A stretch of DNA of 64,000 nt. Source: a virus. Where the stretch lies: positions 11,023 through 75,022 of IMG/VR virus record IMGVR_UViG_3300032236_000765; one strand, written 5' to 3'. Below are positions 1-64,000 of the stretch, one piece after another. Both the position numbers and the translations under genes were made by a program. Within the stretch, counting starts at the first letter, position 1. Each line of letters starts with the position of its first letter. A model generated the notes under the pieces. The model saw nothing but the letters and a program-made list of their open reading frames with translations. It did no database searches and was not told the DNA's origin.

Positions 1-829
1 TGAATGTCTCACTGAAGTTACACTGCATACCGAGGTCCATCTTAGCACAGGTCTTGAGGAATTCCTCTCTAGGAGCCCATGTATGATTCACTAGGCGATG
101 GCCTCTTTCATATAGATGGGTGAAAAACGCTGTTACGTTTTGCGCAACAGGTTGCCCTTGCATTTCAATTCTGCCTGAATTGATATGAAAGCGCACTCGC
201 TTATTCTGACTCTCTGCAAAATCTACCGCTGCAATAGCTTGAAGCAAGTGATTCTTCAACGGACGAACTGCACCGAAGCAACCGATATCGATATAGTCCT
301 TGTTACGATTTAACTTCTTTCGTTGATATTCTTGTGGATAGTAATTCGGTAGATAAATCACTTTTTGATTTACCTGCTTTTCGGTCCAGCCATGCATGGA
401 TTTTAGATAGACCTGTGTTTCACGTAGCATTCTAGGTGCATTGACTGCAATTACAACTTTGTCCTGTCGTGAATATTCCCCGATCCAGTTCATTGCCGAA
501 CCTTCACCAGCCATGAATGGCATTTCACTATGTAGACGGATGATCCAGGTTACATCAGGATGCAACTTTCTTAGGATATTAAACTTAGTAGGAACGACCC
601 ATAGTGCTTCAACAATGGCATGTGTGGGTCTATATTTTGTAACTACTCTATCAATACAATTATTATCTATTACGACTTCTAGATGGGATTCGATTCCCAT
701 GTCATTTAGCATATGATGCACGAATGAAGCAGAATTATATAGACCTGTACTCAGCCCTATATGACTGCTATCTCTTGCAATGTTGTAGTCATCTTTTCTT
801 TTTAATATAAACAATACACGTGTTTTCAC
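1..829 (-). CDS. Glycosyltransferase, GT-B/GT4-like (3' end runs off the window)
   Basis: Not in ORF track. Manual translation from GTG at 829: MKTRVLFILKRKDDY...IGCFGAVRPLKNHLLQ...MDLGMQCNFSETF. G-x-x-R-x-x-K-N and S-E-x-F motifs are typical of GT4. Confidence 0.7.
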   Translation of the reverse strand, partial: MKTRVLFILKRKDDYNIARDSSHIGLSTGLYNSASFVHHMLNDMGIESHLEVVIDNNCIDRVVTKYRPTHAIVEALWVVPTKFNILRKLHPDVTWIIRLHSEMPFMAGEGSAMNWIGEYSRQDKVVIAVNAPRMLRETQVYLKSMHGWTEKQVNQKVIYLPNYYPQEYQRKKLNRNKDYIDIGCFGAVRPLKNHLLQAIAAVDFAESQNKRVRFHINSGRIEMQGQPVAQNVTAFFTHLYERGHRLVNHTWAPREEFLKTCAKMDLGMQCNFSETF

Positions 830-854
830 CGGTGGGCCCTTGAGTTAATGTGTG

Positions 855-945
855 TGGCGGAAGCGGTGAGATTCGAACTCACGGTACCCTTCCAGGTACG
901 TCGCATTTCAAGTGCGGTGCCATAAACCAACTCGACCACGCTTCC
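855..945 (-). tRNA. tRNA-Ser(TGA)
   Basis: Cloverleaf with long variable arm, anticodon loop CT-TGA-AA, GTTCGAATC, encoded CCA. Confidence 0.92.
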
Positions 946-955
946 ATATAAATAT

Positions 956-1456
956 TTATGAAACTAGTTTGGTAACAGATTTTTTCTGTCTATACTCTCG
1001 GTCATAGTCTCTTCCTTTACCTCTATTTTTGCTCTTAAAGGTAGGTAATTGAGCATCACAGTTGCAACAGACTAATCTAAAGTTTTCAATTCTATTATCT
1101 GTACTGTCACCTGAAATATGATCACACACTAACGGTACAGGTTCACCCATCCATTCAGTAATACCACATCGACTACATGCATTACCGGTAGTTTCAATTA
1201 AATATGCTCTAGCATATCGTCTAGCAACTACTTCGCAATACTGACCCAATTTACCATTTTCAACTATGTCTTTTCTACGAGAAGAAATCTTGTCTGCATC
1301 ATGCTTTCCCTTATTCCAAGTCACGTTACCTTTTTGTGCACCAGCTTTCGGTGAACGCTTGTGTGTTATTCTATTTGGGTTATCCTTACAACTCATTTGA
1401 TGAGCAGTTAAAGATCCTTTATTTTTTATTTCTCTATTACAGTATACACAATTCAT
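956..1456 (-). CDS. HNH homing endonuclease with N-terminal Zn finger
   Basis: CxxC...DHISGDSTDNRIENFRLVCCNC HNH motif; free-standing between tRNAs. Confidence 0.85.
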   Translation of the reverse strand: MNCVYCNREIKNKGSLTAHQMSCKDNPNRITHKRSPKAGAQKGNVTWNKGKHDADKISSRRKDIVENGKLGQYCEVVARRYARAYLIETTGNACSRCGITEWMGEPVPLVCDHISGDSTDNRIENFRLVCCNCDAQLPTFKSKNRGKGRDYDREYRQKKSVTKLVS

Positions 1457-1527
1457 AGTAATGACTCCTCATTACTATTTATGCTTTATCGCAGAAATTC
1501 ACAGAATAAATGCAATAAGTCAAGAAT

Positions 1528-1602
1528 TGGTGCGCCCGGGAGGATTTGAACCTCCGACCCTCGCGTTATCAGCACGATGCTCTTCCCCTGAGCTACAAGC
1601 GC
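1528..1602 (-). tRNA. tRNA-Ile(GAT)
   Basis: Anticodon arm TCGTG-CTGATAA-CGCGA, T-loop GTTCAAATC, CCA. Confidence 0.92.
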
Positions 1603-1609
1603 ATGAGAT

Positions 1610-1694
1610 TGGTGGGGCATCCCGGGATCGAACCAGGCGTGTCATAAGACGGCGGATTTACAGTCCGCTGCATCACCGTTGATGCTTCTACCCC
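1610..1694 (-). tRNA. tRNA-Tyr(GTA)
   Basis: GCGGA-CTGTAAA-TCCGC, long variable arm, CCA. Confidence 0.9.
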
Positions 1695-1702
1695 GTTAAT
1701 CT

Positions 1703-1909
1703 TTACTTAAACTTGTTGAACCACCCATCTGCAAACTTCTGAACAACTTCGTCTGCATCAAAATAATGATCCTTGTTAAGAATTGCATCCTGAACATCAA
1801 GGACATCATCTTCATCCAAACCGATCTCTCGCAGATAATTTAGATATATGGCAAGTCCGTCGTCATGTGGATTCTTCTTAGCGAAGTTTACGTGAATAAC
1901 TTGTCCCAT
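1703..1909 (-). CDS. Hypothetical protein (68 aa)
   Basis: ORF with AAGGA SD, between tRNAs. Confidence 0.6.
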   Translation of the reverse strand: MGQVIHVNFAKKNPHDDGLAIYLNYLREIGLDEDDVLDVQDAILNKDHYFDADEVVQKFADGWFNKFK

Positions 1910-1936
1910 TGATGATGTCCTTTTTGTTCGGGTTAA

Positions 1937-2119
1937 TTACGGTTGTACAGTATGAGTACCGGTGTCACGGACACTTCCGTTACCGACACTACGAGGTTCG
2001 ACTACATTATCAGCCGCAGTCGTATTATCCATGGCAGGTGCAGCAGGAGTAGGCTTTTGGCTACATGCAGCAAGAGCAAGTACGCTAGCTAGGCTAGCAA
2101 GTGTGATAATCTTCATCAT
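1937..2119 (-). CDS. Small lipoprotein
   Basis: Signal peptide with lipobox LAAC; AAGGAG SD. Confidence 0.7.
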   Translation of the reverse strand: MMKIITLASLASVLALAACSQKPTPAAPAMDNTTAADNVVEPRSVGNGSVRDTGTHTVQP

Positions 2120-2144
2120 TTAGTTTCTCCTTTGTAAATGAACT

Positions 2145-2221
2145 TGGTACACCCGACGTGTGTCGATCCCGTTCCTCCGCCTTGAAAGGGCAGTGATCTA
2201 GCCATCGTAATCTATGGGTGC
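2145..2221 (-). tRNA. tRNA-Glu(TTC)
   Basis: CTGCC-CTTTCAA-GGCGG; atypical T-loop ATCGACA; CCA. Confidence 0.82.
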
Positions 2222-2227
2222 GTATAT

Positions 2228-2311
2228 TGGTGCGGGCAGTCGGACTCGAACCGACACGGAATACTCCGAGGGATTTTAAATCCCTTGCGTCTACCATTTC
2301 GCCATGCCCGC
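2228..2311 (-). tRNA. tRNA-Leu(TAA)
   Basis: AGGGA-TTTAAAA-TCCCT, variable arm, CCA. Confidence 0.92.
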
Positions 2312-2331
2312 ATAACAAACTTCATGTATGT

Positions 2332-2360
2332 AATATACTAAAGCTACAAACGAATGTCAA
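2332..2360 (-). promoter_or_regulatory. sigma70-type promoter inside tRNA array
   Basis: TTGACA-17 nt-TATATT. Confidence 0.7.
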
Positions 2361-2383
2361 CCGAATTTTTTAAAAAACTCAGA

Positions 2384-2457
2384 TGGCACCAGTGCAGGGA
2401 GTTGAACCCCGGCTTGCGGTTTTGGAGACCGTCGTGCTACCGTAACACTTCACTGGT
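2384..2457 (-). tRNA. tRNA-Trp(CCA)
   Basis: ACGGT-CTCCAAA-ACCGC, CCA end. Confidence 0.9.
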
Positions 2458-2458
2458 A

Positions 2459-2854
2459 TTATTCGTCGTCAAACTCAGCAGGAACAGGAAGATCGATTAG
2501 ATCGTGTTCACGATCAAGATACTTCATGTCAATATGAATCGGGTCCATTTCCTTGAGCGACTCTACCACATCATATGGGTCTAGAGGACCGCATGTATAG
2601 ACATCCAACTGTACCATTGCAGGTTCGTCCTCATCCCAGATGTGCATCACGATGTGACTAGTTTCGATAATTGTAGCACATGTAAGACCACGATTACCTT
2701 CCATTTCGCTATAGACAGCATAGGGTCCCATAAGGATCTTCATACCAATGCGCTCAATCAGCGCGGGCATCCACTCTTTGGATACCTTATCCGGACAAAC
2801 CAGAGGATTCCTTACCTCGGCACGGACAATAAGATGTTTGTGAAATAGAGCCAA
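2459..2854 (-). CDS. speD: S-adenosylmethionine decarboxylase proenzyme-like (class 1b)
   Basis: HLIV...GLTCATIIETSHIVMHIWDE...QLDVYTCG signature. Start reassigned to TTG 2854 because the track start lies inside tRNA-Val. Confidence 0.8.
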   Translation of the reverse strand: MALFHKHLIVRAEVRNPLVCPDKVSKEWMPALIERIGMKILMGPYAVYSEMEGNRGLTCATIIETSHIVMHIWDEDEPAMVQLDVYTCGPLDPYDVVESLKEMDPIHIDMKYLDREHDLIDLPVPAEFDDE

Positions 2855-2933
2855 CTCATAAATTCCCTTTGTTAAAAGCCGACATAAGAGTCGGATCATA
2901 TATTTATCATATGACCCGACTCCTGTTGAAAAA

Positions 2934-3008
2934 TGGTACTCGGGGCCAGGATCGAACTGGCGACCTTCGCTGTGTAAAAGCGTTGCGCTACCGCTGCGCC
3001 ACCCGAGC
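2934..3008 (-). tRNA. tRNA-Val(TAC)
   Basis: ACGCT-TTTACAC-AGCGA, GTTCGATC, CCA. Confidence 0.9.
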
Positions 3009-3518
3009 ATTATTTTTATATTCTCTCAGATATGCATTACGCTTAGTATGCTTTTTATAGCGATTACCTTTGCCTGCATTACCGAAAGTTTCAGTTTGAG
3101 TGTGACAATTAGGACAAAGCAGTCTAAGATTGCTCAAATCGTTATTATCACTATTACCGTCTATGTGATCTAATTGTAGACTAAGCGGCTTGTTATTCCA
3201 AGTACTTTCTTGTCCACATTCAGAACATTTATCTCCTACTTTTTCTTTAAGATATCTCTTAAAATTTCCTCCCAATCCTTGTTCAATGCGAGGAATTGAA
3301 ATGTATTCCCAAGTGTATTTAGATGAACAATCAACTGAACAAAACTTATTTTTAGTTCCTGCACTCGTGCGAAACTCTATTCCGCAGTACATGCATTCAC
3401 ACAACGGTTTTTTTGTTCGTGAGACTGAATATCTGCCTTCCGGACGATGAACACTCTTATGTCCATTCAACTTTCTGACTGAATCAAACTCTTTACCGCA
3501 TTCACATTTATACATCAT
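2988..3518 (-). CDS. HNH homing endonuclease; last codons overlap tRNA-Val 5' end
   Basis: Zn fingers plus LQLDHIDGNSDNNDLSNLRLLCPNCH; TATAAATA at 3539-3546 upstream. Confidence 0.88.
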   Translation of the reverse strand: MMYKCECGKEFDSVRKLNGHKSVHRPEGRYSVSRTKKPLCECMYCGIEFRTSAGTKNKFCSVDCSSKYTWEYISIPRIEQGLGGNFKRYLKEKVGDKCSECGQESTWNNKPLSLQLDHIDGNSDNNDLSNLRLLCPNCHTQTETFGNAGKGNRYKKHTKRNAYLREYKNNARVAQR

Positions 3519-3561
3519 AAGTTCCTTTTGCTCAACTGTATTTATACCAGTTGCACAAAAA

Positions 3562-3587
3562 GCACTCTTTACCTGAGCTAACCGGGC
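3562..3587 (-). pseudogene. Truncated tRNA 5' fragment (acceptor strand + D-arm)
   Basis: GCCCGGT-TA-GCTC-AGGTAAA-GAGT then breaks off just upstream of the HNH gene. Confidence 0.6.
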
Positions 3588-3593
3588 ATAAAA

Positions 3594-3670
3594 TGGTCGG
3601 AGTACTAGGATTCGAACCTAGGACCCTCTGCTCCCAAAGCAGATGCGCTACCAGACTGCGCTATACTCCG
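3594..3670 (-). tRNA. tRNA-Pro(TGG)
   Basis: CGGAGTA acceptor, TCTGC-TTTGGGA-GCAGA, CCA. Confidence 0.93.
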
Positions 3671-3678
3671 TCATATGT

Positions 3679-3752
3679 TGGTGGAGATGAAGGGAATCGA
3701 ACCCTTAAGTGCGCCTTGCAAAGGCGCCAGTTTACCGTTAGCTTACATCCCC
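3679..3752 (-). tRNA. tRNA-Ala(TGC)
   Basis: GCGCC-TTTGCAA-GGCGC; G3:U70 pair; CCA. Confidence 0.92.
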
Positions 3753-3800
3753 GAAAACTTTATTATACTTATCACCTTCTTGTACTAGACAATTATATTT

Positions 3801-3877
3801 TGGCGTCCCCAGAGGGACTTGAACCCCCGACCCACAGATTAGAAGTCTGTTGCTCTATCCAACTGAGCTATGGAGAC
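3801..3877 (-). tRNA. tRNA-Arg(TCT)
   Basis: ACAGA-CTTCTAA-TCTGT, CCA. Confidence 0.93.
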
Positions 3878-3946
3878 ATTACTTTCTGAATATAGCTATG
3901 AATAAAAAAGAAAGCAAGAGTTTTGGGTGACCCTTGCCTTCAATCC

Positions 3947-4339
3947 TTACAATTCTGCTTTAGTCACAACTTCTACGTTATCAACCGGAACAGATACCGG
4001 TGTGGTAATTTGACTTGCTTGCGCCTTCAAATCAGAAGTATGCGCAACCACAGCAGATTTAAATTTGATCAAGTCTTCTTCAGCAGACTTGATAGCTGTA
4101 TTTGCAGCATCAATAGCTTGTTGATGGAGATCGCGTGATCTAGCAAGCGCATCCTGCAAGTCTGCTTTAAGCTTGTTTACTGTTGCGTTGCCTACCAAAG
4201 CTGCTGCCTTAGCTTGCTCAAAAATAGTTTTTACATCTGATACAATCTCTTGCTCAAGTTGCACAAACTTTTGTCCTACCTGTTCTACTTGTACTACTTC
4301 GTCTATGAACATTTTCTTAATAGTTTCTAGAAACCCCAT
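3947..4339 (-). CDS. Hypothetical coiled-coil protein
   Basis: AAGGAG SD; upstream ATAAATA; Ala/Gln-rich helical sequence. Confidence 0.7.
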   Translation of the reverse strand: MGFLETIKKMFIDEVVQVEQVGQKFVQLEQEIVSDVKTIFEQAKAAALVGNATVNKLKADLQDALARSRDLHQQAIDAANTAIKSAEEDLIKFKSAVVAHTSDLKAQASQITTPVSVPVDNVEVVTKAEL

Positions 4340-4386
4340 ACGGTTCTCCTTTGTCTGTATGTGATAATATTATTTATCAACTGAAC

Positions 4387-4462
4387 TGGTGCTCTAAGCG
4401 AGAATCGAACTCACTATCTCCGGGTTACAAATCCGGCGCATCGCCAGCAATGCTTTTAGAGC
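4387..4462 (-). tRNA. tRNA-Thr(TGT)
   Basis: CCGGA-TTTGTAA-CCCGG, CCA. Confidence 0.88.
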
Positions 4463-4468
4463 AATAAT

Positions 4469-4544
4469 TGGCTCCCCAGGTTCGATTCGAACGAACGACA
4501 TTTCGGTTAACAGCCGAACGCAACTACCACTGTGCTACTGGGGA
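4469..4544 (-). tRNA. tRNA-Asn(GTT)
   Basis: TTCGG-CTGTTAA-CCGAA, GCCA end. Confidence 0.9.
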
Positions 4545-4597
4545 ATAAAATCATTATCGATGATATTTAATGTTCGAAAAAGAGTCGGATTATTTTC

Positions 4598-5158
4598 CTA
4601 ATTAAGGTCAATAATCCGACTATGCTTAGGAACACCTGTGAGCAAGTATTCCATCTGATCTGCGAGAATGTGACGATTCTGCAAGATCAAGTTTTCGAAG
4701 TGATTAGGTTCATACGGAACATAGAGAAGTTCCATACCTGCTTGTCTCAAAGTCTTGCAACCCTTTTTCTGATTGCAATCAAAGCAAGCTGTGACTACGT
4801 TAGTCCATTCATCAAGACCGCCGTGGAATCTAGAAATGATATGGTCTCTGCTCAACTTTGAATGTCCAAAGTGACCACCACAGTAAGCACAGATATTACG
4901 ATCACGTGCAAACAATGTTCTATTGGTCAACACGACACGGTTGTGTCGCGTGAAATCAAAGCCGGATCCCCGAACAGCAATGATGCTGGGTGTTTCAAGA
5001 TAGCTTTGCCGTCCGTCTTTTTGAATCCCCCCGCGATATTTAGCGATGACATCACCTAGGGTCCAGACAACTAAGTTTTTAGCATGATAGCTAATTGCTT
5101 CGTCATTGGTAATCCATGATCTTGGAGTACCCGCAACGTCTAAGGCTAATACCGCCAT
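4598..5158 (-). CDS. HNH endonuclease (McrA-like family)
   Basis: LFARDRNICAYCG...DHII...GG...WTNVVTACFDCNQKKG. Confidence 0.88.
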   Translation of the reverse strand: MAVLALDVAGTPRSWITNDEAISYHAKNLVVWTLGDVIAKYRGGIQKDGRQSYLETPSIIAVRGSGFDFTRHNRVVLTNRTLFARDRNICAYCGGHFGHSKLSRDHIISRFHGGLDEWTNVVTACFDCNQKKGCKTLRQAGMELLYVPYEPNHFENLILQNRHILADQMEYLLTGVPKHSRIIDLN

Positions 5159-5282
5159 AGTTTACTCCTATTTCTATTCATATTTAGACTCTAAAACATT
5201 ATACATTAGAAATGCTCTTTGTGCATTGGGTAATGTATAAATACAGAATCATCCTTGACTAATATAGTAAAGGATTCAAGAT

Positions 5283-5376
5283 TGGTAGTCCCGCCCGGAT
5301 TCGAACCGAGATCGTGCGCTAATCTGGCGCTTACACGAGGTATAAGCTCGTCGCTCTACCGTTGAGCTACAGGACC
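5283..5376 (-). tRNA. tRNA-Ile(TAT) with long variable arm
   Basis: ACGAG-CTTATAC-CTCGT; ~24-nt variable region; GTTCGAATC; ACCA. Confidence 0.82.
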
Positions 5377-5387
5377 GTAAATTTTAT

Positions 5388-5461
5388 TGGTGCCCTATGA
5401 CAGAATCGAACTGCCGCTCACTGATTACGAAACAGTTGTTCTACCATTTAACTAATCATGG
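5388..5461 (-). pseudogene. Degenerate tRNA-Thr(CGT)
   Basis: D, anticodon (TT-CGT-AA) and T arms plus CCA present; 5' acceptor strand CCATGAT mispairs with ATAGGGC at 3 of 7 positions. Confidence 0.7.
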
Positions 5462-5482
5462 TTCAATATAATTGATGCGAAA

Positions 5483-5559
5483 TGGTGGGTTATCTGGGAA
5501 TCGAACCCAGTCCATAATACGATTAAAAGTCGTATGCTCAGCCGGAGAGCCTATAACCC
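5483..5559 (-). tRNA. tRNA-Lys(TTT)
   Basis: TACGA-CTTTTAA-TCGTA; short D-loop; CCA. Confidence 0.85.
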
Positions 5560-5566
5560 GTATAAT

Positions 5567-5650
5567 TGGTGCCCCAAGCCGGACTCGAACCAGCACGCCT
5601 CGCGGCAGTAGATTTTGAGTCTACCGCGTCTACCATTCCACCATTGGGGC
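5567..5650 (-). tRNA. tRNA-Leu(CAA)
   Basis: GTAGA-CTCAAAA-TCTAC, variable arm, CCA. Confidence 0.93.
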
Positions 5651-5655
5651 ATTAA

Positions 5656-5829
5656 CTAGAATAAAGGGTTTAGAACGAATTTTCCAATTGGTTCATTGTC
5701 GAACAAAAACGTCACTGTGATTTGATCGGGATTTCCACCGAACAAATTATCAGGAAGTTGTTCAAGAGTGATCGTCAATTTTTCTTTCAATGCTGTCTTT
5801 AGCATTTCGTCGAATGTAGCTTGGTCCAT
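5656..5829 (-). CDS. Small hypothetical protein (57 aa, MDQATFDEML...)
   Basis: Manual ORF with AGGAG SD, below track cutoff. Confidence 0.6.
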   Translation of the reverse strand: MDQATFDEMLKTALKEKLTITLEQLPDNLFGGNPDQITVTFLFDNEPIGKFVLNPLF

Positions 5830-5873
5830 TGTATTCTCCTATGAGAGTATTCACTTGTTACTCTTGATAATAA

Positions 5874-5958
5874 TGGTGCGGATGAAGGGACTCGAACCCC
5901 CACACCTTTCGGTACTGGTACCTAAAACCAGGGCGTCTACCAATTCCGCCACATCCGC
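5874..5958 (-). tRNA. tRNA-Leu(TAG)
   Basis: CTGGT-TTTAGGT-ACCAG, variable arm, CCA. Confidence 0.93.
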
Positions 5959-5963
5959 ATGTT

Positions 5964-6087
5964 CTGATATTCTTAGGAAGAGAGTTTGGAAGAATTGCAC
6001 TTCCCTAGGATACTGACCTATCCTCTTTGCACTGGTCAGAGTGCAGAGTTCGCCACTTAACAGGAACTCCCTACCTAAGAATATCAG
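5964..6087 (-). ncRNA. Putative tRNA-like structured RNA with kissing loops
   Basis: Perfect 14-bp closing stem; internal hairpins with complementary loops CTGACC/GGTCAG; T-arm-like GGAAG-TGCAATT-CTTCC. Confidence 0.65.
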
Positions 6088-6188
6088 GTATAGATTTAGA
6101 ATCTAAACTGCGACGGTGAGAACCGGCTTCGTCTTTAATCTTGTGCACCAGGAAACGACACAAGAACCGCTAGACCTAATATTTTCTA

Positions 6189-6266
6189 ACAATGTCAAAG
6201 AACAAGAGCGTCTTTCGTCGCTCTCTCTATGTTCTAAATATAGCGCAGGTCCAATTCAGAGTCAAC
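6189..6266 (-). promoter_or_regulatory. sigma70 promoter followed by boxB-like hairpin and boxA-like element
   Basis: TTGACT-17-TATATT; GAGCG-ACGAAAGA-CGCTC hairpin; TGTTCTTTGACATTGT. Confidence 0.6.
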
Positions 6267-6301
6267 CGAAAAACGACCTAGATGCGAAATATTTTTTAAT
6301 A

Positions 6302-6376
<75 letters not shown>

Positions 6377-6380
6377 AAAA

Positions 6381-6486
6381 TACGGTTTTTATCTACTTCA
6401 CGAAGACTCGGGCGAATAGCGTATGCAACTCAATCATGCCTTACTCGCTTGCTCTTGGTAGCCCGGGCGTAACCGAAAACCGGTAA
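6381..6486 (-). ncRNA. Putative long irregular hairpin RNA
   Basis: Nested stems CGGTTTT/AAAACCG, CGGGC/GCCCG, AGCG/CGCT, GCA/TGC; GC-rich island directly 5' of tRNA-Phe. Confidence 0.4.
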
Positions 6487-6588
6487 ATTGCTAGCCTAAT
6501 ACAAGACTAGCAAACTGAAAATATTTATATAGGTATGCCAGCGAAAGATAATCTTTCATCCTTAATATGAGTAAGGATCTTTCGCTGG

Positions 6589-6777
6589 CTATATACCGAT
6601 GATCTTTACTATGAGATTGAAAGGCCAAACATGTTCCCACAGAAAATGCTCTAGTGGATAGCTGATTGTTATACCTATCCAGAACCTATAATCAGTGATT
6701 AGATTAGTACAATGATTGTAACATGTGGTCAAGAAGCCTGTTCTACTATAATGGTAGTGTGGTTCATTATTTTTCAT
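6589..6777 (-). CDS. Small hypothetical, possibly membrane protein (MKNNEPHYHY...)
   Basis: Start reassigned to ATG 6777 (track start is inside tRNA-Val); followed by 13-bp hairpin 6537-6588. Confidence 0.55.
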   Translation of the reverse strand: MKNNEPHYHYSRTGFLTTCYNHCTNLITDYRFWIGITISYPLEHFLWEHVWPFNLIVKIIGI

Positions 6778-6798
6778 GTTTTCTCTCTTTTTAATAGA

Positions 6799-6870
6799 TG
6801 GCGGCCCTGATGATTTTTCTCTCGTTGACACACTACCCATGATTGGAAGATGGTGGTGCGAGACAGGGCC
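6799..6870 (-). ncRNA. CCA-terminated tRNA-sized RNA without a cloverleaf
   Basis: GGCCCTG...CAGGGCC-GCCA perfect acceptor stem; no D- or T-loop consensus. Confidence 0.55.
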
Positions 6871-6878
6871 ATAAACTT

Positions 6879-6953
6879 TGGTGCGCGATGCAGGAGTTGA
6901 ACCTACCACCTCTTCCATGTCAAGGAAGCGTTCTACCGATGAACTAATCGCGC
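6879..6953 (-). tRNA. tRNA-Val(GAC)
   Basis: CTTCC-TTGACAT-GGAAG, CCA. Confidence 0.92.
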
Positions 6954-6959
6954 ATTGTC

Positions 6960-7035
6960 TGGTACTAGGTATTGGATTCGAACCAATCCACTGAGTTCCA
7001 CAAACTCATGTGCTGACCGCTAACACTAACCTAGC
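6960..7035 (-). tRNA. tRNA-His(GTG), no G-1, A73 discriminator
   Basis: TGAGT-TTGTGGA-ACTCA; position -1 is T; ends ACCA. Confidence 0.88.
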
Positions 7036-7102
7036 ATGAATTGCGGTAAAGGATATGGATCAAGCCTTTGAGGCTTTGTTACCGACACTATATATTAAGT
7101 GT

Positions 7103-7573
7103 TTAGTTCTTCACATACTTGTTGTATGCAGCGATCCAATCAGTTGAGATTTCTTTCTGAGCAGTTGCCATATCGATCTGACCTGAACAAATCATCTTGT
7201 GTAACTTGTTTTCTAATGCATCTTTCAAGTGTGCATTATAAGGAGATGATGTGTATGACTGTGGCCAGAGATTCTTGACATCATTTGCACCGCCTAGTTC
7301 AAGTGAGATCAAGTGATCTATCTCAAACTTGTCAGACTTAGGATCGATCTTGTATTCAGCAAAAACTTGCTTCTTCACAGATTCAGGTACGTTACGGACC
7401 TTCTTGCCCTGTGCGTCTGTGCCGCTGGTGTAATTCGGTACACATACTACTGCTTTTGTTGCAGCAGGATTGACTACACCAGGGGTCAACACAGGATCAG
7501 GCTTCTGAGGAATGTCAGCAGCATATGCAGAAACAGAAATTGATAGTAAAGCTAATGTTAATAATTTTTTCAT
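7103..7573 (-). CDS. Exported protein with HNH-like motif
   Basis: Sec signal peptide (MKKLLTLALLSISVSAYA); EIDHLISLELGGAN...NLWPQ. Confidence 0.7.
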   Translation of the reverse strand: MKKLLTLALLSISVSAYAADIPQKPDPVLTPGVVNPAATKAVVCVPNYTSGTDAQGKKVRNVPESVKKQVFAEYKIDPKSDKFEIDHLISLELGGANDVKNLWPQSYTSSPYNAHLKDALENKLHKMICSGQIDMATAQKEISTDWIAAYNKYVKN

Positions 7574-7599
7574 GATTACATCCTTTACTATATTTATCT

Positions 7600-7677
7600 T
7601 GGCAGCTCCTGAGGGATTCGAACCCCCGACTTCTACGTTCGAAGCGTAGCACTCTAAATCCGCTGAGTTAAGGAGCC
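7600..7677 (-). tRNA. tRNA-Arg(TCG)
   Basis: CTACG-CTTCGAA-CGTAG, GCCA. Confidence 0.88.
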
Positions 7678-7680
7678 TAA

Positions 7681-7754
7681 TGGCTGGGGAACTAGGACTC
7701 GAACCTAGAATAACGGTACCAAAAACCGCTGTGTTACCATTACACCATTCCCCA
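7681..7754 (-). tRNA. tRNA-Gln(TTG)
   Basis: GCGGT-TTTTGGT-ACCGT; U1:A72, GCCA. Confidence 0.92.
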
Positions 7755-7760
7755 ATGAAA

Positions 7761-7836
7761 TGGTGCCGCTTGCAGGATTCGAACCTGCCACCTACTGATT
7801 ACTAATCAGTTGCTCTACCAAATGAGCTAAAGCGGC
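7761..7836 (-). tRNA. tRNA-Thr(AGT)
   Basis: Canonical Thr body (GCCGCTT...AAGCGGC-ACCA); ACTGA-TTAGTAA-TCAGT. Confidence 0.88.
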
Positions 7837-7911
7837 ATTAAAACATATGTGTATTTATTTCGTGAAAAATTTTAATTAAGAATAAATAAGATATAACAAG
7901 GGATTATTAAA

Positions 7912-8511
7912 ATGAGAAGCAGAATATACAACAGAATTCATCGTGTTCAAAACATGATTGTTATGATTGAAAATGAAGTGAAGACGATCAAGAGAATGCA
8001 ACGTCGTTTACTTGAATCTGTTAAACAAGTTCCTCCCGAGGAAGATCGAAGAACATCAGATGTTGAATTTATCATAGCACAGATGCCTTTAATTTTAGGA
8101 GGTTCATTACTCTTAGGTGCTTTGGAATATCTGTTAGATGTCGTTCAAAGAGGAGGAATTCATCACAGTGCAGCATTCTGGGCAGTTCACTCTTTTCTAG
8201 GTGAACTTATTGCATTGCCAATTATAGTACTTTTCATTTTTGTGGAAGAAAGTGAAGGGAGCGAAGGAAATGCTCGCTTAAGTGAAAATGCTAACAAAAT
8301 TAAAAAGTTTGCTGATGATCATGAAATGGATCCAAAGAAAAACAACATAGGAGACCTCATTATTGCTCTCCTCAATGATACTAAAAACGGAAATTATACG
8401 GTTGTCCAAGGAAAAAATATGTTTTCCAGGATTATACAGAATCTTAAACATAGCCATGATCCTAGAGTCCAAGCTGCAATAAACAAGGAAAAGCGAAAGA
8501 TAGCAGCATAA
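7912..8511 (+). CDS. Hypothetical protein, coiled-coil leader plus hydrophobic segments
   Basis: N-terminus paralogous to next ORF and ends in LLE; ATAAATA upstream. Confidence 0.7.
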   Translation: MRSRIYNRIHRVQNMIVMIENEVKTIKRMQRRLLESVKQVPPEEDRRTSDVEFIIAQMPLILGGSLLLGALEYLLDVVQRGGIHHSAAFWAVHSFLGELIALPIIVLFIFVEESEGSEGNARLSENANKIKKFADDHEMDPKKNNIGDLIIALLNDTKNGNYTVVQGKNMFSRIIQNLKHSHDPRVQAAINKEKRKIAA

Positions 8512-8536
8512 AACATATTATATAAGAAAATATAAA

Positions 8537-9082
8537 ATGAATCAGATGCCGCATAACAAACTTCGTAAAATCCAAAACAAGATCACAATGCTTGAATATG
8601 AAATAAGAACAATCAAGCAAGTGCAGCAACAATTGTATGAGGCAAAAAAAGTTGGAAATGCATTAAAAGTTAATCGTCCTAGAGTAACACCTAGAAAAAT
8701 ATTAATGTTACTTTCTGCTATAGTGTCGGCTGCTTCCATGGTAGGTGCTGCTACCGCAGTTGTTCCAGGTTTAGCTATTTTTTCAAATTTATTTGTTAGA
8801 ATTTTTATGAGTATTGCTATTAATGTTCCAGCACTCAATGAGCTTAGAAATGAAGTACAACATAATAAAAAGCTCAAAGATATTATTGATAAAATAGATC
8901 CTAATGCTTTGAAAATGAATATGTTAGATTTCTTAACCAAATTCCAAGAAGCAATTGATGCTAAAACACTAACCCCAGAAGAAATAGAGTATTTAAAAGT
9001 GGCAATAGGAAATTCCAAAGATTTCCAAAATGCTATCAAGCAAGCAGATAAACAGACCAAGCAACAATCAACTGCACAATGA
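8537..9082 (+). CDS. Hypothetical protein, paralogous leader plus hydrophobic hairpin
   Basis: KLRKIQNKITMLEYEIRTIKQVQQQLYE vs RIHRVQNMIVMIENEVKTIKRMQRRLLE. Confidence 0.7.
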   Translation: MNQMPHNKLRKIQNKITMLEYEIRTIKQVQQQLYEAKKVGNALKVNRPRVTPRKILMLLSAIVSAASMVGAATAVVPGLAIFSNLFVRIFMSIAINVPALNELRNEVQHNKKLKDIIDKIDPNALKMNMLDFLTKFQEAIDAKTLTPEEIEYLKVAIGNSKDFQNAIKQADKQTKQQSTAQ

Positions 9083-9097
9083 TCATAAAATAAATAG

Positions 9098-9272
9098 ATA
9101 GCCTTTTGTTTTGACAAGCGAGGCTATGTTATCCGGCATTTCGGACTTGCCCGCTTGTGAGGAATATTCCTCACTGCTAGATTTTACTCTCTGCGTTATC
9201 GCCGCAGATTTCATCCCTAACACCGCCCCTTCTTTTTTTATAGTGCTTTGCAGGCTCGTTCCGACATGCACT
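9098..9272 (-). ncRNA. Unidentified multi-branched structured RNA
   Basis: Stems GCATGTCGGA/TCCGAAATGC, GCCTGC/GCGGGC, TCTGCG/CGCAGA, GTGAGG/CCTCAC, ATAGCCT/AGGCTAT. Confidence 0.6.
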
Positions 9273-9281
9273 TCTAAATGG

Positions 9282-9311
9282 AAAACCCCGAGAGTCTTTT
9301 GATTCCCAGGG
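9282..9311 (-). terminator. Intrinsic terminator of putative attenuator
   Basis: CCCTGGGAATC-AAAA-GACTCTCGGGG-TTTT. Confidence 0.65.
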
Positions 9312-9338
9312 CCTAAATAAACTAGTTATGATCTATGT

Positions 9339-9476
9339 TTACTTTTGCCCGGGCTCCAATGGTTGAATAAATTTGCCGCGGTTTGTTGGATATGCTGCCA
9401 ACATTAATACCAAAGAGGTTTCTATTCCCCAATTCGTGGTATCATGTCTCAGCAATGTCGAACAATTAGTAATCAT
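9339..9476 (-). CDS. Putative attenuator leader peptide (45 aa)
   Basis: MITNCSTLLRHDTTNWGIETSLVLMLAAYPTNRGKFIQPLEPGQK*; its last codons and stop form the 5' arm of a hairpin that overlaps the terminator. Confidence 0.55.
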   Translation of the reverse strand: MITNCSTLLRHDTTNWGIETSLVLMLAAYPTNRGKFIQPLEPGQK

Positions 9477-9531
9477 AACAAGTTTATTTAGTCCTGCGAA
9501 TAATTAATCTCTTTTTCTCATCATGTTTTTC

Positions 9532-9560
9532 ATTCTATATGCAGTAGAAAAGAATGTCAA
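9532..9560 (-). promoter_or_regulatory. sigma70-type promoter upstream of the leader
   Basis: TTGACA-17 nt-TAGAAT. Confidence 0.75.
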
Positions 9561-9585
9561 GAACTTTTTTCCTATAAATAAAATC

Positions 9586-10146
9586 ATGGACTTCGACGCA
9601 TTCTCTCATGGACAAATCCAAAGCAAGTTGTGGCTTTGCAAAGAACTTGAACGATTCATATACGCGAACATCAAGATCGTCATACTAGGAAGCTGGTATA
9701 ACGTTCTTGCGTTTATGCTTCTTACACGAAACGCAGACCGATATCAACATATTTTGGGTGTAGACCTTGATCCGGAAGCAAAAGAGATTGCTGATAAAAT
9801 CACTAATGCCTGGCGTATTGGTAAAGATTACAAGGTCGAGAACAAGATAGCTGATGCAAACCTTGAAAATTTGGATGGCTACGACCTTGTAATCAATTGC
9901 TCACCTGAGCATATGGAAGGTAATGATTGGTTTGAGAATCTTGAATACGGTACGATGGTGTGTATTCAATCTAGCAACGTGCAGACTAAAGATGATGATG
10001 TTTGGAAATGTGTCAATCCAAACGAATCATTAGAGGATTTGGCAATAAAATACCCGTTATCAAAGTATCTTTACTCTGGGGAGAAAGAGATCAGATACAG
10101 TGATGATAACGGGTATAAACGTTTTATGATAATCGGAATCAAGTAA
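9586..10146 (+). CDS. Class I SAM-dependent methyltransferase-like protein
   Basis: IVILGSWY...GVDLD...ADAN...DLVINCSPEH Rossmann motifs; start reassigned to ATG 5 nt after TATAAATA (9573-9580). Confidence 0.7.
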   Translation: MDFDAFSHGQIQSKLWLCKELERFIYANIKIVILGSWYNVLAFMLLTRNADRYQHILGVDLDPEAKEIADKITNAWRIGKDYKVENKIADANLENLDGYDLVINCSPEHMEGNDWFENLEYGTMVCIQSSNVQTKDDDVWKCVNPNESLEDLAIKYPLSKYLYSGEKEIRYSDDNGYKRFMIIGIK

Positions 10147-10660
10147 CTTTGATTATAGATGCAATAACAGCAGCAATGTTAGCAATATCTTGCACCTGTG
10201 CATCAGTATAATCTTTGCTCTTTATCATCTCTACTAGTGCAAATGCTCGACTGTGCTGAAGCACTATAGCAGCAGCAAATGCATACATAGCAGTCTTGCC
10301 TGTCGCATCCTCTATGATAGGTTCAAACTTTTCTAGCTTATATGGAGGATTTCCTACAGATGCTTTATACGTCGCATCCAGATATCCTAGATACACGGTG
10401 TCTATGGCGATGCCGGTTACAGCTTGAGACACTAGTTCACGTTCTGATCTGCCGAACAGTGGGCCATTCATTGAGATTTCAAATGCGAGTTCCGAATTAC
10501 CGGATGCAGTTGCTGCTGCTAATGCACAGGCGTGTGCATCAATCTCATCTAATTGATGCTGCGTCATCACAATCTGAAGATTTTTTTCTAGGTAGGATAG
10601 ATGCTCAGGTAGGCTATTCTTAACAGCATCTATCCAATTGGTAGTTCCAAATTTATTCAT
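10139..10660 (-). CDS. AhpD-like / carboxymuconolactone decarboxylase fold protein, no CxxC
   Basis: IDAVKNSLPEH...CALAAATASGN...QVQDIANIAAVI resembles AhpD. Confidence 0.6.
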   Translation of the reverse strand: MNKFGTTNWIDAVKNSLPEHLSYLEKNLQIVMTQHQLDEIDAHACALAAATASGNSELAFEISMNGPLFGRSERELVSQAVTGIAIDTVYLGYLDATYKASVGNPPYKLEKFEPIIEDATGKTAMYAFAAAIVLQHSRAFALVEMIKSKDYTDAQVQDIANIAAVIASIIKVT

Positions 10661-10707
10661 TTTGTTTTCTCTATACTAATATATGTATGTAACAGATGAA
10701 ATACAAC

Positions 10708-10878
10708 TCAAGATTTTTTTACTGCCACGTAACGATTCTTTTGGTAATCCTTGCGAATATCGTACAGGCTTTTGATGACCTGTATAGTTTTGAGGCTATC
10801 ACCTTCTGTACGGCTGATGCCTTCAATATCGCGGATCTTGTCGATAAGATCAGCCGGAGTTTTCGCAGTGATGATCAT
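10708..10878 (-). CDS. Small hypothetical early protein (56 aa)
   Basis: Manual ORF MIITAKTPADLIDKIRDIE..., GAGGAG SD. Confidence 0.55.
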   Translation of the reverse strand: MIITAKTPADLIDKIRDIEGISRTEGDSLKTIQVIKSLYDIRKDYQKNRYVAVKKS

Positions 10879-10896
10879 ACGTAGTCTCCTCGAATA

Positions 10897-11244
10897 CTAT
10901 GCAGCGAGAGTGTTGCAGGCGCATTGGCCCCGCCGGATCATCATCTGAAGACCAGCTTGAGTCTGGGGCAGACCGCGCTCCTTCAGCCACTTCTTGATGT
11001 GCGGCAGAAGATAGCCCTTGGTCTCGGCGATGCGAAGCGGAGCCATTCCCGCATCCTGCATTGCAAAATATTCTTCGACGGTGAAGTTCTTGATCAGGAA
11101 AGTGATGAACGTAGCCTTACCGCCACCGCGCTTGGAAAAGTTCGCAACGAACTTGCGCTCTGCATGAGGGGTAGACCAGCCTTGCGGGGCATACGAGAGC
11201 CAACCGTTAGAGTCGATGAGAGTTTCTTTCGTGAACTTAGTCAT
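10897..11244 (-). CDS. Hypothetical early protein
   Basis: GGAG SD, own sigma70 promoter, GC-richer codons. Confidence 0.7.
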   Translation of the reverse strand: MTKFTKETLIDSNGWLSYAPQGWSTPHAERKFVANFSKRGGGKATFITFLIKNFTVEEYFAMQDAGMAPLRIAETKGYLLPHIKKWLKERGLPQTQAGLQMMIRRGQCACNTLAA

Positions 11245-11279
11245 GTGTATCTCCGTTCGCTCGTTTCTGTCTATGATTC

Positions 11280-11308
11280 AATATAGCAAAATGGGTAACC
11301 GAAGTCAA
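11280..11308 (-). promoter_or_regulatory. Phage early promoter (repeated motif)
   Basis: TTGACTTCGGTTACCCATTTTGCTATATT. Confidence 0.8.
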
Positions 11309-11312
11309 GCCT

Positions 11313-11498
11313 TTATTTCGGATAAATCACATATTGTTCATCGATATAGATGGTGTTACCGTCTTCATCGCGGATGACGATATCCTGAATGTACTCCTCA
11401 GGGTCATCCGTGCGGAACATGAAAGTTCCAGTGACGAGTTCGTCCTCGCCCCGAGCGTTGACAACGTAACCCTGAACAATTTCGCCGACCTTGAACAT
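11313..11498 (-). CDS. Hypothetical early protein (61 aa)
   Basis: ORF downstream of promoter 11530-11558. Confidence 0.65.
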   Translation of the reverse strand: MFKVGEIVQGYVVNARGEDELVTGTFMFRTDDPEEYIQDIVIRDEDGNTIYIDEQYVIYPK

Positions 11499-11529
11499 GA
11501 TGTCTCTCTCGCTCGCTGCTTACATTGTT

Positions 11530-11558
11530 AATATAGCGGAATGGGTAACTCATGTCAA
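11530..11558 (-). promoter_or_regulatory. Phage early promoter (repeated motif)
   Basis: TTGACATGAGTTACCCATTCCGCTATATT. Confidence 0.8.
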
Positions 11559-12571
11559 CCTTTTTGTACCAAAAAAAGCGGTCCGTCGATAAATTTATTT
11601 CTATCCTGATTCATCATTCCAGCTTGCATTTCTTTGATCATCTCAGGAGTCAGATGTCTAGCTCTCATCTGTGAATCATGAAAGAATATATGAACTTCTA
11701 CAAAAGCATCACCCTCTAACCGTTGGATAGCTATCATACGATGACGCCCTTCATGTCCTGTGACCCTAGCAGGTTGGATGAAGTCTCCGTCTTCCCACTG
11801 AGCAGGAATCTTAACAATCAAGAAAGGGGCGCCCAGCCCGCCACCATTTTGTAGATGGTCGATGATATCATTTATCGTTTTTTGATTAGGATGTTTAATT
11901 GGTGCAGCTAATTGGAAGAATGTCGAAGGACGCATCAGCACACGCAATCCTAGGTAGTCTACGTTTTCATTGTTTGGAGTCTGTCCCCATCCATTCGCGT
12001 TGTCTACCTTGTATTCATCTAGCTCATTTTCTCTAGATGTAACAGCGAGTTTGTTCTTTATTCCTTCATCAACTGGACTCTTGCTGATAGGAACTTTCTT
12101 ACGATTGGTGAGAAAATAGGTATTGAACCAAGCTGTGCTTTCAACATCCCATTTACTCATAAACGTATTATTCCGGCGTTCCATGCCCTCTGGATTATGA
12201 TGTATAGCATCATAATCTTTCTCTAACAATTGCCAGGGCATCTTAGTGAATAATTCTGCAGGATCTTTGATTTGGACACCATATTTTCTAGCAATCATCA
12301 TGGCATCACTGTCTGTGTTAATGACTAGTATTCGTGCACCTGGTCTGACATCCATCAATGTGCCTTCATCACTTACCCATTCAGGCATCTCACCATAACA
12401 CCAGTCTACCCAATCACTCGTATAACCATTCTTGACTTTTATAGCAGTGCTAGTCCATAACGCAGCATCAGGCTTCAGTGATGCTTCATTAGTCTTTACA
12501 GGACGTGGAACATATAACTGCGGACCTAAACTCACATTTTTGTCCTCAGCTACTAAATCAGATGCTCTCAT
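11555..12571 (-). CDS. Two-domain protein, C-terminal ParB/Srx-like domain; putative head protein
   Basis: VTGHEGRHRMIAI motif; leader MRASDLVAE. Confidence 0.6.
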   Translation of the reverse strand: MRASDLVAEDKNVSLGPQLYVPRPVKTNEASLKPDAALWTSTAIKVKNGYTSDWVDWCYGEMPEWVSDEGTLMDVRPGARILVINTDSDAMMIARKYGVQIKDPAELFTKMPWQLLEKDYDAIHHNPEGMERRNNTFMSKWDVESTAWFNTYFLTNRKKVPISKSPVDEGIKNKLAVTSRENELDEYKVDNANGWGQTPNNENVDYLGLRVLMRPSTFFQLAAPIKHPNQKTINDIIDHLQNGGGLGAPFLIVKIPAQWEDGDFIQPARVTGHEGRHRMIAIQRLEGDAFVEVHIFFHDSQMRARHLTPEMIKEMQAGMMNQDRNKFIDGPLFLVQKG

Positions 12572-13857
12572 TTTGTCACCCTATATGCAGCCCACTTGTC
12601 ACGACCTTTCCTCATGCCGATATGTCTATCTATATAAAAAGACATACCGTGGTCACTTTCTCGTTTTGACGGGAATTCATTCCCTACATTTATAGAAATA
12701 GCTTTTGGCAGATAGCTCAAATCATCACCGGAATCCATACCAAATTCCGGGGATAGCAATCCTTTTATAGTTTTAACAGTTGGACGGATAGCTTCATTCA
12801 TATCAATCCTAAATCTGCGAGCTTCATCATTCCAGTTTAAATAATCATCCTTATTTTCGACTGCTTTATCCCAATCAATATCACCATGTTCATCGGTGTA
12901 TTTCTCTTGCATCTGTTGATAGTAGTACTCATCATTTATTTCCCATTCGGATAATACTTCCCAAAGATATTCTTCAGCAAGGTCTGCGATCTGGTTAATA
13001 TAATTTTGCAATTCTTCATCAGGACACATGATAATCATGTCTTTAGTTTCAGGTTCATTTTGCAAAAAGAATTCATATAGTTCTGGAAATCTCTTAGTGA
13101 GCAGGACATATAGATTTATCTCTTCATCCTCTTCATTCATGAATTGTCCCGAAGGGAAATGTAATTGATACTTCTCACCTTCATGCCGTGGCTTCTTGGG
13201 AATGAGAATATACATCTTACCCTGATTGTTGTAGTAGTCGAAATAGTTTTTTCCTTGAGTAGCAGCAGTACACCAACGAGTACCCCTACCGTATCGACAA
13301 GCAGCAGCCTCATCTTCTGGTACGACAACTAATACGTTGCCATCTTCATAGACTTTTGAGGCTTTGCCTTTTTCTTCTTCTTTTTTCTTATCCCCACCTT
13401 CGATCTTATCTAGATCATATTGGTTGATCATAGTGTCTTCAAAGTCTTTATAAGTCTTGAATCGATTAATATCATTATGCTCAGACTTGATCATTCTGCG
13501 TCTTTTACCGATATCATATATTCCGAGAAGATTTCTACGATTCATATCTTCCATCTTAAGGCCGCCCTTGGCATATACTTTTGCTAACCAAGGAGTGTAC
13601 GCTTTGTTTGGAGTAGGGTCCTTTTCTTCAATTGCACTTAATATCTTATCAATCATCTCTGCTCGTTGTGCAGGTGTGATCACTGCATTTATCTGTTCAG
13701 GTGTTGCATTTGCTAGCAGTCGGAGCCTTGTCCAGATATTTGCCAATCCATATGCAGTGGCCCCTCTATCTTGAGCAAAAGCCGTTAATAAACGATTACC
13801 AACTTGATTGGCTGTGATCTGTCTATTATACTCAAGGAGAAATTCTCTGGCTCGCAT
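12568..13857 (-). CDS. Putative head-packaged protein with ACxYG...WCT domain
   Basis: Leader MRAREFLLE; AACRYGRGTRWCTAA...KYQLHF. Confidence 0.6.
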   Translation of the reverse strand: MRAREFLLEYNRQITANQVGNRLLTAFAQDRGATAYGLANIWTRLRLLANATPEQINAVITPAQRAEMIDKILSAIEEKDPTPNKAYTPWLAKVYAKGGLKMEDMNRRNLLGIYDIGKRRRMIKSEHNDINRFKTYKDFEDTMINQYDLDKIEGGDKKKEEEKGKASKVYEDGNVLVVVPEDEAAACRYGRGTRWCTAATQGKNYFDYYNNQGKMYILIPKKPRHEGEKYQLHFPSGQFMNEEDEEINLYVLLTKRFPELYEFFLQNEPETKDMIIMCPDEELQNYINQIADLAEEYLWEVLSEWEINDEYYYQQMQEKYTDEHGDIDWDKAVENKDDYLNWNDEARRFRIDMNEAIRPTVKTIKGLLSPEFGMDSGDDLSYLPKAISINVGNEFPSKRESDHGMSFYIDRHIGMRKGRDKWAAYRVTK

Positions 13858-13866
13858 GGCTAATAA

Positions 13867-14862
13867 TTAGCCTCTATCACGACCGAAAAGATGATTCATT
13901 TCTTCATCACTAGCAACATCTTCACTATGATATGCAGTAGGATAAAGTCTCTTGATTCGTGCTACTTCTTCTGGAATGTTCCAGCCGCCGCGGGAAATTC
14001 CCATATCAATAGAAGCATTTTTTAATTCTTCAGAACGGCTTTCAAGTTCAGATACAATATGTTTCATCAGTCCAGGAAATAACTTAGTGAATTGTTCTTC
14101 ACCTACGTTATAGTCCTGTGTTGCATTCTTTAACTGGCGGGTAGCTGAGTGCATCTGCCACTTGCCGTTTTTATTATTCATATTTTGTTTATCGATAATG
14201 CTAACGATAGGACCGTCTGATGAATAACGGTTGAACCAGTTCAACCCGCTACTACTTCCAGTACAGAATTGACCTTGATGTCCTTCTGCGTTATTGAATG
14301 TATAGCAAGAGCCATAGTTTAATGGAACAATGACATAATATCTATCATTGTCAATAAGCACGATCTGTTTTGCATTCTTCTTCATTGCTGCTAGTTTTTC
14401 AGCATCAGCAATCTTTCTCAATGCATCACGATATTTGTCTTTGCGTATAACTTTTTGTAATTTTTCGATTGAAGAAAATTTATTAAAGTCCTGATCATTA
14501 GGATCTAACAAACCACGAACACTAAGTGCTTTCCAAGAACCTAATGCATCTCCCCCTTCACCGTTGATTTCTTCATAATTATTGATATGATTGACATACA
14601 GTTTTGTTAACCAAGCATCAAACTTGCCGTCTCTTGATAAGTCACCGTAGTTAGTAAGAGCCAGTGTACGGTCGATCAATTTACTCCATAGCTTAACCAC
14701 ATCTTCATCACTTGGCTTAGGGCCTAGACTTGCTAGTGCTGGTGCCGGAAAGGTTGAATCATGTTTTACAGCCAAAGCCAGCATTTTAGTCATTCTTGGA
14801 TCTTTAAGAATCTTTTCTGCATGGTTTGCTTCTGTTAATCTAGTTTTTATTAAGCGTCTCAT
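13867..14862 (-). CDS. Paralog of preceding protein (SC...FCTG...KWQMH)
   Basis: Shared W-L-x-K-x-Y, DFNKF/DINRF, V-I/V-V-P...C motifs; leader ends LTE. Confidence 0.6.
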   Translation of the reverse strand: MRRLIKTRLTEANHAEKILKDPRMTKMLALAVKHDSTFPAPALASLGPKPSDEDVVKLWSKLIDRTLALTNYGDLSRDGKFDAWLTKLYVNHINNYEEINGEGGDALGSWKALSVRGLLDPNDQDFNKFSSIEKLQKVIRKDKYRDALRKIADAEKLAAMKKNAKQIVLIDNDRYYVIVPLNYGSCYTFNNAEGHQGQFCTGSSSGLNWFNRYSSDGPIVSIIDKQNMNNKNGKWQMHSATRQLKNATQDYNVGEEQFTKLFPGLMKHIVSELESRSEELKNASIDMGISRGGWNIPEEVARIKRLYPTAYHSEDVASDEEMNHLFGRDRG

Positions 14863-14873
14863 GATTGTCCTTC

Positions 14874-15866
14874 TTATAGGTGTAATAGTACGTGTTTTAA
14901 ATAGTTCATCAGTGTGACTAATTTATTTTGGTCACCGTTTGCAATATCAGCGACGACTTTTTTCATGCCCTCACTTCTATCAGGTGAGTTAGAACGATAG
15001 CCACTACCTAAAGTGAAATTGCCGGTATCATCTGGGTAGTAATGACTTGCGGTCATATATAGCGCAGGTCTTAATCTTGACTTTAACTCAGCAGGCACTG
15101 ATGCAGGATCATCGATGAGTCTTTCTCTGATATCACTCAATTTTTTTAATATCTGTAGCTTAATTTCTACTTTATTGTAAGCATCATTCTTTAGGGCTAT
15201 ACCACTAACACCTTTAACATCAGCGATTGCTTGATCGACGTATTTTAAAAATAATGGACGTAATTTATTATATATTGCTTCTAGATTCGTACTCATACTA
15301 GCAGTTGGGTCTAGCATAGTAGGATTATCAATCCTTCTAGCGCGTTCACGTTCATCACGCTTTTTCTCGACTTCACCTCTTGAACTTCTGCCATAGCCAC
15401 CGGTACCTACAGAAGACCAATACCCCATGACTTTTCCTAAGTCTTCTTTCATATCACCTACTAGTGCGTTGATACTACTTGAACGGAGTTTGCGAATTCC
15501 GTTACCGGTCGCAACCATTGCACGCCATTCAGAACCATCCCATTTTATTGCAGCGGTTCCTCTACTACCAGCAATCAACACATAGTTAGGAGAACGCTCT
15601 TTAATATCCTTCCATGTTATTTTAGTTTCAGGCTTCCATTGTACATTATCCGGAATAGAAAGTTCACTATGGACATGTTGAATGAGCAAATCTGCATATG
15701 GGCTATTACGAACAGTCGAACTGATTGATGAGTCCTCATCTAGAATCTCATGCAAAACGTGGGATATAGCCTTATGAAACATCTTACGTGCCGGATCATT
15801 GTTAGAACGTCTTGACGGTTGTAATGGTATGAATCTATTTTCTTTAAGTAGGTCTGATCTTCTCAT
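14874..15866 (-). CDS. Hypothetical putative head protein
   Basis: Start reassigned to MRRSDLLKE (15866), just after the dps stop. Confidence 0.6.
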   Translation of the reverse strand: MRRSDLLKENRFIPLQPSRRSNNDPARKMFHKAISHVLHEILDEDSSISSTVRNSPYADLLIQHVHSELSIPDNVQWKPETKITWKDIKERSPNYVLIAGSRGTAAIKWDGSEWRAMVATGNGIRKLRSSSINALVGDMKEDLGKVMGYWSSVGTGGYGRSSRGEVEKKRDERERARRIDNPTMLDPTASMSTNLEAIYNKLRPLFLKYVDQAIADVKGVSGIALKNDAYNKVEIKLQILKKLSDIRERLIDDPASVPAELKSRLRPALYMTASHYYPDDTGNFTLGSGYRSNSPDRSEGMKKVVADIANGDQNKLVTLMNYLKHVLLHL

Positions 15867-15868
15867 TA

Positions 15869-16312
15869 TTATGCTCTTGTTGTCTTTAGAATGCTTCTGA
15901 GCATCCAATTGTGTTTGCCGTGAGCATCAATACGCTCTGCAATAAAGTTAGCGATTCCCTGTTCATCTGCTTCTTCTGCGACATGAAAAGCCTGTTTCCA
16001 CATATGCAAAATCTTTAGATTATCATCGTATAGTTCTTGCATCATGAGTTCAGCACGAGGAACTTTAAGTTGATCTTCAACATGACTTAGTTCTGAGAGA
16101 CGGGCGAGACTGCCTGGAGTATATACATCAAGTTGACGAATTATCTCAGCAGTACGATCAATTGTATTTCCGTAAACTTCTTCATAAAGATTACCTAAAA
16201 ATTCATGGTATTGAGGGAAATCCGGGCCTTCGACATTCCAATGGAAATATTGCGTCTTAATTGAAAACGCATATACGGTGGCCAACATTGTCTTAAGAGT
16301 ATCTGCTAACAT
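15869..16312 (-). CDS. dps: Dps / ferritin-like DNA protection protein
   Basis: KTQYFHWNVEGPDFPQYHEFLGNLYEE...DRTAEIIR...HGKHNWML. Confidence 0.92.
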   Translation of the reverse strand: MLADTLKTMLATVYAFSIKTQYFHWNVEGPDFPQYHEFLGNLYEEVYGNTIDRTAEIIRQLDVYTPGSLARLSELSHVEDQLKVPRAELMMQELYDDNLKILHMWKQAFHVAEEADEQGIANFIAERIDAHGKHNWMLRSILKTTRA

Positions 16313-16329
16313 TTAAAATATCCTATGAA

Positions 16330-16698
16330 CTATTTATCGTTTTTACTATTATTTGGTTTCTTATTTTTATACAGATGTCTTAATATAACCGAATCAGTAT
16401 CTTCGTAAGTCATTGCAGTTATTCTACGAGGACCCTTGCGTTTGAACATACCGTACTCTTGTTCATAAGTAGTTGGTCCGCCGACCATAGAACCACCGCT
16501 ATTACCAGCAGAGCCACCTCCCTGGCCAGTACTAGCGGTTTCTACGATACCTTCTGCTTGCAACTCACGCATAGCTTGCACTAACGGATGCACAAAAGGT
16601 TCGGGTTCAGTGATTTCTTCCGCAATGGAGTCTGATGCTTCTAGCATCCTCATTTTCTCTATGAGTGTGCTAATTTCATCCACATACATTTTTGCCAC
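16330..16698 (-). CDS. Hypothetical modular protein
   Basis: In-operon ORF with LxE/IxE sites. Confidence 0.55.
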   Translation of the reverse strand: MAKMYVDEISTLIEKMRMLEASDSIAEEITEPEPFVHPLVQAMRELQAEGIVETASTGQGGGSAGNSGGSMVGGPTTYEQEYGMFKRKGPRRITAMTYEDTDSVILRHLYKNKKPNNSKNDK

Positions 16699-16729
16699 TT
16701 TTCCCTAATAAACCTTACTATCTCAAAAA

Positions 16730-19186
16730 TTATTTTTTCTTTTTGGTTACAAAGTCAGCAAGAGCCTTTGTGAATGTTGCGAGTGTCATACCGCCGGCGC
16801 CAACAAATGCACCTGCTGCTACCAACCCTTGAAAAAATTGAAACCATTCGTCAGGTCTCATATAAGGTATAAGCTGGGTCCAAGGAATTGATTCATCTAA
16901 CATTTCTTCATTAGTTGTACCAGCCATCTTTGGCTTGAACTTGCGATATGATTGACCTGCATTTCCACCTTGACCCATACCGCTTGCATAAGCAGTGTCT
17001 TCAAATGTTCTGCGATCTCTCCAACCACCTGGTTGAGTTCCTACCGGTCCTGAAGTGTCTGGCATCTCTCGCATGACACCTCTATTTGTGCGTGACATTG
17101 AACTGTTGTATGAACCTTTTGTGGGAATGCGTGAAGGTTTATAATTCATATTTTCAGCGACTTTTTTCGTTTTTAAACTATTTGCATACTTTAGTATTTC
17201 ATCTATTACACCGACTACTTTTTTTAATGGTACCTTTGACGCAAAAACTGTCTGTATGAATTTCATTACATTAGGATTTTTGCTTTTAACGGCTGCTTCC
17301 ATCACATACTGCTTCATTGAACTTCTAGATATAGAATATTCTTCATTCAAGCCTATTGCATTGCCTAATGTATTCTTTATAAATTTCAATAAGTTTATGA
17401 AGTTGTCTCCTTGACCCAAGGCTATGATTGCTGAAGCTGCAACAGCTCCCAATACTGGAGTTACTTTTTCTTTTATAAAGTTTTTAAGTTTTTCCCCTGT
17501 GCTAAAATCTGTCTTATCAGGATGAAACTCTCCGTATTCTCTCAATCTAGCTTCTTTCACTTTATTCTTTATTTGTCCACGACGCTGGACCCCTGAATTC
17601 ATAGTAGACTTCGTGGATTTGGGATTCTTACTTTCTCTATACATTGTGTTAGTCTCTTTCCTTCTAATTGTTTTTCTACTGTCAGATCGGGATTCAAACT
17701 GATCAGTTCCTGGTATAGGGTGAACGATTGGATGGCATCCCTGCCAATACTCATGATCAAGTGCAGGTGTCCATGCCATGAATTGAGCAGTGTCACCCTC
17801 TGTGCATTGCCTGCTTCTCCAGCCCATTTGACTTGATACTCTTTTGACTAATAATTGATAAAGTTTTCGTCTGCTTTCACCGCTACCTGTAAATGTAACC
17901 CAGGTAGTATTAGAATTTTTAACAAAGTTAACAACATGGTGCATCACTGTGGCCAATACTTGAGCAGCCGCAGGCCCTAGATCACCTGTTAGATCATATT
18001 CACTCTCATTATCATTTACCCAGCGACTAAAACTTATTATTAGACCATGATTTTTATGTTGTTTAATAAAGCTAGCCATACGTGTTGGAGAAATTATTTC
18101 GTCATAATAATATATGTTACGGTTATTACTATATAGAATTGCTAGTTCATAATCATGAACTACTTCTTTACCGGTGTTAGGATCAGTTACAGTTATTGCA
18201 AAATCTCCTTGTTGACCGTCTCTGAAACGGGTCCATTTGATCGGCAAAGGTTTGTCAAACAATTCGTTCAGTTGGTTTTCTTTTACATGCTTAGGCTTTT
18301 GGTGATGTTTTTTCATATTGATAGCGATTGCAGCTTGTTGTGCTGCATTTGCTGCTTCTTTTACACTCTCACTCTTAGTGCCCCAGTTCTTTGCACCCTT
18401 CTTACGGCATTGAACTAACGCACCACTAGCATATGCGCTTGGCCATACCTTGTAGCGACTTTTGACTTTGTAGTAGCAGGCATCTTGCTTCTCATTGATC
18501 ATCGATTCAGGATACATACTGCCACCACATTCTGGACATTTCTGTCTATCTTCATTTTTCTTTCGGCCAGCACAATGTGCTTTCTGACTGAAGCCTTTTG
18601 GGTGTGAGCAATCAATACTACGCTTGTATTTTTCACTCCATTTTTCTTCTAACTCTTGTCCTTCATTTTTTACACAGTTAGGAACAGTCTTGCCGAACAT
18701 CTTCTTGTTACCCTCTTTGTGATAACCCTTCCAGCAATTCTCATCCATCTGTTCTTCATTAGTCTTTTTCTTGGTAGCAACATTCTTTGCTGCACCGCGA
18801 CGATCAGGATTTGGGTCTTCTCTGCGCTTCTTACTAGCAGCATATTTGCGACCCTTCTTACCTAAGTTCTGTGCTTTCTTTTGCGGCAAGCATTTTGGTT
18901 TACCTTCACTGTCACTACCCCTTGCACAAGCACCACGAATCTTTCCGTCTGGGCCAAAACGAACCCACTTCTCTTTGAACCACTTGTGAAGATTTTCGTC
19001 TAGTTCGACCTCTTCATGTGTTTCAGTTCTGAGTTCGATTTCTTTTCTTGGAAATTTTTTCTTCATCTGTCTAAGAGCATCTTCTGCTTCTTTAGGATCG
19101 ACATATTTTGTTGCAGCTACACCGTCGATATACAGAACAAGTACCTGCTCAGATTCGTCAACAATGCCTTTCATGATACTTGACAT
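16730..19186 (-). CDS. Modular polyprotein-like putative internal head protein (818 aa)
   Basis: Series of short basic Cys-containing modules separated by LDE/MDE/LEE/INE/VKE/LNE. Confidence 0.65.
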   Translation of the reverse strand: MSSIMKGIVDESEQVLVLYIDGVAATKYVDPKEAEDALRQMKKKFPRKEIELRTETHEEVELDENLHKWFKEKWVRFGPDGKIRGACARGSDSEGKPKCLPQKKAQNLGKKGRKYAASKKRREDPNPDRRGAAKNVATKKKTNEEQMDENCWKGYHKEGNKKMFGKTVPNCVKNEGQELEEKWSEKYKRSIDCSHPKGFSQKAHCAGRKKNEDRQKCPECGGSMYPESMINEKQDACYYKVKSRYKVWPSAYASGALVQCRKKGAKNWGTKSESVKEAANAAQQAAIAINMKKHHQKPKHVKENQLNELFDKPLPIKWTRFRDGQQGDFAITVTDPNTGKEVVHDYELAILYSNNRNIYYYDEIISPTRMASFIKQHKNHGLIISFSRWVNDNESEYDLTGDLGPAAAQVLATVMHHVVNFVKNSNTTWVTFTGSGESRRKLYQLLVKRVSSQMGWRSRQCTEGDTAQFMAWTPALDHEYWQGCHPIVHPIPGTDQFESRSDSRKTIRRKETNTMYRESKNPKSTKSTMNSGVQRRGQIKNKVKEARLREYGEFHPDKTDFSTGEKLKNFIKEKVTPVLGAVAASAIIALGQGDNFINLLKFIKNTLGNAIGLNEEYSISRSSMKQYVMEAAVKSKNPNVMKFIQTVFASKVPLKKVVGVIDEILKYANSLKTKKVAENMNYKPSRIPTKGSYNSSMSRTNRGVMREMPDTSGPVGTQPGGWRDRRTFEDTAYASGMGQGGNAGQSYRKFKPKMAGTTNEEMLDESIPWTQLIPYMRPDEWFQFFQGLVAAGAFVGAGGMTLATFTKALADFVTKKKK

Positions 19187-20347
19187 TTATCTGTTCCTTA
19201 ATCTGCGGTAGTTCTTATTATATAATTGTGCTTCATTTAACATTTTATTCCAAAAACGTTTTAAGCTTTCAGCAGTGAATGATGGATAATCATCACCGTA
19301 CATTACTTTCGTGTCTCTAGCTATAAAAGTCTTTATTTGACGTAGAACCGCATCCTCATCACCGCGCATACGAATCAAAAGTTGTAGTGTTAAAATAGGA
19401 TCAAGAGGAACTGGGGCTTCGTTACGAATATAATAGTAAAGATTTGGAGCAAATTCTTTTATTTGTTGATAAGCATCATCATGCTCGGAAGTGATAAATC
19501 CACCGGTTTGGTTCACGTTTGTGTTAGTATCACTGATTCTATGAGAATGACTTTCACCTACACCGCCACCTGCGATTACACCTTCATGTGCATTATTATT
19601 TTCTTGTGCACTGATGAGATATTCAGTGACTCCGGTCATCATACCCTTGATCTGCCCGATCTTTTCTGAGACCCATTCAGGAAAATGATCACTGTTCTCT
19701 AATCTATTATGTAGCTCTTTGGCATTGCGAGCGATAGTTCTTAGGCTATTCTTTAGAGTCTCACCCTCGCGGTCTGATTTATCTGGGTCAAATGAATGGA
19801 AGCCAGTCTTTAATCTACGACCTTGTCCTGGTACAAGAATCAATTCGTCTTCTTCTAGACGAGCTTCATGTACTTCTTTTTTGATTTCACACTTACTATT
19901 AGGATGCTTATTCTGCATGATTGTTACTTGATCTTGTGCATCTTTTATATTCACGGACTTAGTTACTGGCTTACCATTAATATAGACAACATAAACTTGT
20001 TCGCTCTCTTTCAAGCGTTGAGCTTCATGTACTTCTTTTTTGATTTCATACTTACGGTCAGGATGCTCTTTCCTCATTATAGAAATCTGTTCTTGTGCAT
20101 CTTTTTCAGTCGTAGATTTAGTTGCTGGTTTACCATTAATATATATTACGTGAACCTCTTCGCTTTCTTTCAAGCTATTAACAAACGGCTTACTTGTCTT
20201 CTTACCGGTAAATAGATTACCGACTTTCTTACCACTGTACACACCTTTACCCACAGCAGAACGCTTCATTGGTCCTCCGTTCATAGGAGCTGCTACAGTA
20301 GCGACACTACCGGATGTTGTTGACTCACAGATTTCAGTAATTCTCAT
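19187..20347 (-). CDS. Modular putative internal head protein with tandem repeat
   Basis: Leader MRITEICE; duplicated 53-aa V-x-Y-I-N-G-K-P module. Confidence 0.65.
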   Translation of the reverse strand: MRITEICESTTSGSVATVAAPMNGGPMKRSAVGKGVYSGKKVGNLFTGKKTSKPFVNSLKESEEVHVIYINGKPATKSTTEKDAQEQISIMRKEHPDRKYEIKKEVHEAQRLKESEQVYVVYINGKPVTKSVNIKDAQDQVTIMQNKHPNSKCEIKKEVHEARLEEDELILVPGQGRRLKTGFHSFDPDKSDREGETLKNSLRTIARNAKELHNRLENSDHFPEWVSEKIGQIKGMMTGVTEYLISAQENNNAHEGVIAGGGVGESHSHRISDTNTNVNQTGGFITSEHDDAYQQIKEFAPNLYYYIRNEAPVPLDPILTLQLLIRMRGDEDAVLRQIKTFIARDTKVMYGDDYPSFTAESLKRFWNKMLNEAQLYNKNYRRLRNR

Positions 20348-20397
20348 AAATAATCATCCATTTATTTTATATAGAGTATTTATCTCAACAAATAAAA

Positions 20398-20421
20398 AGA
20401 GGTCCCATTTCTGGGACCTCT
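20398..20421 (-). terminator. Intrinsic terminator
   Basis: AGAGGTCCC/GGGACCTCT stem plus T-tract on minus strand. Confidence 0.7.
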
Positions 20422-20446
20422 GGATGTTTCAAAAAGAAACTTCCTT

Positions 20447-21352
20447 TTATTGAGCAGAACCTTCAGGTGGTTGATTTTCTGCTGCTGCCTTAGCTGCTTG
20501 AGCTTCAACATACATCGGACCAACAGTGCTGAGAAGATGCTCTTGATTCTCCATGCAGAACACATAAGAACCGGAGTGACGTAGAAGAACACGCTTATCG
20601 ATCCAAATCTTACCACCAAGGTCACGCCAGTTTTCACAGAACGTCCAGTCTTCTGAGTAATAACGATTCTGACGAACTGCTGTGTCGAAGTAAGTCTTCA
20701 AGTATTGATCGTACTTCGGATCAAGACCAATGTCGTTCTTGTACTGCTTGACTGCTGGATGAGCATTCATCTTTTCAAAGACATGCTTCTTCATGAGAAG
20801 GAAGCCGGTGCCTGCCTTCGAAACTTCTTGAAGACCGTCTGGACCTTCTTCAGCACCATCAAAGCCGTTGACAACCCACTTGATCGGCATCGTCTTCATC
20901 GGATACAAACCACCGATAACATCAACGTCTCTATTCAAGAGAACTAGCAAGTGCCAGGGTTCCCAACCGATATCAGCGTCAACGAAGAACAAGTGTGTTG
21001 CTTCAGGCATGTCAAGGAACTTAGCGGTGAGCGTATTTCTAGCTCTGCTGATTAGTGATTCATTCACCATTGTTTCAAGAGTCCAATCAATGCCCAACTG
21101 ACGAGCAGTGTTTGCCCACTTGATGAAACTCATAAATGTAGATTCAGTCAACATACCGCCGTAGCAAGGCATTGCGATATGAACCTTAGTAGTACGTAGA
21201 TAGTCTACGTTAACTTGAACTTGGTTCTGCTGCGGTTGTTGTTCTTGTGCTTCCTGTTCATTGATTTCTTGAACAGCCTCTTGCACTGCTTCGACTGGGA
21301 TAGTTGCTTCTTCAGTTGAAGCAGTAGTATTCTTTGATTTCTTAGTTGCCAT
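20447..21352 (-). CDS. GT-A fold glycosyltransferase-like protein
   Basis: HIAMPCYGG, ESLISRARN, FFVDADI (DxD), GTGFLL, SEDWTFC. Confidence 0.75.
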   Translation of the reverse strand: MATKKSKNTTASTEEATIPVEAVQEAVQEINEQEAQEQQPQQNQVQVNVDYLRTTKVHIAMPCYGGMLTESTFMSFIKWANTARQLGIDWTLETMVNESLISRARNTLTAKFLDMPEATHLFFVDADIGWEPWHLLVLLNRDVDVIGGLYPMKTMPIKWVVNGFDGAEEGPDGLQEVSKAGTGFLLMKKHVFEKMNAHPAVKQYKNDIGLDPKYDQYLKTYFDTAVRQNRYYSEDWTFCENWRDLGGKIWIDKRVLLRHSGSYVFCMENQEHLLSTVGPMYVEAQAAKAAAENQPPEGSAQ

Positions 21353-21414
21353 ACAGTCCTCTTTTTGTGTAAACTAACTAGTAGTAATATTTACACGGAA
21401 GAAGGGTAGTGGAA

Positions 21415-24400
21415 TTATTTTTCTTCTAAGTAATCTGTATTTTCGGATAATTTTTTAGTTACTTGTTTCTTTATCCATTTATCCGGAATCATATGATGCT
21501 TCTTAACAAAATCATCATGCAGTTTGTCACCAGTCAAGTGGTATTCTTTGCAGATCAATTGCATCATCTTATCGATCTTATCATAATTGAGCTTTATACC
21601 TCGATCTTTAGCTTTCAATAATGCTTTCTCTAGTTGTTCAACACTACCGGATTTTTCTTTACCAGTAACATGTGTTGGCTTCATCTTACCTTTTAGTTTA
21701 ACTTTCGCTTCACTTAGTAATCTGACAAACTTAGCTTTTTGCCTTAGAGTAGCTTCTCCCAGCAGAGGTTTAATACGATCAATGAACTCTTTGATTTCTT
21801 GTTGCTTCATACCTGCTGCGGCAGTATTCATCAATGTCTTGACCCAGTCGATACCTAATTTTTTAGTGTCAAATGCCTTTGACCATAGATTTAATTTATC
21901 ATGTTCACTGGCATTTGGATCCTTCAGAATATCACGGAGCATAGTGAAACTAATACCAGTACCACCTTTGTCTGCTTCACGTTCTGTTCTGACAGTCTCG
22001 AAGTCTACTTGATCTTGTGTACCGCCATACTTAGCAACAGCTTCCGGATCCTTCATTCTCTTTGAGAGAGAATCCATCCACTTCTTCATGCTTTCGTAGC
22101 GATCACTTCCTACAAGAAGAATGATCTTATTGTAAGGACTGTTTTCTGGAATAACAAGTTCCTTTTCGATCTTCTTCATTGGAGTTCCACCTGGATTCCA
22201 TATCTGTATATTATTGCTATAGTCAGGATATAGCTTACGAAGTGTCTTTAACTTCATATCAGGTGGAATAGGATCGTCTGGTCCAACTACAGGGCTAACA
22301 AAAATATAAGGGTCACCCTTTACACTATTTGCAAGAGCAATAGTTTGATTGATTAATTGTTGATGTCCTCTGTGACCAACAAAGCTACCGATAGTCACAA
22401 CAGCAGGTTTGGTACGATTGCTTGCTACTGTGCTGCTGGCTGTTTTCTTTGCAGCCATTTTATCTTTCATATCGCTGCTTGTTACTTTAACAAGCATACC
22501 GTTGGGTAGATTAATCACGAGACCTTCGATTATCTTACCTAACTGATCCTTGCCTTCTAGCCTTGGGCTATTGATAATAGCATCACTTAATTCTTTACGA
22601 GCGTGGGTTAAAATCTCTTTTGCTTTAGCCTTTTGTGCAGACTCACCGCGTGACTTCACAGCAGCTAGTAATGCATCAGCATTATTAACGATAGGATCTA
22701 CAATAGAACTCACATCTAGATCACGTTGCTTCAATTGATTATTAACAATCTTGATTTCTTTGGTGCTATCTCTTAACAATTCATATTTGATCTTAGCTGC
22801 GTCGGGTCTTGGTTCACCAGTGCTATAAGTTTTCACACTGAATGGAACCAAAGTCATGATCGTACCTAGCTTCTTTTGATCATATGGAATATTAACAAAT
22901 ACGATACCGTTATCAGATCGTTTACCCATAGGCATGAATAACATTTCTGCTTGTACGATAGTATCATTCGGTAATCGCTTGATGAAGTCAGAAGTCACGA
23001 TAGTCTTCAAGGCTTCGTCATATAATTTTGTGAAAGAAAGGCGCTCGGGGTCTTGCCCCATGCTACGGCCATATTTTTCAAAGTCGCCGTAATTCTCAGC
23101 ATACTTAGGATCAGTTACCTTTGAAGTCATGAAGAATGGCTTGCCTTGTTCATCCTTACCGAAACGAACGCCTGCACCGTCTACCTTGAGATTGATAGGA
23201 GCACCATCAAGTTTACCGCCCATACCTGCAATCTCTTGGCACATACGAATGAAGTCAGCATCCTTCATCTCAACACTGCTGCCTGGACTATAGATATGCG
23301 GAATTCCCTTGCGTTTATAATCAGGTGCAGCTTCGTCAAGTGCTCTCTTTGCCATATTCTTGACGATCTCATTAGTGTTTTCACTATCATCTGTCGATGT
23401 CATCTTGTATCCAGCATAATAATCCTTCATCATCTGATCAAGATTACTAGGCTTAGGCATCTTTAGCATATTAAACATATGATTGATAGCTGTAGTTTTT
23501 TCTGCTCGGTCTTTACCGGGGTTATTCTTATACATTCCCTGAGCACCTGGACCAACTACTTTCAACAAGAATGCATGTACAACGTGCTGTTTTTCTTCAG
23601 GTGAAAGTAGATGGTTCATTACATCAAGCAAGCCGGAGAATGACCAGAATTTATTTGATATCTCTCGTGCTTGCTTTGGGTCTAATCTCTTACCGAGAAT
23701 AGTTTGAAAAATCTTACCGATATCTTGAATATAACCCGAGGTCGGTGCTGCTCGCATGACTGGTTTACCATCTTTATATTCTGGTTTTCCAGTCATTCCA
23801 TCCATAACAGGTTCATACTTTGCTCTTAATCCACCGCCTTCTTTAGACGATACTGCAAAGCTATACATATTGTCTACTGTGAGTACATCTTCTTCTTTTC
23901 GTGCTTTACCACGACCGACCAACTTACGCAAGTAAAATTCTTGACGAGTCAAAGAGGTAAATGCTTGAATCAATAGTTTATGGAATACACCTTTGACTCC
24001 TGATTGCAAATCATCCCAAGATGAGCTATGGCTGAATCTTGCCCAATCAGTTGGTTTATTATTTACGAATTCTACAAACTCAAAGTCAATCTGAACTTTT
24101 ATAGGAGGATCCTGTAGTTCCCACAAAGAACTGAACTGTTCATTGCCGCGTTGAAATCCGCGAAGAATTGAAGGGCCGATCTGCTTATCTTCATTCTCGG
24201 TTAGGAATTCTCTTAATTCTAATTCTAATTCTTTGTCTACCATCGTATCCATATCGCCGACGGTTGGCTTCTTGGCTACGAATGTTTCGTCAGGAATACC
24301 CTTGACATTGAAGAAGTGCAAACTAGAACCACTCAGGAATTCTCCGCTACTTAATAATTCAGGACTCCATAATGGTTTTCTAAATTTTCTAGCAAATGCA

Positions 24401-24561
24401 GCATCAATGGACATGAGCAGGTTATTGAGAATAGGTACGATATATTTTCTATTCGTTACCTTAAGATCGAGGTGTTGCGCCTCATGGCCGCGAATAGCGA
24501 GATTGCCACCTTCTAGCAAACGACGTTTACGATTTTCTGCAATACCCCTTGAAGTCTTCAT
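21415..24561 (-). CDS. Multidomain enzyme: Pol-beta-like nucleotidyltransferase + ligase-like adenylation domain + HxGH nucleotidylyltransferase
   Basis: GSS...GDMD...QID; KVDG...AEML...EGLV...LVKV; GSFVGHRGH...VGSDR. Confidence 0.65.
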   Translation of the reverse strand: MKTSRGIAENRKRRLLEGGNLAIRGHEAQHLDLKVTNRKYIVPILNNLLMSIDAAFARKFRKPLWSPELLSSGEFLSGSSLHFFNVKGIPDETFVAKKPTVGDMDTMVDKELELELREFLTENEDKQIGPSILRGFQRGNEQFSSLWELQDPPIKVQIDFEFVEFVNNKPTDWARFSHSSSWDDLQSGVKGVFHKLLIQAFTSLTRQEFYLRKLVGRGKARKEEDVLTVDNMYSFAVSSKEGGGLRAKYEPVMDGMTGKPEYKDGKPVMRAAPTSGYIQDIGKIFQTILGKRLDPKQAREISNKFWSFSGLLDVMNHLLSPEEKQHVVHAFLLKVVGPGAQGMYKNNPGKDRAEKTTAINHMFNMLKMPKPSNLDQMMKDYYAGYKMTSTDDSENTNEIVKNMAKRALDEAAPDYKRKGIPHIYSPGSSVEMKDADFIRMCQEIAGMGGKLDGAPINLKVDGAGVRFGKDEQGKPFFMTSKVTDPKYAENYGDFEKYGRSMGQDPERLSFTKLYDEALKTIVTSDFIKRLPNDTIVQAEMLFMPMGKRSDNGIVFVNIPYDQKKLGTIMTLVPFSVKTYSTGEPRPDAAKIKYELLRDSTKEIKIVNNQLKQRDLDVSSIVDPIVNNADALLAAVKSRGESAQKAKAKEILTHARKELSDAIINSPRLEGKDQLGKIIEGLVINLPNGMLVKVTSSDMKDKMAAKKTASSTVASNRTKPAVVTIGSFVGHRGHQQLINQTIALANSVKGDPYIFVSPVVGPDDPIPPDMKLKTLRKLYPDYSNNIQIWNPGGTPMKKIEKELVIPENSPYNKIILLVGSDRYESMKKWMDSLSKRMKDPEAVAKYGGTQDQVDFETVRTEREADKGGTGISFTMLRDILKDPNASEHDKLNLWSKAFDTKKLGIDWVKTLMNTAAAGMKQQEIKEFIDRIKPLLGEATLRQKAKFVRLLSEAKVKLKGKMKPTHVTGKEKSGSVEQLEKALLKAKDRGIKLNYDKIDKMMQLICKEYHLTGDKLHDDFVKKHHMIPDKWIKKQVTKKLSENTDYLEEK

Positions 24562-24563
24562 GA

Positions 24564-24950
24564 TTAATAACTAAGCTTTACGTAATTAACTCCGCCGTTT
24601 TGGAAATCTACAATTTTAGCTCTCATATAAACGAAGTTACCTTCAATGTTGGTATACATTGAAGCATTGGATGCGATCTGTGGGGCAGAATTAGCAGGAG
24701 CATATGCATTAGCATCTAGCTCATATACTTTAAACCAATCAGTATCTGCTGGAGTAGTAGCTAATGTAGCTTCGATCACGATATTACCTACACAGCTTGT
24801 TAGACTGATGTTTACAGTCTGCAAGTCTCTGTTGCCTAGATAATATGCTGCGGCAGGTTGTGAATTACCTACGACTGTGTAGGGTGCACCGTTGCCTGGA
24901 TTATTATACGCTGTTTGCGGAAGAAGGATCAGAGTAGTACCTTGAGACAT
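24564..24950 (-). CDS. Hypothetical beta-rich virion protein
   Basis: GNFVYMRAKI C-terminal pattern; in operon. Confidence 0.6.
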   Translation of the reverse strand: MSQGTTLILLPQTAYNNPGNGAPYTVVGNSQPAAAYYLGNRDLQTVNISLTSCVGNIVIEATLATTPADTDWFKVYELDANAYAPANSAPQIASNASMYTNIEGNFVYMRAKIVDFQNGGVNYVKLSY

Positions 24951-25114
24951 TATGCTCTCTCGACCTCTACTAAGACACCTTCTCCTGCGAGTTCTTGTGC
25001 TACCTGCTCTAATGCAGCTTGCACATCTTCTGTGACAATTGCATCTGTCGGATCGTTGTCCTTTACAAGTTTCGACAACTTGATGACAACCACATCCTCA
25101 ATCATTTTAGCCAT
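24950..25114 (-). CDS. Small acidic hypothetical protein (54 aa)
   Basis: Manual ORF MAKMIEDVVVIKLSKLVKD..., GGAG SD, TAATG overlap with next gene. Confidence 0.65.
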   Translation of the reverse strand: MAKMIEDVVVIKLSKLVKDNDPTDAIVTEDVQAALEQVAQELAGEGVLVEVERA

Positions 25115-25150
25115 AAAATACTCCGTTATTACAGAGTATTTATCTTAGTC

Positions 25151-25834
25151 CTATTTCTTTTCTAATTTGTAGGATTTGCCAAGTATCCCCGGAAACATCA
25201 GATGCATCATAGTCAAGTTCTTCTCATCATTGTAGTTGAAATACTGACCAGTATGAAACCATGCCTTCTTGAATTCTCTACGCAGCGCCATTTTAAGTGC
25301 ATCGCTAGGAGAAACATCAGGAGTACGGTTTAGATAATCAAGAATATCTTTTCTGATTGATCCTTCTCTATTTACATTCCTACAATAAACCCTATATACG
25401 GCAGGAGGATCCTTTTTAAAATAGATCACTCCTGCCGGCATGGGTGTTACATGGGTAATCGTAGCAGCAGGATAAAAGGATAGCAGTTCGTTTATAATAC
25501 TGATATCATTCGTGAATACACCAGCACTGTCTCGTTCATGCCGCAGACAAACCCTACTATCATTCTTATACTTGTTTCGGAAATTAATATATTTCTCAAT
25601 CAGATCATAATTTATTTTAGCTACGTTTATTTTTCTACCTTCATACCATCTAGGATTCTCAGCTTCTTCCTCAATACGAGCCTTGATACGTTCATTGTAT
25701 CCTTGAAAATCACTCACATAAGAAGCCCAGTACAACTCTGGAATTTCCAGAGTTGCTCTATAAGCGAACTTCTTATAGAAGAGTGTTAATCTGTCTTTGC
25801 TCTTAATTTTCGAGTTGGATAATGCCGTCATCAC
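25151..25834 (-). CDS. Hypothetical protein
   Basis: Long ORF overlapping clpA end. Confidence 0.6.
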   Translation of the reverse strand: MMTALSNSKIKSKDRLTLFYKKFAYRATLEIPELYWASYVSDFQGYNERIKARIEEEAENPRWYEGRKINVAKINYDLIEKYINFRNKYKNDSRVCLRHERDSAGVFTNDISIINELLSFYPAATITHVTPMPAGVIYFKKDPPAVYRVYCRNVNREGSIRKDILDYLNRTPDVSPSDALKMALRREFKKAWFHTGQYFNYNDEKNLTMMHLMFPGILGKSYKLEKK

Positions 25835-28073
25835 CGATCCTTGCAGCCTGTTTTTGAGTCACATTAAATACAATCTCACCGTTTTCCATAACTGCCATGA
25901 TATTTGCGTTATTGATACGTTCAAACAAAATCTTCTTAGAGAGCGGCACACGAACAACCTCATCGATCTTTCGTGCTAGAGGACGTGCACCCATCTTGCT
26001 ATCATATCCAATTTCTGCAAGGTGATCAACCACTGACTCAGCTAGATTGAGAGTGATATTATGCTTGTCTAGTAGCGGCTTCTTGAGTTCTTCCACAAAC
26101 TTGATAACAATCTTCTTGATAGAAAGATGATCCAGCTTGTTGAACTTGCAGACCATATCAAGGCGATTTCGGAACTCAGGCTTGAAGAACTGCTTGAGAG
26201 CCTTATCATCTTCACCTGTTCGTTCAAGGCTACCGAATCCGATATTGTTTCGTTCGTTGTCAGCCGAACCTAGATTTGAAGTCAGGATGATGAGGGTATT
26301 CTTCATCGAAACCTGCTTACCATTCGATCCAGTGATGACACCTTCATCCAACATCTGCAAGAAGATGTTAAAGATATCTGGGTGAGCCTTTTCAACTTCA
26401 TCGAACAGCAGGATTGAGTGCGGGTTCTTGCTCAGGTCTGAAATTAGGCGTCCACCTTGTACTTGTGAATCACCAAAGCCCACATAACCCGGGGGAGGAC
26501 CAATCAAGCTGCTTACGCTATGCTTCTCACTGTACTCAGACATATCGTACTTGAGAAGCGGCATATCCAAATTCTTAGACAGCAGCTTGGCCAATTCTGT
26601 TTTACCCGTGCCCGTCGGGCCCAAGAACAAGAAGCTCGCAATCGGTTTCTTATCGTTACCGATTCCCGCAAACGAGACATACACACGTTCAAGAACCTTA
26701 TCCACAGTCTCATCCTGACCGTAGAGCTTGTTCTTGACATTCATTTCAAGGTGATTGATGCGATCATAATTATCACCGCTCAACTTGTCAGCAGGAACAC
26801 CAGTGAACTTCTCCACCTGTTCATGAATGAGTTCTTTGGTGATCATCGCATCCTTGTTTTCGAGCACCCGCTGCTTTGCACATGCAGCATCGATCAGGTC
26901 AATAGACTTGTCAGGATTCTTACGATCATGAATATAACGATCTGCATTGTCAACCGCAGCTTCGATTGCTTCCTCAGTGATGTTCACTTCATGGAATTCG
27001 CTCAGACGAGCTGCGAGACCATTGAGAATGCGAATCGTAGAATCACGAGAAGGTTCATCAATCGTTACCTTGTAGAATCGACGCATCAATGCACGATCCT
27101 TCTCAAACGATTCATAGAACTCTTCCCAAGTTGTAGAAGCAATCACCTTGAGATTACCCTTAGTAATAGCAGGCTTCAACATGTTTGCGAAGTCTGTTCC
27201 ACCGCCGTTACCTGTATTGCCTGCACCCTGCATTGTATGTGCTTCGTCGATGAACAGAATCGCTTTCTTCTTTACAGAAAGTGCTTCAAGGACATTCTTG
27301 ACCTTTTCTTCAAAGTCACCGCGATAGCGAGACCCTGCTAGCAGCGAACCAATCTCAAGTGAATAGAGTTCGTAGCCTGATAAGAATTCAGGAACTTCAT
27401 CATCCACGATTGCATTAGCGATTCCTTCTGCGATTGCAGTCTTACCGACACCCGGGTCACCGACCATCAATACGTTGGACTTGAAACGCTTTGCGAGAAC
27501 ATTAATGATATCATTGATCTCTGACGCACGACCAATGACCGGCTCAAGCTTGCCCTTACGAGCAAGGTCGGTGAGATTGATCGTGTATTCTTCGAGGATC
27601 TCGTCAGCTTGATTATCAGAAATATTACCAACAAAGTCACCGCCCTTGTAATGGCGCTGCCAGTGAACGAGGAACTCACTTTTGGTGACACCATACTTCA
27701 GAAGGAAGTAATGACCGTGGCTGTTATTCTCATGGATGATGCTCATATACAAGTCAATCGTTGTGACTTGTCGGCGACCGCTGAACAGAACCTGCGTGAC
27801 ACTGCGATTCATCACACGTTCAAGCGTGTTGGTTCGCTTAGGAAGGATATTAGGATCCTTGCTTTCGATAGCATGGAGACCATTCAAGTATGCTTCTACT
27901 TCTTGAATCATTAGTTCGATTTCAACACCGAAACTATTCAGGCATTTCTTGAACGGTGGGTGAGAGATGAGTGACCATAGTAGATGTTCTACTGTGCAAT
28001 ATTCATGCTGGCGTTCCTTTGCAGAACCTATTGCACGTTCAATGATATTTTCAATCTCAGGGGAAGGTTGCAA
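25803..28073 (-). CDS. clpA: ClpA-type AAA+ chaperone
   Basis: Clp N domain (EHLL), two Walker A motifs (GDPGVGKT, GPTGTGKT), FIDEAH, FDEVEKAH, GARPL; no ClpB middle domain. Confidence 0.93.
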   Translation of the reverse strand: MQPSPEIENIIERAIGSAKERQHEYCTVEHLLWSLISHPPFKKCLNSFGVEIELMIQEVEAYLNGLHAIESKDPNILPKRTNTLERVMNRSVTQVLFSGRRQVTTIDLYMSIIHENNSHGHYFLLKYGVTKSEFLVHWQRHYKGGDFVGNISDNQADEILEEYTINLTDLARKGKLEPVIGRASEINDIINVLAKRFKSNVLMVGDPGVGKTAIAEGIANAIVDDEVPEFLSGYELYSLEIGSLLAGSRYRGDFEEKVKNVLEALSVKKKAILFIDEAHTMQGAGNTGNGGGTDFANMLKPAITKGNLKVIASTTWEEFYESFEKDRALMRRFYKVTIDEPSRDSTIRILNGLAARLSEFHEVNITEEAIEAAVDNADRYIHDRKNPDKSIDLIDAACAKQRVLENKDAMITKELIHEQVEKFTGVPADKLSGDNYDRINHLEMNVKNKLYGQDETVDKVLERVYVSFAGIGNDKKPIASFLFLGPTGTGKTELAKLLSKNLDMPLLKYDMSEYSEKHSVSSLIGPPPGYVGFGDSQVQGGRLISDLSKNPHSILLFDEVEKAHPDIFNIFLQMLDEGVITGSNGKQVSMKNTLIILTSNLGSADNERNNIGFGSLERTGEDDKALKQFFKPEFRNRLDMVCKFNKLDHLSIKKIVIKFVEELKKPLLDKHNITLNLAESVVDHLAEIGYDSKMGARPLARKIDEVVRVPLSKKILFERINNANIMAVMENGEIVFNVTQKQAARIGDDGIIQLEN

Positions 28074-28097
28074 TCTTTAAATCCTTTTCAATTTTAT

Positions 28098-28910
28098 TTA
28101 GTTTGAGGTATTCTGATGTTGCTTGATAGTATCTATGATGTCAGAGTTTATATTAGCAGGGATGAATGGCTTAAGCAAGAGTATTTGGTCTCCTCGCATA
28201 CCATTTCCTGCAGGCATACCATATCCACCTAATCTAATCTGTTGATATGGTTGCGTTCCTGCAGGTATGTTGACTTCTAAGGTACTTCCACTTAATGTCG
28301 TAAATTCTACCTTAGTACCTACAATCAAATCAAGCACCGATATAGAGACATTTGAATATAGATTATCGCCTTCACGGTTAAACTTGAGATCAGGCTGGAT
28401 AACAAATTCGATTATGAGTGAAGCTTCATCCAATACATTATCATAACGCACGTTTTGACCTGATTGAATTCCTTCAGGTATCTTTATGGTAATCGCTTTC
28501 ATACCCATAGGGGTACCTAGCTGTAGTATCTGTTCTGCCCCATTATAAACATCAAGCAATGATATGGATACGCGGGTGCGATAAACCTGTCGCTGTGAGG
28601 TTTGAGATTGGTGAAATGGATTGTTTTGTCCAAATGCTTGAGAGAACAATCCATTTAAATCAAATCCATTAATATTAAATGAAAAACCTCCCGGATGATT
28701 CATAAATTGTTGTGGAGCAGGATTATCATACGCAGCACGTTTCTGAGGATCGCTCAGTGTATCATATGCTGTTTGGATTTCTTGGAATTTGTTTTGATCG
28801 CCGCCCCTATCAGGATGGTGCTGCATCGCAAGTTTGCGATATGCTTTTTTGATTTCTTCTGCTGAGGCGGTACGCTGTATGCCTAGAGTATTATAATGAT
28901 CCATTGTCAT
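28098..28910 (-). CDS. dnaJ: DnaJ-family co-chaperone (class II, CbpA-like)
   Basis: J domain with HPD, G/F region, C-terminal domain, no Zn finger; sigma70 promoter 28911-28939. Confidence 0.9.
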
Positions 28911-28943
28911 AATATAACACCCAGAGAATTATTTGTCAAGTGT

Positions 28944-29513
28944 TTACTTACCTGGAACTGCCGCCCCTACCGCAGTCGATACTGTTGATGCACCTTGAAT
29001 CTTCTCTTGAGTACGACCATATGCAGCAATACCTAAAACAGCACCCATTGCGATATGGAATAGACCAGCACCCTGAAGTGATAGTGGTTGCCATGGTGTA
29101 GTGACACTACCCTTGCTCATTGCTTGAAGTACAGACCAAGCGACAGGGAAAATGATAAAGTCACATACACAAACTGCCATGTACATCCAACCCATCATTG
29201 GGCGCCACTTCTTATTGATGAAGTCTTCATTTGTATTTGCGACTAGTACATCTGCACCTTGTGCAGCATTGCTTCCGGCTTGGGTTAATGCGGCATTATT
29301 AAGATTCATCAACTGATTTGCTTGTTCATTTTTTTGTTGCATATCTTTATAAAACTCCTTATCAGTTACCATACTTTGTGTATGCTCGTCATTCTTACCT
29401 ATGACTTGTAATTCAGGACTAGCATTCTTTTCTGGAAGAATCAAGGTAGTACTGGATGCAGTGTTATCGGTTGAGGAGACATCATTATCGTCGTTGTCAG
29501 TATCGTCCGCCAT
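28944..29513 (-). CDS. Membrane protein, holin-like
   Basis: KKWRPMMGWMY...two TM segments...AYGRTQEK. Confidence 0.55.
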   Translation of the reverse strand: MADDTDNDDNDVSSTDNTASSTTLILPEKNASPELQVIGKNDEHTQSMVTDKEFYKDMQQKNEQANQLMNLNNAALTQAGSNAAQGADVLVANTNEDFINKKWRPMMGWMYMAVCVCDFIIFPVAWSVLQAMSKGSVTTPWQPLSLQGAGLFHIAMGAVLGIAAYGRTQEKIQGASTVSTAVGAAVPGK

Positions 29514-29516
29514 AAA

Positions 29517-30059
29517 TTAAATCCTTGCCATGTCTTTTATATTTTTGATATACTCATCTTCTGAATAAGTTGGTTTAGTTTTCAACCCTGCAATAGTGCG
29601 AAATTCATTGAGTTCTTCTTCTGATTCTTTTCTAGCTTTATATTCATTTGGGTTAAGAATCATATTCTTTGCGATGATAATCGGATCAGCCGGAACTACT
29701 GTACCTTCGATATTTATTTTCCAATTTTTTAATTTTATTCCAGTCAATGTTTCTAGATCAGAGAGTAAATCACAGATACGTGTTGGAACTTTAGAACGAC
29801 GATCCATTTCAACGAATACTAGATATTTTCCTGGTTCCAATTCACCGTCACTGATGCTCGCATCTAGTACCCAGTCATAACCTCTCTCAAACCATGTAAC
29901 TAAATCTGTTCCTGCTAGCTTAGAATTTACCATGAAAGTTAAGGTGACTATATCCTTATCGGGGCCCATCTTAGCTGCATATTCATCAACTGTGATTGTA
30001 TTCTTCAGTTGATCTTTCATATCCATATATTCAAGGCCTTCGTTTAATGTTCTCATCAT
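29517..30059 (-). CDS. Phage hypothetical protein
   Basis: Leader MMRTLNE; in late operon. Confidence 0.6.
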   Translation of the reverse strand: MMRTLNEGLEYMDMKDQLKNTITVDEYAAKMGPDKDIVTLTFMVNSKLAGTDLVTWFERGYDWVLDASISDGELEPGKYLVFVEMDRRSKVPTRICDLLSDLETLTGIKLKNWKINIEGTVVPADPIIIAKNMILNPNEYKARKESEEELNEFRTIAGLKTKPTYSEDEYIKNIKDMARI

Positions 30060-30064
30060 TGCAC

Positions 30065-30655
30065 CTATATTTGTAAGCCCTGGCCTGCTGGGTTAGGTTG
30101 ACCTTGTGCTACATTTGGATTCTGATCACCTGTCTTAGTTGTATCATCCAAATCTTCATTGTATGCATCTTCGATTTCACTTAGGTCAATCGTAGCATCA
30201 GCAATATCAATACTACCTTCTTTGATATCATCCATGAGTTCTAGCGGAATCTCGATTTCAACAAACCATACTTTACGTTTTTGCATCTTAGGATATCTAG
30301 TGCTTGGAACAAAATCTTCATAATCTTTTACTTCGACCGGAACCTCAAGTTCTGATTTTCCAAAACGTACATTGCATCCTATATTTGTCAAGCGCAATGC
30401 TCCCTTAGGATCAGGCATTAGCTTATATGGCCACATGAATATACATTTACAAGAATATCGTCCTAAGACAGGACCTTGTACTAGTTCTCCTATTATCCAG
30501 TTTTTATATGCATACAAATCTGCTTCATCAAGAACACGCTCGAAATCAAGCAAGCTGGAAATAGACCCGTCACTCATATAGACGCCTCGGATGGTATCTA
30601 CGATGCTGACGAAGTTAATATCATTAAAGAATGAATCTGCTGGTAAACTTTTCAT
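30065..30655 (-). CDS. Phage hypothetical protein
   Basis: Start reassigned to MKSLPAD, 5 nt after GATAAATA. Confidence 0.6.
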   Translation of the reverse strand: MKSLPADSFFNDINFVSIVDTIRGVYMSDGSISSLLDFERVLDEADLYAYKNWIIGELVQGPVLGRYSCKCIFMWPYKLMPDPKGALRLTNIGCNVRFGKSELEVPVEVKDYEDFVPSTRYPKMQKRKVWFVEIEIPLELMDDIKEGSIDIADATIDLSEIEDAYNEDLDDTTKTGDQNPNVAQGQPNPAGQGLQI

Positions 30656-30835
30656 GATTGTATTTATCTTTGGTAAGACCAAAATGAGGAAAGGGTTAAA
30701 CTTCCAGTAATCAAGTACTGTATTTATCACCGGAAACTATTTAACACGTACTCATAGATTACTCAATATGCCGTTTTTAAATACATCTGAGAACAAAAGT
30801 TCTCCAGTAAAATATAATATCTTAGGAGATCAAAC

Positions 30836-31615
30836 TTGCCTAAAAGAAGATCAAACGCACAACCAAGAGACAGAGACAGAGAATATAACAGAAAGAGATA
30901 TTCAGACGAGAAGACGTTCTACATGAAAGAGTCCAAGACAATCGACTTTAATCAAACCCAACCCAAGAAAGTCCGAAAACCAGTCGAGCTAGTGCCTCAG
31001 AGCATAAATCAGGAAAAATACATCATCGCATTGACCGACCCTGAAACAGATATCGTAGTGGTAAGTGGACCTGCGGGAACAGGTAAGACATATCTAGCAA
31101 TGCTAGCAGCCATCAAAGCGATGAGACAAGGAGACTGTAATAAAATTTTACTAACAAGACCGGCCGTAGCCGTCGATGATGAGAAGCATGGATTCTTACC
31201 TGGCGACCTAAATTCTAAAATGGAACCGTGGGTAAGACCTCTATTCGACGTACTAAAAGAGTTCTATACTACAACAGAACTCGAATATATGGTCAAAGAA
31301 CAAGTTATCGAAATTGTTCCACTAGCATTCTGCCGTGGACGCAATTTTAAACATAGTTGGATCATACTAGATGAAGCTCAGAACGCTACACCTAGCCAGA
31401 TGAAAATGTTGATGACTAGAATCGGTGAAGGGAGTAAGATAGTCATTACTGGAGATGTGGAACAGACTGATCGTAGAACACCTGAAAATGGACTTTTGGA
31501 CCTAAAGTACAAGATTGAAAATTATCGTGTACCTGGAATGAAAGCGTGTGAGTTTGACGTTAAGGATATTAGAAGACATGAAATTATCGAACATGTCTTG
31601 AAAATGTATTCATGA
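30836..31615 (+). CDS. phoH: PhoH-like ATPase
   Basis: GPAGTGKT, LTRPAV, GFLPG, RGRNF, DEAQN, TRIGEGSK, GDVEQTD. Confidence 0.95.
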   Translation: MPKRRSNAQPRDRDREYNRKRYSDEKTFYMKESKTIDFNQTQPKKVRKPVELVPQSINQEKYIIALTDPETDIVVVSGPAGTGKTYLAMLAAIKAMRQGDCNKILLTRPAVAVDDEKHGFLPGDLNSKMEPWVRPLFDVLKEFYTTTELEYMVKEQVIEIVPLAFCRGRNFKHSWIILDEAQNATPSQMKMLMTRIGEGSKIVITGDVEQTDRRTPENGLLDLKYKIENYRVPGMKACEFDVKDIRRHEIIEHVLKMYS

Positions 31616-31622
31616 GAATACG

Positions 31623-31648
31623 GTAAACGGGGCTAATGCCCCGTTTAC
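31623..31648. terminator. Bidirectional terminator between convergent genes
   Basis: GTAAACGGGGC-TAAT-GCCCCGTTTAC. Confidence 0.75.
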
Positions 31649-31947
31649 TTTTTTAGCGTCTGTTGTAGACTAGCACGTTGTTTCTCTACTGTAGCAGTGA
31701 GCGGAGCTTCACGCTCTAACTGTTCCACTAGTGTAGGATAAACCTTAGCATAATAGTCACGCATTAGTTCAAATGTAGTAGGATGTTCCTTACCTTCAAT
31801 GACACATTTGACTACCTTATTCTCAGCAAAGTCAAGAATAACACTATGCGAGTTCATATCAGAGGTGCGAACTCGCTTACCGACAGTGACCATTTCGTCA
31901 ATCTGTCCATTTTCTTTTCTAGCAAAAGTGATCAATAGGTATCTCAT
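31645..31947 (-). CDS. Hypothetical protein
   Basis: ORF with ATGA overlap. Confidence 0.6.
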   Translation of the reverse strand: MRYLLITFARKENGQIDEMVTVGKRVRTSDMNSHSVILDFAENKVVKCVIEGKEHPTTFELMRDYYAKVYPTLVEQLEREAPLTATVEKQRASLQQTLKK

Positions 31948-32402
31948 TCATGTTCCTCCCAATCATTATATTCAACTTCAAACTGTTCTTTGAATCTATC
32001 TCTATAAATTTCTTTAGCGTGTTCTAAAAAAGTTTCATACAAATCATTTATATAATCTTCTTTGCTCATAAAATTCAAAGGATCAATTGCTTGCGTAAAG
32101 CAAATATTAGATGCATAAGTGAAATAGCTGTATTCTAATTTACTTTCTCTATCATAAATCTCATCAACTATAGATTTTTGAATAGGATTGTTTTTAGCAT
32201 ATTCTGATTTGACTTTTTTATCTTCTTGTTCAACTTCTTGACAGTAGATTTTATATTCAGCTAAAGTCATCTTTGAAATCATTTCCTCAGTTTCGATTAT
32301 GATGTCAGGAAGCTTTAGTTCTTTAAATCGTTTTACTCTCTGCTTTCTTTCTTCTTGAAATTTTTTATTTCTAGTAATAGTATCTTCAATAATTTCAGTC
32401 AT
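31944..32402 (-). CDS. Hypothetical protein
   Basis: GGAG SD; very AT-rich ORF. Confidence 0.55.
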   Translation of the reverse strand: MTEIIEDTITRNKKFQEERKQRVKRFKELKLPDIIIETEEMISKMTLAEYKIYCQEVEQEDKKVKSEYAKNNPIQKSIVDEIYDRESKLEYSYFTYASNICFTQAIDPLNFMSKEDYINDLYETFLEHAKEIYRDRFKEQFEVEYNDWEEHE

Positions 32403-32421
32403 TTTTCAACTCCAAAATAGA

Positions 32422-33345
32422 TCATGACGTTAGTTCAACTAGTGTTGCTGCAAGACTGATTTCAGGGATACCGACGAGCGGCAGATTCGCAAGACCATTA
32501 CGAATGATAATGATTGCAGCATCCTTCTTCTCTTGCGACTTGCCCCAGAGATCAAGATTGTCATACATGAATCGATAACAATCTTCGATGCGGGTTGGAT
32601 ACAAACTGATGTACTGCATCAACTGCTGACGCCCTTCAAGAATATTTCCTGCTTTGAAAAGCTCAGTAGCAGCGATAAGAATCTCGTCCTCACTGGAACC
32701 TTGTGCTTGTGCAGGATGCAACTTGCCTGAAGTTGAGTTATGTTGTAACTGATTTAGGCACTTGCGAAGATCAGGATAAGTTGCACGAACATATGTGTCA
32801 AGGTCATCCAACTCAAATTCGATATTCTCTGTGATTAGCACCGTGGCTGCACGAGCAGTGAAGTCAGTCATATCAGGCTTTGCGATATGAAACTCATGGC
32901 AGCGAGACTTGAGTGCTGGAATGATCTTATGCTGATAGTTACAAGTCAGAATGTATCGCACCGTCTGATGATACGCTTCCATATCATTACGCAATGCTGC
33001 CTGAGCTGGCTGAGTCAGATAGTCAGCTTCGTCTAGAAGAACTACCTTGAACTTACCAAACGGCATAGTCTGAACGAAGCTATTGATACGTTCACGCAGA
33101 TTGTCGATGCCATTCTCACGTGAAGCATTGATCTCTAGAACATCGAATTCTTCTACTCCCAGCTCATGAATGAGAACCTTAGCGAGCGTAGTCTTACCTG
33201 TACCCGGATCACCGCTCAACAGAAGATGGGGAATAGAACCATCACGAATCCAGAACTCGACTTGTTCCTTCTGACGGTCATTCACGAATACGTAGTCGCT
33301 CACCTTTTTAGGGCGATGCGCTTCTACCCAGAGTTTATTTTTCAC
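32422..33345 (-). CDS. Sliding clamp loader subunit (RFC small / T4 gp44-like)
   Basis: LWVEAHRP, GDPGTGKTT, EINAS, LDEAD, SRC. Confidence 0.92.
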   Translation of the reverse strand: MKNKLWVEAHRPKKVSDYVFVNDRQKEQVEFWIRDGSIPHLLLSGDPGTGKTTLAKVLIHELGVEEFDVLEINASRENGIDNLRERINSFVQTMPFGKFKVVLLDEADYLTQPAQAALRNDMEAYHQTVRYILTCNYQHKIIPALKSRCHEFHIAKPDMTDFTARAATVLITENIEFELDDLDTYVRATYPDLRKCLNQLQHNSTSGKLHPAQAQGSSEDEILIAATELFKAGNILEGRQQLMQYISLYPTRIEDCYRFMYDNLDLWGKSQEKKDAAIIIIRNGLANLPLVGIPEISLAATLVELTS

Positions 33346-33348
33346 AGC

Positions 33349-33525
33349 TTAATCCTTCGGTTCATCAAACATCATTTTTAGCATAGGATCATCATTTGTG
33401 TCAACGTCTAATTTGTCCGATTGCTTGACTTCTTTATACATGGAATAGGCTAATGCGCCCATACCGATAAAGCCCATTATGAATGGAATAGCCTTGACGA
33501 ATCTATGCTTAAAATCTTCGTTCAT
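33349..33525 (-). CDS. Small membrane protein (58 aa)
   Basis: Manual ORF MNEDFKHRFVKAIPFIMGFIGMGALAY...; TTGACT-17-TACAAT promoter just upstream. Confidence 0.5.
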   Translation of the reverse strand: MNEDFKHRFVKAIPFIMGFIGMGALAYSMYKEVKQSDKLDVDTNDDPMLKMMFDEPKD

Positions 33526-33566
33526 GATGAATTGTAGCTTTCTGAAGGGTAGGAGTCAAGATAAAA

Positions 33567-33592
33567 GTTGAGGGGAATTTCTTCCCCTCAAC
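33567..33592 (-). terminator. Intrinsic terminator after groES-like gene
   Basis: GTTGAGGGGA/TCCCCTCAAC plus T-tract. Confidence 0.7.
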
Positions 33593-33596
33593 CCAT

Positions 33597-33962
33597 TTAA
33601 CTTACTTTGTCACTCATTGTATAATCGTTTACTTTTTCGTCACTTATTAATAAAATATCATTTGGATCTACCTTACGGATTACTTTCTCGCCTTCATCGT
33701 CTTCAATAGTTTGTCCACGACTCCAACGACCGTGTGCTATCATAATATATTGACCAACTTCAACATCTTTTACATCAGGACCGATTGCATAGACTTGTGC
33801 CCAGCGCGGACGGATACCTGAACTTTTCATGTCATCATCGGGAAGTATAAGTCCACCCCGACTCAGACGCTCCTTAAATTCCATTCCGTGGACTAGAATG
33901 GTATCCTTTAATGGTCTAATCTTTTTTACGCTAGTTACTGTTAAGTTTCGTCTATTTGACAT
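33597..33962 (-). CDS. groES: GroES-like co-chaperonin
   Basis: IRPLKDTILV...GGLILP...VYAIGP...VEVGQ...DILLI. Confidence 0.85.
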   Translation of the reverse strand: MSNRRNLTVTSVKKIRPLKDTILVHGMEFKERLSRGGLILPDDDMKSSGIRPRWAQVYAIGPDVKDVEVGQYIMIAHGRWSRGQTIEDDEGEKVIRKVDPNDILLISDEKVNDYTMSDKVS

Positions 33963-33964
33963 GT

Positions 33965-34369
33965 TTATTTAGTTTTCTTAGTTTGTTCATCCGGGATCAC
34001 GAAATCAGGAGCTTCACTCGCAGGTTTGACTACTACCTTTTGTGCTTCTGCTGCCTTGATCATTTCAATCTCTGCATCAGCATGATCGTCTTCCAATTCT
34101 AACTCATCTGGATGGAGTTCTTCATTGGATACTGAATCGACCGTTGCTACATTTTCAGGTTTCATCACATTAGTAGCACGATTAGATACTGTGCGTTGAT
34201 ATCCTTCTCCTACCTTTCTAGTCACAGGAACTATAACCTTTCCTTGACTATCAATGGTATCACCGCGAGCGTTGACTTTCATATTTCCTACTGCGCGTAC
34301 ATTTTCATTTTTTGAAGCTAGCTTGGTCATATCGACCATCTTGCCTAGTGCTGAACGATACTGTGGCAT
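33965..34369 (-). CDS. Phage hypothetical protein
   Basis: AAGGAG SD; AVGNMKVNARGD motif. Confidence 0.65.
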   Translation of the reverse strand: MPQYRSALGKMVDMTKLASKNENVRAVGNMKVNARGDTIDSQGKVIVPVTRKVGEGYQRTVSNRATNVMKPENVATVDSVSNEELHPDELELEDDHADAEIEMIKAAEAQKVVVKPASEAPDFVIPDEQTKKTK

Positions 34370-34412
34370 ATTGTTCTCCTTTATTCTTCTATTTATACTC
34401 GTATAACATCGA

Positions 34413-34922
34413 CTATTTTAAAAATTCATCAATAGACAGATCATAATAGAGCGAGTTAATACGATGTATTCCGATTAGGTACAATACGAAACTGCTAACA
34501 CTGCTTCCCCTACCTACTCCCCAGATGATATTATGTTTTCGCATAATATCAACTAGGTATTTAAGGTATTTCAATAGCATGAACATATCACGTTCTTGAA
34601 ATAAGAGTAATTCTTCTCCGGCTCTTTGTAGTTCTGCTTCAGATTTACATTGATCTAGAACAAATTTAGCGATATCAAAATCTAGATATTCTTCGGGGAG
34701 GTACCAATTTTCTTTGCATTTAGTATCAAATTCTTCAACCGTCAAATCCTCATTGATTACATACTGAATCAGTTTTGGTATTTCATTTAGATTTAGAGAT
34801 GGATCGAAGTTTACCCTATCATGGATAAGTACATTCTTTAGTACAATGTTAGGATTTTTCAGATATAGATCACACAAATCTTTTTCTGAATATATTTGCT
34901 GTCCATACTTATCTGTAATCAT
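34413..34922 (-). CDS. Stand-alone fragment of DNA polymerase III alpha (DnaE)
   Basis: R...EL...YL.YLVD...IIWGVGRGSSVSSFVLYLIGIHRIN...L...FL. Confidence 0.8.
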   Translation of the reverse strand: MITDKYGQQIYSEKDLCDLYLKNPNIVLKNVLIHDRVNFDPSLNLNEIPKLIQYVINEDLTVEEFDTKCKENWYLPEEYLDFDIAKFVLDQCKSEAELQRAGEELLLFQERDMFMLLKYLKYLVDIMRKHNIIWGVGRGSSVSSFVLYLIGIHRINSLYYDLSIDEFLK

Positions 34923-34953
34923 CTATATACTATGTCATGAAATAAAGAAATTG

Positions 34954-35517
34954 TCAATTTATTTGGATATTTTTTTCTTTCCAAGCAAGTCCTAATTCAG
35001 TCCAACTATTATCATCAAACAGTTTTACTACATTATCACGTTTTTTCACAGAGACATGTTCTTTACAGATGCCAATGCAGGGTCTGTTCCACCAGTGATC
35101 TCCGCTCATCACGTTCTCAGAAACTTCAGCTACGATATGATATCTTATTCCTTCACTCATCAACGATCCCATAGTCATATCTGTGATGACTATCCTATTT
35201 TCCATGATCGCATTTAATTTTTGTAATATCACCATAGCGATGATTTGATCAACGGGTTCTTGTGGAAGCTCGCAAATTTTGATTCCTGCTTTTTTGTATT
35301 TCTTGATGCTAGCTGTTTCAGCATCATGTATCAATAGTGAGTTTTGCAAGATTGATTCAAGGAAATGATTGATTCTCTCTAATGCGATTGATTGTTCTCT
35401 GACGGAGGCGGTCTCGACTAGCATAGATGCAGTTGCCTCATAGGTATTCACATAGAAATTGCCATTGAGATGAACGGCTGCTTGAAAGAAAAAGTCTTTA
35501 TCAATTCTTGTGGTCAT
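34954..35517 (-). CDS. Hypothetical protein
   Basis: In-operon ORF. Confidence 0.6.
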   Translation of the reverse strand: MTTRIDKDFFFQAAVHLNGNFYVNTYEATASMLVETASVREQSIALERINHFLESILQNSLLIHDAETASIKKYKKAGIKICELPQEPVDQIIAMVILQKLNAIMENRIVITDMTMGSLMSEGIRYHIVAEVSENVMSGDHWWNRPCIGICKEHVSVKKRDNVVKLFDDNSWTELGLAWKEKNIQIN

Positions 35518-35752
35518 TTTCAGATTGAATATTGATCTTGTTATTTAGTTTCTGCTTTTCAAATATCTCATCCATTTTTTTACGATACTGATTCTTATAT
35601 GTTTCAAGAATCAATTGAAGCTGCTGAATCATTGGACCATTACCGGTTCTATACGCAAATGTTAATTTATTTGTTAGCTCAGAAACAGTCTCTTGTAATT
35701 CTTCTAGAGTTTTTTTATCTAGCTCAACTTTATTTACGAATGGATGTTCCAT
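35501..35752 (-). CDS. Hypothetical protein
   Basis: In-operon ORF. Confidence 0.6.
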   Translation of the reverse strand: MEHPFVNKVELDKKTLEELQETVSELTNKLTFAYRTGNGPMIQQLQLILETYKNQYRKKMDEIFEKQKLNNKINIQSENDHKN

Positions 35753-35753
35753 A

Positions 35754-36794
35754 TTACCAACCGGTTAAGCTAACTCTAGTCCAGATATTAGAACCAATAT
35801 ATGCAGTTAATACAGCATTTACGTTAGATTTATTATTTGGAGTAAAAACTGCCCCTGCTGTACCGCCTGTTCTAGTCGTGCTAATCGTGATATTAGGCGA
35901 TGAGATAGTCTTGATATAATACACAGTATTCGCTACTAGATTAGTATTAGCTGTATCAACACTACCGCTAAAGATTATAGGAGCATTAGTTGCTAGACTG
36001 GTTGTATTGTTCAATGTGATGACATTGCCGGTCGCATATGTATTAATTACTGTCTTGTTATATACCGTAGAATTGAATGAAGAGGTACAAACATAGAAGT
36101 AGTTTGCGTCAACTGCTACTGTACCTTCTACATCTCCAGGAAGTCCAGTAGGAGGAGGAGTTCTCTGTTGAATTTCAGTAGATTGAAAAGGACGATTGAT
36201 TGGTTCTACTGTGATTGTGTTACCGCAATCAATCGTAGAGAACCGAAGCTCAATGATATTCACATTAGCCGGAGCACTAATCGTTGCAACTCCGCCTACG
36301 TTAGCATAATTTTCGAGTAGCGTGACTCCGAAATTGTTGTTAGAACTGATGCAACTACTAGGAAGGGAAATGTATGCAGGATTGCTATTTGCGAAAGTCA
36401 ACCTCAGTACAACATTGCTCTGTGTGTTCGTAGGAGCCCAGTTACCGAACTGAAGCACGATGTTTCCTTGCAGCGCACCGAATTGAACGTCTGCCCTGTT
36501 CACATCAACTAACACTGTACCAGCTAACGCATTACCTAGATTATATGTAGTCGCTCTGAATCCGCTCGTAGATGCATTACTGATCAGAGCATTACCCATA
36601 TCATTGTTGAGGTTGCTATTATTCAGCGCAGCCTTGAGAACTGCCTTAGATTGTAAGTCAGTGATTTCTCCTGCACCCGTGTTTAGCTGGGTTGCGATTT
36701 GAGCAAAATTATCTCTGAATCCCTGAGAACTATTATTCTGTCCCGGGATTGGATAGTTTACGTTGATTCCGTTTGTATTGATCTGGCTAGTCAT
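35754..36794 (-). CDS. Virion structural protein (fibre/baseplate-associated)
   Basis: N-terminal YPIPGQNNSSQGFRDNF; N/T/S-rich beta content. Confidence 0.65.
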   Translation of the reverse strand: MTSQINTNGINVNYPIPGQNNSSQGFRDNFAQIATQLNTGAGEITDLQSKAVLKAALNNSNLNNDMGNALISNASTSGFRATTYNLGNALAGTVLVDVNRADVQFGALQGNIVLQFGNWAPTNTQSNVVLRLTFANSNPAYISLPSSCISSNNNFGVTLLENYANVGGVATISAPANVNIIELRFSTIDCGNTITVEPINRPFQSTEIQQRTPPPTGLPGDVEGTVAVDANYFYVCTSSFNSTVYNKTVINTYATGNVITLNNTTSLATNAPIIFSGSVDTANTNLVANTVYYIKTISSPNITISTTRTGGTAGAVFTPNNKSNVNAVLTAYIGSNIWTRVSLTGW

Positions 36795-36816
36795 ATTTCC
36801 CTATTCCGTAATGTAT

Positions 36817-39468
36817 TTAGTATTGTGTAGTACCGGGCAAAATTGTTTGCTGTTCAAACAATACATAGAAATCTTTAGCATCGACTGGTGTGGGTGTTGG
36901 ATCAGCACTAGGCAATGCAGTCCAAGCCGGAGGACTAAGGGTGTTATCAAAGTTATAAGTAGCACTCTTGTTCACGCTGAATCTGTCGATCTTAAAATTG
37001 ATCAGATTTAATGCCTGCTTCTCGCCTATCGGATTTAACCAATTATTCTGAATCTGATACTGAATGTATTGCGCATAACTCACTTCAGTTCCATCAGGTA
37101 ATGTAGTCAATCCTGGCTTGCAATAAGCGATGACCCAAGCCGGAGTGAATCCTAATGTAGATCCATTTCTCTGTTGACTCGTCATCCAGAGGGGCAATAT
37201 TTCATAATTCTGATTTTGTCCTAATACATCTACAACTTGTTGGCGCATATTTGGAAGTGAGTTTGGATATACTGTTCTTACATAACCAGGTGTTCTACTA
37301 GTATAAAGCAATTCACCATTTGGAGTATTATTCCAAGAAGTAAAGATCGTATCTTCACTATCATACCAAGGACCTAAATATAGGGGTATCGGGCGTTGCC
37401 AGTATATTTGTTTAGCGACGCTCTCACCTTGCGGAATGATAATATTAGACTGAGATTCATATTCATACTTACCCTCAATCTCATTGTAGTTCACGAGATT
37501 ATCATAGACTTCACTGTAAACAACTTCATACAAAATCTCTCCGGTATAATCATTACGTGCAATAGCAGTCTTGATCTCTCCTAAAGTGAGTTGTCTCCAA
37601 TAATGATTCTTTGTGATAGCTGCAAGATACTGATCTATGCCACTCGCATTGATACCATATGCATGTTCATATATGACGCTAGTCGCTTTACCAAAGAAAA
37701 TATCATCTGAACGATACAGATAATCAGGTGGAATAAGCGTATCATTATCCAGAAGTGTAGCAAGTAAGTTTCTATCTGCTATACTAGGAGTGCATTTGAT
37801 ATAGAGAATGTCAGTAGGATTTGGAAACTGTTGATACACAGTCAATGTAAATGTCTGTGATGATGAGATTGAAGCAAATTGCGTCGAAAAAGCCTGAACT
37901 GTAAATGTAAAGGTTGCAGATGCATCTGGATTCTGAAAAGTATTCTCAGGTTGAAAGGCTACAATTCCTGATAATTCCCCGTTTGGTAATAGGGTTAGAT
38001 TGGGAGGAAGTGTACCGGATGTCAATCTATATTGCAAGTCTATATCACTTGTTGCTTTTACATAAGCCATACTAGGTAAACCGTTAAAAACAGTTCCTAG
38101 GTCAGCAGGACTTATCCAAACGATGTCACCGTTTATATTAGTGATCACCCTGAATACAAAAGTAAAGGTGGGAGAAGATATATTAGTCACTGTTCCTAAT
38201 ACGACTTTAGTTACTGATACGCTAAAAGTAAATTCACTAACTGTATTAGGACTGATGACAGGATTACCTGTGATCCATCCAGTAGTAGCATTTCCTGTCA
38301 ACCCTAGCGGCAAAGAACTAAAATTATATTGTAAGTCATTACCATCAAAATCATGACCTAATATACTAAAATTAAATTTATTATTGCTGCTTATAGTACC
38401 AATGAATGCAGGTTGATTAGGTGGATAAGTTGTTCCATTGCCGTTAGCTGGCAATACATAATATCCAAATTCTGTGATATTGCGATCTAGTTGAAAAGTC
38501 TCAGGGCGAGTATTATAGATTGCAGGAATTCTGGTATTTGGTCCGTATCCAGGACCACCCTGTTGTACTGGAGTATTTTGATTTACTACAGAGATAGAAT
38601 AGCTTTGAATATCACTACCTAATGCACTATCTAATTTAAGCACGAAGTTAAAAGTTTTACTAGTAGGTTGTCCTTGGGTTATACTAGGTAATAGTATAGG
38701 CATATAACCTGAACTATCAATGAATGTAACGATCGGACCATTCACAGTATTTGATACAGTAAATTGTGTTCCGTTGATCACAGAAGCAATATAGTATGTT
38801 TGATTGGGGACGATTCCTCCGAAGGAAGTACCTGAAAAAACGATAGGTCTTCCAGCAATAAAATTTGCCGTATTCAGACAAGTGATAATGTTACTGCTGA
38901 CTGCGGTAGCAACAGTAGATACAGGTGATAGATTCACGTTGACGAGAGGCGGCTGAGCATATCCCCTTATCAATCCATATTCATTTATTTCTAATCCGGG
39001 TGGTAGTTCACCCGCAACTACTCTAATTATGACAGGATTCGTAGAGATAGGATTGTTATACTCGATTGGAATCTCGACCCAAGTACTATCTAGAAAACTA
39101 TTAGGCTGTGTGTTAGACCATGGATTAGGATTAGGAATAGGACCCGGAGTTGTAGTGAAAGTAGGATGAGCGATGCCTGATATGGTCATACTAAATGTAT
39201 TATCTCGAATATTCTGATAGTTATCAGTTGCTCGTACTACAAAGGTATATGTTGTTGCTGCGACTACCGCTGCTGGAACTCCAGATATCAATCCATTGAC
39301 ATTCATCGTCACGCCTGAAGGTAAACCTCCGCTAATGATTTGATATGATATCGATACTGCTGGTAAAACCGCAGATGCAGATAATTGGAAAACAACAGGC
39401 TTCAATGAGTTTCCTGATGGAAACGATCCGATAGAGCCAGTTGGTGTATTCCAGATTGGTTGTGCCAT
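36817..39468 (-). CDS. Baseplate/tail protein with repeated Ig-like (He_PIG-type) domains
   Basis: Repeated G-x-L-P-x-G-L...G-x-I-x-G motifs. Confidence 0.7.
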   Translation of the reverse strand: MAQPIWNTPTGSIGSFPSGNSLKPVVFQLSASAVLPAVSISYQIISGGLPSGVTMNVNGLISGVPAAVVAATTYTFVVRATDNYQNIRDNTFSMTISGIAHPTFTTTPGPIPNPNPWSNTQPNSFLDSTWVEIPIEYNNPISTNPVIIRVVAGELPPGLEINEYGLIRGYAQPPLVNVNLSPVSTVATAVSSNIITCLNTANFIAGRPIVFSGTSFGGIVPNQTYYIASVINGTQFTVSNTVNGPIVTFIDSSGYMPILLPSITQGQPTSKTFNFVLKLDSALGSDIQSYSISVVNQNTPVQQGGPGYGPNTRIPAIYNTRPETFQLDRNITEFGYYVLPANGNGTTYPPNQPAFIGTISSNNKFNFSILGHDFDGNDLQYNFSSLPLGLTGNATTGWITGNPVISPNTVSEFTFSVSVTKVVLGTVTNISSPTFTFVFRVITNINGDIVWISPADLGTVFNGLPSMAYVKATSDIDLQYRLTSGTLPPNLTLLPNGELSGIVAFQPENTFQNPDASATFTFTVQAFSTQFASISSSQTFTLTVYQQFPNPTDILYIKCTPSIADRNLLATLLDNDTLIPPDYLYRSDDIFFGKATSVIYEHAYGINASGIDQYLAAITKNHYWRQLTLGEIKTAIARNDYTGEILYEVVYSEVYDNLVNYNEIEGKYEYESQSNIIIPQGESVAKQIYWQRPIPLYLGPWYDSEDTIFTSWNNTPNGELLYTSRTPGYVRTVYPNSLPNMRQQVVDVLGQNQNYEILPLWMTSQQRNGSTLGFTPAWVIAYCKPGLTTLPDGTEVSYAQYIQYQIQNNWLNPIGEKQALNLINFKIDRFSVNKSATYNFDNTLSPPAWTALPSADPTPTPVDAKDFYVLFEQQTILPGTTQY

Positions 39469-39480
39469 AATATTTTTCTT

Positions 39481-40101
39481 TTAGCTAAGTGCTCTCAGTG
39501 CTATCGCATAGTGAGCTTTTCTATCTTCTAGTCCAATCGTACCGCCGTTGATGCGTTTAGTCAAACCTACAAAATCATCCTTATCAGCGTATATACTTAA
39601 TTTATTTGCATCCCAGAACCAACCGGCACTCGCAACAGCACCTTCGGGCGTCTCTAGGTAGGTTACTGCTTCATCAAGTGTCTTATGGATTGAGTTTGCA
39701 AACTTAGTGTAATTTGATTTACCAGTCAACTGTATCAAGCCACGACCACAAAACTTATAGCCATCTCCTGATGCTTCATCACCATTACCCATACGATTTG
39801 CATATACCTTGTTTGCGATTTTCTGTGGATTGCGGGCATAAGGTTGTGCAGATGCTACTGTAGGAAAATACTTTTTGAATATGCGATTCAATGCTTCTGC
39901 GCTATAATTAAGTCCTTCTTTAGTGAAGTTGAATCCACCTGATTCATGTGCTACTTGTGCAAGAAATGCAGCCATGCGTTTTGTGTTTTCATATAGACCG
40001 AAGTGCTCTCCTACAGTATTGAGGGGATCAACATACTTTTGAAGAATAGGTTGTTTGGTTGTTGGACAAAGATGTCTTAATAAATCTATAGTTACTTCCA
40101 T
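39481..40101 (-). CDS. GH19 (chitinase-like) lysozyme/endolysin
   Basis: AAFLAQVAHESGG...GRGLIQLTG..NY...SAGWFW...RINGG. Confidence 0.92.
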   Translation of the reverse strand: MEVTIDLLRHLCPTTKQPILQKYVDPLNTVGEHFGLYENTKRMAAFLAQVAHESGGFNFTKEGLNYSAEALNRIFKKYFPTVASAQPYARNPQKIANKVYANRMGNGDEASGDGYKFCGRGLIQLTGKSNYTKFANSIHKTLDEAVTYLETPEGAVASAGWFWDANKLSIYADKDDFVGLTKRINGGTIGLEDRKAHYAIALRALS

Positions 40102-40122
40102 GTATACTTCCTTTTTTATTTC

Positions 40123-43100
40123 TTATGCGTAAGTTGCGCCGACTGTATACCACTGACTTGTAGTTGGGGCAATGAATTGTAATGTTGCTCCTCCCGGAAT
40201 AGATAGGGAAGAATTTGTAGCTAAAGAGTTGATTATTCCTCCTGAAGCCGGATAAACATTCAATGCATTGGCAGTAGTATTTGTGATGTAAACTACAGCA
40301 CCAGCTACTGCTGGTAATTGTACTCCATTAGCACCAGATGTCACTGTGCTTACCACATTGATTTCTTTAGTGAGAATAGTTGCTGTTCCTTGAGTAGAAC
40401 CAGCTGCTGTGATACCTGTACCTGTAGAACGAATAACATAACTGCTAGCAGAAAAATTGTTAGCATACACATTTGACCATCTATTACCTGAACCGCCTAA
40501 TGTGACTGTGTTATCAACTAATGGGAATAAGTTTCCTGAACTATCTATAACTATTCTACCTGGAACACTAGTAGCACTAGTGGTATTAGTACCGGTACCA
40601 AATGTAATTCCACCTTGAACAGCACCATTAAACTGAATGAAGCCCATCCATGTACTGTCAACTTTTTGTTGTAAACGACTACCGGCTGTTGTCCAATCAG
40701 CACCGGCAGCATACCTAGTGTTAGTTATTTCAAGATAGTCTGCATTACTATCTGTGCTATAATATGTAGTATGTAATATTTGGTTTCCGACAGATGTTCC
40801 TAATGAACCGCCGGTTTGACTAAACTTAAAGCTGTTAACTTGTGAAGTACTACCTACAGCAACATAGCCACTAGACGATGCTAAGTTACTAGTACCTGAT
40901 ATAGTCACTGCACTGAGTGTACCAACAGATGTGATATTTGGTTGAGAAGCAGTTGTTACTGTACCAGCATTAGTTGCGCTTGTTACAGCACCAGTTACAT
41001 TACTACCTTGAATGTTACTCAAGTTATTACCTGAACCAATAAAGTAATTTGCAGTTACCGCATTACCTAAGTTAGCATTTCCAGCAGTAATGTTACCAGT
41101 AGCAGTGAATATTCCATTTCCGAATGTAGTATTTGCGGTGGAATTTCCTACAATCAATGAAGTTAGATTGCCAACTGATGTAATATTTGGTTGAGATGAG
41201 GAACCTGTAGTCAATGTACCTGCTAAGTATGAAGCTGATACTAGATTTGCACCAGACAACTGAGATGCAGCCCCGCTCATAGTAATGGTGCCATTTGCTA
41301 CAAATGTCAAGCCAGTAAATGAGCTACTCACCGATGTAATATTTGGTTGAGAAGCAGTTGTTAGAGTACCAGTCAAATAAGTAGCACTCAACAAGTTACC
41401 ACCTGTAATGTTACCTGCACTTGTTAGTATAATTATTCCATTTCCAAATGTAGCGTTTGCAGTAGCATTACCTACAGTCAAATTAGAGAGTGTACCAACT
41501 GATGTGATATTTGGTTGAGTTGAGGAACCTGTAGTCAGTGTACCTGCCAAGTAAGGAGCACTCAACAAGTTACCACCTGTAATGTTACCTGCACTTGGTA
41601 GCGTAATCGTTCCATTTCCAAATGTAGAATTTGCAGTAGTATTACCTACAACCAATGAAGTGAGTGTACCAACAGATGTGATATTTGGTTGAGAAGCAGT
41701 CGTTACTGTACCGGCAAAATTTGCAGTGTTAGAAGATGCTACAGTACCTGATACATTACCGCCTTGAATGTTGCTGATATTTCCACCTTCACCCTGCAAC
41801 TGTCCTGCATTCACTTTATTAGTTACACTCAATGAACCGAGTGTACCTATAGAAGTAATATTTGGTTGAGATGAGGAACCTGTAGTCAGTGTACCTGCTA
41901 AGTAAGTAGCTGATACTAGATTTGCACCAGACAACTGAGATGCGGCACCACTCATAGTAATGTTGCCATTTGCTACAAATGTCAAGCCAGTAAATGAACT
42001 ACTTACTGATGTAATATTTGATTGTGAACTTGCAGTTACTGTACCTGCTGTACCTGCGGTAGCTGCTGCCAAGTTAGCAACAGTCGTAGTCGAATACACG
42101 ACTAATGGAGCACCCGTTGATGCAGTAGAAATTAGCTGTCCAGTTACGTTAGCATTACCAGCATTAACATTACCAGTACCATTAACTACACCTGAACCAA
42201 AATTCAGATTACCTACGTTAGCATTACTGGTAACACCGAGATTACCGAGTGTACCTATAGAAGTGATGTTCGGCTGAGAAGCAGTCGTTAATGTACCGCC
42301 CAACAGTGTAGCATTTAGTGTACCTGATGCAACTGCTACGTTGATATTCGTGTTTGCAGCTATAGCGATATTGCCACTAGTAGCACTCATCAGTCCGAGA
42401 TAATATGTTCCTGTGCTTGTAGCAGCAGTTACTGCATAATTTGCTACGTTAGCATTTGGTACCCAACCTGTTACATTAGCACCGACAATAGAACTTAGTC
42501 CATTGCCGTTACCAGAGAATATACCTGTATTAGCAATGATATTGGGTGCTGTGATATTTCCGCTCACTCCTAACGAAGTTAGCGTACCAACTGATGTGAT
42601 ATTTGCTTGAGAAGCAGTTGTTAGAGTACCAGTCAAGTAAGTAGCACTCAACAAGTTACCACCGGTGATAGTACCTGCACTTGGTAGCGTAATCGTTCCA
42701 TTTCCGAATGTAGTATTTGCAGTGGAATTTCCTACAGTCAAGTTAGAGAGTGTACCAACTGATGTAATATTTGATTGTGAACTTGCAGTTACTGTACCAG
42801 CAGTTGTTGCAGCACCACTCAATGCACCAACGAAAGTAGTTGCAGTGATAGAGTTGTTTGATAGGTTGGCACTAATACCTGTATTGATTACTGCTGATGA
42901 ATACCCGTTAGCTGCTGAAGTAGTAAATGTTGGATAAACTGTAGCAGCAGTTGAAGTATTTTGTAGTAGAGCAGCAGCACTTGCAGCATAGTTTGCATTT
43001 GCTACAGCACCGGTTACACTGCTAGCTTGAAGATTACTCAAGTTGTTACCTGAACCAATGAAGTAATTTGCAGTTACCGCATTACCTAAGTTAGCATTAC

Positions 43101-46100
43101 CACCAGTGATATTGCCAGTACCATTAACTACACCTGAACCAAAATTCAAATTACCTACGTTAGCATTACCGGTAACTGCTAGAGAACTGAGTGTACCAAC
43201 TGATGTTAGATTCGAACTAATGACTGATGAATTAAGTGATGTACCAGTCAAGTTAGCAGCATTTGCTGTGATCACTGTATTAGATGCTGATGTTAATTGA
43301 CCCTGTGAGTTAACAGTAAATGTTGCAACACGGTCACCGCTACCATATGTACCAGAAGATACACCTGTATTGTTGATATTGAATGTAGTTCCAGATAATG
43401 ATAGTCCAGTTCCAGCAGTATATGTACCTGCTTGTGAGAACTGTGCGAAGTTTATTCCAGTTGTTCCGATGGTGATCGGAGCAGGAGTATTACATACCCA
43501 ACCGGTATTAATATTTACTGTGCCTGTTTGCACCAGAACGAATGCGTTTACTAGATTAGATCCAGTATTAGCATCGGTCGAACGGGTTAATACAGTAGAA
43601 CTCGTGTAGGTGTAGATGCCATTCCAAGCAGTATTTGCTTCGTTCTTGACAAGGATTCTAGTTCCTAAGGTAGCAATATTAACACCATCTATAGAGAGAT
43701 AAGTTCCGGTAGTCGTGAGAGTAGCTCCTACTCCACTTGTTCCGTTGTTATAAGTAACAGTACCGCTTGAAGTAGCAGCAAGGGTATCAGTCGTTGCTGC
43801 TGCGACCGGATTCAATACTTTCAATCCTTGTGCAACAGTATCAACATAATTTTTAGTTGCAGCGTCTTGTGCATTTACTGGGTTAGAAACATTAGTGATA
43901 TATGCACTGTTGGCATCGATATTACCGGTGCCATTTGGTTTCAAGTTAATATTTGTATTGGTTCCAGCTGAAGTGATTGTGAGTGCGCCGGTTTTACCTA
44001 GAATATTATCAGTGATAACATAGGATGATGATGTGATATTACCTGTCGCAGTAATCGAAGAAAAACTACCTGTCACATTAGCAGCATTCAGTGAAGCTAG
44101 ATTTGCGCCAGATAGACCTGCTGCAAATGTAGCAGATGCACCAACTAGTGAATTCCAAGTACCGACAGTCACAGTTCCTATATTTGAAATAGCATTTGTA
44201 ACTGATACGGGAAGAGTTCCAGAAATATTGCCTGCTGGTATATAAGTTATTGCTTGACCGTTACCAATAATATTACCACCGGTGATATTACCAGCAGCAG
44301 TGATTGTTCCATTTCCGAATGTAGTATTTGCAGTGGAATTTCCTACAGTCAAGTTAGAGAGTGTACCAACTGATGTAATATTTGATTGTGAACTTGCAGT
44401 CACTGTACCAGCAATAGTTGCTGTATTGGCATAAGTTGCATTTGCCACAGCACCGGTTACACTGCTACCTTGAATGTTACTTAAGTTATTACCTGAACCA
44501 ATGAAGTAATTTGCAGTTGCTGCATTACCTAGGTTAGCATTGCCGGCAGTAATGTTACCAGTACCAGTGACTACACCTGAACCAAAATTCAGATTACCTA
44601 CATTAGCATTGCCGGTAGTAGTGATTGTATTAGCTCCGGCTGCGATGATGCCGATAATATTACCACCAGTGATATTACCAGCAGTAGTGATTGTTCCATT
44701 TCCGAATGTAGTATTTGCAGTGGAATTTCCTACAGTCAAGTTAGAGAGTGTACCAACCGATGTTAGATTTGATCCAATGATCGATGAGTTAAGCGATGTA
44801 CCAGTCAAATTAGCTGCGTTTGCTGCGCTAACAATAGAAGCCGCAAAAGTCAATTGACCTTGTGGGTTGACAGTGAACTGTGCGATTCTATCGCTGTTAC
44901 CGTACGTACCGGAAGATACACTCGTATTATTAATACTAAATGTAGTTCCAGATAGAGTTAATCCAGTTCCAGCAGCATAGGATCCTGCTTGTGAGAACTG
45001 TGCGAAAGAAATCGAAGTAGAACCTAATGTGATTGGAGCAGGAGTATTACATACCCAACCGGTATTGATATTTACTGTGCCTCCTTGCACTAGGACGAAT
45101 GCATTTACTAGATTAGATCCAGTATTAGCATCGGTCGAACGAGTGAGGGTCGTAGAATTAGTATAGGTATAAATACCATTCCATGCACCGGTAGCTTCAT
45201 TCTTGACAAGGATTCTAGTTCCTGCAGATGCTATATTAACACCATCAATAGTAGTAAATGTTCCGGTAGTAGTTAATGTTGCTCCTACACCAGAAGAACC
45301 GTTATTATAAGAAATCGTTCCGCCTGATGCAGTAGCAAGTGTTCCTGTTGTTGCTGCGGCAACTGGGCTCAATACTTTTAGACCCGAAGCTAATGAATCT
45401 ACGTAACCTTTAGTTGCAGCGTCTTGTGCATTTACTGGGTTAGAAACATTGGTGATATATGCACTGTTGGCATCGATATTACCGGTACCATTAGGCTTTA
45501 GATTGATATTTGTATTAGTTCCGGCTGAAGTGATAGTGAGTGCGCCGGTTCTACCTAAAATACTATCAGTGATAACATAGGATGATGATGTGATATTACC
45601 CGATGAAATCAATGAGGTTAGTGTACCGACTGAAGTGATATTTGATTGTGAACTTGCAGTTACTGTACCTGCATTATTAGCATAAGTTGCATTTGCTACA
45701 GCACCAGTTACATTACTACCTTGAATGTTACTCAAGTTGTTACCTGAACCAGAGAAGAAGTTTGCAATTACCAAGTTACCTAGGTTAGCATTGCCAGCAA
45801 TGACATTGCCAGTTCCAGTGACTATGCCCGAACCAAAATTCAGATTACCTACGTTAGCATTTCCAGTAACTGCTAGAGAACTGAGTGTACCGACATTAGT
45901 GATGTTTGGTTGATTAGCTGTTGTCAATGTACCGGTAAGTAGTGAAGCTCCGATTGTTCCGCTGTTAGCATAAACATTACCGGCAGTAATATTACCATTA
46001 ACTGCTAGAGAAGTGAGTGTACCAACTGAAGTGATATTTGATTGTGCACTTGCGGTTACAGTACCGGCAGTAGTTGCAGAAGATGCAGTACCACTCAGCG

Positions 46101-47427
46101 CACCAACGAAAGTAGTTGCAGAGATAGACGCATTTGCTAAGTTAGCACTGATACCTGAATTGATTACTGCTTGTGAATTACCATTAGCTGATGACGTAGT
46201 GAATGTCAGATAAGCTGTAGCAGCAGATGATGTATTTTGTAATAGAGCAGCAGCATTAGTTGCACTTGTTACAGTACCACTGACATTAGAACCGGCTACT
46301 GAGTTTGCAGTCGTTGCATATGCAACAGCACCTGAGACATTAGAACCAGCTACTGAGTTTGCAGTAGCAGCATAGGTTACTTGTCCACTGACATTAGAAC
46401 CGGCTACTGAGTTTGCAACACTTGCATATGCAACAGCACCCGAGACATTAGAACCAGCTACTGAATTAGCAACGTTTGCATATGCAATAGCACCTGATAC
46501 ATTTGCCCCTGTAATATTGCTTAAGTTTCCACCATCACCCTTTACAGTTGTGAACACACCTGTAGCTGCACCGATATTACCAACATTAGCATTACCATTT
46601 GCATTCAATGTGCCGGTAATATTAGCACCAGTTGAGGTTACAACGATTACATTAGAATTACCTGCAACTGAGACAGTAACATTGCCGCCTGAACTAGCTA
46701 TTTTAACATTTGAGGTACCATTAGAAATAGAGTTTCCGCCGCCACCTCCGGAAATTCCTGTAATGTTAGAACCATCACCATACAAGTACTGTGCTTTGAC
46801 TATTCCACTATTTGCATACACGTTTGCAGCAGTCACATCACCGCTATAAGCTCCATTACCTGCACTAACATTGCCTAATGTCGCAGTTCCTGTTACGTTT
46901 AATGCACCGGTCAATACACCATTAGTTGCTCCGATGTTGCCAACATTAGCATTACCAGTAGCAGCAATTGCACCTGCAGTAGTTAGATTACCACCAGATA
47001 TATTTCCTGTAGCAGTGATAGTATTAGATGAGTTGATATTTGTATTAGCAGTGACATAGTTCGCAACTACACCATTCGCTAAAGAAATATTATTAGAACC
47101 GGTGATGTTTGATGGCAAATCAATGAATAAAGTTTGAGTAGAACCGGTAAGTGTGGCATATTGAGCACCATTGGAATTAATACCAATGCTTAGTGTATTA
47201 GTATATACCTGCACATTAGAAATATTCGCATTAACAATGACATTCCCGTATGGAGAGTTGACAGTGATGCCTACTCCGGGAGTCTTATTAATCGAAGTTA
47301 CGGTCTGTGCAGATAGACCGGTATATAATTCAGTAAAATTCTCTTGTACTTTTTGGAACGCTGTTCTAATTGCATCCGCATTTGGATCATTAGGAAACGT
47401 ACCGAAATCGATATTTTGTTGTGCCAT
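40123..47427 (-). CDS. Very long repetitive tail fibre/whisker protein (~2430 aa)
   Basis: T4 gp9/10-like N-terminus (G...D..AD.IR.AF.K...NF.ELY); many QxNITSVGTL repeats; DAATK motifs. Confidence 0.8.
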   Translation of the reverse strand: MAQQNIDFGTFPNDPNADAIRTAFQKVQENFTELYTGLSAQTVTSINKTPGVGITVNSPYGNVIVNANISNVQVYTNTLSIGINSNGAQYATLTGSTQTLFIDLPSNITGSNNISLANGVVANYVTANTNINSSNTITATGNISGGNLTTAGAIAATGNANVGNIGATNGVLTGALNVTGTATLGNVSAGNGAYSGDVTAANVYANSGIVKAQYLYGDGSNITGISGGGGGNSISNGTSNVKIASSGGNVTVSVAGNSNVIVVTSTGANITGTLNANGNANVGNIGAATGVFTTVKGDGGNLSNITGANVSGAIAYANVANSVAGSNVSGAVAYASVANSVAGSNVSGQVTYAATANSVAGSNVSGAVAYATTANSVAGSNVSGTVTSATNAAALLQNTSSAATAYLTFTTSSANGNSQAVINSGISANLANASISATTFVGALSGTASSATTAGTVTASAQSNITSVGTLTSLAVNGNITAGNVYANSGTIGASLLTGTLTTANQPNITNVGTLSSLAVTGNANVGNLNFGSGIVTGTGNVIAGNANLGNLVIANFFSGSGNNLSNIQGSNVTGAVANATYANNAGTVTASSQSNITSVGTLTSLISSGNITSSSYVITDSILGRTGALTITSAGTNTNINLKPNGTGNIDANSAYITNVSNPVNAQDAATKGYVDSLASGLKVLSPVAAATTGTLATASGGTISYNNGSSGVGATLTTTGTFTTIDGVNIASAGTRILVKNEATGAWNGIYTYTNSTTLTRSTDANTGSNLVNAFVLVQGGTVNINTGWVCNTPAPITLGSTSISFAQFSQAGSYAAGTGLTLSGTTFSINNTSVSSGTYGNSDRIAQFTVNPQGQLTFAASIVSAANAANLTGTSLNSSIIGSNLTSVGTLSNLTVGNSTANTTFGNGTITTAGNITGGNIIGIIAAGANTITTTGNANVGNLNFGSGVVTGTGNITAGNANLGNAATANYFIGSGNNLSNIQGSSVTGAVANATYANTATIAGTVTASSQSNITSVGTLSNLTVGNSTANTTFGNGTITAAGNITGGNIIGNGQAITYIPAGNISGTLPVSVTNAISNIGTVTVGTWNSLVGASATFAAGLSGANLASLNAANVTGSFSSITATGNITSSSYVITDNILGKTGALTITSAGTNTNINLKPNGTGNIDANSAYITNVSNPVNAQDAATKNYVDTVAQGLKVLNPVAAATTDTLAATSSGTVTYNNGTSGVGATLTTTGTYLSIDGVNIATLGTRILVKNEANTAWNGIYTYTSSTVLTRSTDANTGSNLVNAFVLVQTGTVNINTGWVCNTPAPITIGTTGINFAQFSQAGTYTAGTGLSLSGTTFNINNTGVSSGTYGSGDRVATFTVNSQGQLTSASNTVITANAANLTGTSLNSSVISSNLTSVGTLSSLAVTGNANVGNLNFGSGVVNGTGNITGGNANLGNAVTANYFIGSGNNLSNLQASSVTGAVANANYAASAAALLQNTSTAATVYPTFTTSAANGYSSAVINTGISANLSNNSITATTFVGALSGAATTAGTVTASSQSNITSVGTLSNLTVGNSTANTTFGNGTITLPSAGTITGGNLLSATYLTGTLTTASQANITSVGTLTSLGVSGNITAPNIIANTGIFSGNGNGLSSIVGANVTGWVPNANVANYAVTAATSTGTYYLGLMSATSGNIAIAANTNINVAVASGTLNATLLGGTLTTASQPNITSIGTLGNLGVTSNANVGNLNFGSGVVNGTGNVNAGNANVTGQLISTASTGAPLVVYSTTTVANLAAATAGTAGTVTASSQSNITSVSSSFTGLTFVANGNITMSGAASQLSGANLVSATYLAGTLTTGSSSQPNITSIGTLGSLSVTNKVNAGQLQGEGGNISNIQGGNVSGTVASSNTANFAGTVTTASQPNITSVGTLTSLVVGNTTANSTFGNGTITLPSAGNITGGNLLSAPYLAGTLTTGSSTQPNITSVGTLSNLTVGNATANATFGNGIIILTSAGNITGGNLLSATYLTGTLTTASQPNITSVSSSFTGLTFVANGTITMSGAASQLSGANLVSASYLAGTLTTGSSSQPNITSVGNLTSLIVGNSTANTTFGNGIFTATGNITAGNANLGNAVTANYFIGSGNNLSNIQGSNVTGAVTSATNAGTVTTASQPNITSVGTLSAVTISGTSNLASSSGYVAVGSTSQVNSFKFSQTGGSLGTSVGNQILHTTYYSTDSNADYLEITNTRYAAGADWTTAGSRLQQKVDSTWMGFIQFNGAVQGGITFGTGTNTTSATSVPGRIVIDSSGNLFPLVDNTVTLGGSGNRWSNVYANNFSASSYVIRSTGTGITAAGSTQGTATILTKEINVVSTVTSGANGVQLPAVAGAVVYITNTTANALNVYPASGGIINSLATNSSLSIPGGATLQFIAPTTSQWYTVGATYA
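43190..45610 (-). repeat. Two copies of an ~850-bp internal duplication in the fibre gene (about 43190-44040 and 44750-45600)
   Basis: Near-identical translated blocks ITSSSYVITD...NLTSVGTLS. Confidence 0.85.
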
Positions 47428-47485
47428 CGTTATTATCACCCTATAACTGTATTTATCATTTAGGATAAGATGTATTAGCCAAAAA

Positions 47486-47511
47486 AATAGCCGGGATTAA
47501 TCCCGGCTATT
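47486..47511 (-). terminator. Intrinsic terminator
   Basis: AATAGCCGGGA/TCCCGGCTATT plus T-tract. Confidence 0.75.
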
Positions 47512-47528
47512 ATAGTTATATGTCGAAA

Positions 47529-50477
47529 TTACTTTTTGATTCCTGCTAACTTCATCAAATCACTTACTGATTCATTGATATCAGTCGTGTTTGGTGACAT
47601 TAAGCGACCTCTTTCACCTGCAATGATCGGAGCAGTAGTCTGACCAGTTGACTTAGGCTTGTTTAATCCACCTGAAATAGTCTTGGTCATGAAGTCAATA
47701 TCTTGTTCAAATGTAGTATCTGATACTGAATTACCCGGACCTGCCTTGTTTGCCCACTCATCTATTTTTTTAGAATTATCACACTTGCATTTATATGAGT
47801 GGCACTTGTTGCACTTTCCTTCAGCAACCTGATAAGTCATTTGATCTTCTGATTCTACTTCATCAAGCATACGATCTCTGCTGTTGTTGCAACCGCACTT
47901 TGATTCCATCATACCGCATTCATCACATCTTGCTTCTGACATTTCATCATCATGGCAAGCGCAAGGACTGTGTCCGCATTCTTCGCAACTTCCTTCATCT
48001 TCATAATCAGATGCAGAACCTTCGATTCCTGATAGCTTCTTCATGAGACCCATCATGTCACCGTGATCTCCGACAACTTCAATTTCACCGGATGTTTTGA
48101 TCGGAGATGAATTCTTCATTGCATGTAGATGCGGCATTGCTGATTCTTCATCACCGAATACTCCTAGACCAGCCTGCTTAGCTAGAGAAAGTAATTTATC
48201 GGCGTCAGCATCTGTTGCACTGATATTAACTGAATCAGGTGCATGTTGATTTCCCTTAGAAATAGAAACTGAAAATCCTTCGTTGAGTAGAGAATTTAAT
48301 TGTCTATCCCATGCTTCAAATGCAAAGTCTGTTTCACTCAATGATGAATTGTAGCTTGAAGTATCTCTGTATGTTCTGCCGCCCAACTTGAATGTTCCGC
48401 CCTTTGGGGTTCTAGCAAGAGCAGCAGTGAAGGCATTACCCTCATCTACGTCTTGATCTCGTTGTCCAAAATCAGCATCTCTATCATTCCAACCACCGTG
48501 AAGACCTGGTTGTGTCTCAGGGTCATATGGATTGGTTGTTCCTGGAACAACTGATCTATGCAAAATTCCTACACCGTGTGCGATTTCATGTCCGAACTCA
48601 TCAAAAAAGCCTTCATCCAGATCACTGTTGAACATTTCATCAAGTGGCGTATCTAATGCATCTTGTGCCATAGTACGCGGTCTAGCTGGAACACGAGGTG
48701 CTCTGACTAAGCCTACGATCGGAGCCATACCGTGGCATTCGTCAAGGCCTTCTTTGTATCCATCGTGATATGCTCTGCATTCTTCCATATCATCATAGTT
48801 TTTACCACAGTGCGGATGTCCCTTGAGACCGTGTGCTTTACCTTCTAGGCGAGCAGCTTGAATGCGAGAACTCATACTTTCTTTCAGTCTACCGCTGAAT
48901 TTTCTGGATCTATTCATTCTTCTTTCTTTTACCGGCTTCTCATCTTCATCATCTTTATCTTTGACCTGTCTGAGTGCTGGGCCACCGGTAGCTTGTTTCA
49001 TGCTATCATGCCAATCATCTTTACGCTGGAAAGCTGGTTCTTCTACATCTTGCCCCATCCAAGGTTCTAAGGCTTCATGAACTTCATTCTTTTTGAACTT
49101 GTCTATAAATGCCTTAACTAATTCATCGATATTAGCAAGTCCTGCTCTCTTGCTTTGTTCACGGAAGTTTTGATCTCTATTCCATAATGTTGTAGCTATA
49201 TTTCTAACTACGAATTCACTGATACTTGATATAGGGCCCAACAATTTTCTGATTTGACTAAAAATTGTATCAGTTGGCGCTGCATCCCCGAATCCTTGTG
49301 CATCGCGTCCTTCAAATTCATAGCTTTCCAGTGTTCCAAGTTTCTCAGCCCATCCAGCTGCTCTGTGACCAATTTTGCGCTGTCTGGTTGCCTCTGGATC
49401 ACGAGCATCTTCTTCTCTATCTCTTTCTCGTGCCCGCTTTAAACGTTCTTTTCCAGTTTCGTCCTTGAATGCGCCTTCATAAAATTCATAATTTTCTCTC
49501 GTGGTCTTGCGAGTAGTACCGGCAAGCTTCTTTGGTTCTCTACGTGTTGTTGACATGTTATTCCTTTTATTTTCTAGAGTAGTCGCGCTACGACCGGCAC
49601 CTAATCCTGCACCTCTGGTATCTATTCCAGAAGTAGGAGCAATGTCGCCTTCTTTAACTTTTTTCTTATTCTTGTTATCTAGCATACCACGCTTATTCGC
49701 AGTAGCCCATGCAATGCTTTCAGCATCCTTCTTTGACTTTCCTGCTTCACGTTCAGACTTGGCAATGTGCTTGACCATGCGATCAACCTTTGCACCTTCT
49801 TCTAGGGTATCATCATCACCGTGTAGCTTCTGCCACATGATTTTATATGCGGCATCTTTAGCTTGTCTAGCTCTCTTTTGCTTATGTGCATCACCTGGCT
49901 TAGCTCTGCCATATGCTCTGTCTAGCATATAATCAAGCTCTTGTGCATTATACTTATTGAATTTCTTCTCAGCTTCATGACCGGTGTGTGCTTCTTCTAA
50001 CTTGCCTTGCTTTGCCAACTTAGCACGAACTGCACCTGCTACTCGCTCACCTGCTTTTTTGGAACCATAACGCTTTGCTGCCGACTTAGCAATCTTAGCA
50101 AAGTTCTTGCCTGGCTTGCCCTCATCACGCTCATCAAGATCATCTTCTTTCATTGTTTGCTGTCCTTGAAGATTGTTAGATGCTCCTCCGCCAGTCGCTG
50201 TTGCGCCGCCTGAAGTTTGCTGCTGTGATTGTTGCGTTGGTTGTGATTGCTGTTGACCAGGTGCTTGAATGATCTGAACATCCTTAGGATCAAGATTCTT
50301 TAGCATGTTTTGCACAGCAGGATTGTTGCTTGTTACAAAGCCCATACCTGCTTGCTGGTTTTGTGGATTTAATACTGGAAGAGGCTTTTGACCAGGTGCG
50401 ATAGCTTCCTTGAGCACTCTTTTATTTTCGGTTGCAGACGATTCGATCTGGCTCAATTTGTTCAATAAGTCTTTCAT
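47529..50477 (-). CDS. Modular polyprotein-like putative internal head protein (982 aa)
   Basis: Leader MKDLLNKLSQIE; many LDE/LEE/VKE/LNE-delimited basic modules; Cys-rich tail. Confidence 0.6.
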   Translation of the reverse strand: MKDLLNKLSQIESSATENKRVLKEAIAPGQKPLPVLNPQNQQAGMGFVTSNNPAVQNMLKNLDPKDVQIIQAPGQQQSQPTQQSQQQTSGGATATGGGASNNLQGQQTMKEDDLDERDEGKPGKNFAKIAKSAAKRYGSKKAGERVAGAVRAKLAKQGKLEEAHTGHEAEKKFNKYNAQELDYMLDRAYGRAKPGDAHKQKRARQAKDAAYKIMWQKLHGDDDTLEEGAKVDRMVKHIAKSEREAGKSKKDAESIAWATANKRGMLDNKNKKKVKEGDIAPTSGIDTRGAGLGAGRSATTLENKRNNMSTTRREPKKLAGTTRKTTRENYEFYEGAFKDETGKERLKRARERDREEDARDPEATRQRKIGHRAAGWAEKLGTLESYEFEGRDAQGFGDAAPTDTIFSQIRKLLGPISSISEFVVRNIATTLWNRDQNFREQSKRAGLANIDELVKAFIDKFKKNEVHEALEPWMGQDVEEPAFQRKDDWHDSMKQATGGPALRQVKDKDDEDEKPVKERRMNRSRKFSGRLKESMSSRIQAARLEGKAHGLKGHPHCGKNYDDMEECRAYHDGYKEGLDECHGMAPIVGLVRAPRVPARPRTMAQDALDTPLDEMFNSDLDEGFFDEFGHEIAHGVGILHRSVVPGTTNPYDPETQPGLHGGWNDRDADFGQRDQDVDEGNAFTAALARTPKGGTFKLGGRTYRDTSSYNSSLSETDFAFEAWDRQLNSLLNEGFSVSISKGNQHAPDSVNISATDADADKLLSLAKQAGLGVFGDEESAMPHLHAMKNSSPIKTSGEIEVVGDHGDMMGLMKKLSGIEGSASDYEDEGSCEECGHSPCACHDDEMSEARCDECGMMESKCGCNNSRDRMLDEVESEDQMTYQVAEGKCNKCHSYKCKCDNSKKIDEWANKAGPGNSVSDTTFEQDIDFMTKTISGGLNKPKSTGQTTAPIIAGERGRLMSPNTTDINESVSDLMKLAGIKK

Positions 50478-50479
50478 GA

Positions 50480-51106
50480 TTATCCTCTATGAGCGCCAGT
50501 CTGTGGTTTAGCAGGTCTGCTAATTTTTGACATTGGACTTTTATTGCCTAACTTTGCATCTTCTAGATGAGGCTTGAATGGATCGAATGCTGCAGGAGTT
50601 TTTTTACCAGCATAAGGAATATCCATGATGTCATCTTTTGACTGTTCCTTGATGCTATCTAAATATTGATTACCATATGCTTTCGATGCTGCCTTTGCAC
50701 CCTTCTCTTCTTCCATCTCTTCATGGGTGAGAACAGGGCTATGATTCATTTGATTTTCGTAGCCTTCTAACTCATCGACAATGCTATCATCATATGAAGT
50801 TTTAACAACACGAATAAAGTCTACGTTGTGCCCTAGTAACTGTGCCATTTGCTGAATCATTGGTTCAGTTGCTGGATAGCGAAATTTACCCTTGATGATT
50901 GTCACAGGTTGATTAGATAGATTCGGAAAGCCATAAGGAGCTTTCTGAATTGGTGTTGATTTTGGTTCTGAAATTTCAATTGGATCAAACTTCTTAAGAT
51001 TGAAGACGAAGAGTTCTAAGAAGTTCTTACTCACATCTCCAGCAACCTTAATCGTGTAATCATATGTATGAACACTTTCAGCAATATAATGTCTTAAACT
51101 ACGCAT
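50480..51106 (-). CDS. Putative head-associated protein
   Basis: Start reassigned to MRSLRHYIAE, similar to T4 capsid-targeting leader. Confidence 0.6.
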   Translation of the reverse strand: MRSLRHYIAESVHTYDYTIKVAGDVSKNFLELFVFNLKKFDPIEISEPKSTPIQKAPYGFPNLSNQPVTIIKGKFRYPATEPMIQQMAQLLGHNVDFIRVVKTSYDDSIVDELEGYENQMNHSPVLTHEEMEEEKGAKAASKAYGNQYLDSIKEQSKDDIMDIPYAGKKTPAAFDPFKPHLEDAKLGNKSPMSKISRPAKPQTGAHRG

Positions 51107-51137
51107 ATGGATCCCTGCCGTTCTTATAATATATTTA

Positions 51138-51623
51138 TCATTCTTTATTATTTTTGTTGCTGAAGGCTTTAAGTAATTCATTGCGATCAAGAGATTGCCC
51201 TTCTCCTAATGGAAGATTATCAAGCTCTTCAACCTTTGCCGCATTCTTCATATCTAGCTGTGCCTTCTTCATCTGCAAATCAAGCATCTTAAGTTTCTTG
51301 TTGATCTTAGCTGTTTTAGCAGTAATAGCATGACCTAACATGCTACTAGCAGAATTGAAGATTTCTGAACTAAAACGGGCTTCGACTTGCATACCAAGAT
51401 CCATTAAGTCTTTATAGCTTGAGGTAGCCATTGCAGCAAGCTCATCCATTTCGACATCTGCTGCTTCCAGTCCTCTAACCTGAGGTAATGCATTTTCGAT
51501 TTTTTCTAAGGTAGTCAATGCAGTCTCAGTAACTTCCTGTGTTTGATCAGGAAGAGGTTCCATGAGTTCATTACTCTCAGATGAGGAAGCTAAATCAAAT
51601 AATTCTTCAAGTTTTTTATTCAT
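51138..51623 (-). CDS. Helical protein, possibly terminase small subunit
   Basis: Size, helical pattern and position next to head completion gene only. Confidence 0.35.
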   Translation of the reverse strand: MNKKLEELFDLASSSESNELMEPLPDQTQEVTETALTTLEKIENALPQVRGLEAADVEMDELAAMATSSYKDLMDLGMQVEARFSSEIFNSASSMLGHAITAKTAKINKKLKMLDLQMKKAQLDMKNAAKVEELDNLPLGEGQSLDRNELLKAFSNKNNKE

Positions 51624-51638
51624 GCAGATATTTAGTTT

Positions 51639-52073
51639 TTATCTGCGCCCATTATAAAACAAATCGTCTTCTGTGATTACGCGAAAGGCAATCCCATGAG
51701 CTTTACAGTATGCATTAGCTGCGGCCCATTTAGCATGATTGATCGCTACGACTGCCCTATCTCTTGCGCTTGCTGTTTTGCTTTCGATAAGGCTTTGCTT
51801 TTTAGGTTTAATTTCTACTACTTCAGCAATCTGCTGTCCATGCTTGTTTTGATAGACTACTAGAAAGTCAGGAACATACATAGTGGGTTTTCCAGTCAAC
51901 GGATGGCGATATGGAATTCTGATTGATTCACTCGCCCATTGTAATACACTCTCATTGCAGTCACAGAAAGTCATAAATGTCAACTCCCATCCTGAACGAT
52001 ACCTAGGTTTATGCTTACCTACATATTTTTGAGGATTCTTGGGAGTAAATATGCCCTGTGCCCACTTAGCCAT
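51639..52073 (-). CDS. Head completion nuclease (T4 gp4-like, TnsA-type PD-(D/E)xK)
   Basis: KNPQKYVG...YRSGWE...WASE...YVPDF...EIKP...KWAAA...TE. Confidence 0.88.
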   Translation of the reverse strand: MAKWAQGIFTPKNPQKYVGKHKPRYRSGWELTFMTFCDCNESVLQWASESIRIPYRHPLTGKPTMYVPDFLVVYQNKHGQQIAEVVEIKPKKQSLIESKTASARDRAVVAINHAKWAAANAYCKAHGIAFRVITEDDLFYNGRR

Positions 52074-52430
52074 TTACAATACTACATTTCGTTGCACTGC
52101 TTGATTAGGATTGGGAATCTGGCTTATACCATATAATGATACTTTTGACTTGAATGTGTTTAGATAATAGCACATCACAGAATTCATCTGAAGTTTGTTA
52201 TTGACTCCCTTCAAATTCTCTAACATATCAATGACATTATACTTACCTTCCTGTGCAATTCTAAAAAGAACTGCGGTGAAGTTAGCAGCGATATTAGGAT
52301 TGTCACAGACTCCCTCAAAATATGAGTATACTACATCATATTCGGTTGCATTGACAACAAGGTTTATATTATAAAAACTATCAAATACAAAGACAGTTTG
52401 ATTTGTTGGGTTTGGTGTTATAGTAGCCAT
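52074..52430 (-). CDS. Hypothetical virion-module protein
   Basis: In late operon. Confidence 0.6.
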   Translation of the reverse strand: MATITPNPTNQTVFVFDSFYNINLVVNATEYDVVYSYFEGVCDNPNIAANFTAVLFRIAQEGKYNVIDMLENLKGVNNKLQMNSVMCYYLNTFKSKVSLYGISQIPNPNQAVQRNVVL

Positions 52431-52438
52431 AACATTAT

Positions 52439-53776
52439 TTATACTATAGTTTGTTGCGGAGCAAAAGGATTATCTGCAGCCAGTCCAGTACCAAATGGAG
52501 CTATCAAGCTTTCTCCTGCATATTGTGATCCTACTGGAGTATTAATCTCATTTTGTTGTGTAGGATCAGGAGTAACGGGAGCACCTGCCGGAGTAGTAGC
52601 AGCATAATTTATATTATTAACAGTTGTTGTTGCTTGTGAATTAACTACTGGAGGAGCAGCTAATGCACCGATAGTAGGACTTGATGCAAGTCCAGCAGAA
52701 CTAGGTGTAGATGCTGCAACCGGAACATTAAACATAGTATTTCTATTAATGGGTGCAGTTTGAATAGAAGACCGCAATAATGCATTCAGTGCTGTTGTTG
52801 CTATACCATTATTATTGATAGAAGCTGCTACCTCATTTATGGAGTTGTAAGCTGCACTTGCATTTGCTATTGCACCTAAGATATTTCCTTTCTCTAAGGA
52901 ATTAATTGCTCCGCCTGCTGCATCTATGAGTCCGCCCCTGCCCAATACAGTACCATTCGCACCTGGATTCATGATAGGGCTAGGTGTTCTATCGTATGTC
53001 GCATTTTCACCGAATCCCGTGACAATATTACTAGGAGTCCTACCGTCCATATTACCGTAATTATATACTACTGTTTCATAATCAACAGTCATTCTATTAG
53101 TCATCGTGCCGCCACCTTCAGCATAATTGTAAGTATCATGTCCAAAGCTAGTGATGATAGGATTGACTAGAGTATATGCAGTATAATTGTGTTGATTAAA
53201 TCCAAAAACAGTGATAGTCTTAAAGAAAGGAATTTTGTGACCATTAGCATCAGTTTGTCCACCGTTAAAACCCCAGTCTTGATCTCCTGTTATATCACCA
53301 TTATATATATTTCGGTCATTGAATCTAGTAACAGTGCCTGTTTGCGGTGAGCCAGCATTTCCGGGCAATACATTTCCGGGCTTAGTAGTATCATTATAGT
53401 AATATCTATAATACGATTCCCAAAGCTGTGTTACTTGATTACCATTATCATCATGAAAGACGATTTCAATAGGTTCATATCTAATTTTGGTTTGAACAAT
53501 TCTTTTTCTATTATACTGATTCAACTGTACAGTATTGAAAGTGAATGTAGGTAATTTCACATCCTTAACTAACAGTCCGAAATTAGAATTTACAGGATAA
53601 CCAGTGACATTGATACTGAAATATGTATGAAAGAGAAATTTGAGCTTAGGCGCATTCTCATACGAATTGGTACGGAATGTTTTTGATGCGTGTTGGTAAT
53701 CTCGCAGTATTGGATTGGCGTTGCCGAAGAGAACTCCGGCAACGTCATTCAACAGGTTTTGATTAAAGCCCGACAT
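52439..53776 (-). CDS. Tail tube-like / baseplate tube initiator protein
   Basis: gp19-like fold motifs (VKLP...NQYNRKR...YEPIEIVFHDD); adjacent to tail tube. Confidence 0.65.
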   Translation of the reverse strand: MSGFNQNLLNDVAGVLFGNANPILRDYQHASKTFRTNSYENAPKLKFLFHTYFSINVTGYPVNSNFGLLVKDVKLPTFTFNTVQLNQYNRKRIVQTKIRYEPIEIVFHDDNGNQVTQLWESYYRYYYNDTTKPGNVLPGNAGSPQTGTVTRFNDRNIYNGDITGDQDWGFNGGQTDANGHKIPFFKTITVFGFNQHNYTAYTLVNPIITSFGHDTYNYAEGGGTMTNRMTVDYETVVYNYGNMDGRTPSNIVTGFGENATYDRTPSPIMNPGANGTVLGRGGLIDAAGGAINSLEKGNILGAIANASAAYNSINEVAASINNNGIATTALNALLRSSIQTAPINRNTMFNVPVAASTPSSAGLASSPTIGALAAPPVVNSQATTTVNNINYAATTPAGAPVTPDPTQQNEINTPVGSQYAGESLIAPFGTGLAADNPFAPQQTIV

Positions 53777-53800
53777 TGGAAACCTTTAATCTAAAACAAA

Positions 53801-54448
53801 TTATGCAGTAGTGCCACCGATACCTGTTACGGAACCAGTTGTACCATTTGCGATACGATTGATTGGTGAACCAACACCAGATCCAAGTGGGGCTTGAATT
53901 GCGTTATCGTAACGAATTGATAGACCAATAGTTACTACTTCGTTAGTAGCATAATTCAATGTGTTGTAGTTAGCATTCACTAGGAAGCAACCATATAATT
54001 CCCAAGTTTCAAGCACGACTGGAGCAGCAGTACCGTTACCACCGTCTAGAATTTCGATATTTGTTTGGAACTTATAGTCCTGACCAGTTGCAGCAGAAGC
54101 CTGTTCGACAAAATCAAGTTGCTTCTGAAGCTGTTGACCTACTGCCTTAGAAACACTACCTGATGCATCATCACGGATATTGACCGTGAGTGCAGTCCAA
54201 GTATGCTTACCAGCTAGATATAGAGTTGAGTTATATACAGGAAGTGTGATTTCCTGAAACTGTAATTGTGGTCTTGAACAATCAATAACTTGCTTAGTGA
54301 GTGCTAGACCGGCTGTTGACCCCAAACCAAAGTTCAAGAAGTTAACTCTAAATCTGAACTGTAGCTTTGGCATCAACAGACCCTGATTGCCACCTGCATT
54401 ATCAGATGCTACAGTCATGTTGAACAATGATTGTGAGGCTGTTGCCAT
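53801..54448 (-). CDS. Tail tube protein (T4 gp19-like)
   Basis: PKLQFRFRV...RP...YLAGK..W..L...RDD...WELYGCF...L.IRYDNA; directly after sheath. Confidence 0.85.
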   Translation of the reverse strand: MATASQSLFNMTVASDNAGGNQGLLMPKLQFRFRVNFLNFGLGSTAGLALTKQVIDCSRPQLQFQEITLPVYNSTLYLAGKHTWTALTVNIRDDASGSVSKAVGQQLQKQLDFVEQASAATGQDYKFQTNIEILDGGNGTAAPVVLETWELYGCFLVNANYNTLNYATNEVVTIGLSIRYDNAIQAPLGSGVGSPINRIANGTTGSVTGIGGTTA

Positions 54449-54477
54449 TTTATATTCTCCTGTTATAAGTATTTATC

Positions 54478-54516
54478 TTTTAGTGTGAGTGCCTGATGTA
54501 GACACTCACACTAAAA
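54478..54516 (-). terminator. Hairpin/terminator between sheath and tube genes
   Basis: TTTTAGTGTGAGTG/CACTCACACTAAAA inverted repeat. Confidence 0.6.
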
Positions 54517-54521
54517 TTTTA

Positions 54522-57500
54522 TTAACCGTTGTTGTTACCAATTGCACCTGTATTCAAGATGCGAACTGGGATGTAGATGAATTCAATTGCCTTGACCGGT
54601 TCAATTGCAACGTCTACCCAAAGTTCATTTCTATCGATACGAGCTGGTGTGTTGTTTGATTCGTCACAAACAACCAAGAAGTCGTACACACCGCGCTTTG
54701 CTACTAAGTCAACAAAGAGTGACTGGATCACACCAGCAATCTGTTGTCTAGTAATAGCATCGTTTGGCTCGAATACGAATGGTCTTGCAGCTAGTGTCAA
54801 CTGACGACGAATATATGCAACAAGTCTTGCTACGTTAATACGATCAAGTGCAGACTGTGATGCATAGCTTGTCTTATTACCGTAATTCAACAATCCATTT
54901 CCAGTGAAGAACACTAGTGGATTGATTTCATTCGTGTATAGTACATCACGTAGACCGATATTAGTCTTGATCGTGACGAACTCGCCAGTCATAGCATTGA
55001 TATAACCGATATTAGTTGCATTGTCGATGAGACCACGACGAGTACCTGCTGGTGCGAACCAAGGATAAGCAACAGTGTCGTTGCGTAGGATAGTTCTGAT
55101 CATCATGTGTGATGGGGGAACTGCAACAAGATTGCCGCTCAAGTCTGAAGTGATTCCTGATGGGTAGAATAGACCCATGTAAGTATCTCTTGAAACAAGA
55201 CCATCTTCACCTGTTGAAGTTGCACCTGCTGCATTGTTTGCCCATGCAGTGATTGCAGTTGCATCAGCTGGAAGTCTCATTGGAGTATCACCGATGATGA
55301 ATCCAGTGTCTCCTCTATCGTTGTTGAGTACAATCATGTTAGGTTGTAGCTCGGGATAGTTAGGAGTTGCGATCAAGTTGAATGCGTTATCTTCGTCACG
55401 AATTGCACTGTTAGTGTCGATTGAAGCTCGCATTGCTTTTACTACCATTGCTCTTTGAGCCTTACGGCCCATGTAAGGAGCACCGTTAGCCATTAGACCT
55501 GATTCAGTTACCCACGCATCAGTTTGTTCAGGGAGTTCCATGTCTGGGAAGCGAATGCTGTTAAAGTAATCAACACGATATTGCTTCACATTGTAGCCTG
55601 AACGACGGGTATTGAATAGCAACATACCTACTGGATAAAGAGTGTGATCCGGAGCATCAACGTCGAGATAGTTACTAACTAATAAGCTCTTGATGCTTGG
55701 GATCGGATCGTTTGCTGGATTTGTAGTGCCGTTAGTTGCCCAACGTGCATCTGCAAACAATACGCCAGTTGGTGAAGTTTGATCACTATTATCAAGCATT
55801 ACCCACTGTGCCTTACCATTAACTAATTCCCAACGATTGATCATTGGATAATTATCAAGATCAGATGTGTCAATCCAGATATCACCGTACACAAGTGAAG
55901 TGCCATCTGATTGGATAGTTGGTGCAGTAGAAGCAATCAATGGACCATTAGGATCAGTTGCATTTGAACCAGTTGGGGTTGGGAAACCACTACTATTGTA
56001 GTTTACATTCTTGTAACCCTGCCAACCACTTGAAGTGTTTACCATGATATCTACCTGATCAACGACTGAATAGAACCAATTTGTCATATCAGCAGGAACT
56101 ACAGTTGGTGCACCTTCATTAGCAGTCATCATGAATTCTTGCCAATTTGAAAACTGTGTAGTATATGAGCTAGCACCTGAACCTGAATAGTATTCGACAG
56201 CAGTTACTACACCACCTACTCCAATTGCAGATACTATGACTCTCAAATCATTAGCAGGAGACACGCCACCCAATGAAGTACCAGCAAAAGTAACAATTTC
56301 ACCTACAACATAACCAGTTCCTGCACTAATAAACTGCGTAGGATTGAGTTGATAATTTTGATAAGAATTAGTTACTCTCGGTACTAGACCAGTACCAGAT
56401 CCAGTTGTAGATGACTGAGTAGGATTGTATCCCTGTATAGCGAATGGGCCTTCTTTTACTCCCTGTGTAGAACCCATCACAAATCCTGCAGTGGTTAGCA
56501 ATCCTTCACTATATCCGGTTGAAGCATTGATGTCATTGACAACAATTGTTCCACCTTCAGTATGTGTGATTTGAATCGCACCAGTATCTGTGATAGTTGC
56601 AGATGTGAATGGAGCACCTGCTGCTGCCCATGCAGTTACAAATTGAGTTGCACTAGTATTATTAGCCAATGATAGAGTATAAGCAGAACTCAATGCATTT
56701 GAACCAGGAACTGATACTTGAATCGTTGCAGTATATGGTCCATGTGTGAACACTGTTGCAGTAGGATCAGAGAATGCGACACTGCCTGTTACGACAGTAG
56801 GACCAGTTGCTACTCTTTCCCAATAATAGATCGGGGTGATCTGAGCAGTAGTAGAGAAAGTATTTCCAGTATCAAAGTTATATTGTGCATATACAGTTCC
56901 AGCTGGAATTGCTTTACCGCCAGTAGCATCTAATGCACCTGTTGCAGCCCAATCACTTGTTGCAAAACTAACAGTCTTTGGAGTCCAAACTGCGGCAGTA
57001 CCGTTGTACTCGGAGATTACTGGATTATATCCGTTTCCTGCTGAACCGATTTTGACCCACACAGAGCCAGATGGTCTTGGGTAAGTCTGTCCTGCTTGCC
57101 ATAGAGGCTGTTGAGCAGAAGTACCATAGAATAATGCAGGTTGATAATAAGTTCCTGCAGTGATTCCCAAATCAGCAAGAACAGTTCCGGTGCCAGCAGC
57201 GATAGTAATATACGGAGGGGTAGCTTTGAAATAAGCTTGTCCTGTCTGTGCTGAGAAAATATTTAACTTACCACCAATCACACTAGCTGAGAGATAAGGA
57301 TATCCCAATGAGTTGATTGATTGTGCGATGATAGACACTACGTTATTTGGGTTACCCTGAACAGTGATAGTATATGGAGTATTACCGTTGATACTAATAG
57401 TAAATGTATCATTATAGGTTAATACAGGGTTAGCATTAGTGCCTTGAACAGTTGGATTAGCATTCAACCACGCAGATGATCCTAGGCGTGCCCACTGATT

Positions 57501-58130
57501 GCTCGGTGTCTTGTAGAAGTACATTCCTGAAGTAGCAGCACTTGGATAATCATAAGTTGGATTAGCAATGACTGCATACTGTCCAATCGAACCTACGCTT
57601 TGTACTGGATAACCCCCTGAAATCATAGTACTGTCGGTGATTACGATAGGTGTTTGTAGAGCAAACTGACCAGTTGAAGCATTGAATGCATAAATGCCCC
57701 AAGTTGAATTAGTTGTATCTAACCACCAAGTTCCGTCTGTTGGGGCGCCAGTTGGGCGACCAGTAGAACCTACTAGGCTTGCAAGATCGATATCTGCTCT
57801 CAAGCAGTATACGCGATTAGTTACACCAAGTGCAGAATAAGCAGCAAGAAGACCATACTCATTGAGTTCATATCCTTGAATTGGAGTACCTGCTGAAGTA
57901 GTGTAGAAGAATGGGTTACCATATAGAGTAACAAGATCACGCTGGCTTGTGACCTGGTAGAGCTTACCAGCGTTAGCAGCGGTTGTACCAACTGCTACAC
58001 CAGTGCCAGTTGGGTCAGCCTTATTCTGCGCTGTTGCAAGCAGAATGAAAGGGATAGAATTTGTTGGTGCTGGAAGATATTGACTTTGGTCAATGATCGT
58101 AACTTCTACACCTGGAGATACTAATGCCAT
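54522..58130 (-). CDS. Contractile tail sheath protein (T4 gp18-like) with large insertion
   Basis: MALVSPGVEV start; C-terminal PWFAPAG.RRG...RINVARL...FEPND...NTP..ID...EFIYI. Confidence 0.93.
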   Translation of the reverse strand: MALVSPGVEVTIIDQSQYLPAPTNSIPFILLATAQNKADPTGTGVAVGTTAANAGKLYQVTSQRDLVTLYGNPFFYTTSAGTPIQGYELNEYGLLAAYSALGVTNRVYCLRADIDLASLVGSTGRPTGAPTDGTWWLDTTNSTWGIYAFNASTGQFALQTPIVITDSTMISGGYPVQSVGSIGQYAVIANPTYDYPSAATSGMYFYKTPSNQWARLGSSAWLNANPTVQGTNANPVLTYNDTFTISINGNTPYTITVQGNPNNVVSIIAQSINSLGYPYLSASVIGGKLNIFSAQTGQAYFKATPPYITIAAGTGTVLADLGITAGTYYQPALFYGTSAQQPLWQAGQTYPRPSGSVWVKIGSAGNGYNPVISEYNGTAAVWTPKTVSFATSDWAATGALDATGGKAIPAGTVYAQYNFDTGNTFSTTAQITPIYYWERVATGPTVVTGSVAFSDPTATVFTHGPYTATIQVSVPGSNALSSAYTLSLANNTSATQFVTAWAAAGAPFTSATITDTGAIQITHTEGGTIVVNDINASTGYSEGLLTTAGFVMGSTQGVKEGPFAIQGYNPTQSSTTGSGTGLVPRVTNSYQNYQLNPTQFISAGTGYVVGEIVTFAGTSLGGVSPANDLRVIVSAIGVGGVVTAVEYYSGSGASSYTTQFSNWQEFMMTANEGAPTVVPADMTNWFYSVVDQVDIMVNTSSGWQGYKNVNYNSSGFPTPTGSNATDPNGPLIASTAPTIQSDGTSLVYGDIWIDTSDLDNYPMINRWELVNGKAQWVMLDNSDQTSPTGVLFADARWATNGTTNPANDPIPSIKSLLVSNYLDVDAPDHTLYPVGMLLFNTRRSGYNVKQYRVDYFNSIRFPDMELPEQTDAWVTESGLMANGAPYMGRKAQRAMVVKAMRASIDTNSAIRDEDNAFNLIATPNYPELQPNMIVLNNDRGDTGFIIGDTPMRLPADATAITAWANNAAGATSTGEDGLVSRDTYMGLFYPSGITSDLSGNLVAVPPSHMMIRTILRNDTVAYPWFAPAGTRRGLIDNATNIGYINAMTGEFVTIKTNIGLRDVLYTNEINPLVFFTGNGLLNYGNKTSYASQSALDRINVARLVAYIRRQLTLAARPFVFEPNDAITRQQIAGVIQSLFVDLVAKRGVYDFLVVCDESNNTPARIDRNELWVDVAIEPVKAIEFIYIPVRILNTGAIGNNNG

Positions 58131-58257
58131 TTTGTTTTTCCTTTGTATGATTGTGAGGTTTACCACCTGCCTCATTATAAGCATAATTACTGATAATGAG
58201 ATTATAGAATTATTTAGTGTAAATCATAAAAAATGCTGGTTAACCTAACCTTCGAAG

Positions 58258-58632
58258 GTGTTTTGGTCTAAATACATCGTGACTCTAAAACGACCCATAT
58301 GCAAGACTTGCAATAAGAACTATTGCGCTGTAAATTACAAGCGTGATGACAAGACGCATTATCGGAGCATATGTGATACGTGCGGTAAAAATAAACCTAA
58401 GAAAAAACCTAAAGTTTATATTTGGGAGAAGGCTGGATATAAGAAAAAGCCACACTGTGATCTGTGCGGCTTTAAGAGTTTATACCCTACACAAATGACC
58501 GTCTTTCATATTGACGGTGATTTGAACAATGTGTCATTCAGCAATTTAAGAACGATATGCTTAAATTGTGTTGAAGTGGTAAAACGTAAGGAAGTGACCT
58601 GGAAACGCGGTGACTTACAAGTTGATTATTGA
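58258..58632 (+). CDS. Cys-rich HNH-like protein
   Basis: Multiple CxxC; HIDGDLNN...NL.TICLNC; true start may be the GTG just after TAAATA. Confidence 0.65.
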   Translation: MFWSKYIVTLKRPICKTCNKNYCAVNYKRDDKTHYRSICDTCGKNKPKKKPKVYIWEKAGYKKKPHCDLCGFKSLYPTQMTVFHIDGDLNNVSFSNLRTICLNCVEVVKRKEVTWKRGDLQVDY

Positions 58633-59247
58633 TGCAATCTGCTTGTGTAGTTCGTCAATCGTTCCATTATTATTCAAATGGTAATCATAATCCAGTCCAA
58701 CACTACTATACTCACTAGCATGGACATTATAGTGATTTAGCTTAGCCATACATAACTCTCGCTGACCTGGATTCCCTACAGTGTTATAGAGTTCTGCATA
58801 ACTGTACCATTCAGGATCAGGACCACGATGAGTTCGCATAGTGATTCCACCTGCATTTTTGATAGCAGTCAATTCATTTGCAAATCGACAGTCAGTGATG
58901 ACGATATCTTCTTTAGTATTCCTCAACTTATTTTCTACTGAGGCCACCCAGATATCATCATGAAATGATTTACGAGCAACCTCGGTTCCCCATTGTTGCA
59001 ATACCCAACGAGGCGTCAGTTCAGGTATACTGAGGCGGGCGGCCCACCAAGGGTCAACTTGTTCACGCCATTCTCGGCTAGCTTTAGTTGACCCTTCAAG
59101 GAGTTCACGATCCCAAGCAAAGATTGCTGCAATAGCATCTTTGAGAGATGAAGCGAAGCTCATTCGCTTGAAGCCATGAACTGTGCAAAGATAGTCGGCG
59201 GCGGTGTCTTTACCTGATGAAATCAACCCAGTGATGCCCACAATCAT
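58615..59247 (-). CDS. Deoxynucleoside monophosphate kinase (T4 gp1-like)
   Basis: GITGLISSGKDT, SFASSLK, TPRWVLQQWGTE, ITDCRFANE, HASE. Confidence 0.9.
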   Translation of the reverse strand: MIVGITGLISSGKDTAADYLCTVHGFKRMSFASSLKDAIAAIFAWDRELLEGSTKASREWREQVDPWWAARLSIPELTPRWVLQQWGTEVARKSFHDDIWVASVENKLRNTKEDIVITDCRFANELTAIKNAGGITMRTHRGPDPEWYSYAELYNTVGNPGQRELCMAKLNHYNVHASEYSSVGLDYDYHLNNNGTIDELHKQIASIINL

Positions 59248-60077
59248 TAAATAGTTCCTTTATATTTACAGTTATCACCGTGCCATCTAGAATAGTTCAT
59301 GTGATCGACTGACTTTCCACAATGATAGCATTGTTTCTTTAGTGAGTCAAGTTTTTCTTTGCTTTTTTTCGCCCGTTGTTCAGCACTATGGGTCTTCCCA
59401 AAGAATCCATTTTTCTCTCCCGGGAGCGTTATCTTTTTTCGGATCTCTTCGGCCCGGTCTTCTCCATATAGTTCTTCAAATGTCTTACCTTTGTTGATAG
59501 GAGTTCTACCTTTCCTGTTTTTAGAGGCACTATCTTTCCAGGCCTGAGACTTGGGACGAGATGCTGCCTCTTTAATAGCCAATATAGTTTCAGGTCGGTG
59601 TTTCTTATCTTTGAATGTTCCTCCTAATCCTGCTTCTCTCCTTTTGGCCGCCCGATTGATTCCTGCCTGCCGGTAGTTCTGTTTAGACTCTTCCGACATT
59701 TCCGTTTGAGATAGTTCTTTAGCAATCGCTGCATATCGGCGCCCAGTCAAACGTTTTCTATCTTGTCCGGAACCATGTAGAGTGGACATTCCCATAATAG
59801 CCCTGAGTGATTTGTGTTTTGCGGGCCCTGTGGTCATCTTCGGTAATAATAAATGACAAACAAAATGTTCGTGTTCAGTGAGAGTAACAAGGTTACAAGG
59901 ATCGTCAGGGTCACCTTCTAACCAACCTGAGCTACCTTTTCTTTTACGGTTTAAGTAGAACGATTCAGGAATGATATGATGCTTCTCACCCTTTATTTGG
60001 ATAACACGAGCTTGTGCTTGCTGCACAATAGCATAATACCACCTAGTATACTTATTTTCTATAAAGATATTTTTCAT
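59247..60077 (-). CDS. HNH homing endonuclease with NUMOD3-like repeats
   Basis: EKHHIIPES...NLVTLTEHEHFVCHLLL; KKHRPET, GKTHSAE repeats. Confidence 0.85.
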   Translation of the reverse strand: MKNIFIENKYTRWYYAIVQQAQARVIQIKGEKHHIIPESFYLNRKRKGSSGWLEGDPDDPCNLVTLTEHEHFVCHLLLPKMTTGPAKHKSLRAIMGMSTLHGSGQDRKRLTGRRYAAIAKELSQTEMSEESKQNYRQAGINRAAKRREAGLGGTFKDKKHRPETILAIKEAASRPKSQAWKDSASKNRKGRTPINKGKTFEELYGEDRAEEIRKKITLPGEKNGFFGKTHSAEQRAKKSKEKLDSLKKQCYHCGKSVDHMNYSRWHGDNCKYKGTI

Positions 60078-60154
60078 ATCTTTACTTATGCGGTGAGGAT
60101 AAGATAAATATTAGTATATTATAATATAACACAAGAGTTAGTGTTTGTCAAGCC

Positions 60155-60304
60155 TTAATCGTCAAGGGTTCCTAAGATGTAGTTCATCTGTAGACCACCA
60201 ATATCATCCCTGAATTTTTCTTCTTCTTCAGGTGTTATCGTACCCTCATCGATTCGTCTGTTCAATTCGGCTATCAGATTTAAAATAGTTTCTCTTTCAG
60301 TCAT
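60155..60304 (-). CDS. Small hypothetical protein (49 aa)
   Basis: Manual ORF MTERETILNLIAELNRRIDEG..., TAATG overlap. Confidence 0.5.
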   Translation of the reverse strand: MTERETILNLIAELNRRIDEGTITPEEEEKFRDDIGGLQMNYILGTLDD

Positions 60305-61089
60305 TAACCTTGTATCCAAGTTAGTGGTTGTGAACCGTCTACGTATTTGGTGAGGGCCTCTAGCAAGCGATCTTGCTCTGCTCTTGATTCATTCTTTAGT
60401 GCAGTACCGTTTAGCGTAGTGCCGCCGCCTGGACCTGCGATAGTACCGAACTTCTCACGAGCTTCACCCATGATGCCTTTTAGCATAGCGATCATGTAGT
60501 CACCGATCCAGACACCTGCATAAGGGTCTTGAATCAGCACTGCTTCAGGACGTTGGATATCAGCCCAGATCAGAATGCGCTCTCCTGTACCCTTGAAGTC
60601 ACGTGTGATACGCAGGACCTTAGTGACCGGATCAAACGTGTATGTGAGATACCCACCGAACATACGTGCTGCTAGCTCAACGTAACCAGCGTAGAAGTCA
60701 TATGTAGCCATGCCTCCCGTGTAGTTGTAGTTCAACAGATAGGTGTTGAGAATGGCGCTTGAGAACGGATCGAATGACGACGACGAAGGACCTGTTTCAA
60801 GACCGACTGTGCGTCTAAACAATGAACGAACATTGATGAAGTCAGAAGGAAGCGTATATGTGTCAACGTTCTTGATGACCGTCATCAGTGTATATGATTC
60901 CTGCGTAGCGTTTTGTGCCCTCTGTCGATAGAGTTTGATGGTATAATTATATGCAGCTTCGTAGTGCTGAGGATCAAGTTCTAGGTCAATAATGTCGCCA
61001 CCCATACGCAAACGGATGTTCTCAAACAATGCTTGCTTGAGTTCTTCTAAGGTAAGATTAGTGGGGGTTGATAGAATGTTTGCGGTCAT
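60304..61089 (-). CDS. Neck/head-tail adaptor protein (T4 gp13-like)
   Basis: LRMGG..IDLEL...W..DY..A..K...GEAR.KF..I.GPGGG.TLNG. Confidence 0.82.
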   Translation of the reverse strand: MTANILSTPTNLTLEELKQALFENIRLRMGGDIIDLELDPQHYEAAYNYTIKLYRQRAQNATQESYTLMTVIKNVDTYTLPSDFINVRSLFRRTVGLETGPSSSSFDPFSSAILNTYLLNYNYTGGMATYDFYAGYVELAARMFGGYLTYTFDPVTKVLRITRDFKGTGERILIWADIQRPEAVLIQDPYAGVWIGDYMIAMLKGIMGEAREKFGTIAGPGGGTTLNGTALKNESRAEQDRLLEALTKYVDGSQPLTWIQG

Positions 61090-61112
61090 AGTTGTTTCCT
61101 TGTTATATGTAT

Positions 61113-61316
61113 TTATTCAGGAGACAGTTGACCTCTATTCTCTTCCATGATCTTTGTACAAGTTTCTATATCAATCTGTTCATCTTTAGAATACATCCAG
61201 AGATGAGATTTCAAAGAACCAAAGCTATTACAATTAGGGCATCGCCACCCTTCAGGAAACAATGCCCCAATTATACCACAGTCAACACAAACAGGAGGAC
61301 CTAATCCCAAAGCCAA
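61113..61316 (-). CDS. Small Zn-ribbon protein
   Basis: CVDC...CPNC. Confidence 0.55.
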   Translation of the reverse strand: MALGLGPPVCVDCGIIGALFPEGWRCPNCNSFGSLKSHLWMYSKDEQIDIETCTKIMEENRGQLSPE

Positions 61317-61540
61317 GCATCCTCAGGTTTGTGTTCTTCTTCCATAGTCCTGATGATAGATTCCAGTCTATCAAGTGCAACAGAATCAAGGATACCTGCT
61401 CGTTCAATCTTTTCAACTTCATCTTCGATAAGTCTTAGGTCATCAGTGATGTTTGCCCGAGTGATATCATATCTATTATCTATGAACCATTTCATGCGTT
61501 TAGCTAATACTAAGACACGATAATACTGATCCATAACCAT
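61301..61540 (-). CDS. Hypothetical protein
   Basis: In-operon ORF. Confidence 0.55.
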   Translation of the reverse strand: MVMDQYYRVLVLAKRMKWFIDNRYDITRANITDDLRLIEDEVEKIERAGILDSVALDRLESIIRTMEEEHKPEDAWLWD

Positions 61541-61960
61541 TTATAGATCACCGATCTGACGATTCTCGCTATAGTGAGCATCAAACGTTCCGCCGGGATA
61601 ACGTGCTTCTAGCTTCTTGACATTCTCTGCGATAACATCATTAGGATCAAGGCCCAGTGCATTGCAGGCGTTAGCCCAATACCAAATGATATCACCTAGT
61701 TCGCGCTTCATATGAAATAGATTTTCATCATTCAGGGGCTTGCCCTGAAACAGCATCTTCTTCACAATTTCATTGAACTCTCCGCCTTCACTCGCAAGAC
61801 CGATGCCTGCTGTGATCAGCAGAGGAACGTTGATACTAGGTCCGCCATCATTACCGTCTAGTTCATCTAGCCGGTTCATGAAGGTTGTAAGGTCCTTGCT
61901 TGTATCACTACACACTGCAAGGACAAATTCACCATATTTGTTTAGATCGATATTATTCAT
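61541..61960 (-). CDS. mazG: MazG-like nucleotide pyrophosphohydrolase
   Basis: GLASEGGEFNEIVKK...RELGDIIWY...N..KL..RYP. Confidence 0.88.
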   Translation of the reverse strand: MNNIDLNKYGEFVLAVCSDTSKDLTTFMNRLDELDGNDGGPSINVPLLITAGIGLASEGGEFNEIVKKMLFQGKPLNDENLFHMKRELGDIIWYWANACNALGLDPNDVIAENVKKLEARYPGGTFDAHYSENRQIGDL

Positions 61961-61961
61961 G

Positions 61962-62150
61962 TTATTCCTTTATGATTCCCATCACCCAATTTTCTGCGGT
62001 GTCTTCTGCGTATTTCAATGAATGACTAGTAGCGTCAATGATCTTTACTATAATGTCACCGATGCTACATTGAACATGATATCCTTCATCGGTCAGTTCA
62101 ATCTTAGCATAGCGTTCATCTACGCGATAGTCTTTAATAAATTCAACCAT
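61962..62150 (-). CDS. Hypothetical protein
   Basis: In-operon ORF ending YAEDTAENWV. Confidence 0.6.
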   Translation of the reverse strand: MVEFIKDYRVDERYAKIELTDEGYHVQCSIGDIIVKIIDATSHSLKYAEDTAENWVMGIIKE

Positions 62151-62158
62151 GCTTTATC

Positions 62159-63400
62159 CTAGAATGCTTTCAGAATGATCATATCAGAGTTGAAGCGCCC
62201 AGTCGGGATCGCTGCAACTGCCTTGATCTCACTGAAGTACTTACGAGCAGCAGGCTTGCTACCAGTCAATGCCTTGATCTGCTCTACAGGTTTGCGAAGC
62301 GTCTTGATGCCGCTCTGACGAGTATCGAATCCAATCAGGGTGTTGCCCTTGACCATCAGGCACTTGCTGTAGTCATCAGCGATGTAGTGATGCATCTTGC
62401 GCTTACGAGTGTCATACACCCAAGCCTCAGTCGCATTGTGCAGCTTGACAGGAGGAAGACCAACCAGATCCAGCTTGAGTGCATCGTCCTTGAAGGCCTT
62501 GAGATGCTTGAGCTTGGATACGATCTTCTCGACGGGCACTGCCTTGCGAGGACGGATAGCACGTGTAGCTTGCTTGATAGCGATGTAAGCAGTCAAGTTG
62601 TCAATGATCTGGCTAGCAAACTTGATCAGATTGTTAAGCTGAGTACGGGTGAGATGCGAATACCCTTCCTTAAGCTGAGGGCACTTACCTTCCTTCACCT
62701 CTTCATACTCTGCCTTGACCTTTTCCCAGTGCTTGATGTACGAATTAATGTGCTGGGGAAGAACCTTCTGCTCAGTCAGAAACCCAACGACCTTTTCCTT
62801 AGTAGGAAAGTCCTTAGGATAACCAGCTAGTGCGAATTCATCTGCGATGCTTTCGATTTCACCGAATGATTCACTAGCACGATCACGCATGAGTTCTTGA
62901 ATATTCGGACGAAGCACCGGCTTCTGCATAGCTTCCTCAGCTTCCTTCTCTTCCTTGACGATCTTAGCGCCTGAAGCAATAGCAAGCTGAACACGATTCT
63001 TGATGTGATGTGTCAGAGGATAGAGAGTGTCGCCGGTGCCAGGCAGTGCTTCCCAATGGTCAGCTTCTGCCTTGTTGTGATCCGGACAACCAGTATGCAA
63101 CAGTTTGCACGAGATAGCATTCCAAACGGTCAAGCCATTGATGCCGCGAGCAGCCTTAGCACACCGAATGTCTTGGGTGGAATAACCGTTCTCTTTCATC
63201 CAGCTCCAAACTTCGGGAAGCAAATCAGCTTCTTGAAAATTTTCATAATAGAACTGTTTGGCATCACGCTTGAAGCGAAGGAATTCTTCACCTGTCATCT
63301 TTTCCCAACCAGTGAAGTCGGGACCAATCTGCTTCTTCCCGCGACGAACAGGAGCTGCTCGGGCGATTTTCTTCTTGACGGGGCCAGGACGACGAGCCAT
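62159..63400 (-). CDS. Large-phage hypothetical protein (413 aa)
   Basis: AGGAG SD; promoter TTGACA-17-TATACT at 63432-63460; GC-richer codons. Confidence 0.75.
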   Translation of the reverse strand: MARRPGPVKKKIARAAPVRRGKKQIGPDFTGWEKMTGEEFLRFKRDAKQFYYENFQEADLLPEVWSWMKENGYSTQDIRCAKAARGINGLTVWNAISCKLLHTGCPDHNKAEADHWEALPGTGDTLYPLTHHIKNRVQLAIASGAKIVKEEKEAEEAMQKPVLRPNIQELMRDRASESFGEIESIADEFALAGYPKDFPTKEKVVGFLTEQKVLPQHINSYIKHWEKVKAEYEEVKEGKCPQLKEGYSHLTRTQLNNLIKFASQIIDNLTAYIAIKQATRAIRPRKAVPVEKIVSKLKHLKAFKDDALKLDLVGLPPVKLHNATEAWVYDTRKRKMHHYIADDYSKCLMVKGNTLIGFDTRQSGIKTLRKPVEQIKALTGSKPAARKYFSEIKAVAAIPTGRFNSDMIILKAF

Positions 63401-63480
63401 ATGAATCTCCTAAATCTCAGTTTATGTATATAGTATAAAGGAAGGAAAAGGTGTTGTCAAGCCTTTTCCTTCTAACGAGA

Positions 63481-63756
63481 TTAGTTAGACCAGTACGATT
63501 CTGAAGCAACACTGCACGAACGCGGGGTGTTGATGCTTTCTTCAACTTCCTGACCAGTAATCAGATTGATCACCTTGCGGGTCAGATTCTGATACCCCGC
63601 CGCCTGATACTCTTCCTTGCTCATCACAGTGAGCTTGGTGCCATACTTCCGAGTGTATTCCGCAGCATGACGCTCCGCAACCTTTCGGTACGAGAACTGA
63701 GTCTTGTAGACGTAGCTGTTAAAGATACGCTTGTCTTCGTGAACGAGAATGAACAT
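63481..63756 (-). CDS. Hypothetical early protein
   Basis: Start reassigned to MFILVHEDK (GGAG SD); the track start lies in the promoter. Confidence 0.65.
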   Translation of the reverse strand: MFILVHEDKRIFNSYVYKTQFSYRKVAERHAAEYTRKYGTKLTVMSKEEYQAAGYQNLTRKVINLITGQEVEESINTPRSCSVASESYWSN

Positions 63757-63787
63757 GTCTTGTCTCCGTTTCATCAGCTTATGATTC

Positions 63788-63816
63788 ATAATAGCGGAAT
63801 GGGTAACCGAAGTCAA
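63788..63816 (-). promoter_or_regulatory. Phage early promoter (repeated motif)
   Basis: TTGACTTCGGTTACCCATTCCGCTATTAT. Confidence 0.8.
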
Positions 63817-63825
63817 GCCCTTTTT

Positions 63826-63945
63826 TCAGATATTTTGAAGAATTTTACGGCAAGCGAGCCGGCGAGCCTGCTTCTTCTTGTCAGGCACGACCTTGGGCTT
63901 GTTGAACTTGTAAAGGTTCTTCTGAACGAAATTACGAGTTTTCAT
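63826..63945 (-). CDS. Small basic protein (39 aa)
   Basis: Manual ORF MKTRNFVQKNLYKFNKPKVVPDKKK..., GAGGAG SD, promoter near window end. Confidence 0.55.
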   Translation of the reverse strand: MKTRNFVQKNLYKFNKPKVVPDKKKQARRLACRKILQNI

Positions 63946-64000
63946 GTCCTTGCTCCTCATCATGTATTTATATTAGCAGCACTCTTACCCAAAGTCAAGC

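Follow-up and report, generated by a model that had tools for sequence, protein, structure and literature searches.

A conserved small structured RNA with complementary hairpin loops in the tRNA arrays of freshwater giant phages

The window, the whole stretch of 64,000 nucleotides of viral DNA analysed here, holds 23 tRNA genes, and HNH endonuclease genes are located between the tRNAs. Close to tRNA-Leu(TAG), on the same strand, lies a segment that an initial annotation described as a tRNA-mimicking RNA with two mutually complementary hairpin loops. Does this segment encode an RNA, and what would such an RNA do? The features observed by the annotation are present in every detail (Table 1), and we find that a small folded non-coding RNA is indeed encoded at 5964-6087, on the minus strand, in the tRNA cluster of this uncultured freshwater giant phage. 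In the minus-strand reading, RNA position p corresponds to window coordinate 6088-p. The 3' end of the element lies 5 nt (AACAU) before tRNA-Leu(TAG), and the same spacing is found in the homologous locus L148.

Table 1. Features of the structured RNA element and its surroundings, in window coordinates
Feature	Coordinates	Strand	RNA positions	Details
Predicted sigma70-type promoter	6237..6265	-		TTGACT-17-TATATT; 10/12 consensus matches
Hairpin, then boxA-like word	6187..6225	-		Hairpin 6204-6225; GTTCTTTGACATTGTTA at 6187-6203
Leader between boxA and element	6090..6186	-		Homolog in L263 is a module of its own, closed by a stem
Whole structured RNA element	5964..6087	-		124 nt; MFE, homologs, covariation
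Outer closing stem, 5' strand	6074..6087	-	1-14	Pairs with 5964-5977
Inner acceptor-like stem, 5' strand	6065..6072	-	16-23	AGGGAGUU; pairs with 5979-5986
Single-stranded junction, 'D-loop-like'	6049..6064	-	24-39	With UUAAGUGGCGAA; conserved AGUGGCG
Hairpin 1	6025..6048	-	40-63	9 layers; loop at 6034-6039
Loop 1	6034..6039	-	49-54	CUGACC; partner of loop 2
Hairpin 2	6007..6024	-	64-81	6 bp; loop at 6013-6018
Loop 2	6013..6018	-	70-75	GGUCAG; partner of loop 1
T-arm-like hairpin	5988..6004	-	84-100	5 bp; 7-nt loop UGCAAUU
Inner acceptor-like stem, 3' strand	5979..5986	-	102-109	AACUCUCU
Outer closing stem, 3' strand	5964..5977	-	111-124
tRNA-Leu(TAG)	5874..5958	-		Encoded CCA; ARAGORN and Rfam

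The minus-strand RNA consists of a closing stem of 22-23 layers and a four-way junction, which holds a 9-layer arm, a 6-bp arm and the T-arm. The 14-bp terminal stem is perfectly paired, as annotated. A 1x1 mismatch, U15/U110, separates it from the inner stem AGGGAGUU/AACUCUCU, which extends it and contains one G-U pair (G18-U107). In the window copy, the 14 + 8 bp around the U-U mismatch form a near-continuous duplex of ~20 bp or more. Both annotated hairpins, with the CTGACC and the GGTCAG loop, and the T-arm-like hairpin are found with the dimensions listed in Table 1; the layers of hairpin 1 include one internal C-A mismatch. The nested fold of the element reaches -51.1 kcal/mol in RNAfold, compared with -30.0 +/- 3.3 in 200 dinucleotide shuffles (z = -6.36), and 0/200 shuffles fold as stably.

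We found eight distinct homologs, each within a tRNA array on the contig of a freshwater jumbo phage; the homolog loci are L137 (= L141), L148, L151, L155 (= L176), L263 (= L265), L261 (= L262) and L264. A first pattern for IMG/VR matched nothing because it fixed two naturally variable stem positions, and a loops-only pattern also gave no match in IMG/VR. A 19-nt word spanning the T-arm leads to 8 IMG/VR loci, and the loops-only pattern identifies three homologs in metagenomes. Searching 185,579 prokaryote genomes with the T-arm word gave no match. Among homologs the identity of the element is 85-98%, as against ~50% in the 110-nt flanks, and its neighbours differ, as for a discrete module. 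AGUGGCG is invariant in 8/8 homologs, with the 5' part of the junction varying in length by 3-4 nt, and the stem and loop of the T-arm are invariant across homologs including L264.

With the exception of L264, the most divergent copy, the homologs are close relatives. The L264 copy (L264:4888-4982) does without the 14-bp outer stem; its inner stem reads GGUGCU/AGCAUC, and it closes with a 7-layer acceptor-like stem followed by GCCA. Some variants lose the terminal C1-G124 pair; L148 and runs X3 and X4 have A in place of G124. L261/L262 is a chimeric copy, recombined at the T-arm. In Logan contigs of related strains, joints at 6087/6092 to 6172 mark a leader stretch that is replaced or skipped. 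The element is single-copy in its contig and likewise in the records of four relatives. It is absent from 80 loci sharing the 5' half of tRNA-Leu, and from the relatives identified through the neighbouring 156-aa ORF (L004-L015, G001-G005), most of which also do without the array. For a neighbouring 57-aa ORF no relatives were found, and among 271 loci examined the closing-stem halves do not surround any other interior.

The homolog alignment reveals compensatory double changes at 18/48 nested pairs. Altogether 96.2% of the alignment cells are paired, a value that 0/500 shuffles match, and slid controls are 39-50% paired. RNAalifold independently recovers the same fold with 17 covarying pairs. 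The outer stem changes by compensation (A6-U119 to G-C, G14-C111 to A-U), and two two-sided changes occur in the inner stem of L264. Two-sided changes affect 9/9 pairs of hairpin 1 and 4/6 pairs of hairpin 2. Natural variants in Logan contigs that fall within the arms create U-G or G-C pairs and never broken ones: A55 to G in hairpin 1 gives U-G, and a metagenome variant in hairpin 2 turns A69-U76 into G-C. Meanwhile, the G-U pairs fit the minus-strand RNA only; G18-U107, present in 7/8 sequences, would be A-C on the opposite strand. The covariation, the strand-specific G-U pairs and the 85-98% identity speak for a structured RNA gene that is conserved and shares the strand of the tRNAs.

The two 6-nt hairpin loops are exact reverse complements of each other. 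The initial annotation had named loss of this complementarity in homologs as one result that would overturn its proposal; the complementarity is kept, once by a two-sided change. Loops CUGACC/GGUCAG become CUAACC/GGUUAG in L264, replacing G-C by A-U. In L151 and L263 loop 1 reads CUGACU, where C to U gives a U-G pair with G70. The loop-loop helix was left out of the model used for aligning, and all 6/6 pairs are standard in 8/8 sequences (100% paired). This complementarity and covariation suggest that the two loops 'kiss'. The support consists of one two-sided and one one-sided event, and the loops are otherwise invariant, so their conservation may have another cause, e.g. pairing with a third RNA such as the anticodon loop of tRNA-Val.

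Using a structure descriptor composed of two adjacent hairpins with 6-nt loops, a following T-arm and 6-bp loop complementarity, we obtained 11 real matches in 2.4 Mb of phage loci, versus 0 in reversed or shuffled copies. Two of the descriptor look-alikes carry different complementary loop pairs, and the loops of the look-alikes resemble different anticodons (GAC, AAC, GAU, GUC). Covariance models R1-R3 fail to reach L250, L245 or T4 rnaC, which are look-alikes by building plan only. In solved loop-loop complexes with all loop bases paired, the stems are near-coaxial. Within one molecule, a fully paired 6-bp kiss of two linkerless hairpins is sterically demanding; with no linker and six loop bases paired, an intramolecular kiss may need hairpin 1 to be bent.

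The part order of the element is that of a class II tRNA (Leu, Ser, Tyr): an acceptor-like stem, a single strand with GG, a long arm, a short arm and a T-arm. The T-arm GGAAG-UGCAAUU-CUUCC agrees with tRNA at G53-C61, U54, C56, A57 and A58, and only position 55 (G) departs. The element interior aligns weakly to T4 tRNA-Ser (9.9 bits) and to phage tRNA-Val(GAC) (15 bits), and loop 1 reads like anticodon-loop positions 32-37 of tRNA-Val(GAC). The annotated 'D-loop-like' stretch is present with its AGUGG conserved, but its stem amounts to 2-3 bp at best and is not kept in all homologs: a possible 3-bp D-stem, GUU/AAC in the window and covarying to AUU/AAU in L264, has its 5' strand deleted in L155 and L263. 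At the place of an anticodon arm, all homologs carry 8-10 layers and a 6-nt loop complementary to loop 2. In the window copy the acceptor-like stem is lengthened by 16 layers relative to tRNA, running to 23 layers, with UCCU behind it instead of the N-CCA that the tRNA genes of this phage encode.

The annotation was thus right that the window copy has no CCA; its statement that the RNA cannot be charged does not hold across the family, as L264 ends in a 7-layer stem and GCCA. RF00005 finds only the flanking tRNAs over 5600-6400 at E <= 10, leaving the element unscored. ARAGORN makes no call at 5964-6087, and L264:4888-4982 is likewise matched by neither RF00005 nor ARAGORN. Of the proposed 'tRNA-elbow mimic', the part order and the fit of the T-arm stand. 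With the tRNA models rejecting the element and no stable D-stem, the elbow is at most a plausible shape.

Upstream of the element we notice a predicted promoter, at the same position in L155 and L263, and a hairpin followed by a boxA-like word. The word GTTCTTTGACATTGTTA, which we take to resemble rrn boxA (UGCUCUUUAACAA), also precedes the element in L137, L141 and L151, and in near-identical form in L155, L261, L263 and L264.

Catalogue searches returned no known family. Rfam 15 reported only tRNAs, both across the whole window at gathering score and across 5600-6400 at E <= 10; the check suggested by the annotation, YrlA included, gave no family match. The 801-nt and 124-nt queries, compared by blastn with 50,697 phage records, produced tRNA matches or noise only. 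Our literature search found no paper describing the RNA family of the element, and among public runs recorded as RNA none was listed as holding its stretch. A riboswitch or self-cleaving ribozyme was rejected for want of an Rfam match, and an intron-bearing tRNA because no contiguous excision yields a cloverleaf. We also rejected a retron ncRNA (no reverse-transcriptase match among 20 nearby ORFs scanned) and a MITE (single copy; flanks ...CUAUAC / AACAU... without target-site duplication). The element represents a family missing from the catalogues, and all members found to date lie in the tRNA arrays of jumbo phages from freshwater.

On the basis of these observations, the best explanation, to which we assign a probability of about 0.5, is a small non-coding RNA gene of an uncatalogued family, co-transcribed with tRNAs and tRNA-derived. 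The promoter at 6265-6237, followed by an rrn-like boxB/boxA antitermination leader, would drive the RNA together with the downstream tRNAs, and host tRNA/rRNA processing nucleases would then excise the RNA. Once RNase P has cut at the 5' end of tRNA-Leu, the element would keep 5 nt beyond its 3' end, and the other end may be set by RNase III in the long duplex or by RNase E in the AU-rich linker. If the element descends from a tRNA, the inner stem and T-arm would stack as the acceptor/T branch, and AGUGG and the T-loop would form the elbow. The anticodon-like loop C-U-GAC-C would then be sequestered by the codon-like G-GUC-AG of the 'variable' arm. As to its function, we speculate that the RNA is a stable non-decoding tRNA look-alike, occupying a factor that recognises the tRNA body. 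This is the most likely single role, offered tentatively and with the odds somewhat against it. Candidates for the occupied factor are enzymes of the host or the phage and defence proteins, and T4 RNAC might play the same kind of role.

Alternatively, the element may act in cis on the transcript of the tRNA operon, helping to process or stabilise it, with the duplex serving as an RNase III site and the excised piece having no role. The duplex would part the antitermination leader from the tRNAs or protect the transcript, comparable to the 16S/23S stems and the T7 early sites. We regard this as unlikely, and as the best placed of the alternatives. The order of boxA leader, element and first tRNA is common to all loci, and compensatory changes keep the length of the closing stem, which in L151, L155 and L263 is a continuous 23-bp duplex. 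Adjoining modules in L263, L137 and L155 are closed by stems of their own, and L102 has a syntenic element with a 20-bp stem and a T-arm around a different interior. However, the interior is conserved beyond what a cleavage site needs, with the T-arm, AGUGGCG and both loops invariant or covarying. L264 retains the interior without the long duplex, so the constant part is the interior rather than the duplex, which argues against a purely cis-acting element.

The loops might also join separate molecules. If loop 1 in each copy bound loop 2 in its partner, a head-to-head homodimer would result, or else chains, and the RNA would serve as a dimeric scaffold. In the homodimer, two quasi-continuous helices of ~21-22 layers (hairpin 1 + 6 + hairpin 2) would run in parallel. 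The hairpins are linkerless with fully complementary 6-nt loops, a geometry that favours coaxial stems in the TAR/TAR* and RNA I/RNA II loop-loop complexes. In all variants the sum of hairpin 1 + 6 + hairpin 2 stays at 21-22, with hairpin 1 taking 8-10 layers. As a precedent, one report (PMC12286853) describes GOLLD and ROOL, large phage-associated RNAs, as homo-oligomeric complexes. Such a dimer is nevertheless a pure deduction on our part: covariation is blind to pairing in cis versus in trans, and a mismatch or bulge, nearly always present in hairpin 1, could bend it for a contact in cis. We consider an intermolecular contact rather improbable.

The initial annotation favoured a decoy. The RNA would be an uncleavable inhibitor of tRNA-targeting defence nucleases, such as anticodon nucleases or PARIS-type and retron-type tRNases. 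Phages are known to use their tRNAs against defences that cleave tRNA. The tRNA-like body with its masked anticodon-like loop and the heavy investment of this phage in tRNAs (23 in the window) are compatible with this proposal. However, no link between the element and a defence system emerged. One would expect the decoy of an anticodon nuclease to expose its anticodon loop, not to conceal it, and the loops of the look-alikes mimic various anticodons (GAC, AAC, GAU, GUC). We thus give this specific role a low probability.

A conformational switch has a slightly poorer chance still. Here hairpins 1 and 2 would alternate with a nested CUGACC/GGUCAG helix that melts both. The forced nested alternative, at -47.7 against the MFE of -51.1, is just 3.4 kcal/mol higher. 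On the other hand, covariation backs both stems (9/9 and 4/6 pairs), and there is no recognisable expression platform or ligand-type junction and no Rfam riboswitch match at E <= 10.

That the segment is no RNA gene, being a decayed tRNA pseudogene or a DNA palindrome (a MITE, or a homing-endonuclease or recombination site), is barely credible: the perfect 14-bp terminal inverted repeat, the HNH endonuclease genes amid the tRNAs and the L261/L262 chimera recombined at the T-arm would fit it, but the element is single-copy per genome without target-site duplication, its G-U-preserving changes suit one strand only, and 85-98% identity beside ~50% in the flanks is the opposite of decay.

Returning to the preferred reading of a tRNA-derived small RNA gene, we compared the element with known systems. 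The processing stems of rRNA operons and the early RNase III sites of phages likewise place a duplex of at least 20 bp around structured RNA, behind a leader of boxB/boxA type. In contrast, the stem of the element encloses a 94-nt tRNA-like RNA and not rRNA, and L264 has no such stem. YrlA, or bacterial Y RNA-like RNA (RF02553), also combines a long closing stem with a tRNA-like module in ~115 nt, and some of these RNAs reportedly occur in phages, as Chen et al. are said to have described in 2014. Compared with a tRNA, the module of YrlA is a circular permutation: its T-arm comes first, and a loop closes the acceptor stem. The part order of the element is tRNA-like, unlike that of YrlA. RF02553 and RF00019 (YrlA / Y RNA) gave no match at E <= 10, and no Ro/TROVE gene (PF05731) was matched in the 75-kb contig, which covers ~22% of the genome.

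Small stable RNAs of unknown function have been known in phage tRNA clusters since the 1970s, with T4 species 1 and 2 as examples; to our knowledge, none of these RNAs is in Rfam. We used T4 RNAC (rnaC, NC_000866 70908-71046) and RNAD (species 2) for comparison. The function of RNAC, the species 1 RNA, is unknown (PMC9697503). Like the element, RNAC and RNAD come from small RNA genes that sit among phage tRNA genes and share their strand. In RNAC a terminal helix is followed by a long arm, then a 10-bp arm and finally a T-arm, an order that the element repeats. Its arm apices carry the complementary 6-mers UUGACG/CGUCAA, whose core UGAC/GUCA is common to the element; we know of no earlier remark on these complementary apical loops. 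In the RNAC of EcS1 and UFV01 the apical loops are invariant and the arm stem covaries. RNAC differs in that its T-loop is the canonical UUCGAAU, its first arm is much longer and its terminal helix is short, whereas the element has a closing stem of 22-23 layers, adjacent arms without linker and the loop UGCAAUU. The covariance model of the element, run with filters off, does not match rnaC or rnaD. By this analogy the two appear to have a common building plan only, and we do not claim homology.

We further consider the idea, speculative and probably wrong as a whole, that both represent one broad class of tRNA-derived phage RNAs, as yet unnamed, in which an anticodon-like Y-U-NNN-N loop pairs with a codon-like N-NNN-A-R loop. 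The loop pairs CUGACC/GGUCAG, CUAACC/GGUUAG, CUGAUC/GAUCAG, CUGUCA/UGACAG and T4 UUGACG/CGUCAA fit this pattern. Such RNAs might show a codon-anticodon-type minihelix on a tRNA body, in one molecule or in a symmetric dimer. If the class is true, the minihelix could be read by a partner that inspects tRNAs, such as the decoding site, a modification enzyme or a tRNA-targeting defence protein. If these RNAs bind tRNA-recognising enzymes or defence proteins, they would add a new layer to the phage handling of translation and to tRNA-directed immunity. Giant freshwater phages carry a conserved RNA of T4 RNAC-like plan, which provides a first covariation signal for the loop-loop contact. Since T4 is genetically tractable, the loop-loop pair as the functional core is directly testable there, and the broad class, if true, would turn the 50-year-old problem of T4 species 1 RNA into a testable structural hypothesis.

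The element is a 124-nt RNA on the minus strand of the window, running from 6087 to 5964, so that RNA position p corresponds to window position 6088-p. The terminal stem, the hairpins with their loops and the T-arm-like hairpin described in the initial annotation are all present on that strand, and RNAfold agrees with them. The nested structure is the minimum free energy fold, at -51.1 kcal/mol (shuffles, -30.0 +/- 3.3; z = -6.36). The end of the element 5 nt before tRNA-Leu(TAG), located at 5958-5874 (-), was likewise borne out.

Coordinates of the element, its natural variants, the neighboring features and the look-alikes (window positions unless a locus is named)
Feature	RNA position	Position	Strand	Remark
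Outer stem	1-14 / 111-124	6074-6087 / 5964-5977	-	14 bp, perfect
U-U mismatch	15, 110	6073, 5978	-	
Inner stem	16-23 / 102-109	6065-6072 / 5979-5986	-	8 bp, one G-U
Single strand	24-39	6049-6064	-	contains AAGUGGCGAA
Hairpin 1	40-63	6025-6048	-	loop 1, CUGACC; 9 layers including C-A mismatch
Hairpin 2	64-81	6007-6024	-	loop 2, GGUCAG; 6 bp; abuts hairpin 1 directly
Hairpin 3 (T-arm-like)	84-100	5988-6004	-	GGAAG-UGCAAUU-CUUCC; two bases past hairpin 2
Variant	A55 to G	6033 T>C	+	U48-A55 becomes U-G
Variant	A69 to G with U76 to C	6019 T>C with 6012 A>G	+	A69-U76 becomes G-C
Variant	A77 to G	6011 T>C	+	U68-A77 becomes U-G
Variant	G124 to A	5964 C>T	+	only last pair broken
Sigma70 promoter		6265-6237	-	TTGACT-17-TATATT, good match; upstream of element
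Leader hairpin		6225-6204	-	after promoter in transcription order
boxA-like word		6203-6187	-	GTTCTTTGACATTGTTA; after leader hairpin
HNH endonuclease ORFs		956-1456, 2988-3518, 4598-5158	-	between tRNA genes
Look-alike		L250:3675-3764 (same as L168)	+	loop pair CUGAUC/GAUCAG
Look-alike		L245:4790-4880	-	loop pair CUGUCA/UGACAG

Relatives reached through neighboring ORFs or the tRNA-Leu sequence lack the element. Natural variants were collected by comparing Logan contigs from four freshwater metagenome runs over the element region; joints at 6087/6092 in these contigs reveal that related strains differ in the upstream flank. Patterns tolerating the variant changes then retrieved homologs at L137 (same as L141) and L148, both from metagenomes, and at L151, L155 (same as L176), L263 (same as L265), L261 (same as L262) and L264. 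Every homolog lies in a tRNA array of a freshwater phage contig, as one copy per record. Between loci, identity is 85-98% in the element and about 50% in the 110-nt flanks, and the neighbors differ. Judged by sequence comparison, the element is a discrete conserved module. The copy at L261:8199-8324 (+) (L262:13198-13323) is a chimera, window-type in its 5' part and L264-type 3' of the invariant T-arm, with a broken closing stem and GCCA changed to AACA. We regard this copy as sequence-level evidence of recombination at the T-arm.

Eight distinct sequences were aligned to the model (alignment A7), and the loop-loop helix was left out of every model used for search or alignment. Standard pairs fill 96.2% of cells, with two-sided changes in 18 of 48 pairs, and none of 500 shuffles reaches any of five measures. 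Pairing falls to 39-50% when partners are offset by 1-3 columns. Covarying pairs comprise all nine of hairpin 1, four of six in hairpin 2 and four in the closing stem, and the T-arm shows no variation. RNAalifold, as an independent prediction, arrived at this fold too, counting 17 covarying pairs. G-U pairs are frequent (G18-U107 in seven of eight sequences); these and the U-G natural variants would be A-C on the opposite strand, indicating that the RNA is the minus-strand transcript, on the tRNA strand. Our findings support a real structured RNA gene on the minus strand, with a probability of about 0.95.

The six loop 1-loop 2 pairs are standard in all eight sequences. Loop 1 reads CUGACU in L151 and L263, turning C54-G70 into U-G. 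In L264, the most divergent homolog, the loops are CUAACC and GGUUAG, G51-C73 is replaced by A-U, and the stems of both hairpins differ throughout in sequence. Complementarity, whose loss in homologs had been set beforehand as the refuting outcome, is thus kept. The support is genuine yet thin, consisting of one two-sided and one one-sided event, and the complementarity is probably under selection. We also scanned 2.4 Mb of phage loci with a descriptor requiring complementary loops on two adjacent hairpins, plus a T-arm. Apart from the element family, two look-alikes emerged, both in further phage tRNA arrays and both matching the element in part order and part sizes but with other loop pairs; reversed and shuffled sequences gave zero matches. 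The covariance model of the element does not reach L250 or L245, and neither Rfam nor ARAGORN recognizes these RNAs. They share the building plan of the element; homology is unproven.

Hairpins 1 and 2 are joined without a linker, and a kiss would engage each loop over its full six bases. Solved loop-loop complexes with full pairing (TAR/TAR*, RNA I/RNA II) have roughly coaxial stems. Arms with a common root could take up this geometry only if one of them bent; hairpin 1 carries a mismatch or bulge in almost all copies. One possible alternative is a symmetric dimer, with loop-loop pairing between two molecules; hairpin 1, the six loop pairs and hairpin 2 add up to 21-22 layers in every variant. 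Another is a predicted nested helix that would use the loop complementarity, just 3.4 kcal/mol above the minimum.

The element has the part order of a class II tRNA, its T-arm fits G53-C61, U54, C56, R57 and A58, and its AGUGG resembles D-loop A14-G19. Its interior aligns weakly with T4 tRNA-Ser (9.9 bits) and a phage tRNA-Val(GAC) (15 bits). Loop 1 reads like C32-U33-GAC-N, and the cognate GUC lies within loop 2; such pairs recur as AAC with GUU in L264, GAU with AUC in L250 and GUC with GAC in L245. In the L264 copy (4888-4982, +) the outer stem is missing, and GCCA follows a 7-layer acceptor-like stem at the end, as in real tRNAs of this phage group. The 3' UCGCCA of this copy is complementary to its AGUGGCGA motif as well, so RNAfold favors the closing helix that the two would form. 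About 100 nt upstream of this copy, L264:4730-4789 (+) holds a 60-nt Rfam tRNA match (42.5 bits) without an anticodon arm. In contrast to a tRNA, the element has no conserved D-stem, its anticodon-arm counterpart has a stem of 8-10 layers with a 6-nt loop, and in the window copy the acceptor end is buried in a 23-layer duplex. RF00005 and ARAGORN accept no copy. We read the element as tRNA-derived yet not a tRNA. A syntenic 112-nt element at L102:2669-2780 (+), ahead of tRNA-Phe and tRNA-Leu(TAG) (z = -8.5), combines a closing stem of 20 bp with a T-arm; its interior differs and is without complementary loops.

The window derives from an IMG/VR contig of 75 kb, an estimated 22% of its genome, which implies a jumbo phage. 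Within 855-7836 lie 23 minus-strand tRNA genes with HNH endonuclease ORFs among them. An ORF with an S-adenosylmethionine decarboxylase domain (2459-3010, -; PF02675, E 5e-12) overlaps the start of tRNA-Val(TAC), and Rfam tRNA matches at 5391-5461 (-) and 1613-1694 (-) (41.8 and 32.1 bits) are uncalled by ARAGORN. A 756-aa Clp-type ATP-dependent protease ATPase (25803-28073, -; phrog_4871, 774 bits) is also encoded on this phage contig.

Upstream of the element lie a promoter, a hairpin and a word that we take to resemble rrn boxA (UGCUCUUUAACAA). This word recurs, exact or near-identical, upstream of the element in L137, L141, L151, L155, L261, L263 and L264. Given these signals, the tRNA transcription unit, with the element near its start, looks equipped for antitermination in the style of rrn operons. 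The 17-nt pattern also retrieved many IMG/VR contigs with large tRNA arrays (L196, L231, L175 and others). The boxA-to-element stretch (6090-6186, -) has a homolog in L263 that is a module of its own with a closing stem (L263:6440-6510, -). One more module, closed by GAATGCATC/GATGCATTC, occurs in L263, L137 and L155; its interior is tRNA-like, yet none of the tools identifies it as a tRNA. The first tRNA is thus preceded by as many as three stem-closed RNA modules in a row, and the linker word UAAUAAGUCU recurs between them. Each neighboring module has its own stem, and among 271 loci the element's closing stem surrounds no interior but its own.

Judging from position, promoter and stem, the element is probably co-transcribed with the tRNAs from the sigma70 promoter region and would then be cut free by RNase P, RNase III or RNase E. 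As a tentative role, we suggest a non-decoding tRNA look-alike that may engage a factor binding the tRNA body. A purely cis-acting processing or stability element is unlikely. A decoy for defense nucleases, the idea of the initial annotation and one specific version of the look-alike role, is very improbable.

An Rfam search including YrlA/Y RNA and a comparison with T4 species RNAs had been suggested, and neither gave a match. Rfam 15 found only tRNAs in the window at the gathering score, and at E <= 10 over 5600-6400 no tRNA, YrlA/Y RNA, ribozyme or riboswitch model touched the element. Blastn against 50,697 phage records returned no match to it, and its covariance model did not match T4 rnaC or rnaD. 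The literature refers to RNAC and RNAD as 'RNAs of yet unknown functions' (PMC9697503).

T4 RNAC (species 1 RNA) is located within the T4 tRNA cluster (rnaC, L136:2909-3047, -); its fold consists of a terminal helix followed by a long arm, a second arm of 10 bp and a canonical T-arm. The 5' GAUUCGA of RNAC is complementary as well to UCGAAUC in its T-loop region. UUGACG at the long-arm apex (43-48) and the 6-nt second-arm loop CGUCAA (97-102) are exact reverse complements. Both are invariant in EcS1 and UFV01, where the second-arm stem changes with compensation. By sequence, the element falls outside RNAC. The central UGAC/GUCA is identical in the two RNAs. By this analogy, the element is at least built like RNAC, and perhaps works like it.

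Follow-up and report, generated by a model that had tools for sequence, protein, structure and literature searches.

Leader-peptide attenuators are best known from enterobacteria, in which trpL, hisL, pheL and leuL, together with the multivalent thrL and ilvL, are the standard examples. To our knowledge this form of control, a textbook subject for fifty years, has always involved one or a few amino acids and has always been applied to enzymes. A second group of leaders senses translation inhibitors and comprises PA5471.1 (armZ-mexXY) of Pseudomonas, toiL-topAI of E. coli, bmrB, vmlR and the erm-type leaders; we know of no selection for a complete amino-acid set in these. Related literature covers both the attenuators of amino-acid operons (PMC1183508, PMC3082878) and the inhibitor-sensing leaders (PMC6851288, PMC13041342). 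In Anabaena sp. PCC 7120 translational stress switches on the trn operon (L-array), a horizontally mobile, supernumerary array of about 23-26 tRNA genes whose repressor protein, TrcR, occupies direct repeats lying across the -10 box and the transcription start (PMC8421152; PMC10272220). The words attenuator, leader and terminator are absent from the text of PMC8421152. No published equivalent was found for a leader containing all amino acids ahead of phage tRNAs.

The locus analyzed here lies in a 64,000-nucleotide stretch of DNA (the window) from an uncultured giant phage of lake water. Its features, read toward the tRNA genes, are as follows.

9532..9560, minus strand: sigma70-type promoter, TTGACA-17-TAGAAT, found by promoter scan with 11/12 matches
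9482..9496, minus strand: segment 1, CAGGACTAAATAAAC, the end of the 5' UTR, holding a TAAATA box and, 15 nt before the ATG, AGGA
9490-9485, minus strand: the TAAATA box, read from the sequence, 6-8 nt before the leader ATG
9339..9476, minus strand: leader ORF of 45 codons plus TAA, MITNCSTLLRHDTTNWGIETSLVLMLAAYPTNRGKFIQPLEPGQK, with 20 amino-acid types; open in all relatives
9375..9381, minus strand: CCGCGGC within the ORF (Arg-Gly codons), which can pair with GCCCGG at the ORF end (local RNA minimum-energy fold)
9333..9353, minus strand: segment 2, the putative antiterminator 5' arm, CCCGGGCAAAAGTAAACATAG, made up of the last five codons, the stop (9341-9339) and 6 nt beyond
9305..9325, minus strand: segment 3, CTAGTTTATTTAGGCCCTGGG, the 3' arm of the stop-codon hairpin, continuing into the terminator 5' arm
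9282..9311, minus strand: intrinsic terminator, CCCTGGGAATC-AAAA-GACTCTCGGGG and then TTTT, with an 11-bp stem (9311-9286) and the T-run at 9285-9282
9098..9272, minus strand: conserved structured RNA, beginning 10 nt after the T-run, which would be the first read-through product
7912..9082, plus strand: two paralogous genes that in this phage alone separate the element from the tRNA array
855..7836, minus strand: array of tRNA genes in the same orientation as the element; the window contains 21, the whole record 29, and 27 anticodon species are covered

The original prediction, made from the sequence of the window alone, had listed the promoter, the TAAATA box, the 45-codon ORF with its 20 amino acids, 34 codons and four Thr codons, and a hairpin formed by the last codons and stop whose 3' arm runs into a terminator; each of these was found in place.

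Like the trpL/hisL type, the phage element has a short ORF in the 5' leader followed by an intrinsic terminator, and the alternative helix uses the terminator 5' arm; the position of the leading ribosome would decide which helix forms. As with segment 1 of trp, an upstream leader segment (here CCGCGGC, and also segment 1) can sequester the antiterminator arm. The element differs in carrying every amino acid, mostly once or a few times, with no run of codons for any single one, and in its length of 45 codons against 14-32. It also differs in that its antiterminator 5' arm includes the stop codon and overlaps the terminator by only 3-6 nt, and in that it is viral and would control tRNAs and a structured RNA instead of biosynthetic or charging enzymes. 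The inhibitor-sensing leaders resemble what is proposed for the phage in that a general impairment of translation, and not the lack of one amino acid, is read from where the ribosome stands on a short ORF, and this is linked to termination or RNA structure; those leaders, however, react to ribosomes that carry a drug and have reached particular motifs, and what they regulate is resistance genes and not tRNAs. The T-box is likewise an RNA leader in which a choice between terminator and antiterminator reports tRNA charging, but it binds one uncharged tRNA directly, needs no ORF and controls aminoacyl-tRNA synthetase and amino-acid genes. The logic proposed for the phage, impaired translation turning on a tRNA array, is that of the Anabaena trn operon; control there is exerted at the promoter, whereas in the phage we propose an RNA/ribosome switch acting after initiation.

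The element is common to 108 related loci from uncultured freshwater giant phages, which represent 62 distinct versions and 52 distinct peptides. Among the 46 relatives with enough flanking sequence, 43 have it directly ahead of a tRNA array of 20-30 genes, the criterion being a co-oriented tRNA within 700 nt. Two of the leaders, L047 and L014, are nearly unalignable, yet both contain 20/20 amino acids; in L047 the sequences differ and the design is the same. The core pattern of the element was not found in 185,579 bacterial and archaeal species (one genome per species), and the 50,697 deposited phage records contained no blastn match to 8500-10200. Three extra pattern matches (L050, L051 and L116) were located inside coding regions and were discarded as chance.

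The leader ORF is open in 62/62 distinct versions, with 43-50 codons, and the other two frames contain about three stops each. In this frame pN/pS was 0.67, and the shifted frames gave 0.85 and 0.97; some constraint on the peptide thus remains. A complete set of 20 amino acids was present in 45/52 distinct peptides and 19 types in the remaining seven. A simulation run on the tree with the residue pool of each column (1000 runs) gave 13.7 +/- 6.3 complete peptides of 52, with a maximum of 36 (P<0.001). Rare residues are relocated and not lost, as seen for Trp in L001, L111 and L071 and for His in L065, and internal Met stands at many different positions among the leaders of relatives. The set stays complete without the last 3-4 codons. 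Judged from these comparisons, the ORF has been kept open and amino-acid-complete by selection while the sequence of the peptide drifts.

Within the window, 1 of 92 ORFs of 40-55 amino acids contains all 20, and 45-47-residue stretches of window proteins do so in 0.6-0.8% of cases, with a mean of 15.5 types. The leader uses 34 distinct codons, including ACT, ACA, ACC and ACG. Comparison with random 45-codon samples, the check named in the original prediction, placed this diversity beyond chance, since 0.5% of gene windows reached 34 or more distinct codons (P = 0.005; null mean 26.6). The leader also samples 24/27 phage tRNA species (null 17.8 +/- 2.3, P = 0.003), and seven relatives behave alike. 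On the other hand, codons read by phage tRNAs were not clearly enriched in the leader (0.91 vs 0.84 in the window), nor in relatives (0.57-0.80 in leaders vs 0.57-0.77), so that only the breadth of tRNA species stands out. A link between missing leader Cys and missing tRNA-Cys was rejected, as the L038 leader lacks Cys yet the phage encodes tRNA-Cys. In the last third of the peptide the motif YPTSIRGxF is conserved, and Pro-Gly is frequent near the stop; the motif is missing from the L047 and L014 leaders. The peptide had no Pfam match, and a word-based search of 5.8 billion proteins returned only the peptide itself.

Conservation of the RNA structure was analyzed in 53 sequences. The stop-codon helix AAGUAAAC:GUUUAUUU was paired in 91% of cells and the terminator stem in 92.7%. 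Four terminator pairs change on both sides (CG 26 / UA 22; CG 25 / UA 25), and the presence of G-U pairs in the terminator places the structure on the minus-strand RNA. Conservation of both the ORF and the stem in relatives, on which the original prediction had staked its reading, was thus borne out. The local RNA fold has z = -3.5. In L022 the equivalent terminator site was called by the terminator scan, and in one clade (L033, L038, L055, L112) the T-run is broken. The antiterminator arm at the ORF end includes CCCGGG and AAGTAAAC. A fixed-register antiterminator helix, CCCGGG:CCUGGG, was set aside, as it was only 72% paired with little covariation; for that reason a per-sequence thermodynamic test was used. 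In L110, L049 and L059 the alignment shows segment 3 changes matched by compensating ones in segment 2. CGCGG is nearly invariant at the nucleotide level across relatives, and the CCGCGGC that contains it can, in the modelled fold, compete with the antiterminator arm from within the ORF.

The stop-codon hairpin and the terminator had been described as mutually exclusive. This holds for the terminator base, where the two share 3-6 nt in a register that differs between clades, and not for their whole length; when the window RNA is folded to minimum energy, the hairpin at the stop and the complete terminator form together. With the ORF end free, the median predicted probability of the bottom 4 bp of the terminator was 0.14-0.17, and with a ribosome mask at the stop it was 0.96 (0.14 and 0.955, respectively, in the window; 0.27 and 0.81 for the terminator of L047). 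When the ORF end was shuffled, predicted terminator formation was about 0.95-0.96, and the native value was lower in 49/50 sequences. The terminator won despite a free ORF end in 14/53 sequences. Within these models the ORF end is shown to be specifically complementary to the terminator base and to destabilise the terminator.

The models were less uniform on where a ribosome must stand. With the ribosome-binding site occupied, termination was predicted only for ribosomes in the last ~6 codons. Ribosomes modelled at codons ~30-38 lowered terminator formation in 8/8 representatives, and in several relatives stalls at those codons alone lowered predicted termination, an effect that leaves a requirement for all 20 amino acids unexplained. 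In whole-leader equilibrium folds segment 1 paired with segment 3, and, irrespective of where the ribosome stood, predicted termination was then high for most relatives and low for the window; masking the start region flipped the outcome in L012, L033 and L073. Whole-leader equilibrium folding was therefore set aside as a model of the switch, because the long-range helix between segments 1 and 3 dominates and relatives differ. Sensing of stalls at every codon remains inferred, given how uneven the equilibrium models are.

The transcript likely starts about 48-55 nt upstream of the leader ATG. Nearly all relatives have a TTGACA promoter 43-83 nt upstream of this ATG, with a T-run upstream in most. 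The leader ORF has no Shine-Dalgarno sequence at normal spacing: its AGGA lies ~11-15 nt before the ATG, whereas phage genes with such a motif place it 4-8 nt before. Segment 1 and the start codon region are complementary to segment 3, forming a 23-bp inverted repeat in the window. The duplex of 5' UTR and AUG with segment 3 was predicted at -33.6 kcal/mol in the window (shuffles, -8.6); across the family it had a median of -18.0 kcal/mol, with -6.8 for shuffles, and was significant in 59/62. This complementarity is missing in L014, L044 and L047, which keep the ORF, the full amino-acid set and the antiterminator. Late promoters of the T4 type (TATAAATA class) have an octamer-like box ~20-30 nt upstream of late gene starts. 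As to the label late-type given earlier to the TAAATA box, CTAAATA, the form present at the leader, lies only 8 nt from the ATG and is not enriched in the window (15 found vs 14 expected), while the related ATAAATA, modestly enriched (29 vs 20.8 expected), is found mostly on the gene strand upstream of starts, and boxes of this type precede many phage genes at late-promoter-like spacing.

Downstream of the terminator, the conserved RNA (minus-strand fold z = -6.1) has ~50 nt of its 5' part invariant in 27 aligned versions, which had been found by an exact 30-nt match to that same part. Its hairpins covary, and one lone pair is C-G in 10 versions, G-C in 6 and U-A in 2, without exception. It begins 10 nt after the T-run, and would thus be made only by read-through. 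The distance from its start to the first tRNA has a median of 282 nt in relatives and is 1437 nt in the window. The two opposite-strand genes that had been raised as a caveat do lie between the element and the array here, but they are peculiar to this phage, the element abutting the first tRNA in 43/46 relatives. A further caveat, internal promoters, kept its weight: eight promoter-like ATAAATA boxes lie within the array on its strand, so in this window the array does not depend on the element alone. Between the terminator and the first tRNA of L022 and L038 no sigma70-like promoter was found.

The comparative data support the reading as a leader-peptide attenuator, and we consider it probable that the element is a ribosome-mediated, trp-type attenuator at the head of a tRNA operon whose leader samples decoding in general, with translation, termination and regulation all unproven. 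Host RNA polymerase would start at the sigma70-type promoter and transcribe the 45-codon ORF, whose last codons and stop would serve as the 5' arm of a hairpin with a 3' arm that enters the G+C-rich base of the terminator. A leading ribosome that keeps pace and stands on the last codons or the stop would mask this arm, allowing the full terminator to form and transcription to end at ~9282-9285. When any aminoacyl-tRNA is short the ribosome would lag, the ORF end would pair with the terminator base, and the weakened terminator would let polymerase read into the conserved RNA and, in relatives, straight on into the tRNA genes. The outcome would be negative feedback, in which slow decoding yields more phage tRNA. 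Translation of the ORF, conditional termination and the read-out of stalls anywhere are inferred, as are the parts played by segment 1 and the downstream RNA; a link to anticodon nucleases is speculation.

The fullest form of this proposal goes further, and as a whole we put it forward only tentatively, as possible but short of probable. The leader, with all amino acids and about 35-39 different codons, would be a gauge of the entire tRNA pool, in which shortage of any single charged tRNA leads to read-through and so raises the supply of phage tRNA. The trigger could be starvation, host tRNA decay induced by the phage, or the action of host anticodon nucleases on tRNA, and termination would return once phage tRNAs had restored decoding speed, giving homeostatic, defence-responsive control. 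The invariant RNA would be the second part of the device, for example by making polymerase resistant to termination across the untranslated array.

The same features might be read without any sensing of tRNA supply. The ORF could be an ordinary small early gene, with a protein product used for instance in host takeover or anti-defence, followed by a leaky terminator and then an unrelated ncRNA gene; the stop hairpin would simply be part of a two-hairpin terminator, as its coexistence with the terminator in the minimum-energy fold of the window allows. Conservation of the ORF length and of YPTSIRGxF, a pN/pS below 1 and the other promoter-like boxes of the array are in keeping with this. However, a folded protein would be expected to show a pN/pS lower than 0.67, neither Pfam nor the protein word search offered a homologue, and nothing in such a gene accounts for the retention of 20 amino acids with relocated rare residues (P<0.001) or for the full set shared by the unalignable L047 and L014 leaders. 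Also left unexplained are an ORF end that is specifically complementary to the terminator base, the fixed place ahead of tRNA arrays and a conserved RNA that lies within 10 nt of the T-run without a promoter of its own. We regard this explanation as unlikely. In another, doubtful yet still to be reckoned with, the locus is a translation-coupled switch in which segments 1 and 2 contest segment 3, reporting initiation or promoter choice and not how fast each codon is decoded. Segment 1 is part of the early sigma70 transcript and would be missing from a late one started at the TAAATA box; the long duplex of segments 1 and 3 could also be cut by RNase III, which would separate the leader from the tRNA precursor. 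This duplex is conserved in the main family (59/62; median -18 kcal/mol; 23 bp in the window), the start-region mask flips the whole-leader outcome in the three relatives noted above, and ATAAATA-type boxes do occur before many phage genes at late-promoter-like spacing; the box in segment 1 stands only 6-8 nt before the ATG. Against these points, the CTAAATA form itself is not enriched, L014, L044 and L047 lack the complementarity of segment 1 yet retain the ORF, the complete amino-acid set and the antiterminator, and in L110, L049 and L059 segment 2 compensates for what has changed in segment 3; a pure initiation sensor requires neither 45 codons nor 20 amino acids.

Finally, the leader might be a nascent-peptide arrest leader of the TnaC/SecM type, in which YPTSIRGxF ... 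PG stalls the ribosome in response to a ligand or state and not to tRNA supply. The position of the conserved motif in the last third of the ORF and the frequent Pro-Gly near the stop suit such a mechanism, as does the finding that stalls at codons ~30-38 most consistently favour modelled read-through. But CGCGG and CCNGG are conserved as nucleotides and lie in competing helices, so RNA pairing can explain the conserved codons; moreover L047 and L014 lack the motif and the complete amino-acid set remains unaccounted for, which leaves arrest by the peptide very improbable.

Should the ribosome-mediated attenuator prove true, the same attenuation mechanism would report whole translation capacity, and would do so ahead of a virus's own tRNA genes. 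It would give a testable answer to the question of when large phages express their tRNA arrays and to whether the arrays respond to host tRNA depletion or tRNA-targeting defences. Some 45 codons that hold every amino acid and adjoin a terminator form a signature that could be searched for ahead of other translation-related operons, and the element would be a compact, portable genetic part that senses decoding speed.

Some further observations concern the flanks of the leader. A search of 7000-12000 against Rfam 15 (E<=1) returned only tRNAs and one weak chance match, and no T-box. A search of RNA libraries gave one library with a small word share and a 162-nt contig matching only 9223-9273 (the conserved RNA of a relative), and a second run, of undetermined kind, likewise gave a contig on the conserved RNA only; because such contigs show neither ends nor strand, and DNA carry-over is possible, they are no evidence about the leader. 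A U-rich hairpin (9127-9098) also lies between the element and the array. On the other side, the sigma70-type promoter falls within the N-terminal extension of a plus-strand ORF (9523-10146). Relatives of this ORF align from residues 15-24 only, indicating that its true start is probably the ATG at 9586.

The element occupies the minus strand of a 503-nt gap between two plus-strand genes. The features referred to below are as follows.

Features of the element and its surroundings (window coordinates)
9560-9532, minus: sigma70-type promoter TTGACA-17-TAGAAT, 11/12 matches
9496-9482, minus: end of the 5' UTR, CAGGACTAAATAAAC
9476-9339, minus: leader ORF of 45 codons
9353-9333, minus: 5' arm of a hairpin, made of the last codons and the stop
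9311-9286, minus: terminator, followed by TTTT at 9285-9282
down to about 9098, minus: structured, GC-richer stretch
8537-9082 and 9523/9586-10146, plus: genes flanking the gap
7912-8511 and 8537-9082, plus: paralogous genes (199 aa and 181 aa) that in this phage alone separate the tRNA array from the element
953, 1476, 2901, 3539, 4371, 6522, 7591 and 7852, minus: eight ATAAATA boxes in the tRNA array, on the array's strand

The leader ORF encodes all 20 amino acids with 34 distinct codons, all four Thr codons among them. Folding of the gap's minus strand was far more stable than that of shuffles (z = -6.1), and the local attenuator region gave z = -3.5. Promoter, ORF, hairpin, terminator and amino-acid and codon content were thus all found as the original prediction had described them, which was right in every detail on these points. 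An Rfam search of the region matched tRNAs only. The plus-strand ORF listed from ATG 9523 (207 aa) probably begins, judging from sequence alone, at ATG 9586, since the alignments of its relatives start only at residues 15-24; its first 21 codons as listed (9523-9585) overlap the leader promoter on the opposite strand.

The source record is a 75-kb IMG/VR entry, estimated to be 22% complete, from a myovirus in which genes for tail sheath and tube are present; this would put the whole genome at roughly 340 kb. In the record, 29 tRNA genes represent 27 anticodon species. A search with the neighbouring 207-aa protein retrieved 11 related viral contigs. Where that protein was only 65% identical, the DNA of the "non-coding" gap was 77-79% identical, a degree of conservation that identifies the gap as a constrained element. 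An exact pattern, the invariant core of the conserved RNA lying downstream of the terminator, matched 34 and later 38 viral contigs, as well as 62 metagenome contigs, mostly from freshwater or lakes; it had no match in genomes of bacteria and archaea searched at one per species (185,579 species). No match was obtained by blastn of positions 8500-10200 against deposited phage genomes. In total the family comprises 108 loci (individual relatives, from uncultured freshwater giant phages, are given L numbers), which reduce to 62 different upstream versions and 52 different peptides.

In 53 aligned sequences the terminator was 92.7% paired, with four pairs altered on both sides, and the stop-codon hairpin was 91% paired, mainly through A-U to G-U changes that are compatible only with a minus-strand RNA. 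The predicted extension of the latter, CCCGGG:CCTGGG in a fixed register, was not conserved (72% paired), and the antiterminator extension was therefore tested in each sequence separately. The folded part of the nascent RNA ran from some 90 nt before the stop to the end of the terminator 3' arm and excluded the T-run, because this would lie in the RNA-DNA hybrid. When the ORF end was free, the predicted probability of the bottom four terminator pairs had a median of 0.14-0.17 (0.14 in the window) and was <0.5 in 39/53 sequences. With positions -15 to +10 relative to the stop masked to mimic a terminating ribosome, the predicted value rose to 0.955 in the window and to a median of 0.96 overall. 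Shuffling of the 41 nt around the stop also gave 0.96, and in all but one of 50 sequences the native value fell below the median of the shuffles. The layout was the same in L047 despite quite different sequences (predicted 0.27 free, 0.81 masked), and the predicted effects were weaker in L014 and L044. The reading we prefer, and hold to be somewhat probable, is ribosome-mediated attenuation: termination would be permitted by a ribosome at the ORF end and read-through by a lagging one, the composition of the leader making the delay responsive to any amino acid.

The leader frame was open in 62/62 versions, with a length of 43-50 codons, and each of the two alternative frames contained about three stops. 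The distance from the ORF end to the conserved RNA was 63-82 nt, and about 45 nt greater in versions with two extra inserted hairpins. A pN/pS of 0.67 in frame, versus 0.85 and 0.97 when the frame is shifted, fits a frame that would need to be translated, which is inferred here, and whose product has a sequence of little importance. Two less favoured rival explanations are a gene for a small protein whose terminator leaks and a leader that acts through nascent-peptide arrest. A third rival, a switch centred on initiation or on promoter choice, would work by way of segment 1. The 5' UTR end, together with the start codon, is complementary to segment 3 (9325-9305, minus, the 3' arm of the stop-codon hairpin continuing into the terminator 5' arm), forming a 23-bp duplex in the window. 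In the main family this 1:3 duplex is conserved; it had a median of -18.0 kcal/mol versus -6.8 for shuffles and was significant in 59/62; the complementarity was missing in L014, L044 and L047. The long-range 1:3 helix was dominant in whole-leader equilibrium folds, with outcomes that varied among relatives, and co-transcriptional kinetics should favour the local helices.

The proposed reading of stall position was borne out by the folding models of only some leaders. With the ribosome-binding region occupied, folds of the window, L073 and L012 behaved as proposed, with read-through predicted when the lead ribosome is at any codon from 12 to about 38, and termination when it is within the last six or so codons. 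Those of L003, L033, L110 and L102 did not; here predicted read-through was favoured mainly by stalls at codons ~30-38, and a ribosome at these codons covers the conserved CGCGG, otherwise paired with the ORF end. The leader ATG lacks a well-spaced Shine-Dalgarno, having an AGGA ~11-15 nt upstream, compared with 4-8 nt in those genes of the phage that have a Shine-Dalgarno-like motif. The TAAATA box in segment 1 might be a late promoter giving an almost leaderless transcript; CTAAATA as such was not enriched in the window. ATAAATA boxes, which resemble T4-type late promoters and stand 20-30 nt upstream of many gene starts, numbered 29 in the window versus 20.8 expected, and one (7852-7858) immediately precedes the first tRNA. 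The array thus has inputs other than the attenuator, probably including putative internal late promoters.

All 20 amino acids were present in only 0.6-0.8% of 45-47-residue stretches of the window's proteins (mean 15.5 types) and in 1/92 of its small ORFs. In the family, 45/52 peptides were complete and the remaining seven held 19 (Cys missing in six, Asp in one). Since kinship could account for shared completeness, evolution was simulated on the peptide tree with a fitted rate per column and residues limited to those seen in the column, which gave 13.7 +/- 6.3 complete peptides (maximum 36 in 1000 runs) versus the 45 observed. The excess arises because single-copy residues are relocated in the alignment and not lost: Trp was relocated in L001, L111 and L071, His in L065, and internal Met occupied many different positions. 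These comparisons of sequence show that the complete set is under selection. The L047 and L014 leaders, barely alignable with the others, both had 20/20 amino acids, and the set remained complete without the last three or four codons. Distinct codons numbered 34 in the window and 31-39 in relatives (null mean 26.6, P(>=34) = 0.005), and the leader sampled 24 of the phage's 27 tRNA species (null 17.8 +/- 2.3, P = 0.003), with similar sampling in seven relatives. The fraction of leader codons readable by phage tRNAs was not unusual.

In one clade (alignment A3 of the relatives, columns 126-140) the T-run is broken (GGGTTAACC) in L033, L038, L055 and L112, the members with a Cys-less, 19/20 leader; in their sister L088 the T-run is intact and no amino acid is missing. 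The two losses are probably a single evolutionary event, and their association has the direction expected if completeness counts only while the terminator functions.

The count was limited to distinct versions whose downstream sequence reached 600 nt or more, 46 in all. Of these, 43 had a co-oriented first tRNA <700 nt from the start of the conserved RNA (median 282 nt), and this was tRNA-Gln in nearly all. No sigma70-like promoter was found between terminator and first tRNA in L022 or L038, and in nearly all relatives the TTGACA promoter lies 43-83 nt 5' of the leader ATG, usually with a preceding T-run. The conserved RNA starts 10 nt past the terminator T-run and could therefore arise by read-through only. 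The window is one of the three exceptions, with its first tRNA at 1437 nt and the paralogous opposite-strand gene pair (7912-9082) inserted, at the end of which stands a minus-strand hairpin with a U-rich tail (9127-9098) that relatives lack; as a result of the insertion, the attenuator may no longer be coupled to the array in this phage.

A full-text literature search found neither leader-peptide or attenuator control of tRNA genes nor a leader whose defining feature is that it holds all 20 amino acids. The closest biological counterpart is the tRNA array of Anabaena, which translational stress switches on; it is regulated at its promoter by the repressor TrcR, without leader or attenuator, whereas an attenuator is proposed for the phage element.

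The conserved RNA (9098-9272, minus) has a counterpart at the same place in L001-L114 and had no match in Rfam. About 50 nt of its 5' half were invariant in 27 aligned versions, which had been found by an exact 30-nt match to that part. Its hairpins covary (e.g. GUCCG/CGGAC to GUCUG/CAGAC and CUGCG/CGCAG to UCAC/GUGA), and a lone pair between the N of CGAG-N-CUGC and the N' of GAA-N'-GGGCGG was C-G in 10, G-C in 6 and U-A in 2 of 18 distinct versions, with zero exceptions, pointing to a putative tertiary contact in the folded RNA. In one clade (L028, L038) another sequence takes the place of the 3' domain, and L102 lacks this domain altogether, its tRNA-Gln beginning 106 nt from the RNA start. 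Around a dozen relatives (L015, L025, L037, L040, L041, L044, L048, L053, L097, L104, L113; A3 columns 142-188) carry an insertion of ~45 nt between T-run and conserved RNA, e.g. AGTAAGAGGCAAAAATCTCTTACAGTTAGGGTGAGAGACCTAAC, with two small hairpins, both stems of which show compensatory changes.

In three relatives ARAGORN called tRNAs with anticodon CTA, labelled Pyl and effectively amber suppressors, a few kb upstream of the element (L019 1454-1528, L035 718-792, L033 10800-10875), which may indicate that part of the phage group recodes TAG. The leader ORF stop is TAA in L110 (the same version as L019/L035) and in L033. A tmRNA gene with tag peptide ANTNFALAA was called at 11414-11864 of L014, the most divergent relative, and represents either a phage-borne tmRNA or host DNA in the contig.

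Follow-up and report, generated by a model that had tools for sequence, protein, structure and literature searches.

A probable phage polyprotein of shuffled small modules with T4-type protease motifs at its junctions, and a likely capsid cargo

A single gene of an uncultured phage encodes a chain of at least nine distinct units, as delineated by profile HMMs and AF2 models, and its modules are each preceded by a motif of the type cut by the T4 head protease, so the product is probably packed in the capsid and cut into mini-proteins. That the protein is packaged as tagged head cargo is, as a claim by itself, very likely; the whole chain of events, in which it is capsid-internal cargo of a jumbo myovirus related to T4, with a genome of about 340 kb, and undergoes the predicted cleavage at most junctions, is the reading we lean towards. 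The gene lies on the minus strand at 16730..19186 (stop codon included) of a 64,000-nucleotide stretch of IMG/VR record IMGVR_UViG_3300032236_000765 (positions 11,023 to 75,022; hereafter the window), and its uninterrupted reading frame specifies 818 aa (calculated mass 92.7 kDa, pI 9.6). An earlier note on this DNA had proposed a polyprotein of small basic peptides separated by protease sites, in a cassette-like design that it called unusual for phages. The reading frame and all six quoted sites (LDE64/NLHKWF, MDE149/NCWKGY, LEE181/KWSEKY, INE232/KQDACYY, VKE277/AANAAQQ and LNE308/LFDKP) are confirmed. The design itself is not rare, given that 7,987 of 8,000 scored short candidates match, as do 364 phage records that are mostly from cultured cyanomyoviruses, plus related phages. 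The family is very large, comprising thousands of proteins, and no account of it turned up in literature searches on DUF5872, on capsid-targeting sequences and internal head proteins of cyanophages, or on jumbo-phage polyproteins.

Results

The ORF is a real gene: an independent gene call gave an identical product (P0002), and copies on three other contigs are 84% identical over aa 1-761. Megablast of positions 14000-24000 against cultured phages returned no match, a PDB sequence search with the whole protein and a module profile gave nothing at E <= 0.1, and PADLOC found no defence-system match for the protein. Pfam recognized only DUF6934 and, weakly, DUF5872, with M0, M1, M2, M3 and M6 lacking a Pfam model.

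The chain opens with M0 (aa 12-64, 18995..19153), an acidic small beta-beta-alpha-beta domain (AF2 pLDDT 87-98) that ends in LDE, has two more copies in the upstream ORF and varies in place among homologues. It is followed by M1 (aa 65-149, 18740..18994; NLHKWFKEKW...C-x11-C...KKKTNE plus the linker EQMDE), predicted to form a piece of 85 aa with 25 K/R, 2 Cys and a pI of 10.2. M1 is homologous to cyanophage P-SSM2 gp114 and S-CREM2 ORF160, and an alignment of 69 sequences has 35 invariant columns, with both Cys 100% conserved. M2 (aa 150-181, 18644..18739; CWKGY...PNCVKNE plus the linker GQELEE) is a predicted beta-hairpin (pLDDT about 90) in a piece of 32 aa with 2 Cys, and is often doubled at homologue C-termini. 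M3 (aa 182-213, 18548..18643; KWSEKYKRSIDC-x-H...HC-AGRKKNE), in which both Cys and one His are invariant, is found at the N-terminus, in the middle or at the C-terminus of homologues. With M4 (aa 214-232, 18491..18547), a CPxCGG knuckle with an INE end, it would make a piece of 51 aa with 4 Cys. M5 (aa 233-277, 18356..18490; KQDACYYKVKSRYKVWPSAYASGALVQCRKKG...) follows M4 within 8 aa in 215 of 216 copies and is predicted to yield 45 aa with 2 Cys, both invariant, and a pI of 9.8; its AF2 confidence is low. It is DUF5872-like, scoring 17.9 bits against Pfam PF19197, under the 27.5 cut-off, while the relative P0064 reaches 29.7 bits for DUF5872 over the same module. The four Cys of the M4-M5 unit could bind one metal. 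M6 (aa 278-308, 18263..18355), a 31-aa AANAAQQAAIAINMKK helix ending in VKENQLNE (pLDDT 76-78), has no Cys and a variable position among homologues. The modules are K/R-rich, as the earlier note had described. In every Cys-bearing module the Cys pairs are invariant (97-100%).

Beyond M6, the protein carries a DUF6934 domain (aa 309-516, 17639..18262), which is ordered as far as about aa 480 and whose predicted fold is GNAT-like. DUF6934 (PF22028) matches at aa 407-453 with 34.7 bits against a 27-bit cut-off, or 36.9 bits for the domain alone, and the AF2 model of the domain has a pLDDT of 79.9 and a pTM of 0.76. In a PDB structure comparison the best 50 rows are all GNAT-fold, at Z 6.2-7.6, which below 8 is not decisive alone, and with rmsd 3.1-4.7 A over 97-144 aligned residues. 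Foldseek gave E-values of 2e-3 or weaker, and no Pfam GNAT family matched within the 818-aa protein. The unit after LNE308, which had been noted simply as a globular domain, is indeed modelled as a folded domain and is better described as a probable DUF6934/GNAT-like cargo domain. Stand-alone DUF6934 homologues open with M-x-L-x-E followed directly by (I/L)FDKP. The next region (aa 517-681, 17144..17638) is basic and poorly conserved; it holds seven hydrophobic-x-Glu motifs as well as one of the hydrophobic segments (aa 575-593, nt 17408-17464). R8 (aa 682-765, 16892..17143) is a Gly/Pro-rich conserved region that ends in TNEEMLDE and occurs in most homologues, often beside M2. The C-terminal piece (aa 766-818, 16733..16891) has a glycine-zipper-like hydrophobic segment at aa 784-806 and a KKKK end. 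For both aa 517-681 and aa 766-818 the only HMM matches are the protein itself and P0002. The hydrophobic segments that had been noted earlier are these two, both Gly-rich.

The modules are independent, shuffled units, as supported by a module-wise profile search of the kind the earlier note had suggested, which came out as the note expected: 241 metagenome homologues display 69 module orders. Homologue modules are also duplicated or fused to GNAT, cytidylyltransferase or DUF domains, and relatives bear DUF6321, DUF5872 and GNAT domains. Only M4 and M5 are kept adjacent as a pair. The AF2 model of aa 1-310 has a pTM of 0.32 and consists of small confident folds, with pLDDT <50 exactly at the linkers 62-65 and 136-146; Foldseek found no match for it at E <= 0.001, as expected of beads on a string. 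A single fixed multi-domain fold was also considered and was rejected on account of the 69 orders and the pTM of 0.32.

Junctions were counted as distinct sequence contexts among the 241 homologues. The hydrophobic-x-Glu motif stands directly ahead of M1 in 121/129 contexts (94%), M2 in 110/110 (100%), M3 in 75/76 (99%) and M5 in 80/82 (98%), and ahead of M6 in 74%, where a Glu-Ala boundary is present in 31/31. The background is 2.8% per position and falls to 0.6% in module cores, a 4.6-fold depletion, and aa 309-542 (234 aa) contain no motif against about 6.5 expected. This pattern exceeds chance. P3 is L, I, V or M and P2 is free, while 426 of 428 contexts have Glu at P1 and none has Asp there; Asp is nevertheless dominant at P2. 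The junctions thus agree with T4, in which gp21 cuts at L/I-x-E and Asp at the Glu position stops processing (PMC9026906).

The most serious competitor to cleavage, which we nevertheless consider rather improbable, is an intact multi-domain virion protein that loses its leader at most, the motif then serving structure or scaffold docking in an ancestral unit that has been repeated. M1, M2 and M3 all open with 'LDE-x-W/x-W', and this common LDE-x-W start together with the Cys pair suggests shared descent, so that motif conservation could be partly inherited. An invariant F-K-E inside M1 (aa 70-72) means that not all hydrophobic-x-Glu motifs can be cut sites, and the INE/KQDACYY site falls within the nearly fixed M4-M5 unit, whose members remain neighbours although INE lies between them. 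Many SPN3US head proteins also stay uncleaved (PMC10052503), and cyanophage homologues have no hydrophobic-x-Glu ahead of M1. However, the motif is likewise found ahead of M5, M6, DUF6934 and the C-terminal pieces, which are unrelated, and closes the leaders, and the missing Asp at P1, the depletion in module cores, the empty stretch around the GNAT-like domain and the constant Glu flanking of internal tags (below) all speak against an intact protein.

It is far less probable that the junctions (KKxNE, a short acidic linker, LDE) serve mainly for recombination at the DNA level, so that modules can be shuffled, and have no proteolytic role. Shuffling breakpoints are located in the linkers, and one junction pair of the ORF (family D5), the end of R8 and the M1/M2 junction, repeats at the DNA level in 19/23 bases, but no other junction repeat in the ORF exceeds about 80% identity or 25 nt. 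Variation of P2 and P3 with P1 kept as Glu is a constraint on amino acids, not nucleotides, and such linkers would leave the leaders of stand-alone genes unexplained.

The protein begins with a candidate leader or tag, MSSIMKGIVDE (aa 1-11, 19154..19186), which resembles the T4 capsid-targeting sequence and, with V in P3 and E in P1, forms a short N-terminal leader with a hydrophobic-x-Glu end. Leaders of homologues end in IVDE, LMRE, FLSE or QLDE, and a short leader of the form M...hydrophobic-x-Glu is present when a module or a DUF6934 domain opens a protein. Unrelated proteins begin with the same tag, and eight ORFs in a row at 11555-24561 have leaders like the T4 capsid-targeting sequence. 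The tag S-S-I-M-K-G is found internally and at the C-termini of homologues as well, nearly always after Met or Glu. The general form S-[SAN]-I-[LMF]-x-G-[IL] was counted in 173 distinct contexts, in which Glu precedes it 127 times and the start Met 41 times, so a Glu-specific cut and the loss of Met would both leave the same Ser at the N-terminus. The Glu ahead of internal tags is itself preceded by K/T/P-x, with no hydrophobic residue, and cutting there would need looser specificity.

The 75-kb contig from which the window comes covers about 22% of a genome and has no protease or capsid gene. Neither Peptidase_S77 nor Gp23 was found in its own record and five fragmentary close relatives, but with all of these just 14-31% complete their absence carries no information. 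Hence, we infer the head protease from relatives. Near-complete relatives of 333-352 kb, with a sheath 65-74% identical to that of the window, encode both a protease of the T4 gp21 type and a capsid protein of the gp23 type. Peptidase_S77 is over the Pfam cut-off in 5/5 large records with homologues, three of which have the 65-74%-identical sheath. In one relative (G001) the capsid protein has LLAE/SS before its conserved core.

It is very unlikely that the product stays unpackaged and acts in the cytoplasm during infection, as a multi-domain protein that binds nucleic acid or regulates. A scan for the T4 late-promoter motif TATAAATA gave 9 sites against 5 expected, none close to the gene, which would suit such a protein. 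Against it, cyanophage S-CREM2 ORF160, a homologue of aa 65-272, was found in the virion proteome with 7 peptides (PMC10665884), another homologue is annotated as a structural protein, and the P-SSM2 homologue is located between gp3 and gp16 (structural and packaging genes). The ORF belongs to the run of eight leader-bearing genes, next to a cytidylyltransferase fusion, and the cyanophage counterpart of that cytidylyltransferase is a virion protein (PMC10665884).

Discussion

In the cleaved-cargo reading that we favour, the tag would bring the precursor into the prohead core in the manner of the T4 capsid-targeting sequence, and a gp21-type prohead protease would cut after the Glu of hydrophobic-x-Glu at every module start. 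The products would be the acidic M0; four to five basic, Cys-stapled mini-proteins of 3-10 kDa (M1, M2, M3/M4 and M5); M6 as a short helix; a probable acyltransferase (DUF6934/GNAT-like) together with a hydrophobic region; and a glycine-zipper tail. They may remain with the packaged DNA and then enter the host alongside it. The swappable enzymatic domain would be the host-directed effector. Of the two functions that the earlier note had put forward, DNA condensation and anti-defence, a DNA-associated, counter-ion-like role is favoured for the basic modules by the very strong conservation of M1 in phages that infect different hosts. More tentatively, since the broader claim seems to us plausible at somewhat less than even odds, T4-related phages that abound in water, both cyanomyoviruses and jumbo phages of 330-350 kb, may share a plug-and-play polyprotein system, in which a portable, Glu-flanked 10-residue packaging tag and a head-protease junction grammar allow mixed mini-proteins and enzymes to be chained, packed, cut inside the capsid and injected, and in which the mini-proteins would make up a class of DNA-bound capsid contents that is new.

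Should cleavage at the junctions prove true, thousands of unannotated 'hypothetical' proteins could be interpreted as precursors of packaged mini-proteins and enzymes, including proteins of cultured cyanophages that infect Prochlorococcus and Synechococcus. It would be a genuine polyprotein strategy in dsDNA phages, in which the T4 paradigm of internal proteins encoded by single tagged genes is widened to shuffled polyproteins, and would point to a large and conserved repertoire of small proteins, DNA-associated or host-directed, that reach the cell as infection begins. The tag and hydrophobic-x-Glu would then serve as a sequence rule to predict capsid cargo in metagenomes.

The closest known parallels are the T4 internal proteins IPI, IPII and IPIII and Alt, which have a 10-aa capsid-targeting sequence and are processed by gp21 at L/I-x-E. 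Shared with these are a short leader at the N-terminus that closes with hydrophobic-x-Glu, small basic (here predicted) products, diverse cargo behind a conserved tag and, here in relatives, a Peptidase_S77 protease and a Gp23-type capsid protein. The likeness drawn here is one of architecture. Whereas T4 internal proteins are separate genes with one N-terminal tag each, a single ORF here can chain up to about ten units, whose order is reshuffled from phage to phage, the tag is also internal or C-terminal and Glu-flanked, and the modules have invariant Cys pairs.

Polyvalent proteins of phages and conjugative elements (Iyer et al. 2017, PMC5512222) likewise combine many effector domains, including GNAT and other enzymes, in one polypeptide that is delivered with DNA, and proteolytic release has been proposed for them. 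They are defined by 2 to 15 distinct domains per polypeptide, a range that includes the at least nine units found here. However, the present modules are much smaller and release would be by the head protease, and searches of the protein with Pfam and PADLOC found no polyvalent hallmark domain (MuF, ArdC-N, zincin-like MPTase) or peptidase of its own. Iyer et al. mention cyanophages 0 times (PMC5512222), and the Pfam entries for DUF6934, DUF5872, DUF6321 and DUF5661, all viral domains, give no function and describe neither tag, junction motif nor shuffling.

The ejection or inner-body proteins of phiKZ, 201phi2-1 and SPN3US, which a gp21-related protease cuts at S/A/G-x-E (PMC9026906, PMC10052503), also belong to giant myoviruses with many DNA-packed proteins, several Glu-specific cuts (predicted here) and redundant motifs. 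There, however, the long propeptides do not survive and a single mature piece from the C-terminus remains, whereas here every piece resembles a conserved folded product, and P3 is hydrophobic, as in T4, in contrast to their Ser or Ala.

Results

The minus strand holds a single ORF of 818 codons (window 16730-19186), whose product has a computed mass of 92.7 kDa and a pI of 9.6. An independent gene call, metagenome protein P0002, gives the identical product, and three other viral contigs hold a copy with 84% identity across aa 1-761; at the sequence level this marks the gene as real and conserved. An earlier note had read the product as a polyprotein of small basic, Cys-paired modules separated by putative protease sites. 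All six sites it quoted are present (LDE64/N, MDE149/N, LEE181/K, INE232/K, VKE277/A and LNE308/L; a slash marks the predicted cut), as are small K/R-rich modules with two Cys each (M1, M2 and M5) and hydrophobic, Gly-rich segments (aa 575-593 and 784-806). Cutting would yield an 11-aa leader, an acidic M0 (aa 12-64, 53 aa), M1 (aa 65-149, 85 aa, 2 Cys, 25 K/R, pI 10.2), M2 (aa 150-181, 32 aa, 2 Cys), M3+M4 (aa 182-232, 51 aa, 4 Cys), M5 (aa 233-277, 45 aa, 2 Cys), M6 (aa 278-308, 31 aa), a 457-aa piece opening with a globular domain (aa 309-516) and a 53-aa hydrophobic tail.

A database search with the whole protein returned more than 2,700 longer and 7,987 shorter proteins (of 8,000 short candidates scored), all as partial matches, and BLASTP maps show the matching pieces in differing order among homologues. 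Annotation of 241 homologues with one HMM per piece gave 69 distinct module orders, among them M1-M4-M5-M2-M2, M2-M4-M5-M1-M3 and M3-M2-M5-M1. Modules can also be duplicated, and fusion partners include GNAT, cytidylyltransferase, DUF6321 and pterin dehydratase domains. M5 follows M4 within 8 residues in 215 of 216 M4 copies and occurs without M4 in 24 of 240 copies; in these sequences only M4-M5 behave as a single unit, whose four invariant Cys could bind one shared metal. The AlphaFold2 model of aa 1-310 (69 sequences) has a pTM of 0.32 and contains confident small folds (M0, pLDDT 87-98; M2 hairpin, about 90; M6 helix, 76-78), with pLDDT below 50 at the junctions (aa 62-65 and 136-146) and a poor model of M5. 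The 69 orders and the low pTM bear out independent, shuffled modules and rule out one domain of fixed module order. The suggestion that the design is unusual for phages does not hold, as members of the family number in the thousands. In the closest relative, P0003, the N-terminal array (aa 5-300) is 84% identical, and in place of the globular domain stands another segment, about 470 residues long and unmatched in Pfam. On sequence comparison this is cargo swapping between close relatives.

The junctions follow a common grammar. Among distinct 11-residue contexts from the 241 homologues, the residues directly before each module read hydrophobic-x-Glu (phi-x-E; Glu = P1, hydrophobic = P3) in 121 of 129 cases for M1, 110 of 110 for M2, 75 of 76 for M3, 80 of 82 for M5 and 23 of 31 for M6 (Glu in 31 of 31), against a background of 2.8% per position in the same proteins and 0.6% inside module cores. 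P3 is L, I, V or M, and P2 is D, E, N, S, T, A or K. At P1, 426 of 428 contexts have Glu and none has Asp, even though Asp dominates P2; in T4, Asp at P1 blocks processing (PMC9026906). The C-terminal ends of M1, M2, M3 and M5 carry a basic run and N/S-E (KKKTNE, CVKNE, GRKKNE, WGxKSE), so that a typical junction reads ...KKxNE, 2-5 variable acidic residues, then phi-x-E/module. The same pattern closes the Gly/Pro-rich region R8 (aa 682-765) and opens the C-terminal piece (TNEEMLDE765/S). Where a module or the globular domain starts a protein, a short leader ending in phi-x-E precedes it (MLTLELFE/KWS, MRLHEFLSE/AWT, MKANEFVTE/NLRNWF, MKLTE/IFDKP), and aa 309-542, which include the globular domain, hold no phi-x-E versus about 6.5 expected (P about 0.0014). 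These statistics point to junctions of protease type. An invariant FKE inside M1 and the INE site within the M4-M5 unit complicate the cut-site reading. M1, M2 and M3 share an 'LDE-x-W' start and a Cys pair and may have a common ancestry, in which case some of the conservation of the motif may reflect descent.

The leader (MSSIMKGIVDE, aa 1-11) represents a portable tag, S-[SAN]-I-[LMF]-x-G-[IL], present once and N-terminally in the 818-aa ORF and found in homologues at 70 N-terminal, 142 internal and 96 C-terminal positions. Across 173 distinct contexts, Glu precedes the tag 127 times and the start Met 41 times, and tag position 10 carries Glu in 99. Ser would become the N-terminal residue whether Met is removed or a Glu-specific protease cuts, which is perhaps the simplest reading of this Met/Glu equivalence. 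It is complicated by internal tags, where the Glu comes after K/T/P-x rather than after a hydrophobic residue.

The globular domain contains a DUF6934 match above the Pfam cut-off (aa 407-453). Searched for exhaustively and without a profile, this domain has only 44 representatives, among them stand-alone forms of 137-175 aa and proteins that repeat it three or four times in tandem. With its AF2 model (pTM 0.76, pLDDT 79.9), Foldseek matches were weak (E-values 2e-3 or worse). In a Foldseek-independent scan the best 50 PDB rows were all GNAT-fold acyltransferases (Z 6.2-7.6, rmsd 3.1-4.7 A, 97-144 residues aligned), headed by phage Mu Mom. Two conserved segments, T-G-x-x-G...helix and S-R-x-K-L-Y, are located where, we presume, GNAT motifs A and B sit, and canonical GNAT domains are fused to the module array in relatives. 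With moderate confidence, the domain is probably a divergent acyltransferase.

Short leaders ending in phi-x-E start eight consecutive ORFs (window 11555-24561, minus strand): MRASDLVAE, MRAREFLLE, MRRLIKTRLTE, MRRSDLLKE, MYVDE, MSSIMKGIVDE, MRITEICE and MKTSRGIAE. They resemble the 10-residue capsid-targeting sequence of T4 internal proteins, which gp21 cuts off after L/I-x-E (PMC9026906, PMC3012670), and the run looks like a cluster of head-cargo genes. A ferritin/Dps-like ORF (15869-16312, minus strand; PF00210, 1.6e-19) lies within the run, itself lacking such a leader. The 386-aa ORF directly adjoining upstream (19187-20347, minus strand) carries M0 in two tandem copies (156-nt direct repeat, 79% identical). 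The 1048-aa protein at 21415-24561 (minus strand) has a cytidylyltransferase-like segment (phrog_3041, aa 703-888), and in a relative, P0042, a cytidylyltransferase is fused to the module array.

The source record, a 75-kb viral sequence, is estimated to be 22% complete, so that the whole genome would measure about 340 kb; its products include a tail sheath of 1220 aa, a tube protein, a clamp loader and a Clp-type ATPase. A search of this fragment, about 22% of the genome, for head genes (protease, capsid) found none, so we infer the protease from relatives. Three near-complete metagenomic phage genomes (333-352 kb) have sheaths 65-74% identical to that of the window over the full length and homologues of the 818-aa ORF, and each encodes a Peptidase_S77 (T4 gp21-type prohead protease; 93-98 bits, above cut-off) and a T4 Gp23-type major capsid protein (E about 1e-98). 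In one, G001, the capsid protein reads ...KKQLLAE/SSAGTTTAG... immediately before the conserved core, and its gene adjoins one for a scaffold-like protein rich in L-x-E. The N-terminus of the 386-aa ORF, MRITEICE/STTSGSVATVAAPMNGG, resembles the stretch after this predicted LAE/ cut.

With tblastn, residues 63-274 have matches in 364 phage records, the majority from cultured cyanomyoviruses that infect Synechococcus and Prochlorococcus. In P-SSM2 the homologue, gp114, has the tail sheath stabiliser gp3 on one side and terminase gp16 on the other; the annotation of the S-B68 homologue is 'structural protein', and the S-CREM2 homologue, ORF160, lies near a cytidylyltransferase gene. The virion proteome of S-CREM2 contains ORF160 (7 unique peptides, 13.1% coverage), along with ORF154 (cytidylyltransferase), ORF155 and ORF156 (PMC10665884). 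In the cyanophage proteins phi-x-E stands before M2 and M5 and is missing before M1.

Discussion

Modularity, shuffling and protease-type junctions thus stand from the earlier interpretation, on the 69 orders and the phi-x-E statistics, and packaging of the 818-aa protein in the virion is supported indirectly. By analogy with T4, the tag would bring the precursor to the prohead core, where a gp21-type protease would cut at the junction motifs, as happens in T4 and to the head proteins of phiKZ and SPN3US that are cut at multiple sites. The small basic proteins with their Cys staples, together with the GNAT-like enzyme and hydrophobic pieces, would remain with the DNA and then be ejected into the host. 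In M1, 35 alignment columns are invariant across 69 diverse sequences, and phages of different hosts share the module. This favours a DNA-associated function that does not depend on the host over a fast-evolving one in anti-defence; the enzymatic domains, which can be swapped, look like the part aimed at the host.

T4 internal proteins follow the same principle of a tag and a Glu-specific head protease. The concept of a single delivered polypeptide that carries many effectors is that of the polyvalent proteins, described in a paper that does not mention cyanophages (PMC5512222); a Pfam search of the 818-aa protein found neither their hallmark domains nor a peptidase of its own. Pfam covers only parts of the family, as DUFs, and the literature searched yielded no account of a design of shuffled mini-modules, of the junction grammar or of tags at internal and C-terminal positions.

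Two minor observations concern neighbouring and related genes. The downstream 122-aa ORF (16330-16698, minus strand) has a Gly-rich stretch, GQGGGSAGNSGGSMVGGPTTYEQEY...FKRKGP, that by eye resembles R8. The tail-sheath homologue of the 352-kb relative (G003:C1:154203-157799) contains one in-frame TAG, for which a sequencing error, a split gene and recoding are all possible explanations.
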